Assembly (NCBI GenBank): GCA_010093815.1
Contig: ML996567.1
Source of the DNA: Pseudovirgaria hyperparasitica
Lineage: Eukaryota
Direction: 5' to 3' (one strand)
DNA: 64,000 nucleotides
Below, piece after piece: positions 1-64,000 of the stretch. How positions within the stretch are numbered: the stretch's first letter is position 1; each line of letters starts with the position of its first letter. The notes beneath the pieces are model-generated. The model was given only the letters and a program-made list of their open reading frames with translations, made no database searches and was not told where the DNA came from. The translations under genes and the position numbers were made by a program.

Positions 1-2226
1 AATTATCCACGGAGTCTTCGGAAGATGATTCGTGGTATAGCCCAAAGAAAGTATGGTTGCCCATGTTTGTATGAACCTTTTGGAACAAAATCAGCATCCA
101 AATAAGGTAGTGTTAGGAAGTAGGCCAGTGCTGTACCTCGATGTACCTTATCCCAGTGAGCGATGTTGTGCAACCTACGGTCACTGCAGAAACTCTCTCC
201 CCAGCCGCACCGTCAATATAGAAGGATGACTCTAGGCATTTGTCATTGTCCCGATCATTTTCAAAAGTATTCCCTCTAATACAAAACCTCTTACTTTCAT
301 TATCGTCATAAACAAATTTTAGTCCGCGGAACGAACTAGGGAAACCCTGAATAAGAGCAACAATTCTCTGGAGAGACGATAGGCGACGTCCATCAGGTCC
401 AGAAAAATCCATATTCAATTGAAGATTGAACATTTGGGATTTTGTCTCGGCGGGAAATGACTGAATATAGTTCATGCTCGCTGGGACTCCTGGAGACCAT
501 ATTTTACCAAAGATTTCCGCTCGTTCTCTTGCATGCTGAGCTTTAGGTACCATCTGAGTCGCGTCGTGAGATGCGGTCCCGCAGTCCGGAATGCGATAGT
601 TCTGCTCAATAAGCTTAAGAGAAACAAGTTTGCATATCTGTCAATAAGTTAGATGCTGTCAGTAGACATCGAGAAGGATTCATACATCAAAACCTATCTC
701 AAAAGCGAATATTCGGCTCTCATGATGTCGAAACAACCTAGAAACTCCAACATCTGGTGTTGTCATTCCGAAGTCTCCCGTCGTATGGGAAGAGACCCCT
801 GATATACTGTTGGTTAAGAACCTCAGACCTACGATGCCAGAGATTGTAATTGCGATTTCCAAACCATCCAAAAGACAAGGATCGAAGCACACCACTTCCT
901 CTGTCAATGGAATTATCAGGCCTAGCTTTTGAGGTACGACACTACCACCAGAAAAGCATGTGGGCCAAATTCGAAGTCCTGAAACGTATGATCTTCCATT
1001 AAACCACGTAAAAGAGACACCGATTTTTATCTGGCCTGAGCTGTCGGATTGGGGCCACTGTAACCAGCTGGATCCGAATTTTCTGGAGCCGATTCGGAGA
1101 ACGTCTGTTGCATGAGATTCTGGAATGACTTCTGCAGAAATGACAGGACTGCAGGTGTGGCGACCAGAGAGCCGATGGCTACCCACATTGCCGCCTTGAT
1201 GGACTGACTCGTTACTAATGAGATCATTGAGAGGTCTGGATATATTGCTCAGGATGTGCCATATCCTTCTTCGATTTTTGATACCCTGCTTTTCATTCGG
1301 ACCCCTGAGAGAGTCTTTGAAGGCCATATAAAGCCTTCGCCAATCAATGTAACCTCCCAGCTCGGAGGAAGCCTGGCAGGCAAGAGCAAACCCCATTTCG
1401 TGCTCTTCTTCGAAACGGCTCGCCCAAAATGATTGGGGAAGTTCGTGGAATGAGCTAATACTGGCGACTCGGTCTGACGATTGTCGAAGACTACAGACGT
1501 CCATCGATGTAAGCCCATTCAGGATGAGCACGACGACTTCGTCAGGAAGTGAACAGAATACATCGGTGTTGTTAGGCTTATCCAAACGTGGCATAGAGGC
1601 GATGGTTGTTTCAACGAGGTTGCTCTCCAGGTAGTCTGCAGGGAGATGTTCTCGCGGATCGGCTGTCAGAAATGACCACTCAGGAGGAACTCGAGCCAAA
1701 TAGCCAGGGTTTCCAGAAGTTTTCTGGAACTTAGAGGCACCGCCGTAATCATGTTCACCGATAGCGGTGTAGTACCTGTTCCACGGAGTGCAGTAGAGTA
1801 TCTGAAAAAGAGACCTAGCCACTTGAGCACTATCGTGACCTTGCTTGGCGGTTCGACTGAGTAAGAGGCTCCAGCAGGCATCATGGAAGGGAAAAACCCA
1901 GTAATCTCCCGACCTGTAATGGAACGGATCCGTTTCCAATCCTTCGCTGGTATCAGAATATCGAGTTGTCTCATCAGGATGAACAATGAGATCATGATGC
2001 GGGTCAAGGTATCCTACACCGGTAACGAAAGGCGACGAAGTACCTCGAATCGATCTTACTATTCATTTCAAATCTCGTTAGCTGGTCGACGGCGGGCATG
2101 CTTTGCGACAGATAAGTAGTCACCTGCACGAGTTTCGGCGAACCAGGGAAGTTTCTTTACAGGAGGTTGCGGTCCAGTAAATGTCTGTAAGATGACGCCA
2201 CAAAGGGGACAGTATGCGTCAAGCAT
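1..2226 (-). CDS. F-box domain protein (fungal multi-exon family); 3' end runs off the window
   Basis: Exons 2226-2124, 2058-686, 637-137 and 76-<1 join in frame via GT-AG introns. N-terminal CPLCGV...PWFAETRAV; F-box-like motif FCSLPDEVVVLILNGLTSMDVCSLRQSS; family motifs FPFHDACW, DWRRLY, IKNRRRIW, GFDICKLVSL. Confidence 0.8.
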
Positions 2227-2345
2227 TGTTGATAGCAGCTGCTGCGAAGGGACAGATGCTAACGAAGGCGTAATGAACATTCGAAACGAAGGACGTACTG
2301 GAAATAAATTCCGCCCTCCTATTGGTCAGGATCAGGGTGACTTTC

Positions 2346-2635
2346 TGTAAGTCTTGGCTAGCACTCGGTAGGCCCTCCTTTCACAGCAGTGAGCGCTTGG
2401 TGTTTATTATGACGGCAACCTATTGTCCTATTGTCCCTTAAAGAACAATCTTAGAGAACATTCAGAGGCGACAGAGTATGCAGGCTCAGTTTCATGATAA
2501 AAGACACTCGAGCCATTCAAGTGAATATTGTGGAAGGAGCTACTCTCGTTGGTAGCACTAATTAGTACTTAGCGTTGTGTACTTAAACCGTCTCTTACAG
2601 ACTCAACACTCTACTCAATACAACAACTTCTTACA
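2346..2635 (+). mobile_element. Putative single LTR (TGTAAG...CTTACA)
   Basis: 290-bp segment bounded by the 6-bp inverted termini TGTAAG/CTTACA, with an A/C-rich 3' part (ctcaatacaacaacttcttaca) as seen in fungal LTRs, upstream of retroelement relics. No second copy and no target-site duplication seen. Confidence 0.3.
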
Positions 2636-2761
2636 ACAAGTATCCGTATACACACTCAGACTTCTTGACTGTTTGGTCTTCCATCAACTGAAAACTCTTC
2701 GTTATACTCTTCTACTATATCTCGTCTGAGACACCTGCTTTGCCGTCAAAGAATCTACAAT

Positions 2762-3349
2762 ATGGCACATCCTCGACCCGACGGACAGACCTTAAATTCT
2801 ACCAATGTCTCATTTATGAGCTCTCTCTGGGCTATAAAAGCCGGTACATTGGAAGAAAAGGTTCAGATTCTCTGGAACGGCATCCTGAACACCTATTTCC
2901 CACCGACTGAGCCGTACAAAATTGCGATCAAAGCCGTTGTGCTCACAGATAATACTGCGCTGGATGCGGTTATCTTTGAGATACATGCCTTACAAGAACC
3001 TAGGTCTTCACAACACCTTCAAGAACCTAGGTCTTCACACCAACTTCAAGAACGGCAGATCTTCATGGTCGAGTGCAAAAGAATTTCTGAAGACACACTG
3101 GAGGGCTGGTTGGGCGCCCAAGCACAGCTCCTTGGCTACCTCGAATCGAATAGCAATGTCGCCACTTGCAGCGGCATGTATGGTGCCTGTACCATTGGAA
3201 GCAAGGTCATGTTCTTCGAGTGGATCAAAGATTCCCATCGATTGACTGCAATCAGTCCGATGCTCGACATGAAAGAACCAATCGACCGTCCTGTTGTCGA
3301 GGATATGCTAATTCGCGTCAAACAATATGGTTGGATTCGCACAAACTGA
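2762..3349 (+). CDS. Intronless 195-aa PD-(D/E)xK restriction-endonuclease-fold-like protein
   Basis: Motif order ILNTYFP...ALDAVIF...FMVECKR...AQAQLLGYL...YGACTIGSKVMFFEW matches the D...ExK...QxxxY pattern of REase-fold proteins common as fungal hypotheticals. Confidence 0.6.
   Translation: MAHPRPDGQTLNSTNVSFMSSLWAIKAGTLEEKVQILWNGILNTYFPPTEPYKIAIKAVVLTDNTALDAVIFEIHALQEPRSSQHLQEPRSSHQLQERQIFMVECKRISEDTLEGWLGAQAQLLGYLESNSNVATCSGMYGACTIGSKVMFFEWIKDSHRLTAISPMLDMKEPIDRPVVEDMLIRVKQYGWIRTN
2990..3052 (+). repeat. 27-bp in-frame tandem repeat (~2.3 copies; LQEPRSSQH / LQEPRSSHQ / LQE)
   Basis: caagaacctaggtcttcaca is repeated with a 27-nt period inside the ORF. Confidence 0.9.
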
Positions 3350-3361
3350 TCATTCTGATAA

Positions 3362-3502
3362 AGATTACTAGACCGTCGACAAAACCAGAATACAAAGAAA
3401 ACGCAGTACCTAGTCAAGTGGAAAGGCTGGGGACCGATACACAACCAATGGTACAACGTGGAAGACCTGACCGGTGCTCGCGAGCTCCAACGAGAATCCG
3501 AA
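3362..3502 (+). mobile_element. Chromodomain relic typical of a Ty3/Gypsy chromovirus integrase C-terminus
   Basis: Translation from 3362: RLLDRRQNQNTKKTQYLVKWKGWGPIHNQWYNVEDLTGARELQRESE (YLVKWKG...W...DL signature). No start codon; in-frame stops immediately upstream. Confidence 0.8.
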
Positions 3503-3702
3503 AGCATACCACCAGCTCGTCATTCTCAAAAGACAGCGCCAGTCAAATTCGAAAGACACCAGCGCGAAAACGCACCAGTTCCTGTTCCTCCAAAAGAACG
3601 TCATCGATTCGTGAACGCAAACACCAGACGCTTCCGCATATTCAGCAAAGTGTTCACGAATACTGTTAATGATCCATGAGGATGCAGCGCTGTCTCTCTA
3701 GA

Positions 3703-4127
3703 GTTAACGACGGAGTTCTTGTCTCGCCATAACTCTATAAAGGGAGAAGTTGGACATTCAGCAATTCAAGCACGAAGTCACCAGTCGCATGAAATGCAAG
3801 GACCTCGGGGAAGCTCGCCTTATCTTAGGCATAGAGATTGATCAAACCCGGAAAGATCAGATCAGACTTTCTCAGAAGTCCTATTCCCTGAGAATTCTCA
3901 AAAGGTTCGGAATGACAGAATGTAACGGCAGGAAGACTCCAATTGACGCAAACCTCTTCCCAATGAGATCAGAGGATATCGTTGATCAGGAACGTCAATT
4001 AACGTACATGCAATTGATTGGGTCTCTCAATTACCTTGTCACTGGCACTCGTCCAGACCTCGCATTTACTGTCGGCATGTGCGCCACATTTAATGCGAAT
4101 CCCTCAGAACAACATGCACAAGTTGCG
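3703..4127 (+). mobile_element. Ty1/Copia reverse transcriptase (RVT_2) fragment
   Basis: MKCKDLGEARLILGIEI...LSQKSY..RILKRFGM..C..RKTP...YMQLIGSLNYLVTGTRPDLAFTV...NPSEQH. A degenerate 'VNDGVLV' (VDD-like) sits at 3703 in another frame. Confidence 0.9.
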
Positions 4128-4232
4128 TTTGGATTTGCGGTATTCGGATCTGATCCCCAAGAAGCATCGGAGAACATACTGATTTCCATTGGACTTTTGG
4201 ATCTCTTTAGAACAAGGCAATGCTCGATGGTG
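4128..4232 (-). mobile_element. Ty1/Copia RNase H N-terminal fragment, inverted relative to the RT
   Basis: Minus strand reads TIEHCLVLKRSKSPMEISMFSDASWGSDPNTA; (F/Y)SDA(S/D)W(G/A)xD is the start of the Copia RNase H. Confidence 0.75.
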
Positions 4233-5041
4233 TGATCAATGAGTTCCCTGTATTTTGCCGCTTTCTCTTCGTCTGTAAGCTGAGGACTCTCTTGGGAGGG
4301 CGCGGTTTGACGGGTTTCGTGTTGCTCTACCGAGAATGATAAAGGGATGTCAATTATGTCATCATCATTACTCAAATGGACCGATATTCAATGGCGCAGC
4401 TGAATGACCCAACGAACGTTACCCTTGTAGTATGCACTGTTGATGTTGGCAAAGCGGAAAGTCCTTGATTTGTAGTCTTGATGTATAAGCTAGCCGTGAG
4501 CGAAGGAGAAATTACCACAGAAACATGCGGTCAACCTACCTGTTTTGCGGGATGGTTTCCGTAACAACAAGATATTGAGAGTTATAATCATTAAGGTCGT
4601 ATTATATAGTCATACTAGAAACTTCTTGAATATAGATACGAAATAAGATAATATTATGGAGATGAATACTCACAAGATATTCATAGAGGCTTGAAATAGA
4701 GTAATACTAGAGTTCAAGCACGTGATGCCGCGTTGCTCACGCGTTGTCTCTGATGCTAGGCACCCCTTTGTCTTAACTAGGGGTATCAAAGAGACAGAAG
4801 GTTATTCTTGTTTTGGGACATGTCGCAGTAACTGTTCTGGCGTTCGTGAAATGTGACTAGTCGAGATGTAACATGGAACATAATGCCACCATGAACCAGA
4901 CCTTCGATGGATTGACCCACTGTCCAACAGATGCAAACTAGCCTATGAAAAGGGGTCACAATCCCACGAAGAGACAAAGACAAGGCTAGGAAAGCTGCAA
5001 TATCTATAAATATTGTTGGATGCCATACAGTGGTAACAAAC

Positions 5042-6921
5042 CTAATCTAACTCTTCGTGATCCTGGAATGGCCAATGTTCGTCTAGCTCCCTCCTCTCAT
5101 CGTCTGTTTCAGCAGCGTCTAGCATTTCATGTTTGATATATTGCTCTTTCTCCTTTGCTTCATTGTATGATTCATTCGGCACCCATCCATCGATGTTAAC
5201 ACCAATGAAGTCGCGCAGTTTCTGCATTTGTGCATCTGCGTTCTTCTGCTTCGTGTCAATATCGAGGCAGTCTGTGGCTTCTGCTTCGGAGTATTTAGCA
5301 GGGAACCCAGCTCCTTTCGTCGCCGAATTGGCAATATCAGACCAGTAGGCCGACGCATGTACTAGTTCCGCCTTGAGTGATGTATTATCGCCTTCCCACG
5401 GCCTGCTGGCAGTGTCATATAGTCGATTTCTTACAATAAGGTCATATGTTCCCATCGCGTGAAAATGAGGCTTATTGTTGCGATTAGTAAAACCCAGATA
5501 AAAATAGTGGAGCTGTCGTCGGCGGTAAAGTTCCGCCTCCATTTCCTTCTCATTCTCGGTCAAGGAGTCGAAGTTGTCAGGAAGCGTTGGGGGTCGGAAG
5601 TTCTCTGAATCATCGTCGCCATAGTTCTGAAAATGCTTTGGAATCTTTGCTTGAAGGAAAATGGGAAGAATCGCGCTGCGCTGCCAATCGATGACACCAG
5701 TGATCTCGCCGGATCTATTGACGAAGATGTTACTGGGTGAGAGATCTGGGTGACGGATCGTAGGTTGATTCAGTTCCTCTCTGTCAGGAACGATGTGCGG
5801 AGCAACTTTCAGATAGTCCAACAAACTGCCTATTTGCACTTGCGGGTCTACCTTTTGGCGGTCATAAAATTCTCTGTAGAGCGGTTCACGGGGAAAACGT
5901 CGCTCGCCAAATTTTCGAAGCCAGGTCAACTCTCTCTGACCAACCGCCTTCAATAGATCCTCGGAATGTTTCCCTACGCACCACTTGTTAGATATCTGAA
6001 AGTGAGATAATTTAATGGTCTCTTACAGGGGCCTCGATTGATATCTAATTCATCTCGCATTTGATACCACCAAAGTAGTTCACTTGAAGGTCCAATGCAA
6101 AACTTATCTGTTCCCTTTTGGCTGATGTCTGGTGACATATTCGCTGTCGTTATATTGGAGTCCAAGGAATCTTTGTAATATAGACTGCCACTGGCAGGGA
6201 ATCGTATAGCAAAGAGAATCTTTTCAATATCAACGATCTTCTCTACTACATCCATCCTTTCTCGTAACGTCATACTATACCAAGTATCTTCCAACTCTAC
6301 ACCCGGAACTTTCTCCATGATGATATATTCAGACCCAACTTGATTAGATGTCGAGGAGTCCCAACTGAAGACCCTAGGAATTGGAACTCCGTGCAGTCGT
6401 AGAAATTCCATCGTTGCAACTTCGCTGGCGATACCATATTTATGAGGAAGCGTCGAAGGGTATGGAAGGCGCACCATCACCTTCAGTCCATCTTGGAAAG
6501 TAGCTTCAAAAACACGATAAGAACCGCCTTCGGCAACTTTTGTGAAACTAGTAATCTCATCCGAAGAATGGCCGACAGACCTGGCAACAACCTGGCAGAG
6601 TTCGTGGATGTTGAAATACCGTCGTCTCTCAAGGAGGCGCAGGCGTTCATTGTAGCTACAGCGGTGCGGTGCTATTAGGCTAGGTACGCGATTCTTGATG
6701 CTTTAGAGCTACCAAAGCAAGACTTACAGCCATTTGCCAGATGTGTGATTATAGAATGGGTGGTTTGGATCGCTAATGCTTATTGACGCTCCGCTATCCT
6801 TTGGTACAGGTTTTGTTGAAGAAAGTGCTATGTGTAGAGTTGAGAAAAGGTGTGGTCGATGGGTAAAAGAGTGGAACAACAAGGAACGAGGCTTTATGGG
6901 GTTGAAAAGGGTTCTTGGCAT
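5042..6921 (-). CDS. Aminoglycoside-phosphotransferase (APH)-family kinase-like protein, Aim9-like
   Basis: Exons 6921-6728, 6655-6027, 5973-5042. Motifs SGKWLYNE, AEGGSYRVF, SEVATMEF, YIIMEKVPG, RGPW, HPDLSPSNIFV, IDWQ. The basic N-terminus without acidic residues suggests mitochondrial targeting. Confidence 0.88.
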
Positions 6922-7828
6922 CACAAAAACAATTGGTGTTTTCACTTGAGAGAGAGGCTTGAAACAGGAAACTAAAGAGGAGCGGATAATGTTGACAGCG
7001 GGCTTTGACTAGTAGCTGAGAGTGCTGTTCGTTCGAGAAATTATTAGCTGCTAAGATGAACGCACGGACGTTTAACAGGTATCCGCTGGAACGTCAAAGA
7101 AATGTGAACCGTGTAGGGTATTTATTCTTAGTTCGCTAATTATATTCCCGATCGAGAATCTTGTACTGGCTTTACGAACGCTTCGTGAGTAACGTGAAGT
7201 AGTGTAATTTGACCGCGCCCTCCGATGACTTGGGAAGCGAGGAGCTATCCATCTGATGCCAGATGATGTCCATCGTCACGGGTACTTCCATGTACGAGAG
7301 TAATGTGTCAGCATGCGATCTGCATTCGCCTCAGTCTTCTCTGCCCTTATCATGCTCCTCGTCCTCCTCGTCTGGGTGGTCAGTGCTATGACTGATTGCA
7401 TCTTCAATGAGATCGCTCGTATGCTCTGCATCGAGTAGCGTCTTTTGCAGGTATATAAAAATATCCTTGTAGCATCCATGAACTTGGCGACAACTGGGCA
7501 GTGGCGACGGCCGGTTCGACTAAAGCTCAACTAAGGATTAGATGAGATTCAACGACAGTAGTCGGCGTGCGTTAACGATGGAAGTAGAGTCACAGGACAG
7601 AGGAATAGGCGTGGACGGGAGAGCAGGATTTTATATGATGGGACGAGGCTGATGGATTCCTCGTTCGGGCGTAGCGCGAAAACTATGGACACGCGAGGCC
7701 CGGATTGCGACAGTGCAGCAATGGCTCTGACTCTACGATTTGCAATTGGCCCGAAGCTTTAATATCCCAAATAAATTTTGGTTGCACTCACATACTGCTT
7801 TGCCATCCCATCACGAAACCTCAAGCAG

Positions 7829-10069
7829 ATGCACATGCTCGGACAGCTTTGGCTTGGTAGATATATATACTACAGAACACTCAAAGGAACGATTAATTGC
7901 AGCTCCTTGCGACCAGGAAACTTCACCGCGAGTCGAGGTCTTCCATCACAACTTGGCTTGGGGGGAAGCCACTCTCGTTCTTCGCGCATATACCTGCGCC
8001 CTCTGACCGCGATGGCCGACAAAGCTCCCGTGTCTCTCTCTACTCCTCCCGCAGCCGGCCAGCTTGTTGAGCATGCGGGTATTACTTATACGACGGTCAA
8101 AGAAGGCCACGCGCACATCCTTGTCCCGCCAGAATCCATCGTGCCTACACAGGCTAGTAAAAACCAGAAGAAACATCAAAAGAGCAAAGGAGAAACGAAT
8201 GTAGGCGCGGATGCAGTCAGGCAGAGCGTCTTTTATAATCCGATACAGCAATTCAATCGAGACCTGAGTGTACTGGCGATAAGAGCTTTTTCGGAGGACT
8301 ATCTAGACAGAAAAAAAAGGAAAAGGGAAGCTGCCACGTTAAGGAGAGAAAACAAAGACAAAAGGAGGAAGGTCGAGGAGACTCATGGAGAGATCGCTAG
8401 AGACACCGTGGACGCCGGTCAATCGAAGTCAAACCACGAGGATGTGTCCATGGTGGACGTGGAAACAACAACTGGATCTGCTGGTAGTGATGCGAATCAT
8501 AACGAGATGGCACATAAGAGGAAGGCAGATGATGCTCATTTGGACCAATCAATCTCGGACTCGGATCTTCTACTTGCGGAGCAAAACCTACCACAATCGA
8601 CAGGACTGGGCAATGTGGCGGCGCCTAAACCACAGCGGCCTGATATTCGAATATTAGATGCACTATCTGCAAGTGGACTCCGAGCTTTGCGATACGCTAA
8701 GGAGCTTCCATTTCACACTGCCGTTACTGCGAATGACCTGTCCAAACAGGCTACTGAGGCCATAAGAGTGAACGTGGAGCACAATAGACTTCAGGACCAA
8801 ATCACGGCCAGAACAAGCAATGCAATGGCGCACATGTACAGCTTCGTATCTTCAGATGGATCGAACGAGAGTCAGAAGTATCATGTCATCGACCTAGACC
8901 CGTACGGCACTGCAGCACCATTCCTTGATTCTACTATGCATGCTATTCAAGATGGCGGGCTACTCTGCGTTACTTGTACGGATTCAGCTATATTTAATTC
9001 AACTGGCTACCTTGAGAAGACATATACACAGTACGGTGGTCTGCCTATCAAGGGATGGCATCTGCATGAGGGAGGCCTGCGATTGGTACTTCACAGTATC
9101 GCCACTACAGCAGCTAGATATGGCATGGCCATTGAACCTCTGCTATCTCTTTCCATCGATTACTACATCCGTGTGTTCGTGCGAGTGCATAAGTCACCTG
9201 CGGATGTCAAATTCTTGGCTGGTAAGCAGATGATCGTCTACAATTGCGATGCTGGCTGTGGTGCATGGAAAACCCAATATCTAGCTCGATCTGAGCCAGT
9301 AACGAGGAAAGATGGGAGCGTGTACTACAAGCACAAACTTCAGCAAGCCCCAAGTGCCTCGCCATTATGTGAGTTTTGTGAAAAGAAGATGCATCTCTCA
9401 GGGCCTATGTTCGGTGGCCCGCTGCACAATCCCGCATTCATAGAGAAGATCTTGAGTTATCTGCCAAACTTGGATGGAGACGTCTATCAGACCATACCCA
9501 GGATGGAAGGCATGCTGCAGACGGCATACGACGAGATTTTTGACGACAAGCCACAATTACGAGATGATACGTCTGAACACAACGACAATACGCGTATTGG
9601 AACATCAGGTTTGGAGGCAAAAGGAAGCAATGATATGATACCGCGGATGAATCCGGCAGCTATCGACCATTTCCCTTTCTACTTCATTGCCAGCCATACG
9701 AGCTCGGTCATCAGATCTCGAGCACCTCCTGACGCAGCTGTCAAGGGAGCTTTGCGTCATGCTGGCTATCGTGCCACAAGAAGTCACACCAAGCCTGCTA
9801 CTATCCGCACAGATGCACCATGGTCATTCATCTGGAAAGTTTTCCGTGCCTATGCTAGAGAGAACGACGCTATCAAAGAAGGTGCCTTACCAGAAAGCTC
9901 GCCTGGATTCAACATCATGAAGGTGGATGACACGCCCAAAGAGGGCGAAAATACCACTCCAAAAATCATATTCGATGAAGAGCTGGGGCGTGACAAGGTA
10001 AGCAAAAAATTGGTCAGATATCAGACCAATCCACGCGCCAATTGGGGACCAATGCGCCGTGCGAAATGA
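7829..10069 (+). CDS. TRM1: tRNA (guanine26-N2)-dimethyltransferase
   Basis: VFYNPIQQFNRDLSV, ILDALSASGLRALRYAKE, IDLDPYG, GGLLCVTCTD, C-terminal NPRANWGP. In-frame ATGs at 7829, 7835 and 8012. Confidence 0.95.
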   Translation: MHMLGQLWLGRYIYYRTLKGTINCSSLRPGNFTASRGLPSQLGLGGSHSRSSRIYLRPLTAMADKAPVSLSTPPAAGQLVEHAGITYTTVKEGHAHILVPPESIVPTQASKNQKKHQKSKGETNVGADAVRQSVFYNPIQQFNRDLSVLAIRAFSEDYLDRKKRKREAATLRRENKDKRRKVEETHGEIARDTVDAGQSKSNHEDVSMVDVETTTGSAGSDANHNEMAHKRKADDAHLDQSISDSDLLLAEQNLPQSTGLGNVAAPKPQRPDIRILDALSASGLRALRYAKELPFHTAVTANDLSKQATEAIRVNVEHNRLQDQITARTSNAMAHMYSFVSSDGSNESQKYHVIDLDPYGTAAPFLDSTMHAIQDGGLLCVTCTDSAIFNSTGYLEKTYTQYGGLPIKGWHLHEGGLRLVLHSIATTAARYGMAIEPLLSLSIDYYIRVFVRVHKSPADVKFLAGKQMIVYNCDAGCGAWKTQYLARSEPVTRKDGSVYYKHKLQQAPSASPLCEFCEKKMHLSGPMFGGPLHNPAFIEKILSYLPNLDGDVYQTIPRMEGMLQTAYDEIFDDKPQLRDDTSEHNDNTRIGTSGLEAKGSNDMIPRMNPAAIDHFPFYFIASHTSSVIRSRAPPDAAVKGALRHAGYRATRSHTKPATIRTDAPWSFIWKVFRAYARENDAIKEGALPESSPGFNIMKVDDTPKEGENTTPKIIFDEELGRDKVSKKLVRYQTNPRANWGPMRRAK

Positions 10070-11106
10070 TCACCTTGATGGCGCAACTGTACATATACTT
10101 ATCAGTTATGCCCTTAAGATTCAAGTGGGACACTGATGAATGATTGGAATCTTTGGTACGGTTGCACAATATATCGGGCAGTCGCACGCATACCGGCCTT
10201 TCAAAGAATGTATGAAATCAAGCACCCTACAGTCGTGACCATTTTGTCGTGACGGTACCTAAGTGCTGAGACGTGCCCCAGTTTAATTTCCACATGTTCG
10301 CGTCATCGTTACCTCCATGCCAGTCTCGCAAAATGTTTTCCACTCATAATATCCCTGCTGTACCACCCTGGTCGCTTTCTGTTTCTGCATAATTGATGAA
10401 AGAACTGTAGAAAACACACCAACAGGAACGAGAGAATGCGGAAGTCTTGTCGTCTTCTATCCATTCGGACCTGAAGTCATAACGTTATCACGCCTTGGCT
10501 GCCTCTGTTGGAACCAGATCTTGCATTTTCTTACATCGGATTTTGTGCAATTGCCATCAGCGTCATCAATTGCCATGTCCAAACTGATCGCCCCACATTA
10601 TCGACCAGGCGGTCCCATAATCCCCCAATCCATCTGCATTCCAGTAGCACTTGCAGCCTCGCCACCCATATTGCCGCTGTTGTACACATATCTGATCCTG
10701 CTTGAAAATACCCGACATGCATGCTCGCGACGGGCACATCATGTGTCCACCCAACATTATCAAGCTGCCAGGTCACGATAATGCATCGGTTAGGTCGCTC
10801 AACCTATTCTGGTCTGGTCATAGCTATGATCAAATGCCAACATCTCCACTATAGAATCAAAGTAGTGATCTCATTTGCTGTAGCGGTATCACATCATCCA
10901 CCGAAACCAGGTACTAGCCTTGTGTTTTGAGAGCTCTCAATCGGGACGTGATACATATCCTCCATGTCATCGCAGTCACATTGATGTCACCAATGCCCTG
11001 GTTAGCTTGCGGCCTTGCGCACGGCTGCTATAATTGTCTTCCAGAGCCATCCTGTCAATTTTGAGTGCCAGATCTGACAGTCCTTCGTCTAATTGACACT
11101 CTCAAG

Positions 11107-12658
11107 ATGTTTTCAAAGAGAGTCCTCATCTCCCTCGCGGCGTATGCTGCTGCATTCCCGGCCCCAGAGCCACAGGTTGCAGGCTATACTGACGCTAATG
11201 CTCCGTACGCGGATGATGCGCCAACGCCTGTTACAAATATTGCCAGTTCGTTCGGCCCTGGCTCTCAGATCCCTTACACAGTGGTCACTCCTGCTGTTGC
11301 TGCTCCTCCTCGTGTCAGTGGTGCTGCCGGTGTATTGACTGGGCACACCAGCCATGGTCCGTATGAAGGGACGCCTACAACTATCGGTGCTGTTCAAGCA
11401 CCCACAACTTTGGGTGCACAGATTCCGATGTTGCCGCCGAATCCAACTGCGACGTATTACAATAAAGATGGAACGCTTCAAGAGCCGGCTCCAGTACCGT
11501 ACCAGCCAGCTGGTGAGTCATTCAAGTTCACTAATATGGTGGAGACATGCTGATATCGTTCCAGGTGGTCTAGGAACCAACGGCACTGAGCCACGATATA
11601 TGGTGAACAGTGACTTCGACTTTGAGTCTCTGTCGCTAGGTCTCTATCAGGAGTGGATCGAGCTCGATTTGTTCAATAACGGACTAGCAACATTCTCTGA
11701 AGAAGACTTCCTTGCTGCAGGCTTGACGGGTGAAGATCGCGCTCTCATCGCGTTCATGGCCCAGCAAGAAACTGGGCATGCAACTCTTCTGACCAACATG
11801 CTTGGTGAAGCTGCGCCAGGCCAGTGCACATACAACTACCCATACAGCACTGTCCGCGAGTTTGTCGACTTCAACCAGAAATTAACCAAATGGGGCGAGT
11901 GTGGTGTTTGGGGTTTTATCAACCATCTCGACTCTCGCGAAGCTGGTCAACTACTAGCTCAGTCAATCGCTACGGAGACACGTCAACAAATGTCGTTCCG
12001 CCAGATGCTCGGGCAGCATCCTTATCCCTTCTGGTTTTCGACTGGTATTCCACAGTCTTGGGCTTGGACATACTTAGCTCCCTACATCTCCTCGTGTCCG
12101 GAGAATACCACGCGCCTCGCATGGCAAAACTTCCCGGCTCTTACCATCGTTAACCAAGCCAATCCTAACAGATGGAATCCAAACAACACCGCGCCTGGTG
12201 AGGTTGTTGGCCAGCGTGTCGCTGATCCTAGTAACTCGACGATTCCTGATGAGGAGAGCTGTGTCAACCTGAACGTGACCGGTTATGGCTGCGGACCAGC
12301 TATCAGCCGTAATCGAACGAATCCTCTTTCATTTCCCGGAAAGATTCTGAATCTCAAATGGGAAGAACCAGGCCTGGCAGTCGGCCCCAACAATAGCTAT
12401 GTCACCTCGACCACTGCGGCACAGCCCGCCTTTGTTGCTTGGGTTTCGCAGCTCAACCTGACATACACTCCCTTAACCATTACTGGCCAGAATGAGGGTT
12501 GGACGTATCAGCCTGCTGGCGAAGTGTACGAGGGCGACCCGGCTGTCAACGGTACCATGTTCGTTGCTTTGACTGATACGAACATGACCTTCACCGCTTT
12601 TAATTTGTCAAACATCAATCCGCACGTTCGCGCTCTTGGGTTATACACCGCTGGGTGA
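11107..12658 (+). CDS. rds1: Rds1-like secreted stress-response protein (ferritin-like domain)
   Basis: Exons 11107-11512, 11565-12658. Signal peptide; SDFDFESLSLGLYQEWIELDLF, QETGHATLL, CTYNYP, WFSTGIPQSWAWTYLAPYISSCP. Confidence 0.85.
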
Positions 12659-12972
12659 GCAACGTGTCGAACAGAAAGTGTTGTATTTTGAAGAATTATT
12701 GTTGTTTAATGATGTATGATCGGACGAAGTTTACAGTACATAATAAGGCACGATGATGTTGTATAATATTGAATGAATTGCAACATTTATCAGATTATCT
12801 ACATAAGTCGTTCCCTAGCGTGACACGTGCGTAGTCAAATACGGTCTAACGCTGATTTTAGCCCACTAATGGAAGTTATCTGCTCACTCCAAATGCCCCA
12901 TCACAACATTCACTCCTTATCCGGCCTCTCCGCAAAACACCAAAGCTCCATCTCCAACTTGGCGATGTAGCC

Positions 12973-14298
12973 ATGGCCGATGCCGGCCATTCCAATACGA
13001 CTCCTCTGGATCCACATCAACAACATTTCGACCCTTCACTTGTCGCGCACCATCACAACTTCAAGAATATAACGGCGAGCCACTTTGACGGCTCTGCTTC
13101 ATTACAGCAGTTCCCCAATCTGAGTCAAGGTTATGAGGAGCAACCAAGCCCGAGCGTTCACTCGAACGTACAGCATAATGTTCCCTCCACGCCCAATATA
13201 GGGATTCCAGAACACCAGTCTTTCGACATGGCTCCACCACCCGAAACCACGTTTGGCTCTTTTGCAGACCTCCACGCGTTCGCGCAATCTCATGCTGCGG
13301 CGCATGGATACGCGCTCTCAATCAACACTACTGCGAAGAACCGTGCTCGCGTCAAGCTTGCTTGTGTGTGCTACGGTAACCCAAAGAATACACATAAGCT
13401 CACAGATGAAACCCGAATTCGTAAGAATCGACTGAGCGCAAAGACTGGTTGTCGCATGTGGGTTGAAGGCAAGAAAATGGATGATGGAACCTGGGTCCTA
13501 CGGGTGGGACAAGGAAACCACAATCATGCGGGGCGCAATGTAGAAGAGTGGTCTGTACATCGACGACGGACCTGGGGCCTCGGGGGAGCAGGTGGTGGCA
13601 TTGTCGCAGGCGCTGTACCTGCAGCACAGACGCGTGTAGGCGGCAATGGCTCAGTAGGAGAAATCGTGTGGAAGATCGTCGAGACTGAAATGGCTCGTGG
13701 TTCTGCTGGTAGCGGTATCAATGAGCAAACAGGCGCGCGAGATCGTGGAGTGGGCCGCACAGTGAAGGTACTACAGGAGCGTTTACCTGGTATCCGTATC
13801 TACAAGAGAGATATTTACAACATTCGAGCACAAATCAAAAAGGCCAGACTCGAGCAGGAGCAAGCGCAAGAGAACAACGGCGATACTTCAATGACGGACT
13901 TTGGAGCAAACAGCCAGGATTTTGCAGACCTCGAGTCTCAGCTTGACCCAGCGCTCATGAGACAATGTCAACAAGCCCTTGACAACCAGCAGCAGAACGC
14001 ACAGCTGCAAGGAATGAACAATAATGGCACTCCCTCTCAGCTAATACGGCAACCCTTCATACCTGCGAGCGAACAACAGCTTCGCGCGCATGAGCAAGCG
14101 AACGAAGATGAAGTACTGCAGCTGCGCATCGAGAATCAAGATCTCCGGGATCAGATCGAGAAACTCAAGGCTGAAAGTGGTAGAAATACTAGGGAGGCCG
14201 AGAAAGCCAAAATTGAGTCGCAAAAGCTCAAAGTCCAGGTCGAGCAATTGAAGCTGGAGGTCATCTATCTTCAAACTTCTGAGAAGGATACACAGTAG
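12973..14298 (+). CDS. FAR1/WRKY-GCM1-type Zn-finger protein (Mutator-derived), putative transcription factor with C-terminal coiled coil
   Basis: FGSFADLHAFAQSHAAAHGYALSI...LAC...KTGC...WVLRV...HNH, then RDIYNIR, a Q-rich region and a coiled coil. No DDE domain recognisable; intronless. Confidence 0.8.
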   Translation: MADAGHSNTTPLDPHQQHFDPSLVAHHHNFKNITASHFDGSASLQQFPNLSQGYEEQPSPSVHSNVQHNVPSTPNIGIPEHQSFDMAPPPETTFGSFADLHAFAQSHAAAHGYALSINTTAKNRARVKLACVCYGNPKNTHKLTDETRIRKNRLSAKTGCRMWVEGKKMDDGTWVLRVGQGNHNHAGRNVEEWSVHRRRTWGLGGAGGGIVAGAVPAAQTRVGGNGSVGEIVWKIVETEMARGSAGSGINEQTGARDRGVGRTVKVLQERLPGIRIYKRDIYNIRAQIKKARLEQEQAQENNGDTSMTDFGANSQDFADLESQLDPALMRQCQQALDNQQQNAQLQGMNNNGTPSQLIRQPFIPASEQQLRAHEQANEDEVLQLRIENQDLRDQIEKLKAESGRNTREAEKAKIESQKLKVQVEQLKLEVIYLQTSEKDTQ

Positions 14299-15026
14299 AA
14301 TTGGCGACGGCTTGTATGCCAAGGTGCGATGGAGGCATTCATGGATGATCCATGCTGGCCGTTGCACTCCGAGGTACTCCGTACTTGGTCTCAAAGCAAT
14401 TCCGCTTCGTTCAAACAGTCATTCCGATGTGCTGTTACTTTGTTTAGATTACCCATGCGGCGTTAACAAGATGTTTCGATTAAGTGTTTCTCCTCATATC
14501 TTAGCGCTACATGGTCAACCTTCATTAGGTTCCAAACCAGCTCGAAGAGCGCGATTTTCCTATTTTATCTATGCTACGCCCTCCCTGTAGTTTCGAAGGC
14601 TGTGTAGTGACATTCGAAATGGCAACCAAGTGGCGCCGACGGGGTTGGTGGCCAAGATCAGCTTCAGTCGCACCACACGGCGCAAATTTTAAGATCAACA
14701 TGGGAAGGAATGTATCGTGAGTTTTCATGGCCAATGAATTCCAGAGCCGACAGCGGAAGATTGGGTCTTCTGCTCACCAAGAGCTGCAAGGATCCACCCT
14801 GATTGCTGAGCTGTTCCGGACGGTGTGTGTCTTCCACTGCCCCTCCCCGTCCAGCTACAAGTGGAGAGCTATGATGTCGTTCGATACCTCTCTTCGCTAA
14901 CGAGGTACTCTGGGTGATCGCTCAACAAAATTTCTCCTGCCATCGATTGAGCCTGCAAAATACACCTTCTTGCGCTCGAGAAACCACAACATACTGCTCG
15001 TTGTTCATTCTTTCTAGTTGCCCATT

Positions 15027-16974
15027 ATGTCTCAAATGCCTTTCCGGTCCACGCCTCTAAAGCGCCCCTCAAGGCAGCTTTCACTAGACCCCCGCGAGGA
15101 CCTCAACCCTCAACTGAAGCATTACATTGGTATCGATGTGGGTACGGGCAGTGCCCGTGCGTGTGTCATGAACGAGAGGGGAGATATCGTCGGGGTTGCT
15201 GCTGAGAACATTGGTCTCTGGCAGCCACAGACTGGATATTACGTACGAGCTCGTGGTTACGGTCCCATATACTCGACTGATGCAAATATATACAGGAACA
15301 ATCAACGACAGATATTTGGCGATGCATTTGCCAATCTGTACGAGAGGTAATGACCAGTCATCAAATCGACCCAGCTACCGTTCAGGGCATCGGCTTCGAC
15401 GCCACCTGCTCTCTGGCCGTCTTCTCGCATGACACGGACGAGCCAGTCGCAGTGACAGGGCCCAATTTCGAGAATGATGGGAATGACCGAAATGTCATCC
15501 TGTGGCTTGACCACCGACCGGTCGAGGAGACCAACAAAATCAATGCTACAAACCACAATTTGCTGCGATACGTTGGGGGCAAAATGTCGATCGAAATGGA
15601 AATTCCGAAGGTGTTGTGGCTGAAGAACAATATGCCAAAGGAGCTGTTTGATCGTTGTAAATTCTACGATTTAACGGATGCCTTGACGCATATTGCTACT
15701 GGCAACGAGACCCGGAGCTTCTGCAGTGTGGTGTGCAAACAGGGTTTCGTACCTGTTGGTGTGGATGGCAGTGTCAAGGGCTGGCAAGGGGACTTCCTTG
15801 AGGCGATTGGTTTGGGAGAGCTGGCTGAAGATAACTTCAAGCGAATGGGCGGCGTTAATGGAGTGGTTCAGTTTCACTCATCGCTTGTGTGGACATTTGC
15901 TAATTTTGCTGGTAGAATGGACGTTACCTGACTGCTGGGGAGATGTGTGGTACTCTCAGCGACAAAGCTGCGCAGGATATGGGCCTGGCTCCTGGTATCG
16001 CTGTGGGAAGTGGTGTCATCGATGCCTATGCTGGCTGGATCGGCACTGTTGGTGCCAAAGTCAACTTAAACTCAGATGAACTTGACAGCAGCGTAGCCAA
16101 GAACGACGTATCTCAGGCATTCACTCGCCTTGCCGCCGTTGCCGGCACGTCGACGTGCCATTTGGCTATGTCAGAGAAACCAGTCTTCGTGAATGGCGTG
16201 TGGGGACCGTACAGAGATGTGCTATTGCCCAACTACTGGATGGCGGAAGGTGGCCAGAGTGCCACCGGTGAGCTCCTCAAGCACGTACTTGAAACTCATC
16301 CTGCGATCCAAGAAGCAAACTCGGTAGCCGAAACGTTTAACACAAATATATATACCTATCTCAACGAGCATCTCGCAGAGATGGCTCAGAAAGAGAATGC
16401 ACCAAGCATCAGCTGGCTGGGCAGGCACTTCTTCTTCTACGGCGACCTATTCGGAAACCGTTCCCCAGTTGCGGACCCGAATATGAAGGGATCTGTGATT
16501 GGACTGAGCTCTGACAAGAGTCTAGATGGTCTCGCTCTCTATTACTACGCTACGATGGAGTTCATTGCTCTGCAGACTCACCAAATCGTCTCAGCCATGA
16601 ACAAGTCTGGCCACGTCATCTCTTCGATTTTCATGTCAGGATCGCAGTGCCAAAACCCTGTCCTGATGGATCTGATCGCAACCGCATGCGACATGCCCGT
16701 GCTAATCCCACGATATGTGCATGCGGCCGTTGTTCATGGTGCTGCTATGTTAGGCGCGAAAGCTGCCAGTACGGACAAAGACGGTAACAGCGAGCCGTTG
16801 TGGAACATCATGGACCGGATGAGCAAGCCTGGAAAGATCGTTCGCCCTTCGAACGATGAGAATCAGAAGAAGCTTCTACAGGCCAAGTACAAGGTCTTCT
16901 TGGAGCAATGCGAGAGCCAGCAGCGTTACAGGAAGGACATCGATGCCATTACGGAGGGCTGGGGTAAGAAATAG
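15027..16974 (+). CDS. FGGY-family pentulose kinase (D-ribulokinase, YDR109C-like)
   Basis: Exons 15027-15242, 15296-15865, 15916-16974. YIGIDVGTGSARA, GIGFDATCSL, WLDHR, IDAYAG, AGTSTCH, EGGQSATG, GNRSP. Confidence 0.93.
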
Positions 16975-17316
16975 GTCTATCGATTTAGCTTGCAAGGATG
17001 AGTTTGTCTATGATGATGAGAAGGCTAGGAAAAGTCCTCCGTAGTGAATTAACGTCAATAGAATAAGGTGGCATGTTTCAGCTTGCACATGTATTGCATG
17101 TACGACCCAAATCTTTTTCCTCGTGACATTCACAAGCGCCAAGCTGTAGCAGAGACCGAGGCATTCACGTCAGTGGTGGTCCGTGCTGCAAGCACAATCT
17201 GGGGCTGGGTTAGAGGTAGATCGAATGCGACAACCCAAGGGAATAACCAGCATCGCCAGCCATGAATATTCCCCCTCTCTTCACGCATTCCAACACATGA
17301 ACCAAGCATTGCGACC

Positions 17317-19009
17317 ATGTCTTCCTCAGGTGCATCCTCGACTCGATCGGACAAAGTAGATCCGGTCCTCCGCAATGCGATACGATACACGGTCTCTGCA
17401 CGAGAGTACGAACTCCTCCACCAATACCTGATCTCGCGTGCGCCTGTGGTACGCAAACGAACACCACCTCCGCCGAATTACGAAGCTACCGTTAAAGACA
17501 AAGACGATTACAATGCAGCAGCTATAAGAGCGTCGGTGCGAGTCTTTATCGCCAGCTACGTCGGTTCGAAGGGCTGGGAGTTATTTACTACGAAGATATT
17601 ACGAAGAACACAGTCTCAGCAGTACGTTCCCCAGCAAGAATGCTCATATGGAATATTGAGAGCTGACATTGGCTTACAGGACGTCATCCCGTGCAATCAA
17701 GTCTCCTCATGTTCGCCTCTCGGGCTCTCTTGCGCTCATCCTTCTCTTCCACCGTCTCCTTCATCGCTTCTTCATTCGACTACGAGCACAAGTCCTTTCA
17801 GATGAGGCACGACCGTTCCGTCGGCGCAATCCACGAGTTGCGAAGACACTTACATCTCGACTTGCGCCTGCTGTAGGTGCCAGTCTAGCAGGCTTCTTTC
17901 TAGCTGTGTACCCAGCAGACCAGCTACGAGTGACCATTGCCATCTATGTCTTCACGCGAGCTTTGGAATTTGCGTATAATGGCTTGGAAAATAAGGGTCA
18001 CTTCCAGAACAGGCCATGGTGGTTTGGCTCCTGGCTCCTTATGCCCGCAGCGTGTGGACAGCTACTGCACGCCTTTGTGTTCGATCGAGATTGCTTCCCG
18101 GAGGCTTACGGGAAGTTCATTCTGAAGAACAGCCCGCGTTATATCCAGACGAGACCGGAGGGATACGCCGCAGCAGCCCCATGGCCAGGCACGTTTGAGA
18201 TCGTTGACAGTCTTGGCACCATGTCAAAGCTCAAGTGGCCGTAAGTCCTACGACTCTCCTTGTATTCACAGCACACATCGCTAATGATCTTTAGCGCGTT
18301 CGTCTCTCCTATCCTTTTCCCTAAAGCGCAAACACTTCCGCGTTCCCTCACACGTATCGCACCCATAACCTCGCCCGCACATCCTGCGATTAAACCCCTC
18401 TCCTGCGCCCTCCTCCATCCAAACGACCCCTCCTGCCTTCGGACATACATCACATACTACATACAAGCCTTCCCTGCCGTGACCCGCTTCTTCACCATCA
18501 TCTTCACTGCGCTCTCCGTATTGCGCTACAAAACATTCATTTCCGCGCCCGTTCCCTTCCTCAACGCCCTTGCCGCACGCATATTACGCATGTCGCTCTT
18601 CATCACTGGTGCCATCGGCACCTCCTGGGGCTCAATCTGTTTTTTCCAACATGCACTTCCCCGAGGATTTCTGCCTACACAGCGCTTCTTCCTTGGTGGT
18701 GCTCTGGGCGGCTTATGGGCGTTTCTCGAACGACGAGGCGGAAGAGGAAATTTCTTGTATTCGGCGAGGCTGAGTCTAGATAGTGCGTGGAAGGTGGGCG
18801 TAAAAAGGGGTTGGTGGAAGGGGGTCAAGAATGGGGATGTGTTGCTATTGGTGGCGAGTTTGGCGTTGGTTAATGCGACGTATGAGGTCGATCCTAAGGC
18901 TGTGAGTGGTGGAGTTGTTCGAAAGGGTTTGGGGATGTTGAGGGGGGACGGGTGGGTTGACAGGGCTGTCGAGAGGGAGGGTGTAGTGGAAGAGAAAGAA
19001 GAGAAATGA
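17317..19009 (+). CDS. TMEM135-like peroxisomal-type integral membrane protein
   Basis: Exons 17317-17621, 17680-18240, 18295-19009. DPVLRNAIRY, RVTIAIYVFTRA, CALLHPNDPSC, GAIGTSWGSIC; several hydrophobic segments. Confidence 0.8.
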
Positions 19010-19768
19010 GAGTGGCCCATCATTTGCCTGTTTTATTTTGCATTGCGTTGGGCGGCTGTAATCTTGTCTGGTCTATCATGAGGCGTTGGGGGCGTGATGA
19101 GTATATACACATATATGCTCAAGGCATGCACTTTAGGAGCCGTGTAGTCTTATGATAAGCTGATCTGGTAACATACCGATCAGCAAGGGCTGTGTTTGAT
19201 GCTATGAAAATAAATGTATGGATGTAGGACTGTAGTTTGCTATCGGTGTTCGCATCTCATCTTGGTCTGTAATGGCCAAACAGGGCCCTTACAAATGCGC
19301 CAGTTGAGCCAGATCTTGAAGAAACAAAGATCTGCTCCAAGCCTGAGGCGCTATGTACTAAGGAATAGTAGGTCTGGCACTCGGAAGATCGAGGGTTAAG
19401 GAAAGAACGCCGATCGAATGTTCAATGCGTCCACAGTCTTGTGTGACTTAAGGTATGGGACAGCGATGTAGTCTACGACAATGGCACGCGTCTCTCGAGT
19501 CCGTTTAGTCTGTACGAATGCTAGTATTGTTATAGATATGAGATCCTAATGGGTTCTAGCAGGCTTAGCCGACGCATGTGTTTACAGCATTGCAGTGGTG
19601 CGAAAAGGGGTAATAGTCCTCCCATCTCGATGCATAACTGCTGCGAATGTATGCAGAATTACGAATACATACACTACGCTATGGTATCTATATATTGCCT
19701 AAAAATAAAGTCGTTGATCCCAACCGCTAACCCATGCAATGTCAAACGTAACAGGTAAGAATGCTCTA

Positions 19769-22543
19769 CTACCTCCTCGGACAGCCGAGCGACCTCAACG
19801 CCGAACTATCTTGTCCGACCTCACATACACCTGAGTACAACTGATTCGACACACCTCCATTCGGCCCTTGCAGCGTCGAGTCCTCGCTTAGTGTCGACAC
19901 CTTGCTATTCTGCAACGCCAGCGGATGGCAATACGTCGAGCCGCTACACCCACTAGCCGCATTCCGGTTATTGCATTTCTGCAGGCACACGTTGATAAGC
20001 TTGTACTCGCCATTGGCGCAGCGCACTTCTGTCTCTGTGCATTTGCTGTTGGACGGACAGCCGCCGGCAGACGTGCAGAGCTGGATTGAAGGTGTGCTGC
20101 GGACATCGCGCGGGCCGGCTGTGATACCGACGTCGACATCGATGGTGGAGATGATCGCGTCGGCGCCGGCGATGACATGTTTTTCCTCGACTTGCACGAG
20201 GGCTTCTTTGGGTGGTGCAGCAAGGTCAGGGGTGGCGTCTTTCGCGGCTGTGTGGCCGGTGGAGCCTTGCACGCAGAGCGTGGTGTCGTTCCAGGTTGCT
20301 TGCACGGCGTCGAGCCAGAGCTGGGTCATGTTGTAGGCGTTGTCGAGGGTGTAGTAGATGCGGCAGTCTGCGGCCAGATACTTGAATTGAAGGGGCACGT
20401 TGTCGCCATCTCGGATCTGGTCGCGGAGGTTGAAGCCTGCGTAATTTGTGAAAATGGCACTGTCGCGGTTTTGGGGCAGGATGGAGGCGGCTTCGGTGCT
20501 GAGGCCGCTTGCGTAGTCAAAGTCTACGTCGAGGAGGTCTGCTGAGTATAGGCGGGCTCCTCGACTCCCGCTGGCAGCCTGCATGGGTCCGTCGTGTGGT
20601 CGTCCACCGGCTACGATTGTTTTGACGCCGCCTTGGTAGCTCATCATCTCGGCAAAGACAACACAAGCAGAAGAACAGAGGCCGTCGGTAAGCTAAGAGC
20701 TGTCAGTATATCATATTTCGCTTTAACACACGGTCAGATACTAACAAGCACAATGTCCTCTGGGTTCCATGGCCGTTCTGTCGAAATTTGGTTCTCTGGT
20801 CCATACCCATAGGCCACCCAATTGTCGAAAGCAGCTGCCGCAAAATCGAGATCGGACAAGTTGTAGCGCTCCGTAAGGGAATAGGTAGTGTCGAGAAAAG
20901 TGCGAGGACCAGCGTATTCCGCCCAGCTCTGGAACTTTGCCTTAGTATCCGCATTGAGCCTGTCTGTAATAACCCATCTGAAGAAATACAGTCAGTTCTT
21001 GAATATTTCTTCTACCAATGGCAAAGAAAACTTACTCATCAGCAGCCAGGAGTGACCTGTTGTACTGGGCGACTTCGTCGTCCGAATTCGCGAGCGAGTC
21101 CCAGTACGTCGTATGGACTGTTCCCAAAAAGTTGGCCATATCTTGTATATGCCTGCGGCTACCAGCGAATGGCTCCAACTCCGGGAAGAACTGCTTGAAG
21201 GTGTCATAGGCTAGGAAGACTGATCCTCCAGGATTTTGCTGCAGGTCGATCACAACACGCTTTATTTTTGCCTCCTTTGCTCTCGTGATGAATTCACTGA
21301 CAGATGCCGAGAAGTTTCCAATGTCATAACCGTAGAGCTCGAATGTCGGGATACTGAGAACTGCAGTGGAGGAGTCATTGAGAAAGTATCCGGTCAATAC
21401 ACCTCCACCCGTGACAGAGAGATCTCTTTGCACAACGTCCGGGTCTGGGTAGGCGCCAAAGCTCGTTTCCGACCAAGACTGAAGTTCGCTCTCCCCGCCT
21501 TCATTATCATCTTGCCGCTTTGAGGTCGAAACAATAGGGTCATTCAACGGGCATTCGGGGTCACAGGCAGCTGGTAGAAGCCCTAACACAAAGTAGTTGT
21601 AAAAGTCCCCAGGCGTCTTCAGAGGCCCAGTCAAGTCCACCTCGTTGTAGTAAGCAACCCATTGCGTCTCAAGACTGGATCCGTTCTCGAATTTGAAGAC
21701 AAGCGTGTCGCCAGGGTAGAATGTTGCGCCACCACTAAATGCATTCAGGGCACCCATGATTTGCTGCGCAGGATATGACATTAACTGATTGTAGTCGGCG
21801 TGTGGTTCGAGCGTGCCAATAGAGTTCAGAGCTGCGAATGCTGTCAAGTAAGTATCAGGATGCTGGTCATTGATAGACGAAATCGCTGAAACAGTATAAC
21901 CATCTCTATGTGCAAGTATGTCATCTAGACTGCGGGTCAATACTCATCCATTCCAAGGATTCCCTGTGATTTTCTCACCTGTTATGTAGACTTTAGGGAC
22001 CGCCTTGCCGTCTGGAGAGGCAGATGTAATATAGTACGGACTTGAGAATGAGAATGCAGCGAGGATGCCCGAGACCAAGTCGACGTGCCCGTCATGAAAG
22101 GCATATACGACACCTTGCATGTCTGCTTCAAATTCATATTGATTCTTGTATGCGTTGTTGAGCGCATTCTGCTTGATTCTGCTCAACTCGGCGTAAAAAT
22201 CGAAAGCTGGTTGCTGGTACTCTTCGGGGGGCGACTTGAGGTAAGGGATCGTGCTGTGAAATTGCATCGTCGTGTTATAGTACTCGATGAAACGGACAGC
22301 AGGATCCGCGTAGAATGGAACACTCAACAGACACTCGTAGGCATCGCGGGCAAGAAATGCAAGAGCCCCTTCATTGTCGACCGCAGAGATGATCTGCCCA
22401 CAGATAGTCTGCGAAGGGTTGGGTATATCGCCTGCTCCAAGCACTGTTCCGATATCTATTGGCGTTCCCTGGGCATTTGGTGGAGGTGTAACGCACGTCT
22501 GACAAACGAGGCCCAAAAATCCAACAACGTCGACGCCAAACAT
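19769..22543 (-). CDS. Peptidase S41 family (CPAF-like) protein with Cys-rich C-terminal tail
   Basis: Exons 22543-21979, 21924-21036, 20977-20746, 20692-19769. AYECLLSVPF, AFHDGH, AVLSIPTF, VIDLQQNPGG, catalytic-type LTDGLCSSAC, GGRP..GPMQA..GSRG, ADCRIYYT. Confidence 0.9.
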
Positions 22544-23250
22544 GATGAGAGAATGACAACGCACGCGAGCGCAGTGTATGAAAATGAACGACACGAGTCT
22601 GATGCAGTCCGCTCCCCTACAGCCTCATCCTGAGGCGGCCGCCTGCAGTCTTTTACATGATAAGGTGATTAGTTACCAAGTCCCTACACGTGCCTGAGAT
22701 GGTAAGGCTTTTGTCTAAATTAGAGTATGAGGTTGCATGAATTGGGGGCGTTTTGGGTCGCTGTGGCCCCAAAAGCATATGATAGGATTCTGTGGCTGCT
22801 CAAGGGGCTGTAAGTGGCCAGTGGTGAGCGGGCTGAGCCGTTGCGGCCCCTAAAACGAATGTTAGCGACCTCAGCTGATGGGGGCTAGCAGTGAAATCCA
22901 TCCTATCCTGCCGTCCAACAACCCCTACAATCCCTCCAATGTCCCACGACATGCTTTCTAGCCTCATGCTGAAGCACATTAGCAACGCCGTTCTGATTAG
23001 CGAGCGGACGTGTAGTGTGCTGTCCTGAGGCCGACACGACAACGATCATAAGCTTAACCCGCAGCTGTCTCTCCCATGTGTAATCACCACATTTCAGCCT
23101 CATCTGGGCATCCGAGAGTGAGACGTCGGACTTCTGTTCACTAGCTTCGTACCTGTCTCACAAGCGATCTTCTCCTCAGGCTGTGTACGGATAAATTCTT
23201 GGTAGTAATTACATCAGCTGCGTGCAATCATACCTCATCCGAATCTAGGC

Positions 23251-25076
23251 ATGGCGACTCAAAGCCAGGTATATGTCGGCCATGCAGCAATAGCTGCTAC
23301 ACACCAACTCCCGCTAGATACTTACCTTGGCCTTTTCGACAATATATTTAATTCTGAGGACTTTATACATTGGCGTTCAGACGGTAGGTCATGGCAGCTT
23401 CATTATATCGGTGGTCCCGGTTCAGGAAAGGTATGCTACACCATTGCCAACCTCGAGACCAGAACTTCGGGATGTCGGCTCACGATTTCGTGGTTAGACG
23501 ACACTGTCTGCAATCGCTGCACAGTACCTTCGTGATATGAATGGTTCAAGAAATGTCGGTGTTGCCACAATCTTTATCCAAAAGGATGTGGCTTTCCGAG
23601 ACCAGACTTTCATACAAGCATTTCTGGAGAGCTTATACCACCAGTTATCGTATGAGCGCGACGATGGCGGACTAGCTACAGGCGCCTTTCTCTCGTACAA
23701 ACAGGCACTGGACGTCAAGCCCGCGAGATCAATGGCCCACCGACTTAAGTTGCTCCGTAAGGCTGTTTATCCGCTCATCATGAGCCTCCAGAGAGCTTTT
23801 CTGGTCGTAGACGGAATCGACCGCTGCCACCAGTCAGTGACTGATCAGCTGGAAGCCGAGCTTTCGCGGCTTCAGCATTACGGACTCTCCATAATGACCA
23901 CTTCCCGGTTTCCACAATACAGATCTGGCCAAGCCATGTACTGCGATGCTCCTGATCATGATTTACACAGCCCGCCAGATGTACCCGTAACAGTCTTCTG
24001 GGGTTGCAAATGGTGTTGGGCCTCGTCCAAATACACGATTTGCCAGCAGTGCAAAGAGAACGGTGACCTGTGTAATAATTGGTGAGCACCTCTTCTCTCC
24101 GCACCATGTTCCACTAATATGAGATAGTCTCGACGGCGGTCTCTTGTTCGAACCATCTGAGCGTCTAGAAATTGACTTCGCTGTCTCAGACCGCTCGATG
24201 AGATCATTTGTCTCGTGGGACCTGGAAAGAGAGCATGGTGACATCAACTTGAAGTCTGCCAACGATCGGAAACCACCTCTTTCCGCACTGGGAAGATCTC
24301 TGCGCGACAAGCCAAACGCAACGGAAGAGCTTATCGAGAAGATTGTGGAAAGAGCCTCGGGAAACATCACGATAGCCAAGCTGGATCTGGACTCGTTGGC
24401 AAATGTGCAGTCGGTAGAAGCAGCTATATCGAGCTTTGCTGGCGATCGACTTTCCAACAATATTCTTGCACTGTTTGACGACGTGTTGGAGCGAATCAAG
24501 CATTTGACTGAACACGAGCGACACATCACCCTAGCGTCTATCTTGTCAGCCGTGCATGAAGATCATGGTGCACGATTTCAAGACATCGAAAAGTGGATCC
24601 GAGAGTCAAGATTAGAATCTGATGCACAAGGGCATGCTCGCCTGACAGTCGAGGAAATCCTTCGAGCTGCTCGCGGATTTCTTGGACTGAGCAACTGCAA
24701 AGACCAGCTGATCTACCCGTATCATGAGATGCTCAAATTGTATGCAGACGAGCACTATGACGAGGCTCTGTTTTGGGAACATGCACACATGCGATTTGGT
24801 AGGATGAAAAGGTCGGAAACAGTTGACCCGAGTGCACCAGGACGCTTTGGTTCCAATGCTCCTCGACAGATGAAAGCATGGGGAGGCTCACGTGGAGCTA
24901 TACGCGGTGCGTTGAAGTCTGGTGACGCGAATATTCCTGCTTGGAGTGCTGAAAGGACGGTGGCATGGCAAGAAGGAGTGCGGAATGCTTTGGTTCAGGA
25001 CCTTCAGGTCAAGAGAAGACCCCAGGGCGTACCAAAAGACATACGCAACTTACGAAGACAGCCGACGATGTGGTAA
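23251..25076 (+). CDS. NACHT-type (STAND) NTPase with inserted Cys-rich Zn finger; no recognisable effector or repeat domain
   Basis: Exons 23251-23430, 23498-24081, 24128-25076 (5' end uncertain). Walker A GGPGSGK|TT is split by an intron; Walker B FLVVDGIDRC; sensor IMTTSR; helical region IVERASGNITIAKL...F..VLERI. Confidence 0.78.
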
Positions 25077-25798
25077 CACAAACTGCATCTTTCCGCTTCA
25101 CCGTGTATTCAATGAGAAAGATATCAGTAGATTGTAGAATATAAATGATATACTGGCATTTTGATGTGATTGAGGATGAAGTCGAAGGTGCATGTAGGAT
25201 ATGTAGTCTGCCGTATTCAACTAAAAAGAGCTAGCGTATGGCTTCCACCAACCTTGGAACCGCGTGAAAGGACAATAAGAATGCAACTGATGCCTCAGTC
25301 CTGTTATTGAACCACTACGCCAACATGATGACAAAGTACTGTCAGAATCACCACAAAATTGAAGAGTATTGGGCCTTGCAAGGGATCTGAACAGCATGGA
25401 TACCCATAAACATTTCAGCCGTGCTTGCGCAGCATTTCGGCCCCCAAGCCTGACAGCTTCAAAACTGTGATCTCAGTTCATGGTCACAACTCTACTCGAT
25501 ACTACTGTTATACAGATACAGACTTATTGACTTTGCTTTTCGAATATCCGCTCTCTAGCTCTAGCTGTGACTCTCTTCACCGGGCTGGACCGTCAACCCT
25601 TTAAAACCCTTCTCTTTTTCTCAGCTTGCAACACTTCCTATACGAGCTTGACTATTCGCTGCTGTCAATTTCGCTCTCAGTAAGAGTTTCGATGTAAAGC
25701 CTGGATCACGTCTATTTAAGATTTGCGGTCCTTCATGATATTGTATCACACTCTGTAACCGTCCACGACTCACTCACGAAGGTTCATTACGCTTCGAT

Positions 25799-28391
25799 AT
25801 GCACAACATCGCCGCATCTCAGGCGTCACCTTCTGGTGTGGGCATCTGCACTTTCTGCCAACAAAACATTATTGACTCAAACAAGCTCTGGGACTACCAT
25901 CATGCAGATGTCCACTCGGTATGCTCTTCAAGTGCAGAAGGCTGTATATTCTGCGACCAGTTATATGGTGATTATGCAACAAAGCAGCTTGCCTTTCGTC
26001 ACGCAGACTTGAAGGACTGGCCACTCTATAGATGGAGCATTCGTAGACCTGGTATGGTCAGGGAAAGTCTCGAGAATCTTGTTCTCACGTTCCGTCCTAC
26101 CAATGATCCTGTCATAAAAGATACCAGTTTAAGCAGTGAAGCCAATTCATTACAAGAGGAGTCGTTCCTCTTCTTTAGAGGTTAGATCCATTATAATGAC
26201 ATACCGAGCGCTACTAAAGAAAGAAGCCCTTTGCTAACGTGTTCACAGACACGCCTCTGGACACTTCTGACAGGAGACTAGTAGACCGTACAGACTCTGA
26301 GCAGTCGTGGACCCAAGCTAATGACTGGCTCAAGGATTGCATTGCAAACCATCCGAAATGCCGTCAACTCAAGGATACCGACACGTTTATGCCAACGCGA
26401 CTTCTTCGGATTGACTGCCCAGAGCGGTCAAACATCAAGCTAGTCAAGACGGCTAAACACAAAATCAAAGAGCCATATGCGACACTGTCCCATTGCTGGG
26501 GCCTGAAGTCATTCATCAACCTCACTCCGCAGAACAAGAAATGGTTGATTGAGACTGGCGTAAGCTGGGATCGGTTACCACTCAATTTCAAACATGCAAT
26601 TCAGGTTGCGAGGAAGTTGGGACTTCGATACATATGGATAGACTCGCTTTGCATCAAACAAGGACATAAAGGCGACTTCGGTCACGAGGCAAATCTGATG
26701 CACAAAGTGTACCGCGGCTCGTCGTGCAACATTGCGGCGACAGACTCCTCTGATTCGCGCGGTGGACTGTTCCGCGAAAGGAATGTCCGGGATATCGTTC
26801 CTACTATATGCCAGGCTACAGTCCACAGTGTGTCTTTTGGAGACAAGGCATGGCGTGTGATATCAAAACGTTACTGGGAGACCCAATTGCTTGACAAGAC
26901 CTTATACAGCCGAGCATGGGTGTTTCAAGGTATGTAGAGGTCACATGGTCAAACAATGTCCTCACAGCCCTGAATCTAAGCACATGTCTCATAGAACGCA
27001 TGCTTGCGCCGCGAATCCTACACTATTCTAGCGATCAGATCCTGTGGGACTGTGCAACTGTCAGTGCCTGCGAGGCATTCCCAATAGGTATCCCAAAGTT
27101 CATCGACACGACGGCCAAGATCGACCGACATTGGAGAATGCGACTCCGAAACAACAGATCACTCAAATATCGTCCTCTGTCGGGTGAAGAGGACGGCTCG
27201 ATGGAGATATTCTGGAAATCGGCTGTAGAGAACTACTCCCGATGCGATCTCACCCACGGCAAGGACAAGCTAAAAGCCATCTGGGGCATAGCAAAACTCG
27301 TTCGTGACGCAATCGGAGGTCAGAACTTTATAGCTGGCCTATGGTCCTACAGACTCGAAGAGCAGCTTGCGTGGAATGTGATTAGCCATGAGCAGGGCAC
27401 TGGACGGCCAACTGAACGTCCATTTCCCCATCGTCAGCCGAGCTGGTCTTGGGCATCTATGGATGCGATTATCGAAGTGCAGACACGGTTTGGCCCTGAA
27501 CGAACCTTTGTCGTTACTGATCATCTTGATCGTAACATCAATACTCTATTTGAGCACACAGCAACGCTTGAGAGATATCACAAGACACATGAAAAAGACG
27601 AACACACTTGGAAATTGGAGCTTGAAAGAATGGGCAAGAGTCTCGCGGAGATAACGAGGATGTCTGGCAAGGAACGCAGAAACTCTCAACCACGGGACAT
27701 CGACGCCCATCGGCAACAGCCCGAAGAAGAAGACAAAATGCCTGAGTTGACGCCGTTTGGCCCTGGAAAAACCTCTTTCGTTACTGAGGAAGAAGATCGT
27801 AACGATAACACTCTACTCGAGCATAGTACAACACTTGGAAGAGTTCATAAGACACACGAGAAAGACCAGCACAACTGGAAATTAGAGCTTGAAAGAATAG
27901 ACGAGAGCCCGGTAGAAACAGCGAGCATGTCCAGTAAGGAAGATATCAACTCTCAACCATCGGACATTGACGCCCATCGGCAACACCTCGAAGACGAGGA
28001 CATAATGCCTGAACTGACGCCATTGAATTGGAGTATACCGATCAAATGCAACATTGGTGAAGCTCAGGTGGTGAAGTCTGACGAGAGCTGGAAATGGACG
28101 TTTGGATTCCACAGCTCGTTCCTGGTGTATCCGGATGTAGATCCAGGGGCAAAGTCGTTCAAATGCCTGTTTGCTACACTTGCGTACAGCGACGACGAGG
28201 ATTCGTATTCAGGATTGGGTATACTCCTAAATGCAGTCAAGGACACCAAGGACCGCTACTACCGATGCGGATCATTTCGGTTCGAGGCTGTGGACGAGAT
28301 ATCATTCAACACGATGCGAGAGCGGTATATCGGGGTCACGGAAGAGGATGGGTCCTTGAGCGAGGAAATGCATAAGATATGGTTAGATTGA
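25799..28391 (+). CDS. HET-domain (heterokaryon incompatibility) protein
   Basis: Exons 25799-26180, 26249-26929, 26995-28391. GCIFC, WLKDCIANHPKC, PTRLL, YATLSHCWG, YIWIDSLCIKQ, MHKVYRGS..NIAAT, RAWVFQERMLAPR, PSWSWAS. Confidence 0.93.
27489..28022 (+). repeat. Diverged 267-bp (89-aa) tandem duplication within the HET gene
   Basis: Copy 1 at 27489-27755 (FGPERTF...MPELTP) and copy 2 at 27756-28022 (FGPGKTS...MPELTP) are colinear without indels. Confidence 0.95.
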
Positions 28392-30381
28392 GGTGACGAA
28401 CGACTGATGCCTTTTGTTTCGACAGGACCAGCAATGTTGCACAATGTTGAAACAGCAGATCTCCAGTGTCATGACAGTTTTTCGGCCGACGAAGGATGGT
28501 ATTAATAGCGCACTCGCGTTCAACGTGCCCAGTGCCCACACAAGTCTGTTTCAGTGGCAAGAGAAAGGTGGAGGTGTGGATATATGGTAGAGGAGTCAAG
28601 AGTGCCTCGTCGCGAAATCAGGCGGCAAATTTGGCAGCCTGAGGTGCCGGGGCGGGCCGAGGAAAGTGCGACCAGTTGCCCTTGACTGCCCTTGATTATT
28701 GCGCCCATGTTCCCTGCCAAAACTCCCTGCGCGGCACCAACAAGCACGAGTTTTTCTCTTCTTAAGCTTTCTGCACTGCGACATCACCGTGATCTCACTG
28801 GTCCGATTGATGGGAAATTCTTTGCACCCCAACCCCCAGTCCGATTATCATCATGACTCGTGTCTTCCTTTTCTTCTTCGCTCGTTCGGTCGGCCAGACA
28901 CGTCTGTTTTCAGTTTGGCAGTAAAAGTGTCCCTTGGATTGCGCACTTATATGACATGAAAAAGTTGACGGAAGAAGCGGTTTGTCGACACGTCCAGTTG
29001 CCTCCATCCAGGTGTGACATGCAAGACATTGCTGCATATCGGATCAGGGTGATAATGCACAGAATGATACGCAGGGGCGGCGAGCACAGCAGTAAAAGGT
29101 GGAGATAGAGGGTGGAGTCTTCTTCGCTCTTCGTCCTCCTGTTGCTCCGTCCAGCTGCTGCATGCACTCTGCACCGAATCATCCCCCCTGTTGAGTGGGC
29201 CTGCGCAGGGTGCGATTAGGGGTAGTTTTTGATATATGCGAAAGGGCTGTTTAATACGTGAACGTGATAGCTGTATTTTTTAGAAACACCGGCATGCAGG
29301 GTCTACCACATCTCCGATTGGCTAGAAAGTCAGGTCGGCATGACTATCTAGATATCGGACACATCACATCCACGATGATTACAGAAGATGTCCGATCAGC
29401 CCTATTTAACGGTGACGGTTCACGGGCGACTGCGACCCCACCAGGTCGACGGTTAAAGTACAGTAGTAAAAACTGTGAGTGGTAAAGGGAACGTCGGACA
29501 CAGTCTTTGCTTACAACCGTCCCGTTCTGCTGGGCTGAGACTATCACTCCGACTCTTCTCTCACTCACTCTCTAGCCCTACCTTTCCTCAACCAGCAAAT
29601 AGACCAGGTCGCTCAATAAATTCCCTTACCTCTGACCTGCTTTGTCCGGCTACCACTCACTGCAAGCAAGGTCGACGATCCATGCCATATTGTGCATTTG
29701 TCAACCGTTGTCATCATCCTCGTCGCATATTTTGTCGTCGTTACGGCCGTTTGGCTTGTCACTGACTCCGTCACGGACCTTGTGTGTCAATCAACGGAAT
29801 AGCTATGTACGTACAAACCGCGAAAAGCACCCCTTGGGCCGCCGAGGTTGGGTCGTGAAACGAATCACTGGCCACAGTGTATCTATCCCCTTCCTTCATC
29901 GCATGCGGTCCTGTGTTACTGGTCCTGGTTCTGTGCCCTGTGTTGCGTGTTCTGGGTGGTAGTGTGTTGTTATTAGTTGATTACACTTGCAACCGCGGTA
30001 CCACTAGGTAGAGACTGTGCATTATTAATAATACTCCTGGACCTCAAACCTAACCTACAACCCTTTGCCGTCACAAAATACTAATTAACCGGCATTGGCT
30101 ATCTATTCCGCTGGCGTCTCCGCTACAAATCTTAACCCAATCTGCTACCTGCCCACTCCACTCCTCCATTCCTCTTCTCCACCTTTTCTTTCGTCTCCCA
30201 AGCCTCCGAGCGCTGTACAAAACTACTCATCTACTCGTCGTCGCCGTGCCTGTCGCTCGCATTGCTTTTCCGTCGCTCTCTATCTCTAAGAACACACGAG
30301 ATTGTGTAGAGCCGGTATTGGTATTATCGGCTATACCAAGCTTTGCGCCACACCTGCACGTTCATGCTATCCCTAGGAAAG

Positions 30382-31893
30382 ATGTCGCGAAACGATAACC
30401 GGTCCTTTGACGAGAGCGCTGCAACCCAGCTGAGCAACTACTCGGATAAGGACAAGGACGACGAGAGATCTGATTCTACAACTTATATCCCAGGTACAGA
30501 ACCCATCGCTACTCCAGGCGATAAATCAGATGTTATTGGAGAGCCTGCAAATAAAGTCGTCAGTGCAAATGACGTCAGCTTGGTTCCCGATGGTGGTTTG
30601 CGAGCCTGGCTGCAAGTTCTAGGCGGCTTCTTCTTGTTCTTCAACTCCTGGTATGGATTTTGATGCATTATAAAATGTCATGGCAGACGTTTTGCTGACG
30701 CGATACAGGGGAATTGTCAATACTTTTGGTGTCTTCCAGACATACTACGAAACGGAACTTCTAAGCACAACCTCTGCATCGTCCATCTCATGGATTGGTT
30801 CCCTTCAGGCTTTCCTCTTGATGTTTATAGGGGCAATGACTGGCCCTGTATACGATGCTGGCTATTTCCGTGCGTTGATAATCAGCGGTGCTCTCCTGAC
30901 CTCTTTCGGCATGATGATGGTCAGTCTATGCCATGAGTTCTGGCAAGTGCTCCTTGCACAGGGTTTTGTTGTTGGTGCTGGATGTGGAATGCTTTTTGTC
31001 CCAAGTGTTGCCATTCTCTCCACTTATTTCTCCAGACATCTTGCATTGGCCATGGGTCTTGCCGCTTCTGGAAGCAGTCTAGGGTATGTCCATCCATCAT
31101 ATTGCTTTTTGCCTTCGACACGTCTGACATGGATATAACCAGTGGTGTCATCTATCCCATCATGTTCCACAAACTACAGCCCATGATCGGCTTCGGCTGG
31201 ACCACGCGCGTGCTCGGCTTCATGATGTTCGGCACCCTCCTAATCTCCATCGCCGTCATGAAAGTCCGCGTCTTGCCCCAACGGAAGCGCAAAGTGCTCG
31301 ATCTGGCCGCCTTCAAGTACGCTCCTTACAGCATCTTCATTGCGGGCTCTTTCCTCAGCTTCGTCGGCCTCTACACGCCCTTCTTCTACGTGCAGCTCTA
31401 CGACATCAGCAAGAACATCACCGCCGCCTCGCTCGTCTTCTACCTCCTCCCCATCCTCAACGCCGCCAGCATCTTCGGCCGTATCATCCCCAACTTCTTC
31501 GCCGACAAGATTGGGCCGTTCAATGTATTCATTCCGTGTGGTTTTATTGCCGGCCTGCTTTGTGTCTGCCTCATTCCAATCAATTCAACCGGCTCGCTCG
31601 TCGTCTTCTGTCTCCTCTACGGCTTCTTCAGCGGCACCTTTGTCTCCCTCCCGCCCGCCGTGCTTGTCGGACTGTGCAAGAATCGCGCCATGATCGGGAC
31701 GCACATGGGCATGGCATTTGCATGCACATCCATCGGTCTGCTCATAGGCACGCCAATCGCGGGCGCGATAAACGATGCTTCCGGGTTCAACGCTATTTGG
31801 ATATTTGGTGGCGTTTTGACCATGGGCGGATCACTGATCTTACTGCTCGCTCGTTTGCTCAAGACAAATTGGGCCATCGTTGTTCGGTGTTAG
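30382..31893 (+). CDS. MFS monocarboxylate-transporter family (MCH/MCT-like)
   Basis: Exons 30382-30650, 30709-31083, 31143-31893. PDGGLRAWLQVLG, GIVNTFGVFQTYY, ISWIGSLQ, GRIIPNFFADKIG; about 12 hydrophobic segments. Confidence 0.93.
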
Positions 31894-32214
31894 CAGGCGG
31901 CTCTTTGCGAAAAATTCGCTTGGGTAAGACTTTGGGATGACGGCGTTTTTTTTCTTTTCTTTTGATTGGCATTTCTGGCGGCTGCATTGTAACATCACAC
32001 AACGATGCATAGCGTTCTTGTTATCACACCCAGAGTAATTGATCACACACTCAATGACCCTCCTTGGACTACTTCCAGCCATATATACAAAAACTATAAA
32101 CGATGAATCTCTACTATGCTTGTGTTACCCGACCTTCCGTCCGTCCAGTATAGATGAAGATGCCAAAGATTTGATAAGCCACAGACATGGTGATAAAAAG
32201 CAAAAAGAAGGTGG

Positions 32215-32286
32215 TGGAGACTGTGGGAATCGAACCCACGATCTTCCGCATGCAAAGCGGACGCTTTACCCCTAAGCCAAATCCCC
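32215..32286 (-). tRNA. tRNA-Ala (anticodon UGC), intronless
   Basis: GGGGATT-TG-GCTT AGGGGTA AAGC-G-TCCGC TTTGCAT GCGGA-AGATC-GTGGG TTCGATT CCCAC-AGTCTCC-A. G3:U70 alanine identity pair; downstream T runs fit a Pol III terminator. Confidence 0.95.
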
Positions 32287-32466
32287 ATCAGAACATGCTG
32301 AGTCGGCGGGTAAGTGTATTATTAAAGACTGCTCAACGCAGCATCATTGCGTCTAGAACTTCCTGCGCAGTTTCAGGTGTGCCGACCGACCCACTTCGTC
32401 CACTCCACCCGCCAGAACGCGCCACAAACCTCACTCGATGGAGACACGCGACGCCCACGCCGAAAG

Positions 32467-33717
32467 ATGAGGCCGACCTCTCAATTGACATGGCAGCTAT
32501 ATGTGCTTGCAGCGGTGTGTCTGCTTGCTGGCTGCGCACGCGCGAGTCAGGGCGATCGATTGCCTGAGTTTCGGGAGTGCGTTGAGGTATGTACGTCCCT
32601 AGAGAGGAACGGGTGCATCATCGTCATTATCATCATCATCAGCAGCGGCAGCGCTTACGGACCGGTATGTCTGATAGTAGAGGCTAACAGGCTTGCAGAT
32701 ATGTAAACAGACAAACTGTGTTGAAGGCGGACCGGTGATTCGTATGTCTCCCTCCTCTCTACCATCCTCATCCCACCACCGAAACCACATCTAACATGAG
32801 CACACAAACACACAGCCCTCCACCGCCGCATCCTCCTCTGGACATGCCCCTCCGAATGCGACTACACCTGCCAACACATCATCACCACAGCCCGCCTCGC
32901 GCGCGACCCGCCCTACCTCTCCCCCGTCCTCCAATTCCACGGCAAATGGCCCTTCCACCGCTTCCTCGGCATGCAAGAGCCCTTCTCCGTCCTCTTCTCG
33001 CTCTTCAACTACCTCGCGCACGCGGCCGGCATCGCGAAGCTCAAGGCCACCATCCCCCCTTCCTATACGCTGCGCCGGTACTACGTCATGTTCGGATACG
33101 TCGGGCTGGCGAGCTGGGTGTTTAGCATGGTGTTCCACACGCGCGACTCGGGCGTGACGGAGAAGCTGGACTACTTCGCGGCGGGCGCGAATGTGCTGTT
33201 TCAGTGCTATTATACGCCGATTCGGATCTTTAGGCTGGATGTGCCGACGCCGCGGCGGCAGACGCTGCTGCGGGTGTGGACGCTGCTGTGTGCGGTGCTG
33301 TATGTGGCGCATGTGTCGTATCTGAGTCTGTGGCGCTGGGATTATACGTATAATATGGCGGCGAACGTGGCGGTGGGGATTGTGGGCAATTTGATGTGGA
33401 GCTGGTTTGCCGTGTCGCGCTATCGGGCCACGGGCAAAGGGTGGACGGTGTGGCCGGGTTTGATTGTGGCGTGGATCATACTGGCGATGAGTCTGGAGTT
33501 GTTTGATTTTGCGCCGTGGGGGGGCATGCTGGATGCGCATAGTCTGTGGCATTTGGGCACGGTTGGGCCGACGATTTGGTGGTACAAGTGAGTGGCTTTC
33601 GAGACGAGTGCATCAGAGGATGCATGTTTGTCTGTGTGTATGTGTGCTAATATTGTGGACAGCTTCTTGGTCAAGGATGCGCAGGAGGACCTGCAGCAGA
33701 ATAGGTTGAAGGCTTGA
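32467..33717 (+). CDS. PER1: Per1/PGAP3 GPI lipid-remodelling protein
   Basis: Exons 32467-32586, 32699-32741, 32816-33587, 33663-33717. Signal peptide then SQGDRLPEFRECV, WTCPSECDYTC, QFHGKWPF, QEPFSVLFS, FHTRD..TEKLDY, LDAHSLWH. Confidence 0.95.
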
Positions 33718-35146
33718 TAGAAAGGGAATAGGGGGGATGATCGTGTTGGTGAGTCCTACATCCTAGGGTGTTTTGCATTGCGTGTTAGATCTAGCATTTG
33801 TGGCGGTGTCATTCCTGTTCGCTCGTAATAGTCGATACCGGTCGGTGTCAGTACCTTTTGTACAACTGTTCATCACTATAAAGGCTATTACGATCAAGGC
33901 CATCACTGTCAATTCCATCCTTATCGACTTCTAGATCACGGAAGTGTGTTTGTGTATTTTGTTGATTCAGAGCAGTGACTCACAGCCTTATTTTACACTG
34001 ACTGCAAAGAGCCTCTAGCACTTTCTCCCCTTTATTTCTATTTTCGAAGAACTTCACCAAGTCTCATTTGAGAGAGCACCAATGCGTAAGTAATTACACG
34101 AGTAGAGTGTTGGGATGAATCACGCCCTGCTATTATATTAATATCTAGGAGAATGGTGGGACTTTTCTGATTTGGCACACCGTCGATGAGGAAGAGAGCG
34201 ACTTTGTTGTCTTGCTGAAACATATCTTTTTTTCCCTATATTAAGAGCTGATTGTTTCGGGAGAAAAAGAATGGAGTTTTCTAAACGTAGTACTTGAATA
34301 TATCTAGATACACAACAAATGACTTAATTACCATCATGTAGAGACCATAAAACAGAGAGAGAGAAATACAATTCTTTACCATACTCGTCCCCGGTGTAGT
34401 CGAAACAAGTGTGTCGAGTCGTCTGGGACGGCACTAGATCAACAACATACTGCTATACATAAACCCTATTGGGACAACGATCTGTGGTTTCCCCTCACAC
34501 CTAAAATGAAAATGTCCGCGGTTATTAGTCTTTCTTCGGACGTAACGTACCCACCAACATACCTCAACAACCCGCGCATACATATATCCATTGCGGACCC
34601 GGGCCCAGGCGGGCAGATATCTGGGACGGGACATGTCAAGATTCGATAATCGGGATCTGCGTCTAAGTTGCACGGTCCAGTCCGCGCCTATCCGGATCGG
34701 TTGATTCGACACTGCGCTGTACTGTTTGTTGTTGGTAGGCTTCCGATATACTCCAGGTTTGTTTGGCCGCGGGCACACAGACGGGATGATGGACTGCCCC
34801 TCAAGCAGGATATGCATATTGGCGGCCGCGTATACCACGCTGGTTGACCTATTATCATCATGGATCATATCTCAGCCCGCTGATCGACACCAACTGCCTT
34901 ATGGATGGACCGGGGATGGCCAATACGCCCGATGATCCTGAGCACTCGAGAGCTCTGTACGCTGATCTGCAATACTATCCTATAGTTTCGAATAATGTAT
35001 TGTTGTGACTCATCTAGACAACGCCTATGCATGTCCGAAATTATGTTCTTTTATGCTTGTCTATAAGGTGGGTATCTGTGGTGAGCTGGGGGCAACTCTT
35101 ATAAACATTAGGCTAATTGGCTCAATATAAGACTGTCTACGTAATG

Positions 35147-38100
35147 TCATATGCTTGCTCGCCTAGGAGCCATGGTCCTTCGCAAGTTCTTCTGCCTCTC
35201 ATTCTCTTCCATGACAGGCAACACTCCTTCATCTCTGAGTTGGGCGAGATACTGCTTGCCGTACTGATAACCAAGCTGGTAGAGCTCGTCAAACTTTGCA
35301 AATTCCAAAGTTCCGTACGGGTCGATAGGTGGTCTCATGTACCGACAACCAGGTGTAGTCTTGGCTCGTTCCAGTGCATCGACACTCGACACGTATGCAA
35401 GCCGAGCCTGGATCTCAGATAGCGTCGGGGGATTTGGTACCGCCGAGAATGGGTTCCATCGATTCATCGCGGCCCAGAATCCAGATAGGGAGTCTCCAAA
35501 ATTCTGTGGTGCATCGTCGTCGAGGCTTCCGACATCTATGGCAAAGATAACATCTGCACCTAATGCTTTCATGTGGGAAACGGTCAAATTATCGACGTAG
35601 CCTCCGTCCAGCAGCATGCTGCCATTATCGCAGATGGGCGGGAGCAGACCTGCCAGAGACATCGAGGCTCTAACATATCGCCATACATAGCCTCTGGTAT
35701 GGATTTGTGATCGACTCTTGCTGATGTTCGTAGTGTTGCAATAGAACTCAAGCCAAAAATCTTCTATTTGGGAATTACCAAAGGTCTTAAAGATTCCACG
35801 ATTAAATTCGTGGCCTGTTGTGTAAGAGGCCCTGTTCAAGTCAGCACAGTGTCATCTGGTAGCAGAGGAGATACGGACGTGGGATACGTGAGGTCTAAAG
35901 CGAACCTCCACATGCTACCCATCCGGCCGGCAAACTTCTTTGCTCGTCCATACATAGGTACCACGTCGGCGTCCCAGGCGTAGAGTGCACCGATAAAGGC
36001 TCCAATCGATGTGCCACCGACAATATCGATAGGAATTCCCGCTTCCTCTAGAGCCCTAATGATGCCAACTTGAGATATGCCACGGGCACCTCCACCGCCA
36101 AGAACAAGACCTACAGACTTACCGCAAAGTCTTCGTGCAAGTCTATGAAAGTCACCCTTGAAAGGCGTCTCAGCTGAGTACAGGGGTGTCTGCCTGACCT
36201 TTCGAGAGGTATACTTCTGTATCTCTGCCTGTAAAACCTGTACTCTTTGCTTTAGCGCAGATCCAAATCGCCGCCCAGGCGTGTGCACTGGTTCGGTCGT
36301 TGATCGGTGCGACATTTGAATATGGTGATGGCTGCCATTGATCCAGACCCTATTTCTGAGCCAACGTCTGGTCAATCCAGGAGGACAATAACGCTCTGAA
36401 TGAAGCAGGACAAGCTCTTTCCTCGCGGTTGTTTTGGTCGTCAACAGGAACCTTTCGTACTCGCCAACGTCTGGAGTGCCTTCTGCAAGGCCCACGAGCA
36501 GAATACAATCCGCTTGGCTGATACAGGTTTGAGTCCAAGGAGACTTGACATTGGTATCTGCAACATACAGCACCATGCCGTATTTCTCTTCAAGATCGGC
36601 CAGATACTGTGCAAGCTTCAGCTTACCCATTCTACTGAAAGCATGTCGACCAAGATGATTCAAGATTGCGGCTTGATTCAGAGAAACGACTCCATTCGGA
36701 GTTCCGATCTGTGAAAGGGCACTGAGAAGTCTACTGGCGAACTCCACGACAGGTACGCCAGCAGTGACGGGCAATATTGATATCGTTCGTAAATTAATCG
36801 TCGATGATACGTTCTTTTGCGTAGCTGTGGTGAGACTTTTCTCTTTGGGCTCATTCATAGGATCATCTATCAAGGCTCGCATTCGATTTGCCAGAATCTT
36901 TGAAATCTTAATCGTGATACCAGGATGCTCCAAAGCGAGGCTGTTGAACAACGTCTTGGGAAATTTTGCTAGTTCTGTATCACGTATTGCATGTAGCGAG
37001 CCAGGACGACGGGACTCTGTGAGGACTTCCAGTTCGCCTACGCTGTCGCCTTGACCGTATTCGCCGATGAACTTATTCCCATCCTCACTTTCCTGTATTG
37101 CGCGGAGACGACCATTCAAAACGATGTATATGGCATCACTCTCGTCTCCTTGGTTGTATATGACCTGCCCGGCATTGACTTGTACCCATTCAAGAGCAAA
37201 ATCAATGTGGAGAATCAATCGCGGCAAGAGCGTGGTCAGTCGCTTAGCCATAGTTAATAACACAACAGGAAATTGGTCCACGATCCGATCCATGGCTGCG
37301 CGTGGTAGAAACCCGACATATACATCGGTCTTTGCAGTGACGTCGATGAATGACCGATACGATGAGACTGTCCCAAGATACCCCGCAAGCCCACCGGGCT
37401 TTGTCAAGAAAAGGCTCTTTCTGCGGCTCTTTTTCCCATTTGCGTCTTTGTTTAGAGCAGAATTATGCTGTGAGTGTTTTCGAGGACCGAGTTTAGGTAT
37501 CGCTTTGGGACCAAACAGGTCAGAGGGAGCTATGGTCGACGATCTAGGTGCTGTGCCTAAAATATTTTGGTCCGATGCATCATCCTCAACAGGTATACCA
37601 ACATCGAGGAAGCCATCAATTACATAGTAAAGACCAGGGTTTCTCTCTCCTTGTTCAACGAGTACAGATCCTTTTGGGAAGAAGACAATCTCGACTTCGT
37701 TCGACAATTCTTCTAGTGCCAGATGTGGACCACTGCTGCTGAACCCCGACATCGAAGCAGATGCTATTGATTCAGACTCGCCATCCCCCGAATCTTCGTA
37801 TGGATGCATGAAACCGAACGCATTGCTGAATACAGCCTTCTGTTTTCTGGAATCGAATGACACCAAGCGGGGAGATTGTTCGACTGACTCAGACCTCGGA
37901 AGTGTATTCTTGGTATTGGAGAGTCCAATAGCCTTGAACATACAGTCCAGTACAGCTTCGCGGAAGATGCTATCCTCATCAAGAGATTCCTGGCGCTGCA
38001 AAGGTATGTTGCCCCGCCGCTGATTAGCGAGGGGGTTGAAGTTTGCTCTCTCTAGTGGTGTTACCACCTCTCTGCGAGAAGGAACGCGGCCTTCATACGG

Positions 38101-39783
38101 CTGAGAGAAGCTCAGGCGAGATTGTCGGGTCCCGCTCGTATTGACAGACCCGTTCGTGAGGAGATCACCTGCACTTACACCCGATCTTTCGGAATCAGCA
38201 GTAGTCATTCTGAGAGTTGCGTTGGTAGCTCCGTTTAGATTTCGACCTGCAGCAGCTCTAGCATGGGAAGCAGCTTCTTTTCGAAGACCACCGCTCGATC
38301 TGCGTCGCCGGTGCACACCGGCATTAGAATTGTGTAATGCAATCCCTTTCATTCCTTCTTCTGGTCCTGTTCTTTCACGCTCCTTCGCAAACTTGTCTTT
38401 GAGCCTTTCTAGGGGCGAGTCCCGGAGAAATCCTGGCAAATCGTAGGTCGTGTATTTGTTCATCAGCCGTTCTGTTCGGAGAACTTCACTCGTCAAGCCC
38501 AGATATGCGTGACCTGTCGAGAGCGTGACTCTTTGTAAGCGAGTCAGAATAACCTGAACGATGTGGGATGAGGCCCGAGGATAGAGTCTGGTCAATCGAT
38601 GAAAAGCTGTGGCTGGTATCACAGCGATTGTAGTATCTGTCGTAGCCCTGGCCACAATATCGGGATGGGCAGATTTTGGCACGCGTGAACGGGGTCGAGT
38701 CTGCCGATTAGCATTATTCATGGACTCAGGATCCAAAGATAATGGAGGGATACGTGGGAGCTTTCCACTTGCAGGCGAGTTCGGAAGAGATTGCTCTTTA
38801 GCTTGCCTGAGTTCCAGGGAATTGCGATGTATATGCATGGGGCTCCCAGGCACAGACTCGTTAGGAGTCGTGAGTCCCGGACCTGTAGAGTTATCTGTCC
38901 CAGGCCTAGTAGCTACGCTTTCTTCGTCTTCTTCGTGGCGAAGTTTTACATCCTCAGTGAAGAGGGACAGTATTGAAAAGAGAGAAGATAGTGGAGCACC
39001 GTTCTTCACCTCGCTCAAAAGTTGATACCCCTGGTTATGTTCTCTATCTCCACCCTCCTCATCAGAGCTTCCTTCACCATGAGTATCATCGCCCTTCTCG
39101 GATACGTTCGATTCCCTTGCATTGGATTTGACGAAGATCTGCACCAGACCATCGACAACGATACAGAAACCCTTCTCTTCTTCGAGTAATAATGTCTCGC
39201 CTGCAATCAACTTTCTTGTCTGCATGGTCCGGGTCAGCTCGTGGAAGACCGGCCGTTCAAGATAGCCAAAGACTTTGATGGCGCTCAGGAATTCGTCCAA
39301 GTAATTGGTCAGCCCACGTTTAGAATCACCGTCCTGCGAATCTGGAAACACTTCAACTTGTGGCTCCTGTCGTTGGGGTTCTGCTGGTAGACGAGAATAC
39401 ATATTCAGAACGCGATATCGTACTATCCAGCTCACAGTCGAAGCGAAGGCAACTAAAAGGACCATACTAAGTTGGTCAGCCAGGAAAGCGGCATTTTAGG
39501 CTGGTAAAGGCTCTTACAGCGTAGTGAAGTTCATGGTAAAGGTCAAACTCATTGAAAACAGGGTGAACAGCCATGTCGGCAGCGTAATGGTCAGAAATGT
39601 GACTGTCCAATACAGCACCCCCGGAATCACACGAAGGATTGCCAAAAGGATACGGGCGATAATGGCTAGAACAGAGCTGGAGGTTTGTACCTCCGAAGCA
39701 GTAGCAATGTCAGTTGCAGATGCGATTTGACTGGAGAAATCAGCTACAGCTGTCACAACTGATGTCGGTACGGACGAATCCAT
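35147..39783 (-). CDS. NTE1: Lysophospholipase NTE1 (cNMP-binding domains plus patatin domain)
   Basis: Exons 39783-39518, 39466-35879, 35831-35147. GGGGARG, GTSIG and DGG patatin motifs; cNMP-like domains; ends PRRASI. Confidence 0.97.
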
Positions 39784-40031
39784 GGCGGGCAGAACGATAT
39801 CTCGACGGCTTGTATTGTCAAGGGAGGAAACGAGCCTCAGTATGGAAAGACGCTAAATTGTAACATTGTCGAGGGCGAAGTAGCGAGACCTCATTAACGG
39901 GGAGGGCATGGAAGCATTAAACCACGGGTTCTACAGCAAGTTGACGCTGGAACAAGCAACTGTGGAGAACGTGAATCTGGCTGCGTTGCGGGTGCCTCGG
40001 GCGATGGATTGTGGGTCCATTGGGTCATGGG

Positions 40032-40064
40032 TGCCTTAATGCCTTAATGCCTTAATGCCTGAGG
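40032..40064. repeat. (TGCCTTAA)x3 plus TGCCTGAGG in the NTE1/PAF1 divergent promoter
   Basis: Direct 8-bp tandem repeat read from the sequence. Confidence 0.85.
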
Positions 40065-40610
40065 GTTGACTTGTTATCACCATCGCCCACTACAACCTTG
40101 TCCCTCACCGTCTGCTCCTCTACATGTCTATTCTGAGTCAAGCATATAGCAAGAGATTAAATATACAGTGTCTTGCGACTGTGGGATTTCTGCGCGTCAA
40201 TGGTAGCTAGACGTCACGAGAGGATCTTTAGGCTCGTACATAGAACATTTTACAGTCCTTACCGTATACCTCAATGGAAAGTTACTTTGCAGATATCTTA
40301 GCACAGACAACTGGTCGCATGGCTCGTTTATTCTGCTTCCACCTATCCACTATTGCTATCGGTTATTCATGCAGCCTATATGTATGGTGCCTGTGTTCAT
40401 AGAGTGAATAGCAACGCAGATTACAATTATCACTTTGGAGTTCGGTGCCTGAGGCAATAGGTCACTGAATTCTTGGCTCCTCCGCCCAACCTCCGACGCG
40501 ACAAGTTTGACACGAATAGTGGAAATCTGATCACGCATCTCTTCACACTTCTTCCTGGTGAAAAGACCCTATTACAAGGCCGATATATTCTTTGAGCTCA
40601 ATTTGAGAAG

Positions 40611-41980
40611 ATGGCGAGCTCATCTGCACGTCCTGAGCGAGTGTATCACCAAGACTATATCGCGCGCGTGCGATATTCCAATGCTCTGCCTCCTCCGCCA
40701 AACCCTCCAAAACTGTTGGACATCCCAAATACTGGACTCTCTAGTGGCCAGTATACATCGGCCGCATATGCTTCCCGCCTAGCGCGTGAACAGCCGCTCA
40801 ATATCGAAGCAGATGCCGAATTAGGCATGCCCATCGACCTTGTCGGTCTACCAGGCGTCTTCGATGGCGATGAGACTGGTTCGTGAAATCTATCATCTTA
40901 ATAAGGATATACAGCTCACTCTTCTTAGTGATCCAGAGTATGGACCGCCCACCAGCTCCTCATCCACATGACAGACCGCTACTCCGACCCTTGTCGACAC
41001 TTGGAAAGTCAAGCAGTGCTACTCAAGGTGTGAGTTTCTTGCGGCGGACTGAATATATCACATCTGCAGGATCAGCTCGGCACGATATTCCCAAGGAATT
41101 CATGAGGCCGCGTCAAGTAAAGAAGCGTCGCCATACCGATTCCCACAGTGACGACCCTATTTCAATCATTCGCGCGATATACAAGGGCTTTGACCTTGCA
41201 TATCCTAATGAGGCATACACTGGCCCAGATTCGACGGAGAAGATTCGCGGCGCAGAAATTTCGCCTGAAGAGCGAAGTGCTTGGAAGTTTCCCGTACATC
41301 CCTCTAAGCCTGACGTTAAAGTCGTGGACAGTTATCCTATTCTCCCTGACATGGATGCATTCGCAGACGCACCCGGCTACAGTGTCATGAAATTCGTTTC
41401 TGCCCCTGTCGACAAGCAAGACAAATACGATCGTCGATTAGATACATGTGTTTTCAGACCTCTAGTTGATCCGGTGCGTCAGCAGGAGTACGAGGCCCAA
41501 AGAGCCATCGATCCTTCGGCTGCACCTCCCAAATTTGACTATGAGCTCTACTTACCCCAGAGTGAGTCTGTTGGAAACATCAAAAGGAAGTTCAACGTTC
41601 TAGATCCTGGCAACAATGACGACGATCTCTACGACGAACAGACACGCAACACCGATACTCCACACTTCAGGTTCGACAAAGTACGCACCTACGAGACTTT
41701 CCAGCATAGCGAGACTTCCGGTCTATATTCAGAGCACGTTGCGGTGGCTCTGCATGACGCACCAGCAGGGTCCAAGAAGCAGAAAGCTGCTTATATCTAC
41801 CCCATACTGAACAGAACCATAATTCGCCCAAGGAGGAAAGTCAATCGGCCTGGTCCGTCTGAGGAACAAGAAGATAGCGCGGATGTCATACAATTGACAG
41901 TCAGGGATTTAGATGAAGAAGAAGTGAATGAGAGGGAACGAATACTACAGGAGAAGTACATGGCTGCGACAACGAGTTAA
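40611..41980 (+). CDS. PAF1: RNA polymerase II-associated factor Paf1
   Basis: Exons 40611-40878, 40929-41980. QDYIARVRYSNALPPPP.PPKLL, ELGMPIDL, VSFLRRTEYI, HPSKP...YPILPD. Confidence 0.95.
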
Positions 41981-42699
41981 AGTATCTTGAATAGGCCATG
42001 AACTGATTGATGCCTCTTTTTTTCATTGGTCCGAAAATCGCCTTGATAGCCTCGAAGGGCGAGGTCAATTGCATAGCGCGGAGTTCAGGCTAAGGACCAA
42101 GATACTCTGCTTACGCAAATGGTAACATATAATAAGTGTTGATCTTTCCTTTCAGACGTGTTTCAGGTCACCCAGTGTACGGGATGAGCAAAACTTCAGC
42201 ATCTGCTCAATATCGATTGTGGTCATTATTGTCGAGTTCGAGCAAGCAGTGAGCATATTTCCTACGCATGTGCACACACGTGGGTGCGCGCCGAACCGTG
42301 ATTGTTGTGGCCTATGAGCTTTCTGTGCTTGTTTTTCCTTGGCGCGTAGTTGCCTCTCCCGGTTGTATTCTTTCTCTTTCCACATTCTACACTGTGCGAA
42401 TTCCCCCAGTATACTTCTTCAAATTCGAGCCAATTTCGTCCAACACGCGAGACTATCCCCTTCGTCACCTCTGTTTGCATTCCAGCTGGCAGCTAGTGCG
42501 TTTCACATGGTCTGTCTGTTCACTGTCACCCTCATCGAATGACCTAACCTTCGCCATGAGACTCTTCCCTCACAGACCACGGCATTCCCCTACGACGTCG
42601 AAGCTTCTGCAAGACAGGTACACTCGATCAGACCATACTTCGCGTCGTACTTCACACCAATTCACTCTGGCAAGAACATCTGCTTCAACAGCTACAGCC

Positions 42700-44760
42700 A
42701 TGCCTCCTTTCGACGAGGAGACTCAGGCAGACGCCAAGGTCAGCCGCAGTAACAAAAAAAGCCTGATCACCTTCGGTTGCCTACAAGTGTTTGTGGTCTC
42801 GACGTTCCTTGCTATTGGTTACGTTGTGGGCACTGCAGCTGCGCCAAGTTCTCCTGAGAGAAGCTATGCTGGTGGCATAGCTTGGATCATTGTCTCTTTG
42901 GTCGCTGTTGGATGTGCTAGCGTATCTGCGTGGATACTATGGAAGAGACAACAAGCTAACAAGGTCAATGACACGTTTACCTTTGGCCAAGGGGCACTCC
43001 TATCGGAAGAGAAAAGGCCCACGCTGCTCCAAAACCCAGTGATGAACAGACCAAATACCGACCAAGAAAACTTACGCCTTGACCGCCAGCTCAAGGAGCC
43101 AGCAGAAGCAATCGATGATACCTACGAGCAAAACCCTTTTGACTCACCAAGGTCTGTCAGAGAGAAACAGCCACGAGCAGAGACAAAACGCACAGTCAGC
43201 AATGGAAGCATCGAACTGCAGTTACTTGGACAGGGGCCACCACGTGCAGGCCCAGTATCACAACGGCCTCATACTCTTACGCTGCCACGCTCGGGATCTC
43301 AAAGCTTGCAAAATATGATAGTTGCCAACTATATTGGGGACGGTAACTCTCTACCTAGAACTCCAGTCACTATCAAGTCTCAGCGATCGTCGATCGGACC
43401 GGGCAATCAGCTTGCTGGATGTGAGAGGCGAGTTTCTACGGATCCTGCAGCTTATTTCCGCAATCGATCAATGACGAAAGACACTATCAGCTCTAGCACT
43501 AGCGATGAGACCGTGAAGCCGAATCTCATGCCACCCAAGATTGATTCCGAGTTCTGGCGTAGCGTGGAGCGTTCCACCTCCCGTCAGGACGATGTACCAT
43601 CGTTCGTTCATCCTGCTAGCGTTGTCATGAAGCCGTCACCAACTGAGCCAGCGTCTCCGACCCCAGGAGCTCGCGACTCAATGGCTTTTCATCCACCACG
43701 TCAATCTAGCCTCCCGCCATCGAATAGTGGTAGTGACACAAGCTCTACTGCCTTAACTACGACTCCTGAGGCTGCAGAGAGGAGCATTGTTGACGGACCA
43801 GAATGGAGTTATCCGGGAATATCCATAGGAAATGACTCTCAACGAAGCTCAGTGATCCTCGACGAATCAAGCATGAACAGGCGCTCTTACAGCATCGTAT
43901 TTCCAAAGAGACTGAGCAGCCTTGGTGCGCCAACTGGGCTGACCACATCCATGTTATCCACTGCCAGCGGTAACGAGACAGTCCCACATTTCAGCGTACC
44001 TAGGACCCCGAGCAGGCAAACATCCATGGTCTCGCTGAATGACCATGATCGGAGTGTCAGTCCAGTCATAGCTCTATATGCTGAGATGAACAACAGCTCC
44101 AATACCAGTTTGGAAAATGTCAAATACGCAATACATGAAAATGCCACATCTCCAGATCCGCATTCTGCGCAAATTGCACTATCGACGGCTCAGATAGAGG
44201 AGACAGCTGATCATACTCTGGGTAATGGACTTCCGCAGGTGAAGATGCGACCCGAATCCTCCACTCTGCCTCGCCCGGACACTTATCCAACTCTCCAGTT
44301 CACCGAGACGTCAAGCGATAATGGGCCGTTTGCATACGATGAATCTAGGTACCGTCTACATCCTCTTTCGAACAACGATAGACATGGCATTGAACCTGGC
44401 TCACGGCACGTCGAGGATGACACGATTACCCCAGTGGTCAGGCCGTTTTCAAATCCAATGACACCGTCGGCCTCCACTATGACCATGTCGACCTCTGTAA
44501 GCTCCTTCGAGCCATCTCTGTTCTCATCTCAGATCAATCTCAGAGCTGCGGAGGTCTCTCCCAAGAGAAACAGCGCCGGCTCGACGCCAACGAAACGTAG
44601 CTCTGCTGTCAACCTCAGCTCCCGAAAGACCTCGACCGATCGGCTGAGCTTCAAGTCTGCTAAGACTAACCAAACTCAGGGAACTGAGAACGACGATGAC
44701 GACGAAGACCGTGATGATCGGAGAAGCTGGAGCCGCGTGAACATGTATCGCGGTAGCTGA
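42700..44760 (+). CDS. Hypothetical membrane protein (two N-terminal TM segments, long S/P/T-rich tail)
   Basis: Long open frame. The ATG at 42700 (acagccATG) is followed by two hydrophobic helices (LITFGCLQVFVVSTFLAIGYVVG; GIAWIIVSLVAVGCASVSAWILW). An alternative upstream ATG lies at 42556. Confidence 0.7.
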   Translation: MPPFDEETQADAKVSRSNKKSLITFGCLQVFVVSTFLAIGYVVGTAAAPSSPERSYAGGIAWIIVSLVAVGCASVSAWILWKRQQANKVNDTFTFGQGALLSEEKRPTLLQNPVMNRPNTDQENLRLDRQLKEPAEAIDDTYEQNPFDSPRSVREKQPRAETKRTVSNGSIELQLLGQGPPRAGPVSQRPHTLTLPRSGSQSLQNMIVANYIGDGNSLPRTPVTIKSQRSSIGPGNQLAGCERRVSTDPAAYFRNRSMTKDTISSSTSDETVKPNLMPPKIDSEFWRSVERSTSRQDDVPSFVHPASVVMKPSPTEPASPTPGARDSMAFHPPRQSSLPPSNSGSDTSSTALTTTPEAAERSIVDGPEWSYPGISIGNDSQRSSVILDESSMNRRSYSIVFPKRLSSLGAPTGLTTSMLSTASGNETVPHFSVPRTPSRQTSMVSLNDHDRSVSPVIALYAEMNNSSNTSLENVKYAIHENATSPDPHSAQIALSTAQIEETADHTLGNGLPQVKMRPESSTLPRPDTYPTLQFTETSSDNGPFAYDESRYRLHPLSNNDRHGIEPGSRHVEDDTITPVVRPFSNPMTPSASTMTMSTSVSSFEPSLFSSQINLRAAEVSPKRNSAGSTPTKRSSAVNLSSRKTSTDRLSFKSAKTNQTQGTENDDDDEDRDDRRSWSRVNMYRGS

Positions 44761-45332
44761 AGCACCTTGGAGCGATCAAGGAGCAATAAACTTTGTTCGC
44801 AGTACCATAACGATACGTATACGGTCGCCGTGACGGAGCTGGTCACCATTTCCGCGAGAGTTGGGCCTCATGGGCTCATCTTTACTAACTTACCGAAAAT
44901 GACCTGCATTTCCCCGTTCAAAACGTCATTCGGCATTTCATTTCTTGTTCGACGCGTGTGTTTTATCACTTTACTCTCTAATCTTCCTCATGGGCTGCAT
45001 CTTTGCAACACTGACGGGGTGTAAAATTTTGGGAAATACCTGGCTGCCATCGACTGTTTTGTCCAGCCAATCTGTTCTTTCTACTGGTCTTTCAGTGGAC
45101 AATTGATGTAATACCACACCACAAATGGAATGTTTACTGCTGTGATTTCGGAAGCAAATATGTATTATAAGCGTAATAGAAAATTCATGGCATATGATCC
45201 ATTTCAATTCCAATGTTCATGTGATGGTAAACGCTGATGTAGCCGTGAAGCGCAATTCGTTATGCCCGTAGAAAATGCATGCACAATACTTTCAAACAGT
45301 AATATAAATCATCTTGGAGTAACGTCTTGTCA

Positions 45333-47111
45333 TCACCTCCGGCCAATCTTCCGATCCTCTCTCCTCCTCTTCTCCTTCTTCGCCTCTCTCCTCCTGTCCT
45401 TCCACGCCTTATTTGTCTGGGCTCTATTTTCCCAAAACTTACGCGCAAACTCGCTTTCATCCTTCTTGCTCTTCTTCCCTGTCGGAGTATGCTCAACACC
45501 ATCCTCGTCTTCCTCATCAGCTTCATCTATAGCAGCGCTGTCTCTCGCGCTTGGCGACAACTCGTCTTCTTCGGCGCTCGCATCGCGCCACGGCGCACGT
45601 AGTTTCTTGCCAATGGCCGCGGTGTCAGGAGTCGGGGCAGCGCTGCGCAGACCACGCCATTCGAGGTCTTGGCGCGTAAATGGAGTGTGGGGTGGGTTGT
45701 TGGATAAGTGGTCGTCAGCATCGGCATCATCATCCATCTCGGCAGAGGAGTCCTCGTCATCGGCACCTCCGCTGCCGCCGAAGAATGTGAAGGATGTCTT
45801 GATGGGCGCGAGCTGCTTTTGCTGTTTACCCTGGGTGGGGCTCTTGGGGCGTTTGAATAGCGCCTCTAGGGGATGGACGGAGGAAGAGGTTGTTGCTGTT
45901 GTTGGTGGGGTCGGGTCTGTTGTTATGATCTCAGGGGCAGAGGTGAGGATTGAGGAGGGTCTAGGGGTTGAGATTGGGGATGAGGGGGTCGATGCAACAG
46001 AATCCGCGGAGCTGACTGCGGAACTACTTGATGATACCACGGAAGAATCGCTGTCTTCGCTCTCGGTCGGATCAGGCGAAGATTGAGGTGCTGATTCTGG
46101 TTTCTTCCAAGGTTCAGTGGCTTCCCTTGTCTCATCGCCGTTAGTAGCGGTAGACTTCTTGTTTATTGATGGCTTATGACGATCTTGAAGATTGCTCCCG
46201 GTCGTAACAATCATCATGTCGTCAACTCGCTCTCTTTCGTGCTTCCGATTCTTTCTTCCGTCCTCTACGACATTACCATCTACATCGACCCAACCCTTCC
46301 CCTCGACGAATTCCGAGGCCGGCTTGGCATTCGTTCTTAGACCACTATCTCTAAGGAAAGTAGCATGCTTTTTCGTCCTCTCAAACTCATGCACGACAAC
46401 ATCGCGGTCAGAGGAGCTCTTGTGTTGATCTTTTTTACTCTTCTTTTTCGCAGCCTTCTCACTTACGGGACCTGCGTTCAGCGGAAGCTTGGTCCTGAAA
46501 AGCATTTCCGGCTCCTTTGTAAATTGCGACTTCTCCTGTAGCTTCTTCTCTTTGTTGCTTTTGCTTTCCTTCTTATCTTTGCTAGCCTTCTTCTTCCGTT
46601 CGCGGGTTGGCTTCGCAGGCTCTGTCCATCCACGTCTGACTTTGCGCTCATCCGGAAGCTCTATTCCATCCAGTACACCTTGCTGTTCTTTGTGTTTCTT
46701 CGACTTCTTTTTCGGCCGATCCTGTTCTTCTACATCAACGCCATCGGCCTCGCTTGCTCCAGCCTCGCGCTTCTTCTTCCGCTTCTCGGGCTTTGCCTCT
46801 TCAATCTGTACTTTTGAGCCCTTCAAGATAGAGCCGTTGAGCTTCTTCTTCAATTTAGTTGCTTCCATGGTGGGCAACTCAACGAAGCCAAAGCTCTTTT
46901 CCGGAAACGTTTGTACTGTGTGGTATGATATATTGGAAACCTGCTCCTGCAATGATGGTGGGATATATGTCTTCAGTAATTCTGGTGTGAGCGGTGATAT
47001 ATGAAGGCGAACGCGTTGAAGGGGATCTACGGTTGTGCCTGCGGGAAGTGCTGTGCTTTTGGAAGGAGTTGCGCCGGCGGTTGGGGACGTGAGCGCTTGG
47101 AGTGATGACAT
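45333..47111 (-). CDS. Nop8/NOL8-like nucleolar RRM protein
   Basis: N-terminal RRM (RLHISPL...SFGFVEL...KKKLNGSILKGSKVQIEEAKP), K-rich and S-rich tracts, C-terminal FWENRAQTNKAWKDRRREAKK. Confidence 0.75.
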   Translation of the reverse strand: MSSLQALTSPTAGATPSKSTALPAGTTVDPLQRVRLHISPLTPELLKTYIPPSLQEQVSNISYHTVQTFPEKSFGFVELPTMEATKLKKKLNGSILKGSKVQIEEAKPEKRKKKREAGASEADGVDVEEQDRPKKKSKKHKEQQGVLDGIELPDERKVRRGWTEPAKPTRERKKKASKDKKESKSNKEKKLQEKSQFTKEPEMLFRTKLPLNAGPVSEKAAKKKSKKDQHKSSSDRDVVVHEFERTKKHATFLRDSGLRTNAKPASEFVEGKGWVDVDGNVVEDGRKNRKHERERVDDMMIVTTGSNLQDRHKPSINKKSTATNGDETREATEPWKKPESAPQSSPDPTESEDSDSSVVSSSSSAVSSADSVASTPSSPISTPRPSSILTSAPEIITTDPTPPTTATTSSSVHPLEALFKRPKSPTQGKQQKQLAPIKTSFTFFGGSGGADDEDSSAEMDDDADADDHLSNNPPHTPFTRQDLEWRGLRSAAPTPDTAAIGKKLRAPWRDASAEEDELSPSARDSAAIDEADEEDEDGVEHTPTGKKSKKDESEFARKFWENRAQTNKAWKDRRREAKKEKRRREDRKIGRR

Positions 47112-47441
47112 TTGCAGAGCCTAGTGCGCACAGTAGGCAAAAAGAGGCACAAACGTGGAGAGGCAGACGAGAATGAGTATGCAGCAGTATCTATATTGAT
47201 ACTCCGGCTGTAGAGCTGGGCGCGTAGAAGCGCAAGAGGTACGTCTCGTGTGGGGGAAAATAAGACTCGACGAGAATCGGAGGACGGTAGCTCCTTTGAG
47301 TGGCTAGGCTTTTGACAAGCTAAGCCAGGGTCTGCCGCGCGGGCCTCAAGCTTCGTAGATCAAACGTCAAGGGACAAGCGACCAGACAACATCTCGCAAG
47401 CGTGCTCACGGCGATGAGCTCGTCGCATACATATGATAGCT

Positions 47442-48052
47442 ATGGGTAGCCAGTCAAGACTGTTATATCTCCTCATTGCGCTCTGCACAGTCGTTGCTCT
47501 CGTGTCCGCAGCCTGTGAGCCACCCCTCCTGCCGCAACGTGAAACTCCATATGCTAACACATGGACAACATAGCACCGACGTCTTTTTGCAAATGCACCT
47601 GCTTCACCAATAGCACGATCATCGCTCTGAATAGTCCCACAAGCGTAGAATCAGAACGTGGTCTGCTTGCACGTGAGAATATCGAAACGAGAAAGAGCAA
47701 AAGAACATGCAACGACTGTAATCGACAGTTCTGCTTAGGCTACAACTTGCCTATATGTAAGGGTGCAACAGAGGAGGATGTATTCACAACCTGTTTTCGT
47801 ATGTATATGCTCCCTCTAGAAATCGAGTCTAACGGTATTGCAGAAAGAGACTCGGCGAAAGACCAGGCAGTCGTCTTCATATTCATAATAGCCACGGCTG
47901 GATTACTCGCCTACGCAGCGATAAGACCTTGGATCGATAAATGGGTGCAGGTAATGTGGCCTAGCCTGTTGGAAATTGCCAAAACTGACAGTGTTCAGAA
48001 CGCGCGCGATAGACAGGCTTATATGCCCGTGTCGAACCAAGGCGACCAGTAG
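47442..48052 (+). CDS. Small conserved fungal membrane protein (signal peptide, Cys-rich ectodomain, one TM)
   Basis: Exons 47442-47514, 47574-47798, 47844-47950, 47999-48052 join in frame. FCKCTCF...CNDCNRQFCL...TCFQRDSAKDQAVVFIFIIATAGLL. Confidence 0.8.
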
Positions 48053-48221
48053 CGCACCAAACATTGCATGACAACAGAGGCAAGTTGGAGTTCCGGAGCG
48101 ATTGGTGACACTTTCGTCAATTATGTATTTGAATTGGAAAGGTCTAGCTTTGGGAGAAACGCCGCTCCGCATGGACAATGTACAAATCTTCGAAACCATA
48201 ATATACAAATTAGAATCGCCT

Positions 48222-49052
48222 TCATCGTCGTGTTAGCCAGTTCACCCAGCTTTTTGTTGTATCTGAAGCAGCATTCGCGACGTTTTCCCCTAATTGATCT
48301 AACTGCCCTCCAGTCTTTGTGCTCCGTGTTTGACTCGCGCGTCTTGTGTTTTCTTCGAGCGCTTTTACTATTCCGAGTCCCTCGCCCGTCTCCTGTGTAG
48401 TCCCACCGAGCGAAGTATCTGGAGCCGATGTCCTCATTAGAGCCTCGCCCAGCTTACCACCAACAGACTCCTCTGTTGACAAAGATCCAAACAGTGCAGA
48501 TTTTATCTTGTTACTGATTGCGTTTTTCTCCTTGTCCTGCCGCTTCTGTTCCTTCTCTCGCTCAAGCCCCAAGAGCTCTAATTGCAAGGGTGTTGCTGTG
48601 CCATTCGACTCTGCGTCGCGAGCTAGTCTGATATATTCGATCATTTCGATCTTTTGCTGCTCATAAAAGGCGTTTCGCTTTCTCCGGTTGTACGCCAGCA
48701 TGTCGATCGTCGATGCGGCGCAGTATACGAATATCAAGCCTGAGAATATATGAGTGGTGTTCTATTACAGCAGGTTGTATCTCCGGCACAAACCTGTAAA
48801 TCCGATCAAAGTAAAACTGAAAACACGATGGGAGCGATCTGCCCATACGCGTCCTCTTTGCACTATTCGATCCCATTGGCTAACCTCTCCTAGCTTTGCT
48901 ATTCTCGCAGCCTCCCGAAGGCGTCTCAGCTTTTGCTGTGGAGTTTCGCCTGGGGGTGCATCCGAAATACTTATGGTAGACGTTCTGCCAGGTTTTGCTG
49001 CATAGGGATTGGTCTGCGTGAATCGTGTGGCATCTTCAACAGTGCGCGCCAT
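48222..49052 (-). CDS. Cytochrome c oxidase assembly protein, Cox14-like
   Basis: Exons 49052-48794, 48739-48222. DATRFT, ETPQQKLRRLR, GRVWADRSHR then a TM helix; KSALFG. Confidence 0.7.
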
Positions 49053-49404
49053 TTGAACTTCAATGTCGAAATTGGGAGAGGAACGATGTGGTCGGCGTGG
49101 TAGACATGTGGCTACTGGCTTCTCAATGATGCTCTAGACTTTTTGCCGCATAAGGTTGCCAGTTTACATAGCTTAGGTAATAAGTGTTATGGCCTCAGGC
49201 ATTTATATCAACATCGACTGAACGACCGCATACCTTCTTACCAATGGTCTGAGCCCAAGGCCATGCTCACGATCTGTTATAACGCCCCCTTGAATTCTTT
49301 CTTTTTCTTTCTCTCCTAATTGACTATGTCCCAGTCCTAACGTTCTGCGTGAAATCGTCGTTGACTCAAGCCTCAGCTTTAATTACGGTTCCGCATTTTC
49401 CATT

Positions 49405-50324
49405 ATGGACAGTAATGGCAGTAATGGCAGTAATGAGGCTCCCGCAGATTTGGCTTCCATCCTTGCCACTCTTGCAGCTCTGGCTCCGCAGAAAGGGCAG
49501 CCTATTTCGAATATCACTCCTGGTAATAGTTCCTTAAATGCCAGATCTTTCACAGATACCCAATCGAATGCGACCCGAAGTGAGTATCCGGATCATGTCT
49601 CGATACGGAACGATCCAGGCCGTTGCCCTACTACTTCTGAAGAAGCCGTATATATTCCTCAAGGACGTCAGAGCTTTCATGCACAACTGTCAACTCCTGA
49701 GCCTCGTTCATACACCCCACCACCGATGGATCCAGCCACAATCATTGAGTGGCCACAGGGTCTTCGCTGCGTAACAAAGATCGCGTCTCAGAATCCGATG
49801 TTCAGAACCATCATACGTAAAGTATGTTCGGAGCTTCCAGCTTCTCATTGAAAGTAATTGACTTTCCTAGATGATGGCAGAACAAGAAAGGCACGAGACA
49901 ATGTGGTACGTCATTTGTCGCTAGTCCTTCATTATGGTTCTGGTATCAACTTCCTAGTTAGGTGGAATGGTAGGCGTAAGCTACTCGAGAGTCATGGGAA
50001 CCCGTCAGCTAAGAAGGTCTGATCCTATAACTTCCCGATCAGAGATGTCGTCTGACTTTTCAGAGATCGGATGCGGTGAACAATGAGCTCAAGAGATATG
50101 ATCTAAAGGTCTACAAGGCCACCCAAAGCATGGTTCAATCCATGTCCGGAGAGCTGAAGAGTCTCGGTGTGCCGTTCTTCGGCGTCAGAAATGGTCTTGT
50201 TATATCTACGAGATCTAATTCGAAGAAGCAGCACGAGGGACCCCCGCAATCGATCACACCAGAGCAGCTTTTACAGCTTCAGCGGAAAATGATCGCACAC
50301 CTAGTGGACATGTACGGTCCATAG
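49405..50324 (+). CDS. DUF2458-like protein
   Basis: Exons approximately 49405-49821, 49871-49905, 49962-50016, 50064-50324. DPATIIEWPQGLRCV, QERHETMWW.GR, ELKRYDLKVYKA, LGVPFFG, LQRKMIAHLVD. Confidence 0.8.
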
Positions 50325-50957
50325 CGTGCGTATGCTATCATACTTTCTAGAATACCTTTTTGGAGTCTAAGCCGTAATTTTGAAGTACAGGAAGGGTGGG
50401 TGTAAGATGAATGAAGTTCCTCAGGTTCTGAGAAGCTGGCAAAGCCCAGTACTATATTAGACCTGTCAAATAGGAGTAGACAATTGTGGTGTATAAGGTA
50501 TGAATTCTCTAACCCGTGTAACGCTAATTACCACTCACAACAGAACTAGAACGTGGTAATCATAAGCGGCGAATGATAAATTTCCAATAGAGAGATCTTG
50601 TATCTTGTTATCTGCTTAGCTGTGCGTGTACTATTATATTCGCAACGGTGAACTGAGTCACTCAACCTATTATCATGGCCAATTTCTCGGAAATAATCTG
50701 CGTTCACTCACCGCTTAGTTTTGTTCAATTCCCAACCCTGGTGGCGCTGAAAAGTGAAGTGATCGAGTCCAGACCAAGGTAGTACGAACGGCATGGATTT
50801 CTACCAACACTATATTTGTCGCCCTCCTCCCTTGTAACTCCAACAACTTCCCGTCACTCTTTCTTTCAACGTTACTCTTCTTTGTTCAGCTTAGCTAGTC
50901 CCGGAGATCTGTTCATTCTACTCTTTCATACTTAGCTTGAATCCTTCCGCCGCAAAT

Positions 50958-51958
50958 ATGAAGCTACAGCTGTCTGTCTTCGCCTTGGTGGCCGCACTCG
51001 TTGCACCTATCATCCCCGGCGCCCAAGCCTTGAACTCGGACATCGTGCAGGTGGATGATGGTGCCCGTCAGCTCACGTCCAGCTTTATTGCTATCGGAAA
51101 AGGCGACGATACCTCCGCCGATCCGGGTACTCCAATCTGCCTAGGCGACAGTCAGGCCTGTGGCAAGGGATGCTGCCCAAAAGTCAGAGTATCTCCCTTT
51201 CTTCTTTGCATTCCTTTGGACTGATTAGATCAACCATAGGAGGTACTCGGTTCTGCAACAGCTGCCGCGAATCTCCTGGTTCATCAAGCGCTCAGACGCG
51301 ATGACGTTTCAACCAACATCATCACGAAGACCGTGTACTATGCATCTGGCCACGAGGTAAGCAAATCACATAGATTTAGATTTGATGTCCTTGCTGATAT
51401 TTCGCACAGCCCGCAACTGCTACCACATGTTTGGCCTACAACTTCTGCTCTGTCCAGGCGTGGGCATCGACTGAGAGCTATAGCCTCACCTACCTCTGCG
51501 ACAAGATGACCACTGCAACGCCCACTGTCGCTCAGACATGTGCATCGTACTCATTCTGCACTGCGACAGCCTGGAGCGGAACTTCTAGCTATCCTATCAC
51601 TCATATTTGTCACGTTGGACATCCCACGATCACTGTCAGTTTCCCGGACAATACTGGTCATGTTTCATTCCAAACCACCGCTCCCAACGCCACCGGAACT
51701 GTCACTGTCTATGAGACCGATATTATCCAGACCAGTTTCCAGGCAACCTCTACCAGTCCGATCTGCTCGGAGGCCACCCAGACTCTTGCACCTTACGGAT
51801 CACTAGTCGTACACAACACTACGTCCATCATGTCCACTCCAGCTCCTCCAGTCCTCACTGGCTCTGCCGGGTCTGCCGCTCCTAGGGTCAAACAGGGTAT
51901 AGCCTTTCTCCTCGGTTTATGCACTGCTACTGTTGTGTACCTCGTGCTTATGGCCTAG
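50958..51958 (+). CDS. Secreted Cys-containing, S/T-rich, putative GPI-anchored protein
   Basis: Exons 50958-51182, 51240-51356, 51410-51958 join in frame. Signal peptide MKLQLSVFALVAALVAPII; C-terminal GSAGSAA, spacer and hydrophobic tail. Confidence 0.78.
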
Positions 51959-52090
51959 GATCCGTCCTAGTAGATCTAGCAGCGTTTCGTTTTCTTTCAC
52001 TCGTGTTGTAGTTTGCCGATTGTGTGGGCTTAAGGCTGTTGAAGCCCAAGTATTAGTGCTTGCCAGCGCAGCTTGACGCTAGTTCCATAG

Positions 52091-52115
52091 CAATGATATG
52101 CAATGATATGCAATG
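52091..52115. repeat. 10-bp tandem repeat (CAATGATATG x2.5) in the 3' region
   Basis: Read directly from the sequence. Confidence 0.8.
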
Positions 52116-53942
52116 TTTGTCAAATTATCTTCGTGAGTGACCTACGGTTGCTCGTCTAGAATGGCATAGTGATACGTTAGTTTATGGCCACAAGTATCGG
52201 TGGTGAAAGTGATAGCGGGCTGCGGATCATTAATTCCTTTATAGCCAAGACAATACATGACTGTTTCTACTCAAGTTTTATCGCTTGAGCATATAAAGAT
52301 AGCTACAGGAGTTTTGTTTACCCTGATGGCGTGGTCTACAATAGTAAGCTCAAGTTTCCATGTTGGAGAAATATTATATATAGCACACACGAATCAGCGA
52401 TGCGGTTCTTACCGCCGACTCGGACACTATTCCAAATATGGACATATCGATGGCGAGTCCTAGCCTATACTTGACCATCATGCAACATGTTCATCATATC
52501 TATGGCAGCTTTGAGCTCTCTCTCAGCGAAGGAAGCCTTATGTTTGGCACTCTTCACGTCCTTGTAATTATTGGCAGGAGCGATCTGTACTCTTGAACAC
52601 AGTCGGGTCAAAGCTTCGGCCTTGAATCCATGAGTCGTGCATCAAACACCCGTAGACCGTGTACTTAGCCACAAAGACTATCTCGGGATACCACGCAACA
52701 AGGAAATAGATGCCTTGATTCCTCATCTCACATCAGCGAATTCTACGGTTATTTATGGCGGAATGATGAGGGATCGGTTCTCGTAGAGGCTGAGAATATC
52801 GATAGCCAATAGACCGAACCAGAATTCTCGAGCCCACAAGGAACGAGGAATTGCGTCTCGATTGAGCAGAATTGACGGTTCGGTTCACACTCGTCACAAA
52901 GTGTACCGTGGCTATGGCTAGGCAAGGAACTCGCGGCATCAACCTCGCCCTCGCCCTCGCCTCCACATCGACCGCCAGTTTTCACGACGATCGCAAGGCC
53001 CACAACAGCCAGATTCATGCGATCGACATGGCAGGATCTGCTTGGTTCATCAACACCAACACAAATCCTTGGCTGCCTTGTACGTCGTTCGATTTGGGCA
53101 CTCCCAAGTTCCAACAGCGTCCCGAGGAAGTCCTCTAGTGTTATCCATCCAATTCGAGGGCCAAGGCCCGTGTTCCAGCTACTTCACACCGGTATTTGAT
53201 GACTTGGGAGATGGACGGATCTGCGATCAGGGAAGATGAAGGGCTTTTCTCGCGAACAAGCCTAGCGAAACGATCGAGCAGGGATGACGACGCATGGCTT
53301 GCTGGGGCGTGAAGCGTGAGGGCGCGTTGTGGGTTTGTAAAACGGTACCTGCGCCTCCAGAATGGGCCTTACAGGTTTCTAATTGGCTGAAGTTGGGTGG
53401 GCACGCCACCATGTTTCAGCGCCGGCACGTAACACTGCACTGGCTGTTCACCCCCTAGAAAAGTTATCACGCATAGGGAGCAACTGAAGAGAGAATTTGG
53501 GGAGGGGAGGGGTCCATCTTGGGACGTGCAAAAGGTTTTGCCTATCTATCGCCGGTCTCAGTCTGATGCCTCACTTTCTCCTTCATACATCAACTCTTCC
53601 TCGCGCCGATTGTATCTGCGTGCTGGCCTGCCTCTTCTCTTTTATGTCTCTTTTGTGCGTCTCATAGCATCAATCCAACACACACATTCGCTTTCCATCT
53701 ACCTTGGGTCGTTTGGACACTCTATCACACGACTACCTGCATTTGCGTCATAGATCTACATTACGTGCTGGACGCCTACATTCTCTTGAATATTCCCAAC
53801 TGCACAGTTACACGCCTTTCTCATTTTAGCTATCAATCGGTCCTGGGACCACGGTCACGATATATCACTCTTCTCTTACGATACAACATAGAATCACCTC
53901 ACGAGCAGCTGGCCTAGTCACCACCATTGATCCGACGCTTCG

Positions 53943-56929
53943 ATGTCGAGTCAGCCTCAGAGACAACGGTCACTGTCTCCAACCCATTTCAAGCAGTCCA
54001 GGCACGGTTTTCAGCCCCTGAACGACGTCCCCGAAAACAGCACTATGTCGCGTCACAACGACGGCATGATGGATATCCCGCTCCAGACGGTAGTGAGCCA
54101 TGGATCGACTGGACTTCGCAGCAACCACACCCCGAAATCACCAATTGGCCAATCACAACAAGGAACATTTTATGAAAAACAAGAGCAAGACCAGGATGAA
54201 AATGGACACGGCGGCAGGAGGAAACTGGCGAAAGTCGACTCAAAAGGCCGCAAGATTGGCACTGGGGCTGACGGAGAAGACGACACCCTCACTCGCATGG
54301 GTATGATATACACCAAGATTTTACACTTTAGTGTCATCACTCGTTACTTGATCTATGTCCTTCCTGTGGCTGCTATTCTGGCTGTACCACTCGTTGTAGG
54401 TGCAACCGCTGCACCTCGCGCACATATTGGCGGCGTCCGATTGGTCTGGTTCTGGACTTGGATTGAGGTCGTTTGGCTCGGACTGTGGGCGTCAAAGGTC
54501 GTCGCTCACTTTCTTCCTAAGGTCTTCCAGGCGCTCATGGGTGTTGTCAGTGCTGGCACGCGTAAATACTCCCTCGTTCTCAAGGCCGTGGAGATCCCAC
54601 TCTCGCTTGTCGGCTGGGCTGTCGTGGCTTTAACCACTTTCAAGCCGGCCATGCAAGCAACGCTTGACCCGAGTAAAGGAGATAGGCTGCGCGGGTGGCA
54701 GGATGTGATGATCAGAGTTCTCGGCGCGTGTTTGGCTGCGACTATCGTTCTGCTTGTGGAGAAGCTTCTCATTCAGCTCATCAGCATCAACTATCATCGT
54801 AAGCAGTTTAACGTCAAGATCAAGGATTCAAAACGTAACGTTTCGAACTTGAGCCTTCTATACGATGCTTCGCGGGCGTTGTTTCCTATGTACTGCCGCG
54901 AATTCCAAGAAGAGGACTACATCATCAACGACTCTCTCGAATTTGGCATGGGCAGCCGGACCAATAGTGGAAACCAGAAAAGACCTGGCTCTGCCAATCC
55001 AACCAGATTGCTTCAAAATGTCGGCCGTTTTGGGGATAAGATCACTTCGGTATTTGGCAATGTTGCTCACGAGATCACTGGAAAGAAGGTTTTCAATCCC
55101 AATTCGGCTCACTCCATCGTCGTCGAAGCATTGGAGAAGAAACGTACATCCGAAGCATTGGCCAAACGCATTTGGATGTCACTCGTAGTCGAGGGTAGGA
55201 ATGCTCTATACGCAGACGATATTGCAGAGGTGCTTGGCGCCGATCGCACTGCTGAAGCCGACGAATGTTTCAGTACCCTCGATCGTGATGGCAATGGCGA
55301 TATCAGTCTTGAGGAGATGATTCTTACCGTCACTGAATTGGGCCGTGAGCGAAAGTCCATTGCTACCAGCATGCACGACGTTGATCAAGCCATCAACGTG
55401 CTTGATGGTTTACTTTCCACTGTGGTGTTGATCATCGTTGTTTTCATTTTCAGTAAGTTGGCCGCATCATTTGTGTACTTGTCCAAGGCTAACATTTTAC
55501 AGTTGCATTCCTTAACACCAACTTCGTCACAACTTTAGCGACGGCCGGTACAGCGCTCCTGTCGCTTTCGTTCGTTTTCGCTGCGACTACACAAGAGGTC
55601 CTCGGTTCCTGTATCTTCCTCTTCGTGAAACATCCTTACGACGTCGGCGACAGAATCGATTTGACTAGCGGCACGGACAAGCTTGTCGTTGAGCACATTT
55701 CCTTACTCTTTACCACATTCCGTCGCGTCACAAATGGCAAGGTTGTTCAGATCCCTAATATCGTCCTGAACGGCATTTGGATTGAGAATATCTCTCGCAG
55801 CAATGCCATGCGGGAGACAATCTCCATATTTGTCGCCTTCGATACAACCTTTGCGGACATTTCGCTCTTGAAGAACGAAATGCAGAACTTCGTTCGGGAT
55901 AAGGAAAATGCCCGAGACTTCATGCCGGACGTTGACATTGATGTCGCAGATATCTGCGAAATGAACAAGATGGAACTGAAGTGTGAGATTCGTCATAAGA
56001 GCAATTGGGCAAATGGCGTTGTCGCCGGTACCCGTCGCTCCAAGTTCATGTGTGCCCTCGTCCTCGCTCTCCGCAAGGTACCTATCTATGGCCCTGGCGG
56101 CGGTGACCCAGCGTTGGGTGCAGTGGGCAACCCCTCATACTCCGTAGCCGTCAGCCACGAGCAAGCCGAGCACCAAAAAGAGCTTGCGTCAAGGACGAAA
56201 GAAGAATCACGTATGGTTCCCACCGCAAAGACAGGTCTCACATACCCCACGGACACGCATGGCAAAGCCGCTGCAACCGCCACTGGGTTTAACAACCTCG
56301 CCCCATCTGCCGAAGCCAATGGTATCAGCAACTTGACAGCGCGCAATGTCGCACTTGATCCAGCACGTGATGACGCCTACTCGCTCCGCGACGATGCGGC
56401 CTCCATGGGCCGCCCATCAATGGACCGTCATTCCATGGACGCCGGCGCAGAAGACTCCATGCAACTCCTCCATAAGGCCCCCTCATCCGCCTCCACTGGT
56501 CGCCGCCGAGCCGCATCTCGCGTCGCAATGGCTGTCCCATCCGTGCCCTTCATCGCCGAGCCCCGACCCCCTACCGGCGGATCTGATTACGCCGATGTCC
56601 CTCCCGCGCGAAACCTGACCCAACAGCCCTCCGCGTCTGCTTTGGGCCGCAGCACAAGTCTGGGCTCTCCAGCCTTGCATGGTAGTCAGCGGTCCGGAGA
56701 GCAGTATGCCGGCGGTGCGACTACGCAACAGCAGCAGATCCGGGGAAATCCGTTTGCAAACCAGCCAATGACGCATTTCCAGTCGACGCCAGAATATCCT
56801 AGGCAGGAAAGTCCACCGGGCGCTTCGACGGGAAGAAGAGTGAGCGGAGAGACAGCGAGGCCCGGGCCAGGGCCGTATGCGCAACCACCGGGTGGACCAG
56901 GCGCATACAGGCCTTACGGGGGCACGTAG
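53943..56929 (+). CDS. MscS-like mechanosensitive ion channel (Msy1/Msy2-like) with EF hand
   Basis: Exons 53943-55452, 55503-56929. EF hand DRDGNGDISLEE; FLFVKHPYDVGDR, VQIPN, IENISRS, RRSKFMCALV. Confidence 0.93.
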
Positions 56930-57196
56930 GTGGTGCTTGATGCATGACGTATGAAATTGATTGAGTCCTTTGTTACGAGCATAGATGTCTTTTTTTCTTT
57001 TTTTTTCTGGCACAATCTGGAGTCATTCACAGCTAAGCTGATGCTACTACTGGTTAGCGGTAGTCGTCGAAATTAGATCGATATAGAGCGATTTTGCTCG
57101 GGCAAACTCGCAGCATTGCATAGCAACAAAAGTTCTTGTAACTTGTATAAGAATACTATGATTTGCTTCACATAAGTCTGCTTCATATGTTGCGCA

Positions 57197-57586
57197 TCAA
57201 GCTACAACCGGCACATGCAAATCGTTCCACATCTTCATCCTCCTCCCTTGTGCCTCCACGGCCTCCATAGCCTTCATCTCCCTCAACTCCCTCGCCTCAC
57301 TCTCACTCACCAGCACGAACTCATACCGAATCATCCTAGTCCCCTCCTCAACCCCATACGCCTCCTTCTCCTCAACCCCTACCGTCCCCAAATCCACACC
57401 CAACGCATCCTTGACCCCAAATACCGCATCACTGCTCTCATACGCATCCATCTCCCCGCAGATACACCGCCGTAACAAGGCCATCAAACGCTCCTTTTCA
57501 AACATAAATCGCACATGACTTCGCCGATACGCATGTCTCCCCAACGCAACCAAAAACCGTCCCACCGGGGGTTTGGGTTGGTCCAT
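57197..57586 (-). CDS. Hypothetical 129-aa protein
   Basis: Open frame with a good ATG context (gcagccATGG) and natural-looking composition; no recognisable family. Confidence 0.45.
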   Translation of the reverse strand: MDQPKPPVGRFLVALGRHAYRRSHVRFMFEKERLMALLRRCICGEMDAYESSDAVFGVKDALGVDLGTVGVEEKEAYGVEEGTRMIRYEFVLVSESEARELREMKAMEAVEAQGRRMKMWNDLHVPVVA

Positions 57587-58067
57587 GGCTGCTGTGCTGT
57601 GTTTTGTTGCTGAAGAAGGGAGAAGATGCAAAGTTTGGTGTCAATGGTCTGGATGAAGATGGATATAAAGTTGATATTGCATGAAGCTATCTAAGCTATT
57701 ACGGGTTACAATGTGATGCAGTGTAGTATTGTGGGAAATTGCGATATCTGGACAGACATGCTCATTACATCCATGATGGTTACAGCTTATATACTCCAAT
57801 AAAGCAATGGAGATTGGTTGGTCTCTCTCTTTGCTGGTGGATTATGACACGGCGAGAGCGGGTCGTTATTTACCGCGGCAGTTGCCTTGGAGCTTGAAGC
57901 CTGAAATCTAAGGCTGATTGCGATGCGAGCCGCCCCACACAAGTCTGGAAAGCTTGAGCTCGGACCTGCTCGACAATTGATATCATCCATGCTGGGTTGC
58001 TGGTACAACTTACATAATTATACCTACATCTTCATCCCCAATCTTTTGCGCTTCCTGGAACGCAGTC

Positions 58068-60674
58068 ATGGCCGACGAAAAGACTGACGACGCGTTCCCG
58101 GACATAACAAACAAGCTCTCCGCGCCGACAAAGAAGTCGCAATATGAAAAGCAGAAGGCCGAAGCCGAAGCAAAGAGACTACGCGAGGAGAAAGAGACGG
58201 CAGCAGCACTCAAAGAATTCATCAATGACTATGGCGGCCCTGGTGAAAGTGATCCTCAACCGCGCGCCACTATGGCGGGGAGAGGGCGTGGAGGACTAGG
58301 CGCGCGATTGGGTGACGACGAGCTCGATCCAAGAGGTGCCGCCATGGGAGCTAAAAGGCATCATGTTCCGAGACCTGGACAGGCCCGAAGTGGACCTGGC
58401 AGTTTAGGACCATCGACAAGTTTTGGGAACAAGAAGAGAACCTTTTGGGATACGCCAAAAGAAGGCTCTCGGGGAGTCTTACAGCCTGAGCAATCTATCT
58501 CTGGACCTGTTCATGTTAGAGCTGCGTTAGAGAGCCACGAGGATGATGAAGACCAGGCGGTAGCAACGAAAACGGTAGAGCGCGAGCCTCCGAAGCCCAC
58601 AATCCGACTGTCCAACATTCCGCCCCACACATCAGAATCAGAGATCAAAGAGCTTATCCCAAAGTCTCTGACCGTCGAGTCAATACGCACAGAGCGGAGT
58701 GGAGAGAGTAGACCAATGCAGAGATCGGCGAAAGCAATGATTGCGACGTTAGCAAGCAATACCCCAGACAAGGATATCGAAAGTGCCCTCGTCAAGGTTC
58801 AAGGTGCATATCTCGGATGGGGATACAAGCTTGGAGTCTCGAAGCATTTGTCCACTAACGCTTTGGGATCCAGCACGGCGCATGCCCCAGCATCTACGTT
58901 TCTTCCTTTCGGTGCCGCCTCAAGGGCCAGAGATCCATCTCCGCCACGTCAAGGTTCTAGATTTGCTCCTCCACCTGAGGAGAGAATGGACAGAGGCCCG
59001 CATGGCCGGCAACAAGAAGCTCCCCTTGGTCCACCGGAAGTGCAAGTTGTGGTACCGTCAGACTTCAGAGAGCTTCGTCTCATCCATAAAACGTTGGAGA
59101 ATATGATTATACATGGGCCAGAGTTCGAAGCTCTCCTGCGCAAGCAACCACTCATACAGCGCAACGAAGAATGGGCATGGTTCTGGGATCCCCACAGTGT
59201 TGGTGGCGTGTGGTATCGATGGCAGCTAAGCAACCTCATGCGCCAGATTGATATTGACTCCGACTCTGATGATGAATTGCCTTCGATTGAATCAAAGGGC
59301 GCTATTGATCTATTCGAAGACTCCGAACCTTGGTGTCCGCCTGAGAACGACTTGGCATTTATGTCGCCAACCAAATTCAGTGAGCTCATCGACGATGCTG
59401 CATACCATGATACCTTGGAGCTGGAAGACGAAGAGCCCAAAAAGCCCGTCGCCGAAAACACCGCACTGTCATATCTCAACCCACTCCAAAAAGCACGCCT
59501 CATACACCTCCTTCAGCGCCTCCCTACATCCACAGGCAAACTCCGCAGGGGTGACATAGCCCGCATCACCGATTTTGCCATTACCAACGCCAGCGGTGCC
59601 CCAGAAGTGGTCGACATCGTCATCTCCAACATCCTGCAACCCTTCGCACTCAGTTGCACCACGCAAAACGACTACGACGAAGAGCAATATCCAGGCATCG
59701 ACACGTCCATCGACCCCTCAAACGCCAAGCAAATCGGCCTGTACGCCGTGTCCGACATCCTCTTCGCCTCGTCCGCCAGCGTTGCCCGCAACAGCTGGCG
59801 CTATCGCGAGCTCTTCGGCGATGCCCTGCGCGACCGCCGCATCTTCGAGACGCTGGGCCGTCTAGGCAAAGACCTTGGCTGGGGCGTCATGCGGCTGAAC
59901 AAGTGGAAGCGCAGCATCACAAACGTGCTCGAGCTATGGGACTCGAAGAGCGTGTTCCCGCCAGAGGTGCAAAAGCACTTTGAAGCAGCCTTTGAGTCCG
60001 TGACAGACAAGGTCAAGAACGACGTCGATGCCGCAGACGCCGCGGACGAGGACATCCAGGATCCAGTCGCGCAGGACCTCGAACCGCCGGACGATGATGA
60101 TGTTGATGTCGATGACGACGACGACGATCTTGCAGATGCTCCATCCTCGGACTCCGACGCACCTCTCGACATGTCTTCAGATGAAGATGAACCCCCAGAA
60201 GACGCTGAACACCCAGAACACACCGAACCTCCAGAGCCCGTCGAGGCTTCATTCGTAGACGACGCCGCCGCTGCCCGCGCCCAGCGCCTCGCCGCGATGA
60301 GAGCAACACTCGAAGCCCTGCCGCCCAGACGAGCACCATCTTCACCCCCCGAGACTGCAGACAGAAACATCGGTATGGATGGGAGCATGGACGACAACGC
60401 TGCGCCCGAACCCGTACAATCTGAGCTGCCGTCGCAGCAGGAGCAGCAACAACAGGAGGAGCAGAGTTCGGCACAACCACCACCGCCAACAAGACCTGCA
60501 TTCTCAATGTCTCTAGGTAGTAAACCAGCGATCAAGATGTCACTCGGCGCGAAACAGACCGCGGATGCCGAGACAGAGCCGACCGAGCAGGAGACACAGA
60601 AAGAGCAGAAAGAACAGAAAGAACAAGAAGCGCCGACAAAACGCGGGCGACCACGTGCCGCAGATTTTCTTTGA
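58068..60674 (+). CDS. U2 snRNP-associated SURP-motif protein (SR140/U2SURP-like: RRM-SURP-CID)
   Basis: KKSQYEKQKAEAEAKR; RRM (PTIRLSNIPP...YLGWGYKL); SURP (LIHKTLE...HGPEFEALL...WYRW); CID (IARITDFAI...LYAVSDIL...VLELW). Confidence 0.85.
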   Translation: MADEKTDDAFPDITNKLSAPTKKSQYEKQKAEAEAKRLREEKETAAALKEFINDYGGPGESDPQPRATMAGRGRGGLGARLGDDELDPRGAAMGAKRHHVPRPGQARSGPGSLGPSTSFGNKKRTFWDTPKEGSRGVLQPEQSISGPVHVRAALESHEDDEDQAVATKTVEREPPKPTIRLSNIPPHTSESEIKELIPKSLTVESIRTERSGESRPMQRSAKAMIATLASNTPDKDIESALVKVQGAYLGWGYKLGVSKHLSTNALGSSTAHAPASTFLPFGAASRARDPSPPRQGSRFAPPPEERMDRGPHGRQQEAPLGPPEVQVVVPSDFRELRLIHKTLENMIIHGPEFEALLRKQPLIQRNEEWAWFWDPHSVGGVWYRWQLSNLMRQIDIDSDSDDELPSIESKGAIDLFEDSEPWCPPENDLAFMSPTKFSELIDDAAYHDTLELEDEEPKKPVAENTALSYLNPLQKARLIHLLQRLPTSTGKLRRGDIARITDFAITNASGAPEVVDIVISNILQPFALSCTTQNDYDEEQYPGIDTSIDPSNAKQIGLYAVSDILFASSASVARNSWRYRELFGDALRDRRIFETLGRLGKDLGWGVMRLNKWKRSITNVLELWDSKSVFPPEVQKHFEAAFESVTDKVKNDVDAADAADEDIQDPVAQDLEPPDDDDVDVDDDDDDLADAPSSDSDAPLDMSSDEDEPPEDAEHPEHTEPPEPVEASFVDDAAAARAQRLAAMRATLEALPPRRAPSSPPETADRNIGMDGSMDDNAAPEPVQSELPSQQEQQQQEEQSSAQPPPPTRPAFSMSLGSKPAIKMSLGAKQTADAETEPTEQETQKEQKEQKEQEAPTKRGRPRAADFL

Positions 60675-61090
60675 CTGGGGGTTCAGGATAGGAATTGCAT
60701 TGAATAGCATCAGAGGCGCGCGTCAGGGGCGTATCTCGAATTCAGCATAGCGAGGGTCTGGGAGAAAAGGATTGGCGCATACGTGGGCCACTGGATATCA
60801 GGCATGAAGGCGTGTTGCTATACTGGTTGTAGCCATCTGTATTTATTATACATACGAGGACCGGAAGTAGTGACTTATGGTCACGCAAAAATCAAGCATT
60901 TTTTGCGCATTTTGTAGGTATGAGCACCGCGTGGGTAACCTTATCACCTTGTACAGACAGAGCGCTGGGCATAAAAGCATTGTAGACCATCGCACGACAT
61001 AGGTGCGCAGAGCCCGAACGAAACACGCTTCTCCCCGCCTTATACTCATTATTCCAGTAGAATCGTTAATTCATCCCTTGTGATGATGCA

Positions 61091-62620
61091 TCAGTCGAAC
61101 CCGTTCACGCCGTCCGGCTCGCCATATGTGTCGTTGTGACTAAACACCTCAAAGTTGTCATCGACCAACCACTTGAAATCCTCGCTCTCCGGCCTCAGCG
61201 TTCGCGCCAGCCCATTTCCTGGTTTCGGAAAGTGACCCGTGTCATAGTCCTCGTCGTACGCATCTGTCAGGGGTACGCTTGTAGGCGCAGAGCCTGAATT
61301 CAATGCTGCTGTGGTAAGGGCGGATGGAAGAGAGTCAGTCGACGCGGGTGGTGATGAGAGCGAAGATGTACTTTGTGCGTTGCTGTTGGATTGGGGTGGT
61401 TTGAGGAGTGATGAGGGGGCTAGAGATGTCGTTCCGTTGGTAGCGTGATTGATGTCGTTGAGTTTCATACGAGCGTTTGAGGTGAAGACTGGGAGGTTGG
61501 GGTGGAGGGAGGCCGAATGGCATAGGAGATCAACGAGTGTGCTAGACGGGAGAGAGGAGAAGTACTGGCGTTTCTGCGAGTGTTAGGCCAAAACGCAGAC
61601 GCAGTGGAGGTAGACTTACTTCATCTGGATTCAATTCAGGGGCAGCGACTAGAGAGTTGAGTGTCAGTCCAGACCCCGCGACTGCACTCGTAGCTTGCGA
61701 TGACAGCCTTGCTTTTGAGCATTCGGAGCACAACCACTCTTTGTCCTGAATCTTGACGACATCCTTGCCGATCGGAGGGTCATGGCAATACTGGTGATAT
61801 GGCGAATTACAACCATCGCAGTAGACTATGAAGTTTCCACTCTGGCTCGTTGCCCGCGAACAAATCTTACAAACGATCAGCTCTGGCTTCTTGATGTGCG
61901 TTCTTTTGCGCTTAGTTCCCGATGACGGTGACGGTAAAACGGGGACGAATTGCGTTGGTTTCGATACTTGGCGACCCGATTTTGTCTGCGTGATCTGTGG
62001 GGTGTAGTTCTCCGATGTGTCTGAGTCGTCGTCCTGTCTATCATTAGCATCGGCATGGTATGACGATGGACGCTCACTACTGCATCGTCCTCGTCGGAGT
62101 TATCCTCTCGTTTTCTCTTGCCTCCCCTTCCTCCGCCTCTGCTACCGCGCCCTCGCCCACGTCCCCTTCCTTTTGTACCAGTCGGTGTCATGCCGGCAGC
62201 AGACGTGCTTGTACCGTTTATGCTTTCACCATTTGCGAGCGGACTTCCTGCGGTTGGTCGACCACCTCTTCCTCCACCACGTCCACGCGATGATAGCACA
62301 GGCTGAGCAGGTGTACCTAACCGGTCGCTTGTAACCATGTTCTTCAGTATCGACTCCCTCGCAGCTTCGTAGCCCGGTGTCCCTGCTCTTGCCGCATTTG
62401 CGCCCACGACTCTCTTCAATATCTCCTCCGTCGAAGCGCTATATTTGGGGAAATCCGCTGGCGAAGACGGGCCGGTTCCGCCATTTGGCTTCCCACTCGT
62501 CATCGAACTGGAGAGTGACATCAAGGGCGAGGGCGACGACCAGGTTGCTCTTGTACTGCTTGAGGCCGTAGCTAATTGCTGCGCCGTTGCTGTTGAAGGC
62601 GCAACCGAGCTGTTCTGCAT
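61091..62620 (-). CDS. PHD-finger chromatin protein (S. pombe Phf1/Phf2-like)
   Basis: Exons 62620-62078, 62033-61620, 61573-61091. CKICSR...IVYCDGCNSPYHQYCHDPPI...WLCSEC; RG-rich segment; TKSGRQVSKP; ends FSH-containing tail. Confidence 0.85.
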
Positions 62621-63298
62621 GGATGCTGAAGATTTGGCGCTATTGAATGGACGTGGATCCAGAGGAGATCAAAGGTTTGAGAGAACTGAACAGATGCATG
62701 TGGTATCTTAAGGTCTGGCAGAGCTGTAGAAGGCGCTGCTGATCCTTGGTCGCGCACGCCTTGGGTCGGCTTGGAGTTGCTGTGGGTCCGTCGTCCTTTG
62801 GAGGCTTGAGAGGCGAGGCGGGCGGCCGCTTCCCCGATGAGGTAACTACCACAGCGGCTGTAGCTGCCAAGAGCTATAGTTTATGGCTCTGTCTTTCACT
62901 GTGTTTTTTCTTCTCTAGAATGGTGTTCTAGTATTTGAAGAACAGACTAAACATAATTCTGTGAAAGGTTCACCGGTCACATACTACATGCATGGAATAA
63001 TGCTCGGTCAGGTGGAAAAATCTAGCAAGGTCTGACCGGAGCTGATATTCACTTTATCTCTTCTACATAAGTGAAACAATAGCGGGCTTAGCTTGGTACA
63101 ATTCACCGAGAGGGTTTTATTCCAATTTGATAGTCAAATAGAGAAATTATCATTATGTCAAAGACTGTTGTTTCTCTTACGAATCGCTCGAGAAGGAAAT
63201 CGTCAAAACTGGGATATCACTCATAACGTCGTAAAGCATACCGTAAGTCGTGAATCGTCGCTATCGTAAAGAGTTTAGTAATACTTTTAATGCGGCAG

Positions 63299-64000
63299 TC
63301 AAATTCGTCCAGCACATATGTCGTCCCAGACATCCATAAGCGCGTCGGCGTCTATAAGTTGTCAGTCGGCATTACTCGAATGGGCTGAATGATGAGCTAC
63401 CATCAGGGTATGTAAATTCCAATTTGATCCACCCAGTCGTACTGAAGCGTAAACCGTAGGTTTCATGAAAAATATATGGATGTAGTTTTCGAAGATATAC
63501 GACAGACGGATTGATACGTTTGACCCAGCCAGGCTCGTTGACATATTCATTCAAGAATGCTCTGCAACAAAATGTCAGAGACAGGTCTTGTCGCAGGAAG
63601 TCCCTATACTTACGTCCATATGGGACAGACCTTCATACGGCCTCGTTTTGCTACTCATTGTTAGCTTATAGCTTGAAAATGGATTGATAAGACATGCGTG
63701 TGACTTCAATTCGCAAGCAACTGGAGTCGAAATCTCTCCATATACGCATGATATGCCGAAGATTTTCATTCTGAATCTCCCCACTCCAACATAGAGACTC
63801 ACCCCCCTGTAGAGGAAACTCGTCAAGCGCCATGGGATACAGCGTTGGGTCCTGCATTTTCATAGCCACGATGACGCAGAAGAGTAGCACCATTCCTGAC
63901 TTGTAAGCATAACTCTCAAAACATAATTTTGAACGTACTCTCGTGACAGGAAAACTTTAGCCTGGCCCAGATGTCATGTTTACCGTCGTACTGATTGATT
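63299..64000 (-). CDS. 3' part of a conserved fungal hypothetical gene (5' end outside the window)
   Basis: Five exon pieces join in frame: WARLKFSCHERMVLLFCVIVAMKMQD...GE..WSGEI...HIMRIWRD...PIWTAFL...LHPYIF...LEFTYPDDADAL. The model needs one GC-AG intron at 63697-63651. Confidence 0.7.

Follow-up and report, generated by a model that had tools for sequence, protein, structure and literature searches.

The window analysed here, a 64,000-nucleotide stretch of the Pseudovirgaria hyperparasitica genome, contains three neighbouring genes whose coordinates and orientations, first proposed in a sequence-only reading, were confirmed. An S41/CPAF-like serine peptidase is encoded on the minus strand at 19769..22543 (four exons, 22543-21979, 21924-21036, 20977-20746 and 20692-19769; 869 aa), followed on the plus strand by a NOD-only STAND NTPase of the NPHP3_N/NACHT clade at 23251..25076 (exons 23251-23430, 23498-24081 and 24128-25076; 570 aa) and a HET-domain protein at 25799..28391 (exons 25799-26180, 26249-26929 and 26995-28391; 819 aa). 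Exon structures were read by hand from the window sequence, and all seven predicted GT..AG introns (three in S41, two in the NTPase and two in HET) were skipped exactly in contigs that come from two public runs of a single sample. The contigs also revealed that the genes are transcribed as three separate spliced mRNAs, the HET transcript extending from ~25590 to at least 29325. The start codons of the divergent S41 and NTPase genes are separated by 707 bp (22544..23250), presumed to be a bidirectional promoter, and 722 bp lie between the NTPase stop codon and the start codon of the co-oriented HET gene. The trio's neighbours in the window are of ordinary kinds, namely genes for an FGGY kinase and an MFS transporter, NTE1, and a spliced gene without a name.

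Pfam searches of the S41 gene returned PDZ_CPAF_rel (1.1e-22, 80.8 bits) and Peptidase_S41 (3.7e-7, 30.3 bits), and all lineages described below retain DLQQNxGG and TDGxC[AS]S[AT]C motifs in their S41 proteins. The protein has an N-terminal signal-like hydrophobic stretch, eight N-x-S/T sequons and 20 cysteines, with a Cys-rich C-terminal part, and its homologues have classical signal peptides. Because of the signal peptide, the N-glycosylation sequons and the many cysteines, an encounter with a cytosolic NTPase or HET protein would be unexpected. Secreted fungal S41/CPAF-like proteases of ~700-870 aa, with a signal peptide and an S41 C-terminal-processing-peptidase domain, occur across ascomycetes (PMC10208482, PMC5567314). 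The window protein resembles AvrStb9 of Zymoseptoria tritici and FvSerP of Flammulina, which has caspase-like activity, by description and shared Pfam families only; the accessible text of the papers on these two proteins contains 0 mentions of NACHT, 'heterokaryon' or HET (PMC10208482, PMC5567314).

Exon 3 of the NTPase matches database protein P0001 (570 aa) with 100% identity. NPHP3_N was matched on exon 2 (3.9e-7) and on the full protein (6.6e-16, 59.4 bits), where it alone passes, the Pfam NACHT model scoring below its cut-off (13.1 versus 26.7). The N-terminus is short, with ~25 residues before the P-loop domain, and Pfam searches of the exons and the full protein found no repeat family, which bears out the earlier description of an NTPase with neither effector nor repeats. 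Residues 480-570 are predicted to be disordered. A Foldseek search with the AF2 model (pLDDT 77.8) returned the resistosome, CED-4, Apaf-1 and MalT (E 3e-7 to 2e-5). The family has 174 representatives at E<=1e-3, of which 17 full-length members (482-598 aa) were aligned. The NTPase is no broken NLR but a member of this conserved family, whose proteins are about 480-600 aa long and never carry an effector or repeats.

Walker A, the D..D(R)C Walker B, a Cys cluster and a loop are invariant or nearly so among the 17 aligned NTPases. Walker A (GGPGSGKT, read from sequence; plus strand, 23410..23500) is interrupted by intron 1, and its residues G54, G57, G59 and K60 are invariant. The Cys cluster (plus strand, 23942..24128, spanning intron 2) is inserted past the TSR sensor strand; C209, C230, C233, C242, C245 and C252 do not vary among the aligned members, and C255 almost never does. 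It has no Pfam family match and, judging from its C-x2-C spacing, probably binds zinc. The hallmark of the family is the loop WDLEREHGDLGL..KPPLS (consensus W[DN]LEREHGDLGL..KPPLS.LG; plus strand, 24216..24293; P0001 residues 285-310), which is near-invariant in 20/20 split-family NTPases, is modelled with a pLDDT of 91-97, and is proposed to be the HET docking surface.

The HET protein comprises, in order, an N-terminal Cys/His domain, the HET domain, a variable linker and a C-terminal beta-rich domain. Exon 1 (plus strand, 25799..26180) codes for the N-terminal domain (CxxC..W..HH..CxFC..YRWxIR), a candidate adaptor for docking on the NTPase; a Pfam search assigned it to no family, and in an alignment of the HET subfamily (A3, 26 sequences) C4, C7, W18, H21, C36, C39, R66, W67, R70 and F86 are invariant. 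The Pfam HET match (2e-30, 106.5 bits) lies at 26476..26928 on the plus strand, where residues 87-237 of the ORF at 26218-26937 cover profile positions 1-145 of 146, and the domain runs on into exon 3 (WVFQERMLAPR). Within the variable linker, Tandem Repeats Finder located a tandem duplication (plus strand, 27488..28021; 267 nt or 89 aa, 2.0 copies, 77% matching) that is also seen in translation. In the PDB, nothing structurally related to the model of the HET protein was found, and this extends to TIR; the biochemistry of the protein therefore rests on the HET literature, from which cell death and NAD+ chemistry may be ascribed to it.

Conservation of the linkage was assessed in 22 metagenomic fungal contigs found with the NTPase family, which collapse to about seven lineages. 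A locus was informative if it extended at least 1 kb downstream of the NTPase (for HET) or at least 1 kb upstream (for S41). A HET gene adjoins the NTPase in 10/10 informative loci, and S41 lies head-to-head with the NTPase in 7/8, as well as in L003, which has 0.9 kb upstream. The divergent pair is present in L001, L002, L003, L006, L009, L014, L019 and L021 with a gap of roughly 0.3-1 kb, as estimated from HSP ends; in the L015 lineage, about 2 kb upstream of the NTPase is without S41. Protein identity between lineages is 46-55% for S41 and 34-44% for the NTPase. Genes flanking the trio differ among the loci: of the 311 window ORFs that measure at least 70 aa and lie outside the trio, none matches any metagenomic locus, and between lineages nothing beyond the three genes is common, except one extra ORF in two lineages. 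The block common to L001 and L002 is the 8.6-kb trio only (95% nucleotide identity). The S41, NTPase and HET gene trees are congruent, with the pairs L001/L002, L009/L014 and L019/L021 each at 100% bootstrap in all three. NTPase and HET matches were also found on contigs of equal size in Lindgomyces ingoldianus (1,028,036), Colletotrichum incanum (262,547) and one JGI contig (19,582). Because the trio recurs in at least six divergent lineages with unrelated flanks, its linkage is far above chance. The three genes form a module conserved among filamentous ascomycetes. The trio passes the adjacency test suggested in the sequence-only reading, and the S41 link, which that reading allowed to be incidental, appears not to be so.

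Among the relatives longer than 700 aa, 18/19 are single NTPase-HET polypeptides with HET C-terminal to the NOD part, in the order NOD, Cys cluster, linker, HET N-domain, HET. The NTPase loop is degenerate or deleted in 18/18 fused proteins, and its counterpart in the HET N-domain, a Trp that does not vary among 26 split-type HETs, is absent in 6/6 fused proteins in which the motif could be located. The fused proteins are known from protein library entries alone, and in some of them co-oriented neighbours could have been merged into one gene model, in which case they would be evidence for adjacency and not for fusion. From these comparisons, the NTPase and the HET protein appear to be the halves of a NOD-HET protein that other fungi make as a single chain.

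Contact between the two proteins was assessed by co-folding with controls, as had been advised earlier. The Lindgomyces NTPase and HET pair, taken as cognate only through the equal-size contigs, passed with a score of 0.62 (runs 0.68, 0.00 and 0.62), compared with 0.00 for the best of three controls. This mark was reached by 51/78 solved complexes versus 2/108 mismatched pairs, with a tool calibrated mostly on microbial pairs. Partner pLDDT was at least 70 and run agreement at least 0%, contacts common to the runs not being guaranteed. The predicted interface consists of invariant residues of both families, with the loop at its core against the HET N-terminal domain, and on HET it includes residues 15-19, 66-78, 85-90 and 109-115, all within the domain encoded by exon 1. 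A structure search found no solved complex related to NTPase-HET, so the pass is unlikely to reflect a structure already known to the tool. NOD-HET binding through this interface is accordingly a prediction of the model.

The reading that we favour, and consider rather probable, is a death switch split between NOD and HET and coupled genetically to the secreted S41 protease. The split switch, proposed earlier as an NTPase with its HET effector in a separate gene and a protease linked to both, draws support from the adjacency, the congruent trees, the fusions (18/19) and the co-fold. The second gene encodes a NOD-only STAND ATPase made up of a P-loop, Walker B, TSR sensor, a helical and winged-helix part and the inserted Cys cluster. 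Its loop (EREHGDLGL..KPPLS), neighbouring helices and P-loop-side residues would dock on the HET N-terminal Cys/His domain. By analogy with other STAND proteins, we infer that nucleotide-dependent oligomerisation of the ATPase would gather HET domains, leading to HET-dependent cell death. S41, a secretory-pathway protease transcribed head-to-head and co-inherited with the ATPase, would most likely be an output under common regulation, acting in the lumen or outside the cell once released or put to use during the response, or else the thing monitored. The earlier reading had not recognised the protease-NTPase-HET arrangement as described, and we likewise found no description of it in print.

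Parts of the arrangement resemble known systems. Like NWD2/HET-S and other amyloid-signalling pairs of Podospora and other fungi, the trio has an NLR-type NTPase and a separate death effector encoded by adjacent genes, with a short NTPase N-terminus and an effector that would be acted on in trans (PMC9815663, PMC12881547). Unlike NWD2/HET-S, the effector is HET and not HeLo, the NTPase lacks WD40, ANK and TPR repeats, contact is predicted between folded surfaces rather than through an amyloid template, and the unit includes a protease gene. No short motif of the NTPase N-terminus recurs in HET, in S41 or in any of the window's reading frames; since no amyloid-type motif is common to the trio proteins, the NWD2/HET-S mechanism, drawn as a parallel in the earlier reading, is not applicable. 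As in the HNWD proteins HET-E, HET-D as well as HET-R, a HET domain is combined with a NACHT-clade NTPase, and the proposed logic is that the NTPase controls HET. HNWD proteins, on the other hand, carry HET N-terminally, in cis and with a WD40 sensor, whereas the trio is split, or fused in reverse order (NOD then HET), is without repeats, and has a HET protein that retains its own N- and C-terminal domains. The Apaf-1/CED-4 apoptosome and plant resistosomes, the best structural matches of the NTPase model (E 3e-7 to 5e-5), are also NOD proteins assembling a death machine, although sequence identity is 10-14% and the NTPase has no CARD, WD40 or LRR; it is paired with HET, and the protease encoded next to it is of a type other than caspase.

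It is also possible, though unlikely, that the NTPase and HET form a real two-part system and that S41 is a functionally uncoupled passenger, tightly linked through a shared promoter region or short distance. S41 is secretory while the NTPase and HET have no signal peptide, one lineage (L015) has no S41 within about 2 kb, and the 18 fused relatives unite NOD and HET only. However, the head-to-head arrangement has been kept despite the low identities between lineages and a change of all other neighbours, the S41 tree mirrors those of the NTPase and HET, and neutral linkage seldom outlives so much rearrangement. Fungal gasdermin clusters (het-Q1/het-Q2 and relatives) provide a parallel to the trio, in that a death effector is clustered with a serine protease and sometimes an NLR-type sensor (PMC12881547, PMC10197012). 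Unlike these clusters, the trio has no gasdermin, and its protease is S41/CPAF-like rather than S8 or CHAT and has a signal peptide; cytosolic cleavage of the effector is therefore unlikely, and a direct, gasdermin-style step from protease to effector in the cytosol appears doubtful.

We judge it improbable that the trio is a strict heterokaryon-incompatibility (allorecognition) locus whose divergent haplotypes kill after hyphal fusion, as in het-c/pin-c or het-B. HET genes with an adjacent partner gene do set incompatibility in Neurospora and Podospora (PMC10890737, PMC10197012), and the 89-aa internal duplication in the variable part of the window's HET gene is recent. In contrast, between samples, contigs of one lineage share 99.95-99.97% identity across 7.5-8.2 kb (a very small sample), L001 and L002 are evenly different (92-98% per 300 bp) without a hypervariable segment, and reviews place only a small fraction of HET genes among het genes (PMC12881547, PMC10197012, PMC10890737). 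With contigs from different samples nearly identical, nothing here shows the allorecognition role put forward in the sequence-only reading. In het-c/pin-c of Neurospora, the partner adjacent to the HET gene is a secretory-pathway protein. In het-B of Podospora (Bh/Bp, PII-like), as in the trio, a HET protein that is not an NLR but has additional domains stays with a neighbour gene over long evolutionary distances, and relative gene orientation in het-B-type pairs is variable (PMC10890737). Unlike both, the trio has a STAND ATPase and an S41 protease as partners, not PII-like or HET-C, and three genes rather than two, and no incompatibility phenotype or polymorphism is known for it.

A module without a death function, in which the NTPase is an assembly, trafficking or regulatory factor for S41 and the HET-family protein a non-lethal partner, is less probable again. 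The presumed promoter region common to the NTPase and S41 would suit such a role, a 2026 paper connects unconventional secretion with a single fungal NACHT protein (PMC13311144), and the literature has yet to establish how HET acts biochemically (PMC10197012, PMC10890737). The coupling seen here is, however, that of the NTPase to HET (fusions, interface and loop loss) and not to S41, and the HET domain by itself is reported to be enough for cell death (PMC12881547, PMC10197012). In addition, the signal peptide of S41 is an ordinary one, and an unconventional route would be unneeded.

Finally, although Pezizomycotina genomes are rich in HET and NLR-like genes, a HET gene would lie beside an NLR-like gene about once per genome by chance (an estimate from typical copy numbers, not this genome), and another HET gene, unrelated to the first, lies close by in L014, the idea that members of three large gene families are adjacent by chance or through ordinary conservation of synteny is refuted by the recurrence of the same three subfamilies in at least six lineages with no other flank gene in common, by the fused NTPase-HET forms and by the congruent trees.

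The S41 peptidase gene lies on the minus strand from 22543 to 19769 (four exons assembled by hand reading, 869 aa), and is followed on the plus strand by a P-loop NTPase gene at 23251-25076 (three exons, 570 aa) and a HET-domain protein gene at 25799-28391 (three exons, 819 aa). The S41 and NTPase genes start divergently, with 707 bp between their start codons, and 722 bp separate the NTPase stop codon from the HET start. In two public runs of a single sample, contigs skipped all seven predicted introns of the trio (GT..AG) exactly, and also skipped four introns in two genes adjoining it. These runs are not labelled RNA; we read them as cDNA because their contigs skip introns. The contigs covering the trio fall into three separate transcripts. 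NTPase exon 3 matches P0001, a hypothetical protein of 570 aa from the Dothideomycete Pseudovirgaria hyperparasitica, at 100% identity. The three genes of the sequence-only reading were borne out in every detail by the hand-read exons, Pfam matches and intron-skipping contigs. The genes around the trio are ordinary ones (a tRNA methyltransferase, an FGGY kinase, an MFS transporter, NTE1 and Paf1). Outside the module, an ORF at 12862-14298 (plus strand), perhaps transposase-derived, encodes a FAR1 DNA-binding domain (1e-6), and another at 680-2062 (minus strand) carries DUF7600. The contig of the HET transcript extends approximately 0.55-0.9 kb beyond the stop codon (window 28392-29325), ending at 28953 or at 29325 depending on the run, which points to a 3' UTR of unusual length or else to an overlapping transcript.

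Profile searches placed the NTPase in the NACHT clade. P0001 matched the Pfam family NPHP3_N (PF24883) with 59.4 bits (cut-off 24.8; full-protein E of 6.6e-16), and its precomputed annotation is also PF24883. The strict Pfam NACHT model (PF05729, cut-off 26.7) gave 13.1 bits with P0001 and 23.3 bits with P0091, a second family member; because these scores are below the cut-off, we use the name NACHT-clade (NPHP3_N) NOD-only STAND NTPase. STAND proteins are defined by Walker A (GxxxxGK[ST]), Walker B (hhhhD..D) and sensor-1 Arg (TSR) motifs, and the window NTPase carries the corresponding GGPGSGKT, LVVDGIDRC and TTSR. Residues G54, G57, G59, K60 and D165 are invariant in the family, and D168 and R197 nearly so. 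When exon 3 was used in an exhaustive profile search, 174 representatives passed E<=1e-3, and 105 also passed E<=1e-10; many of them are 480-600 aa long and matched over approximately residues 256-480, which is the architecture of the window gene. A word-limited search with exon 3 for longer proteins returned only its own protein; fused forms emerged in the exhaustive search.

Seventeen full-length family members could be aligned end to end. They share a conserved N-terminal HPA..H....DI...LFD stretch, the Walker A GGPGSGKT, the Walker B FL[VI]VD..DRC and the TSR sensor, followed by a Cys cluster, a loop (W[DN]LEREHGDLGL..KPPLS.LG) that is near-invariant among the 17, a helical and winged-helix part, and a non-conserved tail. 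The inserted cluster comprises six invariant cysteines and one nearly so (C209, C230, C233, C242, C245, C252, C255); it bears a superficial resemblance to a ZZ-like finger, and it matched no ZZ or other zinc-finger family in Pfam at E<=1. No N-terminal effector was found in cis, with approximately 25-50 residues ahead of the P-loop domain in 17/17 aligned NTPases. At the other end, Pfam detected no WD40, ANK, TPR or LRR repeat family in the window gene or P0001, and the family terminates approximately 230 aa past the NBD plus a disordered tail. The NTPase is therefore a member of a NOD-only family and not a truncated NLR, and the lack of an N-terminal effector and repeat tail, first noted in the window gene, extends across the 17 aligned members.

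The AlphaFold model of the NTPase (pLDDT 77.8, pTM 0.75, residues 480-570 disordered) matched STAND proteins in Foldseek at E values from 3e-7 to 5e-5, including the wheat resistosome (9h2l, 3.4e-7), CED-4 (2a5y, 7.4e-7), Apaf-1 (3sfz, 6.7e-6) and MalT (8bob, 2.3e-5); Cdc6/ORC was also matched. Its structural neighbours in the Atlas are fungal NPHP3_N/NACHT proteins, among them NACHT-ANK proteins at TM 0.53-0.64, and its own Atlas cluster holds 85 members from Ascomycota. Named members belong to Dothideomycetes and Sordariomycetes (Lindgomyces, Ascochyta, several Colletotrichum species and Apiospora). Two short NTPases with NPHP3_N alone, P0225 and P0229, bear the source names 'TOL protein' and 'tol protein', a misleading label that was probably carried over from NTPase-HET models, whether fused or merged. 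The median terminal branch of the NTPase is 0.67, versus 0.35 for S41 and 0.38 for HET, so that it evolves approximately twofold faster despite the invariance of its proposed docking loop and its Cys cluster.

Conservation of the locus was analysed in metagenomic contigs, which were scanned with the NTPase family alignment to give 22 loci (L001-L022) and then searched by tblastn, with the spliced products of the three window genes as queries. HET adjoined the NTPase in 10/10 loci having at least 1 kb downstream (L001, L002, L008, L009, L010, L013, L014, L019, L020, L021). A divergent S41 gene was present upstream in seven of the eight loci having at least 1 kb on that side (L001, L002, L006, L009, L014, L019, L021), the exception being L015, in which there was no S41 within approximately 2 kb; L003, having 0.9 kb upstream, also contains S41. 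Nine loci were too short on both sides (L004, L005, L007, L011, L012, L016, L017, L018, L022). Near-duplicates (L001/L002, L006/8/9/10 and L019/20) reduce the informative loci to approximately seven lineages. These lineages are deep: their S41 proteins are 46-53% identical to that of the window, their NTPases 34-39% and their HET proteins 38-45%. The head-to-head layout of S41 and NTPase is constant wherever both are present; HET converges on the NTPase in most lineages, and the two are co-oriented in the window and in L019/L020.

Conservation was confined largely to the trio itself. None of 311 window ORFs outside it (>=70 aa) matched any locus at 1e-5, versus 149 HSP rows from the trio, and all-against-all comparison between lineages found the trio genes in common plus one extra ORF common to two lineages. 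The locus flanks hold unrelated, ordinary genes that encode cytochrome b561, GNAT, ubiquitin E1, F-box, ribosomal protein S23 and DUF3659 proteins; no transposase or Starship genes were found among 38 flank ORFs scanned. Maximum-likelihood trees of the three proteins each recovered the same three pairs at 100% bootstrap, with the window nearest L001/L002 in all three. As weaker evidence, in which gene order was not seen, NTPase and HET matches fell on same-sized contigs of Lindgomyces ingoldianus (1,028,036 bp) and of Colletotrichum incanum (262,547 bp), and on one JGI contig (19,582 bp). The trio is a conserved, co-inherited three-gene module: adjacency of the orthologs, which the sequence-only reading had put forward as a check, recurs in at least six divergent lineages. 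That reading had also allowed that the link to S41 was incidental. The constant head-to-head position and a tree that mirrors those of its neighbours speak against this; S41 is a genuine third member of the module, and the same two features argue for functional coupling of some kind.

A more direct link between NTPase and HET came from long relatives of the NTPase. All 19 relatives longer than 700 aa were scanned, and 18 contained a Pfam HET domain C-terminal to the NOD part, the remaining one being an ordinary NACHT-ankyrin protein. Five fused sequences proceed from NPHP3_N through the Cys cluster, helical part and a Ser/Thr-rich linker, similar in length to the disordered tail of the window NTPase, to the HET N-terminal domain without its Met, the HET domain and the usual C-terminal end. 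Some fused proteins could be merged models of co-oriented neighbours, since the library gives neither names nor DNA context; even so, they would be 18 more cases of NTPase-HET adjacency.

Co-folding of the two proteins, suggested in the sequence-only reading, gave a score that reached the tool's mark. With the Lindgomyces pair (NTPase 1-478 and HET 1-520), the score was 0.62 (runs of 0.68, 0.00 and 0.62), and the best of three controls was 0.00; the mark is attained by 51 of 78 solved complexes and by 2 of 108 mismatched pairs. Run agreement was at least 0% of contacts and partner pLDDT at least 70. The ATPase profile matched PDB entries at the P-loop level only and, as solved structures include no comparable complex, the score is unlikely to reflect a memorised one. 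The co-fold model thus supports a predicted binding of NTPase to HET. On the NTPase (P0091 numbering), the predicted interface comprises the loop at 295-296 and 308-317, helices 344-357 and 370-376, the conserved N-terminal stretch 18-22 and P-loop residues 55-56. On HET, it lies in the N-terminal Cys/His domain (15-19, 66-78, 85-90, 109-115) and includes W18, R66, W67, R70 and F86, each invariant in 26 subfamily members.

Split and fused proteins differ at these surfaces. The loop is intact in 20/20 split NTPases, whereas its EHGD..PPLS signature occurs in 0/18 fused proteins, several of which have the stretch deleted; the Cys cluster is kept in those fused proteins covering that region. Similarly, a Trp before the HH pair of the HET N-domain was present in all 14 split-type proteins in which the motif could be located (27 tried), but in none of six such fused proteins (18 tried). 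We infer from this pattern that the loop and Trp may form a docking surface needed only in separate chains. The NTPase and HET genes are best read as the split form of a NOD-HET protein, with a predicted docking interface that is consistent with the evolutionary pattern. The proposal of a split NLR-like switch with a HET effector was, on the basis of linkage, fusions and co-fold, largely upheld; the NTPase itself is not a tripartite NLR.

The HET protein itself matched Pfam HET (PF06985) with 106.5 bits (cut-off 22.5, 2e-30) over profile positions 1-145 of 146, and WVFQERMLAPR in exon 3 is a continuation of the domain. Its N-terminal domain matched no Pfam family at E<=1. Against the PDB, Foldseek found no structural relative for the HET model (pLDDT 71), TIR included, at E<=0.001, so the TIR link and cell-death activity rest on the literature. 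Within the HET gene, a tandem duplication at 27488-28021 (267 nt, or 89 aa; 2.0 copies, 77% matching) sits in a variable linker between the conserved core and a C-terminal beta-rich domain; in the homologues inspected, the linker is shorter and has no repeat.

The S41 protein matched Peptidase_S41 (30.3 bits, cut-off 24; 3.7e-7) and PDZ_CPAF_rel (80.8 bits, cut-off 27; 1.1e-22). Its motifs DLQQNxGG and TDGxC[AS]S[AT]C, the latter with a candidate nucleophile Ser, are kept in every lineage, and this conservation suggests that the protease is probably active. Homologues, for example those of L009 and L014, open with classical signal peptides, and the window protein has eight N-glycosylation sequons and 20 Cys, with a Cys-rich C-terminal part. 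These features place S41 in the secretory pathway, where contact with a cytosolic NTPase or HET is not expected. For exon 2, sequence search of the PDB at E<=1 found no solved relative. By description, not by sequence comparison, the protein resembles two published proteases, as presented in the accessible text of each source: AvrStb9 of Zymoseptoria tritici, a known fungal S41/CPAF-like secreted protease (PMC10208482), and a basidiomycete S41 member with a reported caspase-like activity (PMC5567314).

The locus was also compared with other kinds of immune cluster. The accessible text of two reviews gives NLR/amyloid-effector, gasdermin/protease and HET/PII-like pairs as the clusters known so far (PMC10197012, PMC12881547). 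A polymorphic het locus serving allorecognition would show divergent haplotypes that co-exist, or balancing selection, together with incompatibility; in a tiny sample there was no sign of one, with contigs of the same lineage from different samples 99.95-99.97% identical and divergence between L001 and L002 even along the locus. An apparently faster divergence of HET between these two loci (87% aa identity) vanished at the nucleotide level and was an HSP-stitching artefact. An amyloid pair of the NWD2/HET-S type, cited in the sequence-only reading as a precedent for signalling in trans, was rejected for want of a shared motif: in local alignments, NTPase residues 1-34 scored 23 with HET (shuffled mean 24.2) and 29 with S41 (shuffled mean 27.3), neither of them better than the shuffles, and no other window frame scored above 40. 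The likeness to gasdermin/protease death clusters was likewise dropped, as neither the trio nor the surrounding ORFs scanned gave a gasdermin-family match.

Few gene families of filamentous fungi are as abundant, or as poorly understood, as the HET-domain genes, and the trio gives one HET subfamily an upstream partner that is both defined and conserved. The predicted docking interface is concrete, mutable and testable, and nature supplies the machine in split as well as fused form. Signalling from NTPase to HET in trans would be a route differing from amyloid templating. P. hyperparasitica is a hyperparasite of rust fungi, and the trio may consequently bear on conflict between fungi. The accessible text of one review calls HET-domain genes 'mysterious players', with no known activator outside HET-NACHT-WD NLRs (PMC10197012). 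In the portions available of the literature compared (PMC10197012, PMC12881547, PMC4986451, PMC9815663, PMC10890737, PMC11138114, PMC10208482, PMC5567314), we found no description of the trio, the short Cys-cluster NTPase family or NOD-then-HET fusions; the neighbour tables of PMC9815663 could list such pairs. The module also brings an unexpected genetic tie to S41/CPAF-like secreted proteases, a family that includes the cloned avirulence factor AvrStb9 and for which caspase-like roles have been suspected (PMC10208482, PMC5567314).

It is conceivable, if rather improbable, that the trio is a fungal counterpart of the apoptosome or inflammasome, assembled from unrelated components, in which the NOD-only ATPase would recruit a HET executioner via a dedicated, non-amyloid docking loop and be coupled through the promoter to a caspase-like S41. 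On that doubtful reading, S41, which would share a promoter with the ATPase and belong to the family of AvrStb9, an effector recognised by wheat, would not be a bystander. The ATPase-HET pair might, as one tentative option, guard the cell's own secreted S41 and kill the cell if the protease is blocked or mislocalised; alternatively, and as speculatively, S41 might be a second execution arm, freed from the vacuole or secretory pathway in HET-triggered death. Were the apoptosome-like reading true, a widespread 'core effector' protease family would be tied to fungal innate immunity, and many orphan HET genes would gain their first defined upstream activator.

Two further observations concern individual loci. 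In L014, a second, unrelated HET-domain ORF lies at 4044-5768 on the minus strand (HET, 1.2e-11), just past the S41 gene, which hints at a HET-rich neighbourhood. L001 (5880-14458) and L002 (411-8977) have in common an 8.6-kb trio block of 95% nucleotide identity, running from approximately 390 bp beyond the S41 stop to approximately 65 bp short of the HET start, with nothing aligning outside it; its G+C content is approximately 49-64%, versus 37-48% in the flanks. This could reflect the trio moving as a unit, paralogous copies, rearranged flanks or a chimeric assembly. At the left edge of the common block, L001 has a small palindromic element (5694-5878) with 39-45-nt arms that are 91-92% complementary, and which looks MITE-like. 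An arm of the palindrome recurs in the S41-NTPase intergenic region of L001 (9515-9561), and a related piece is found inverted in L002 (3911-4083).
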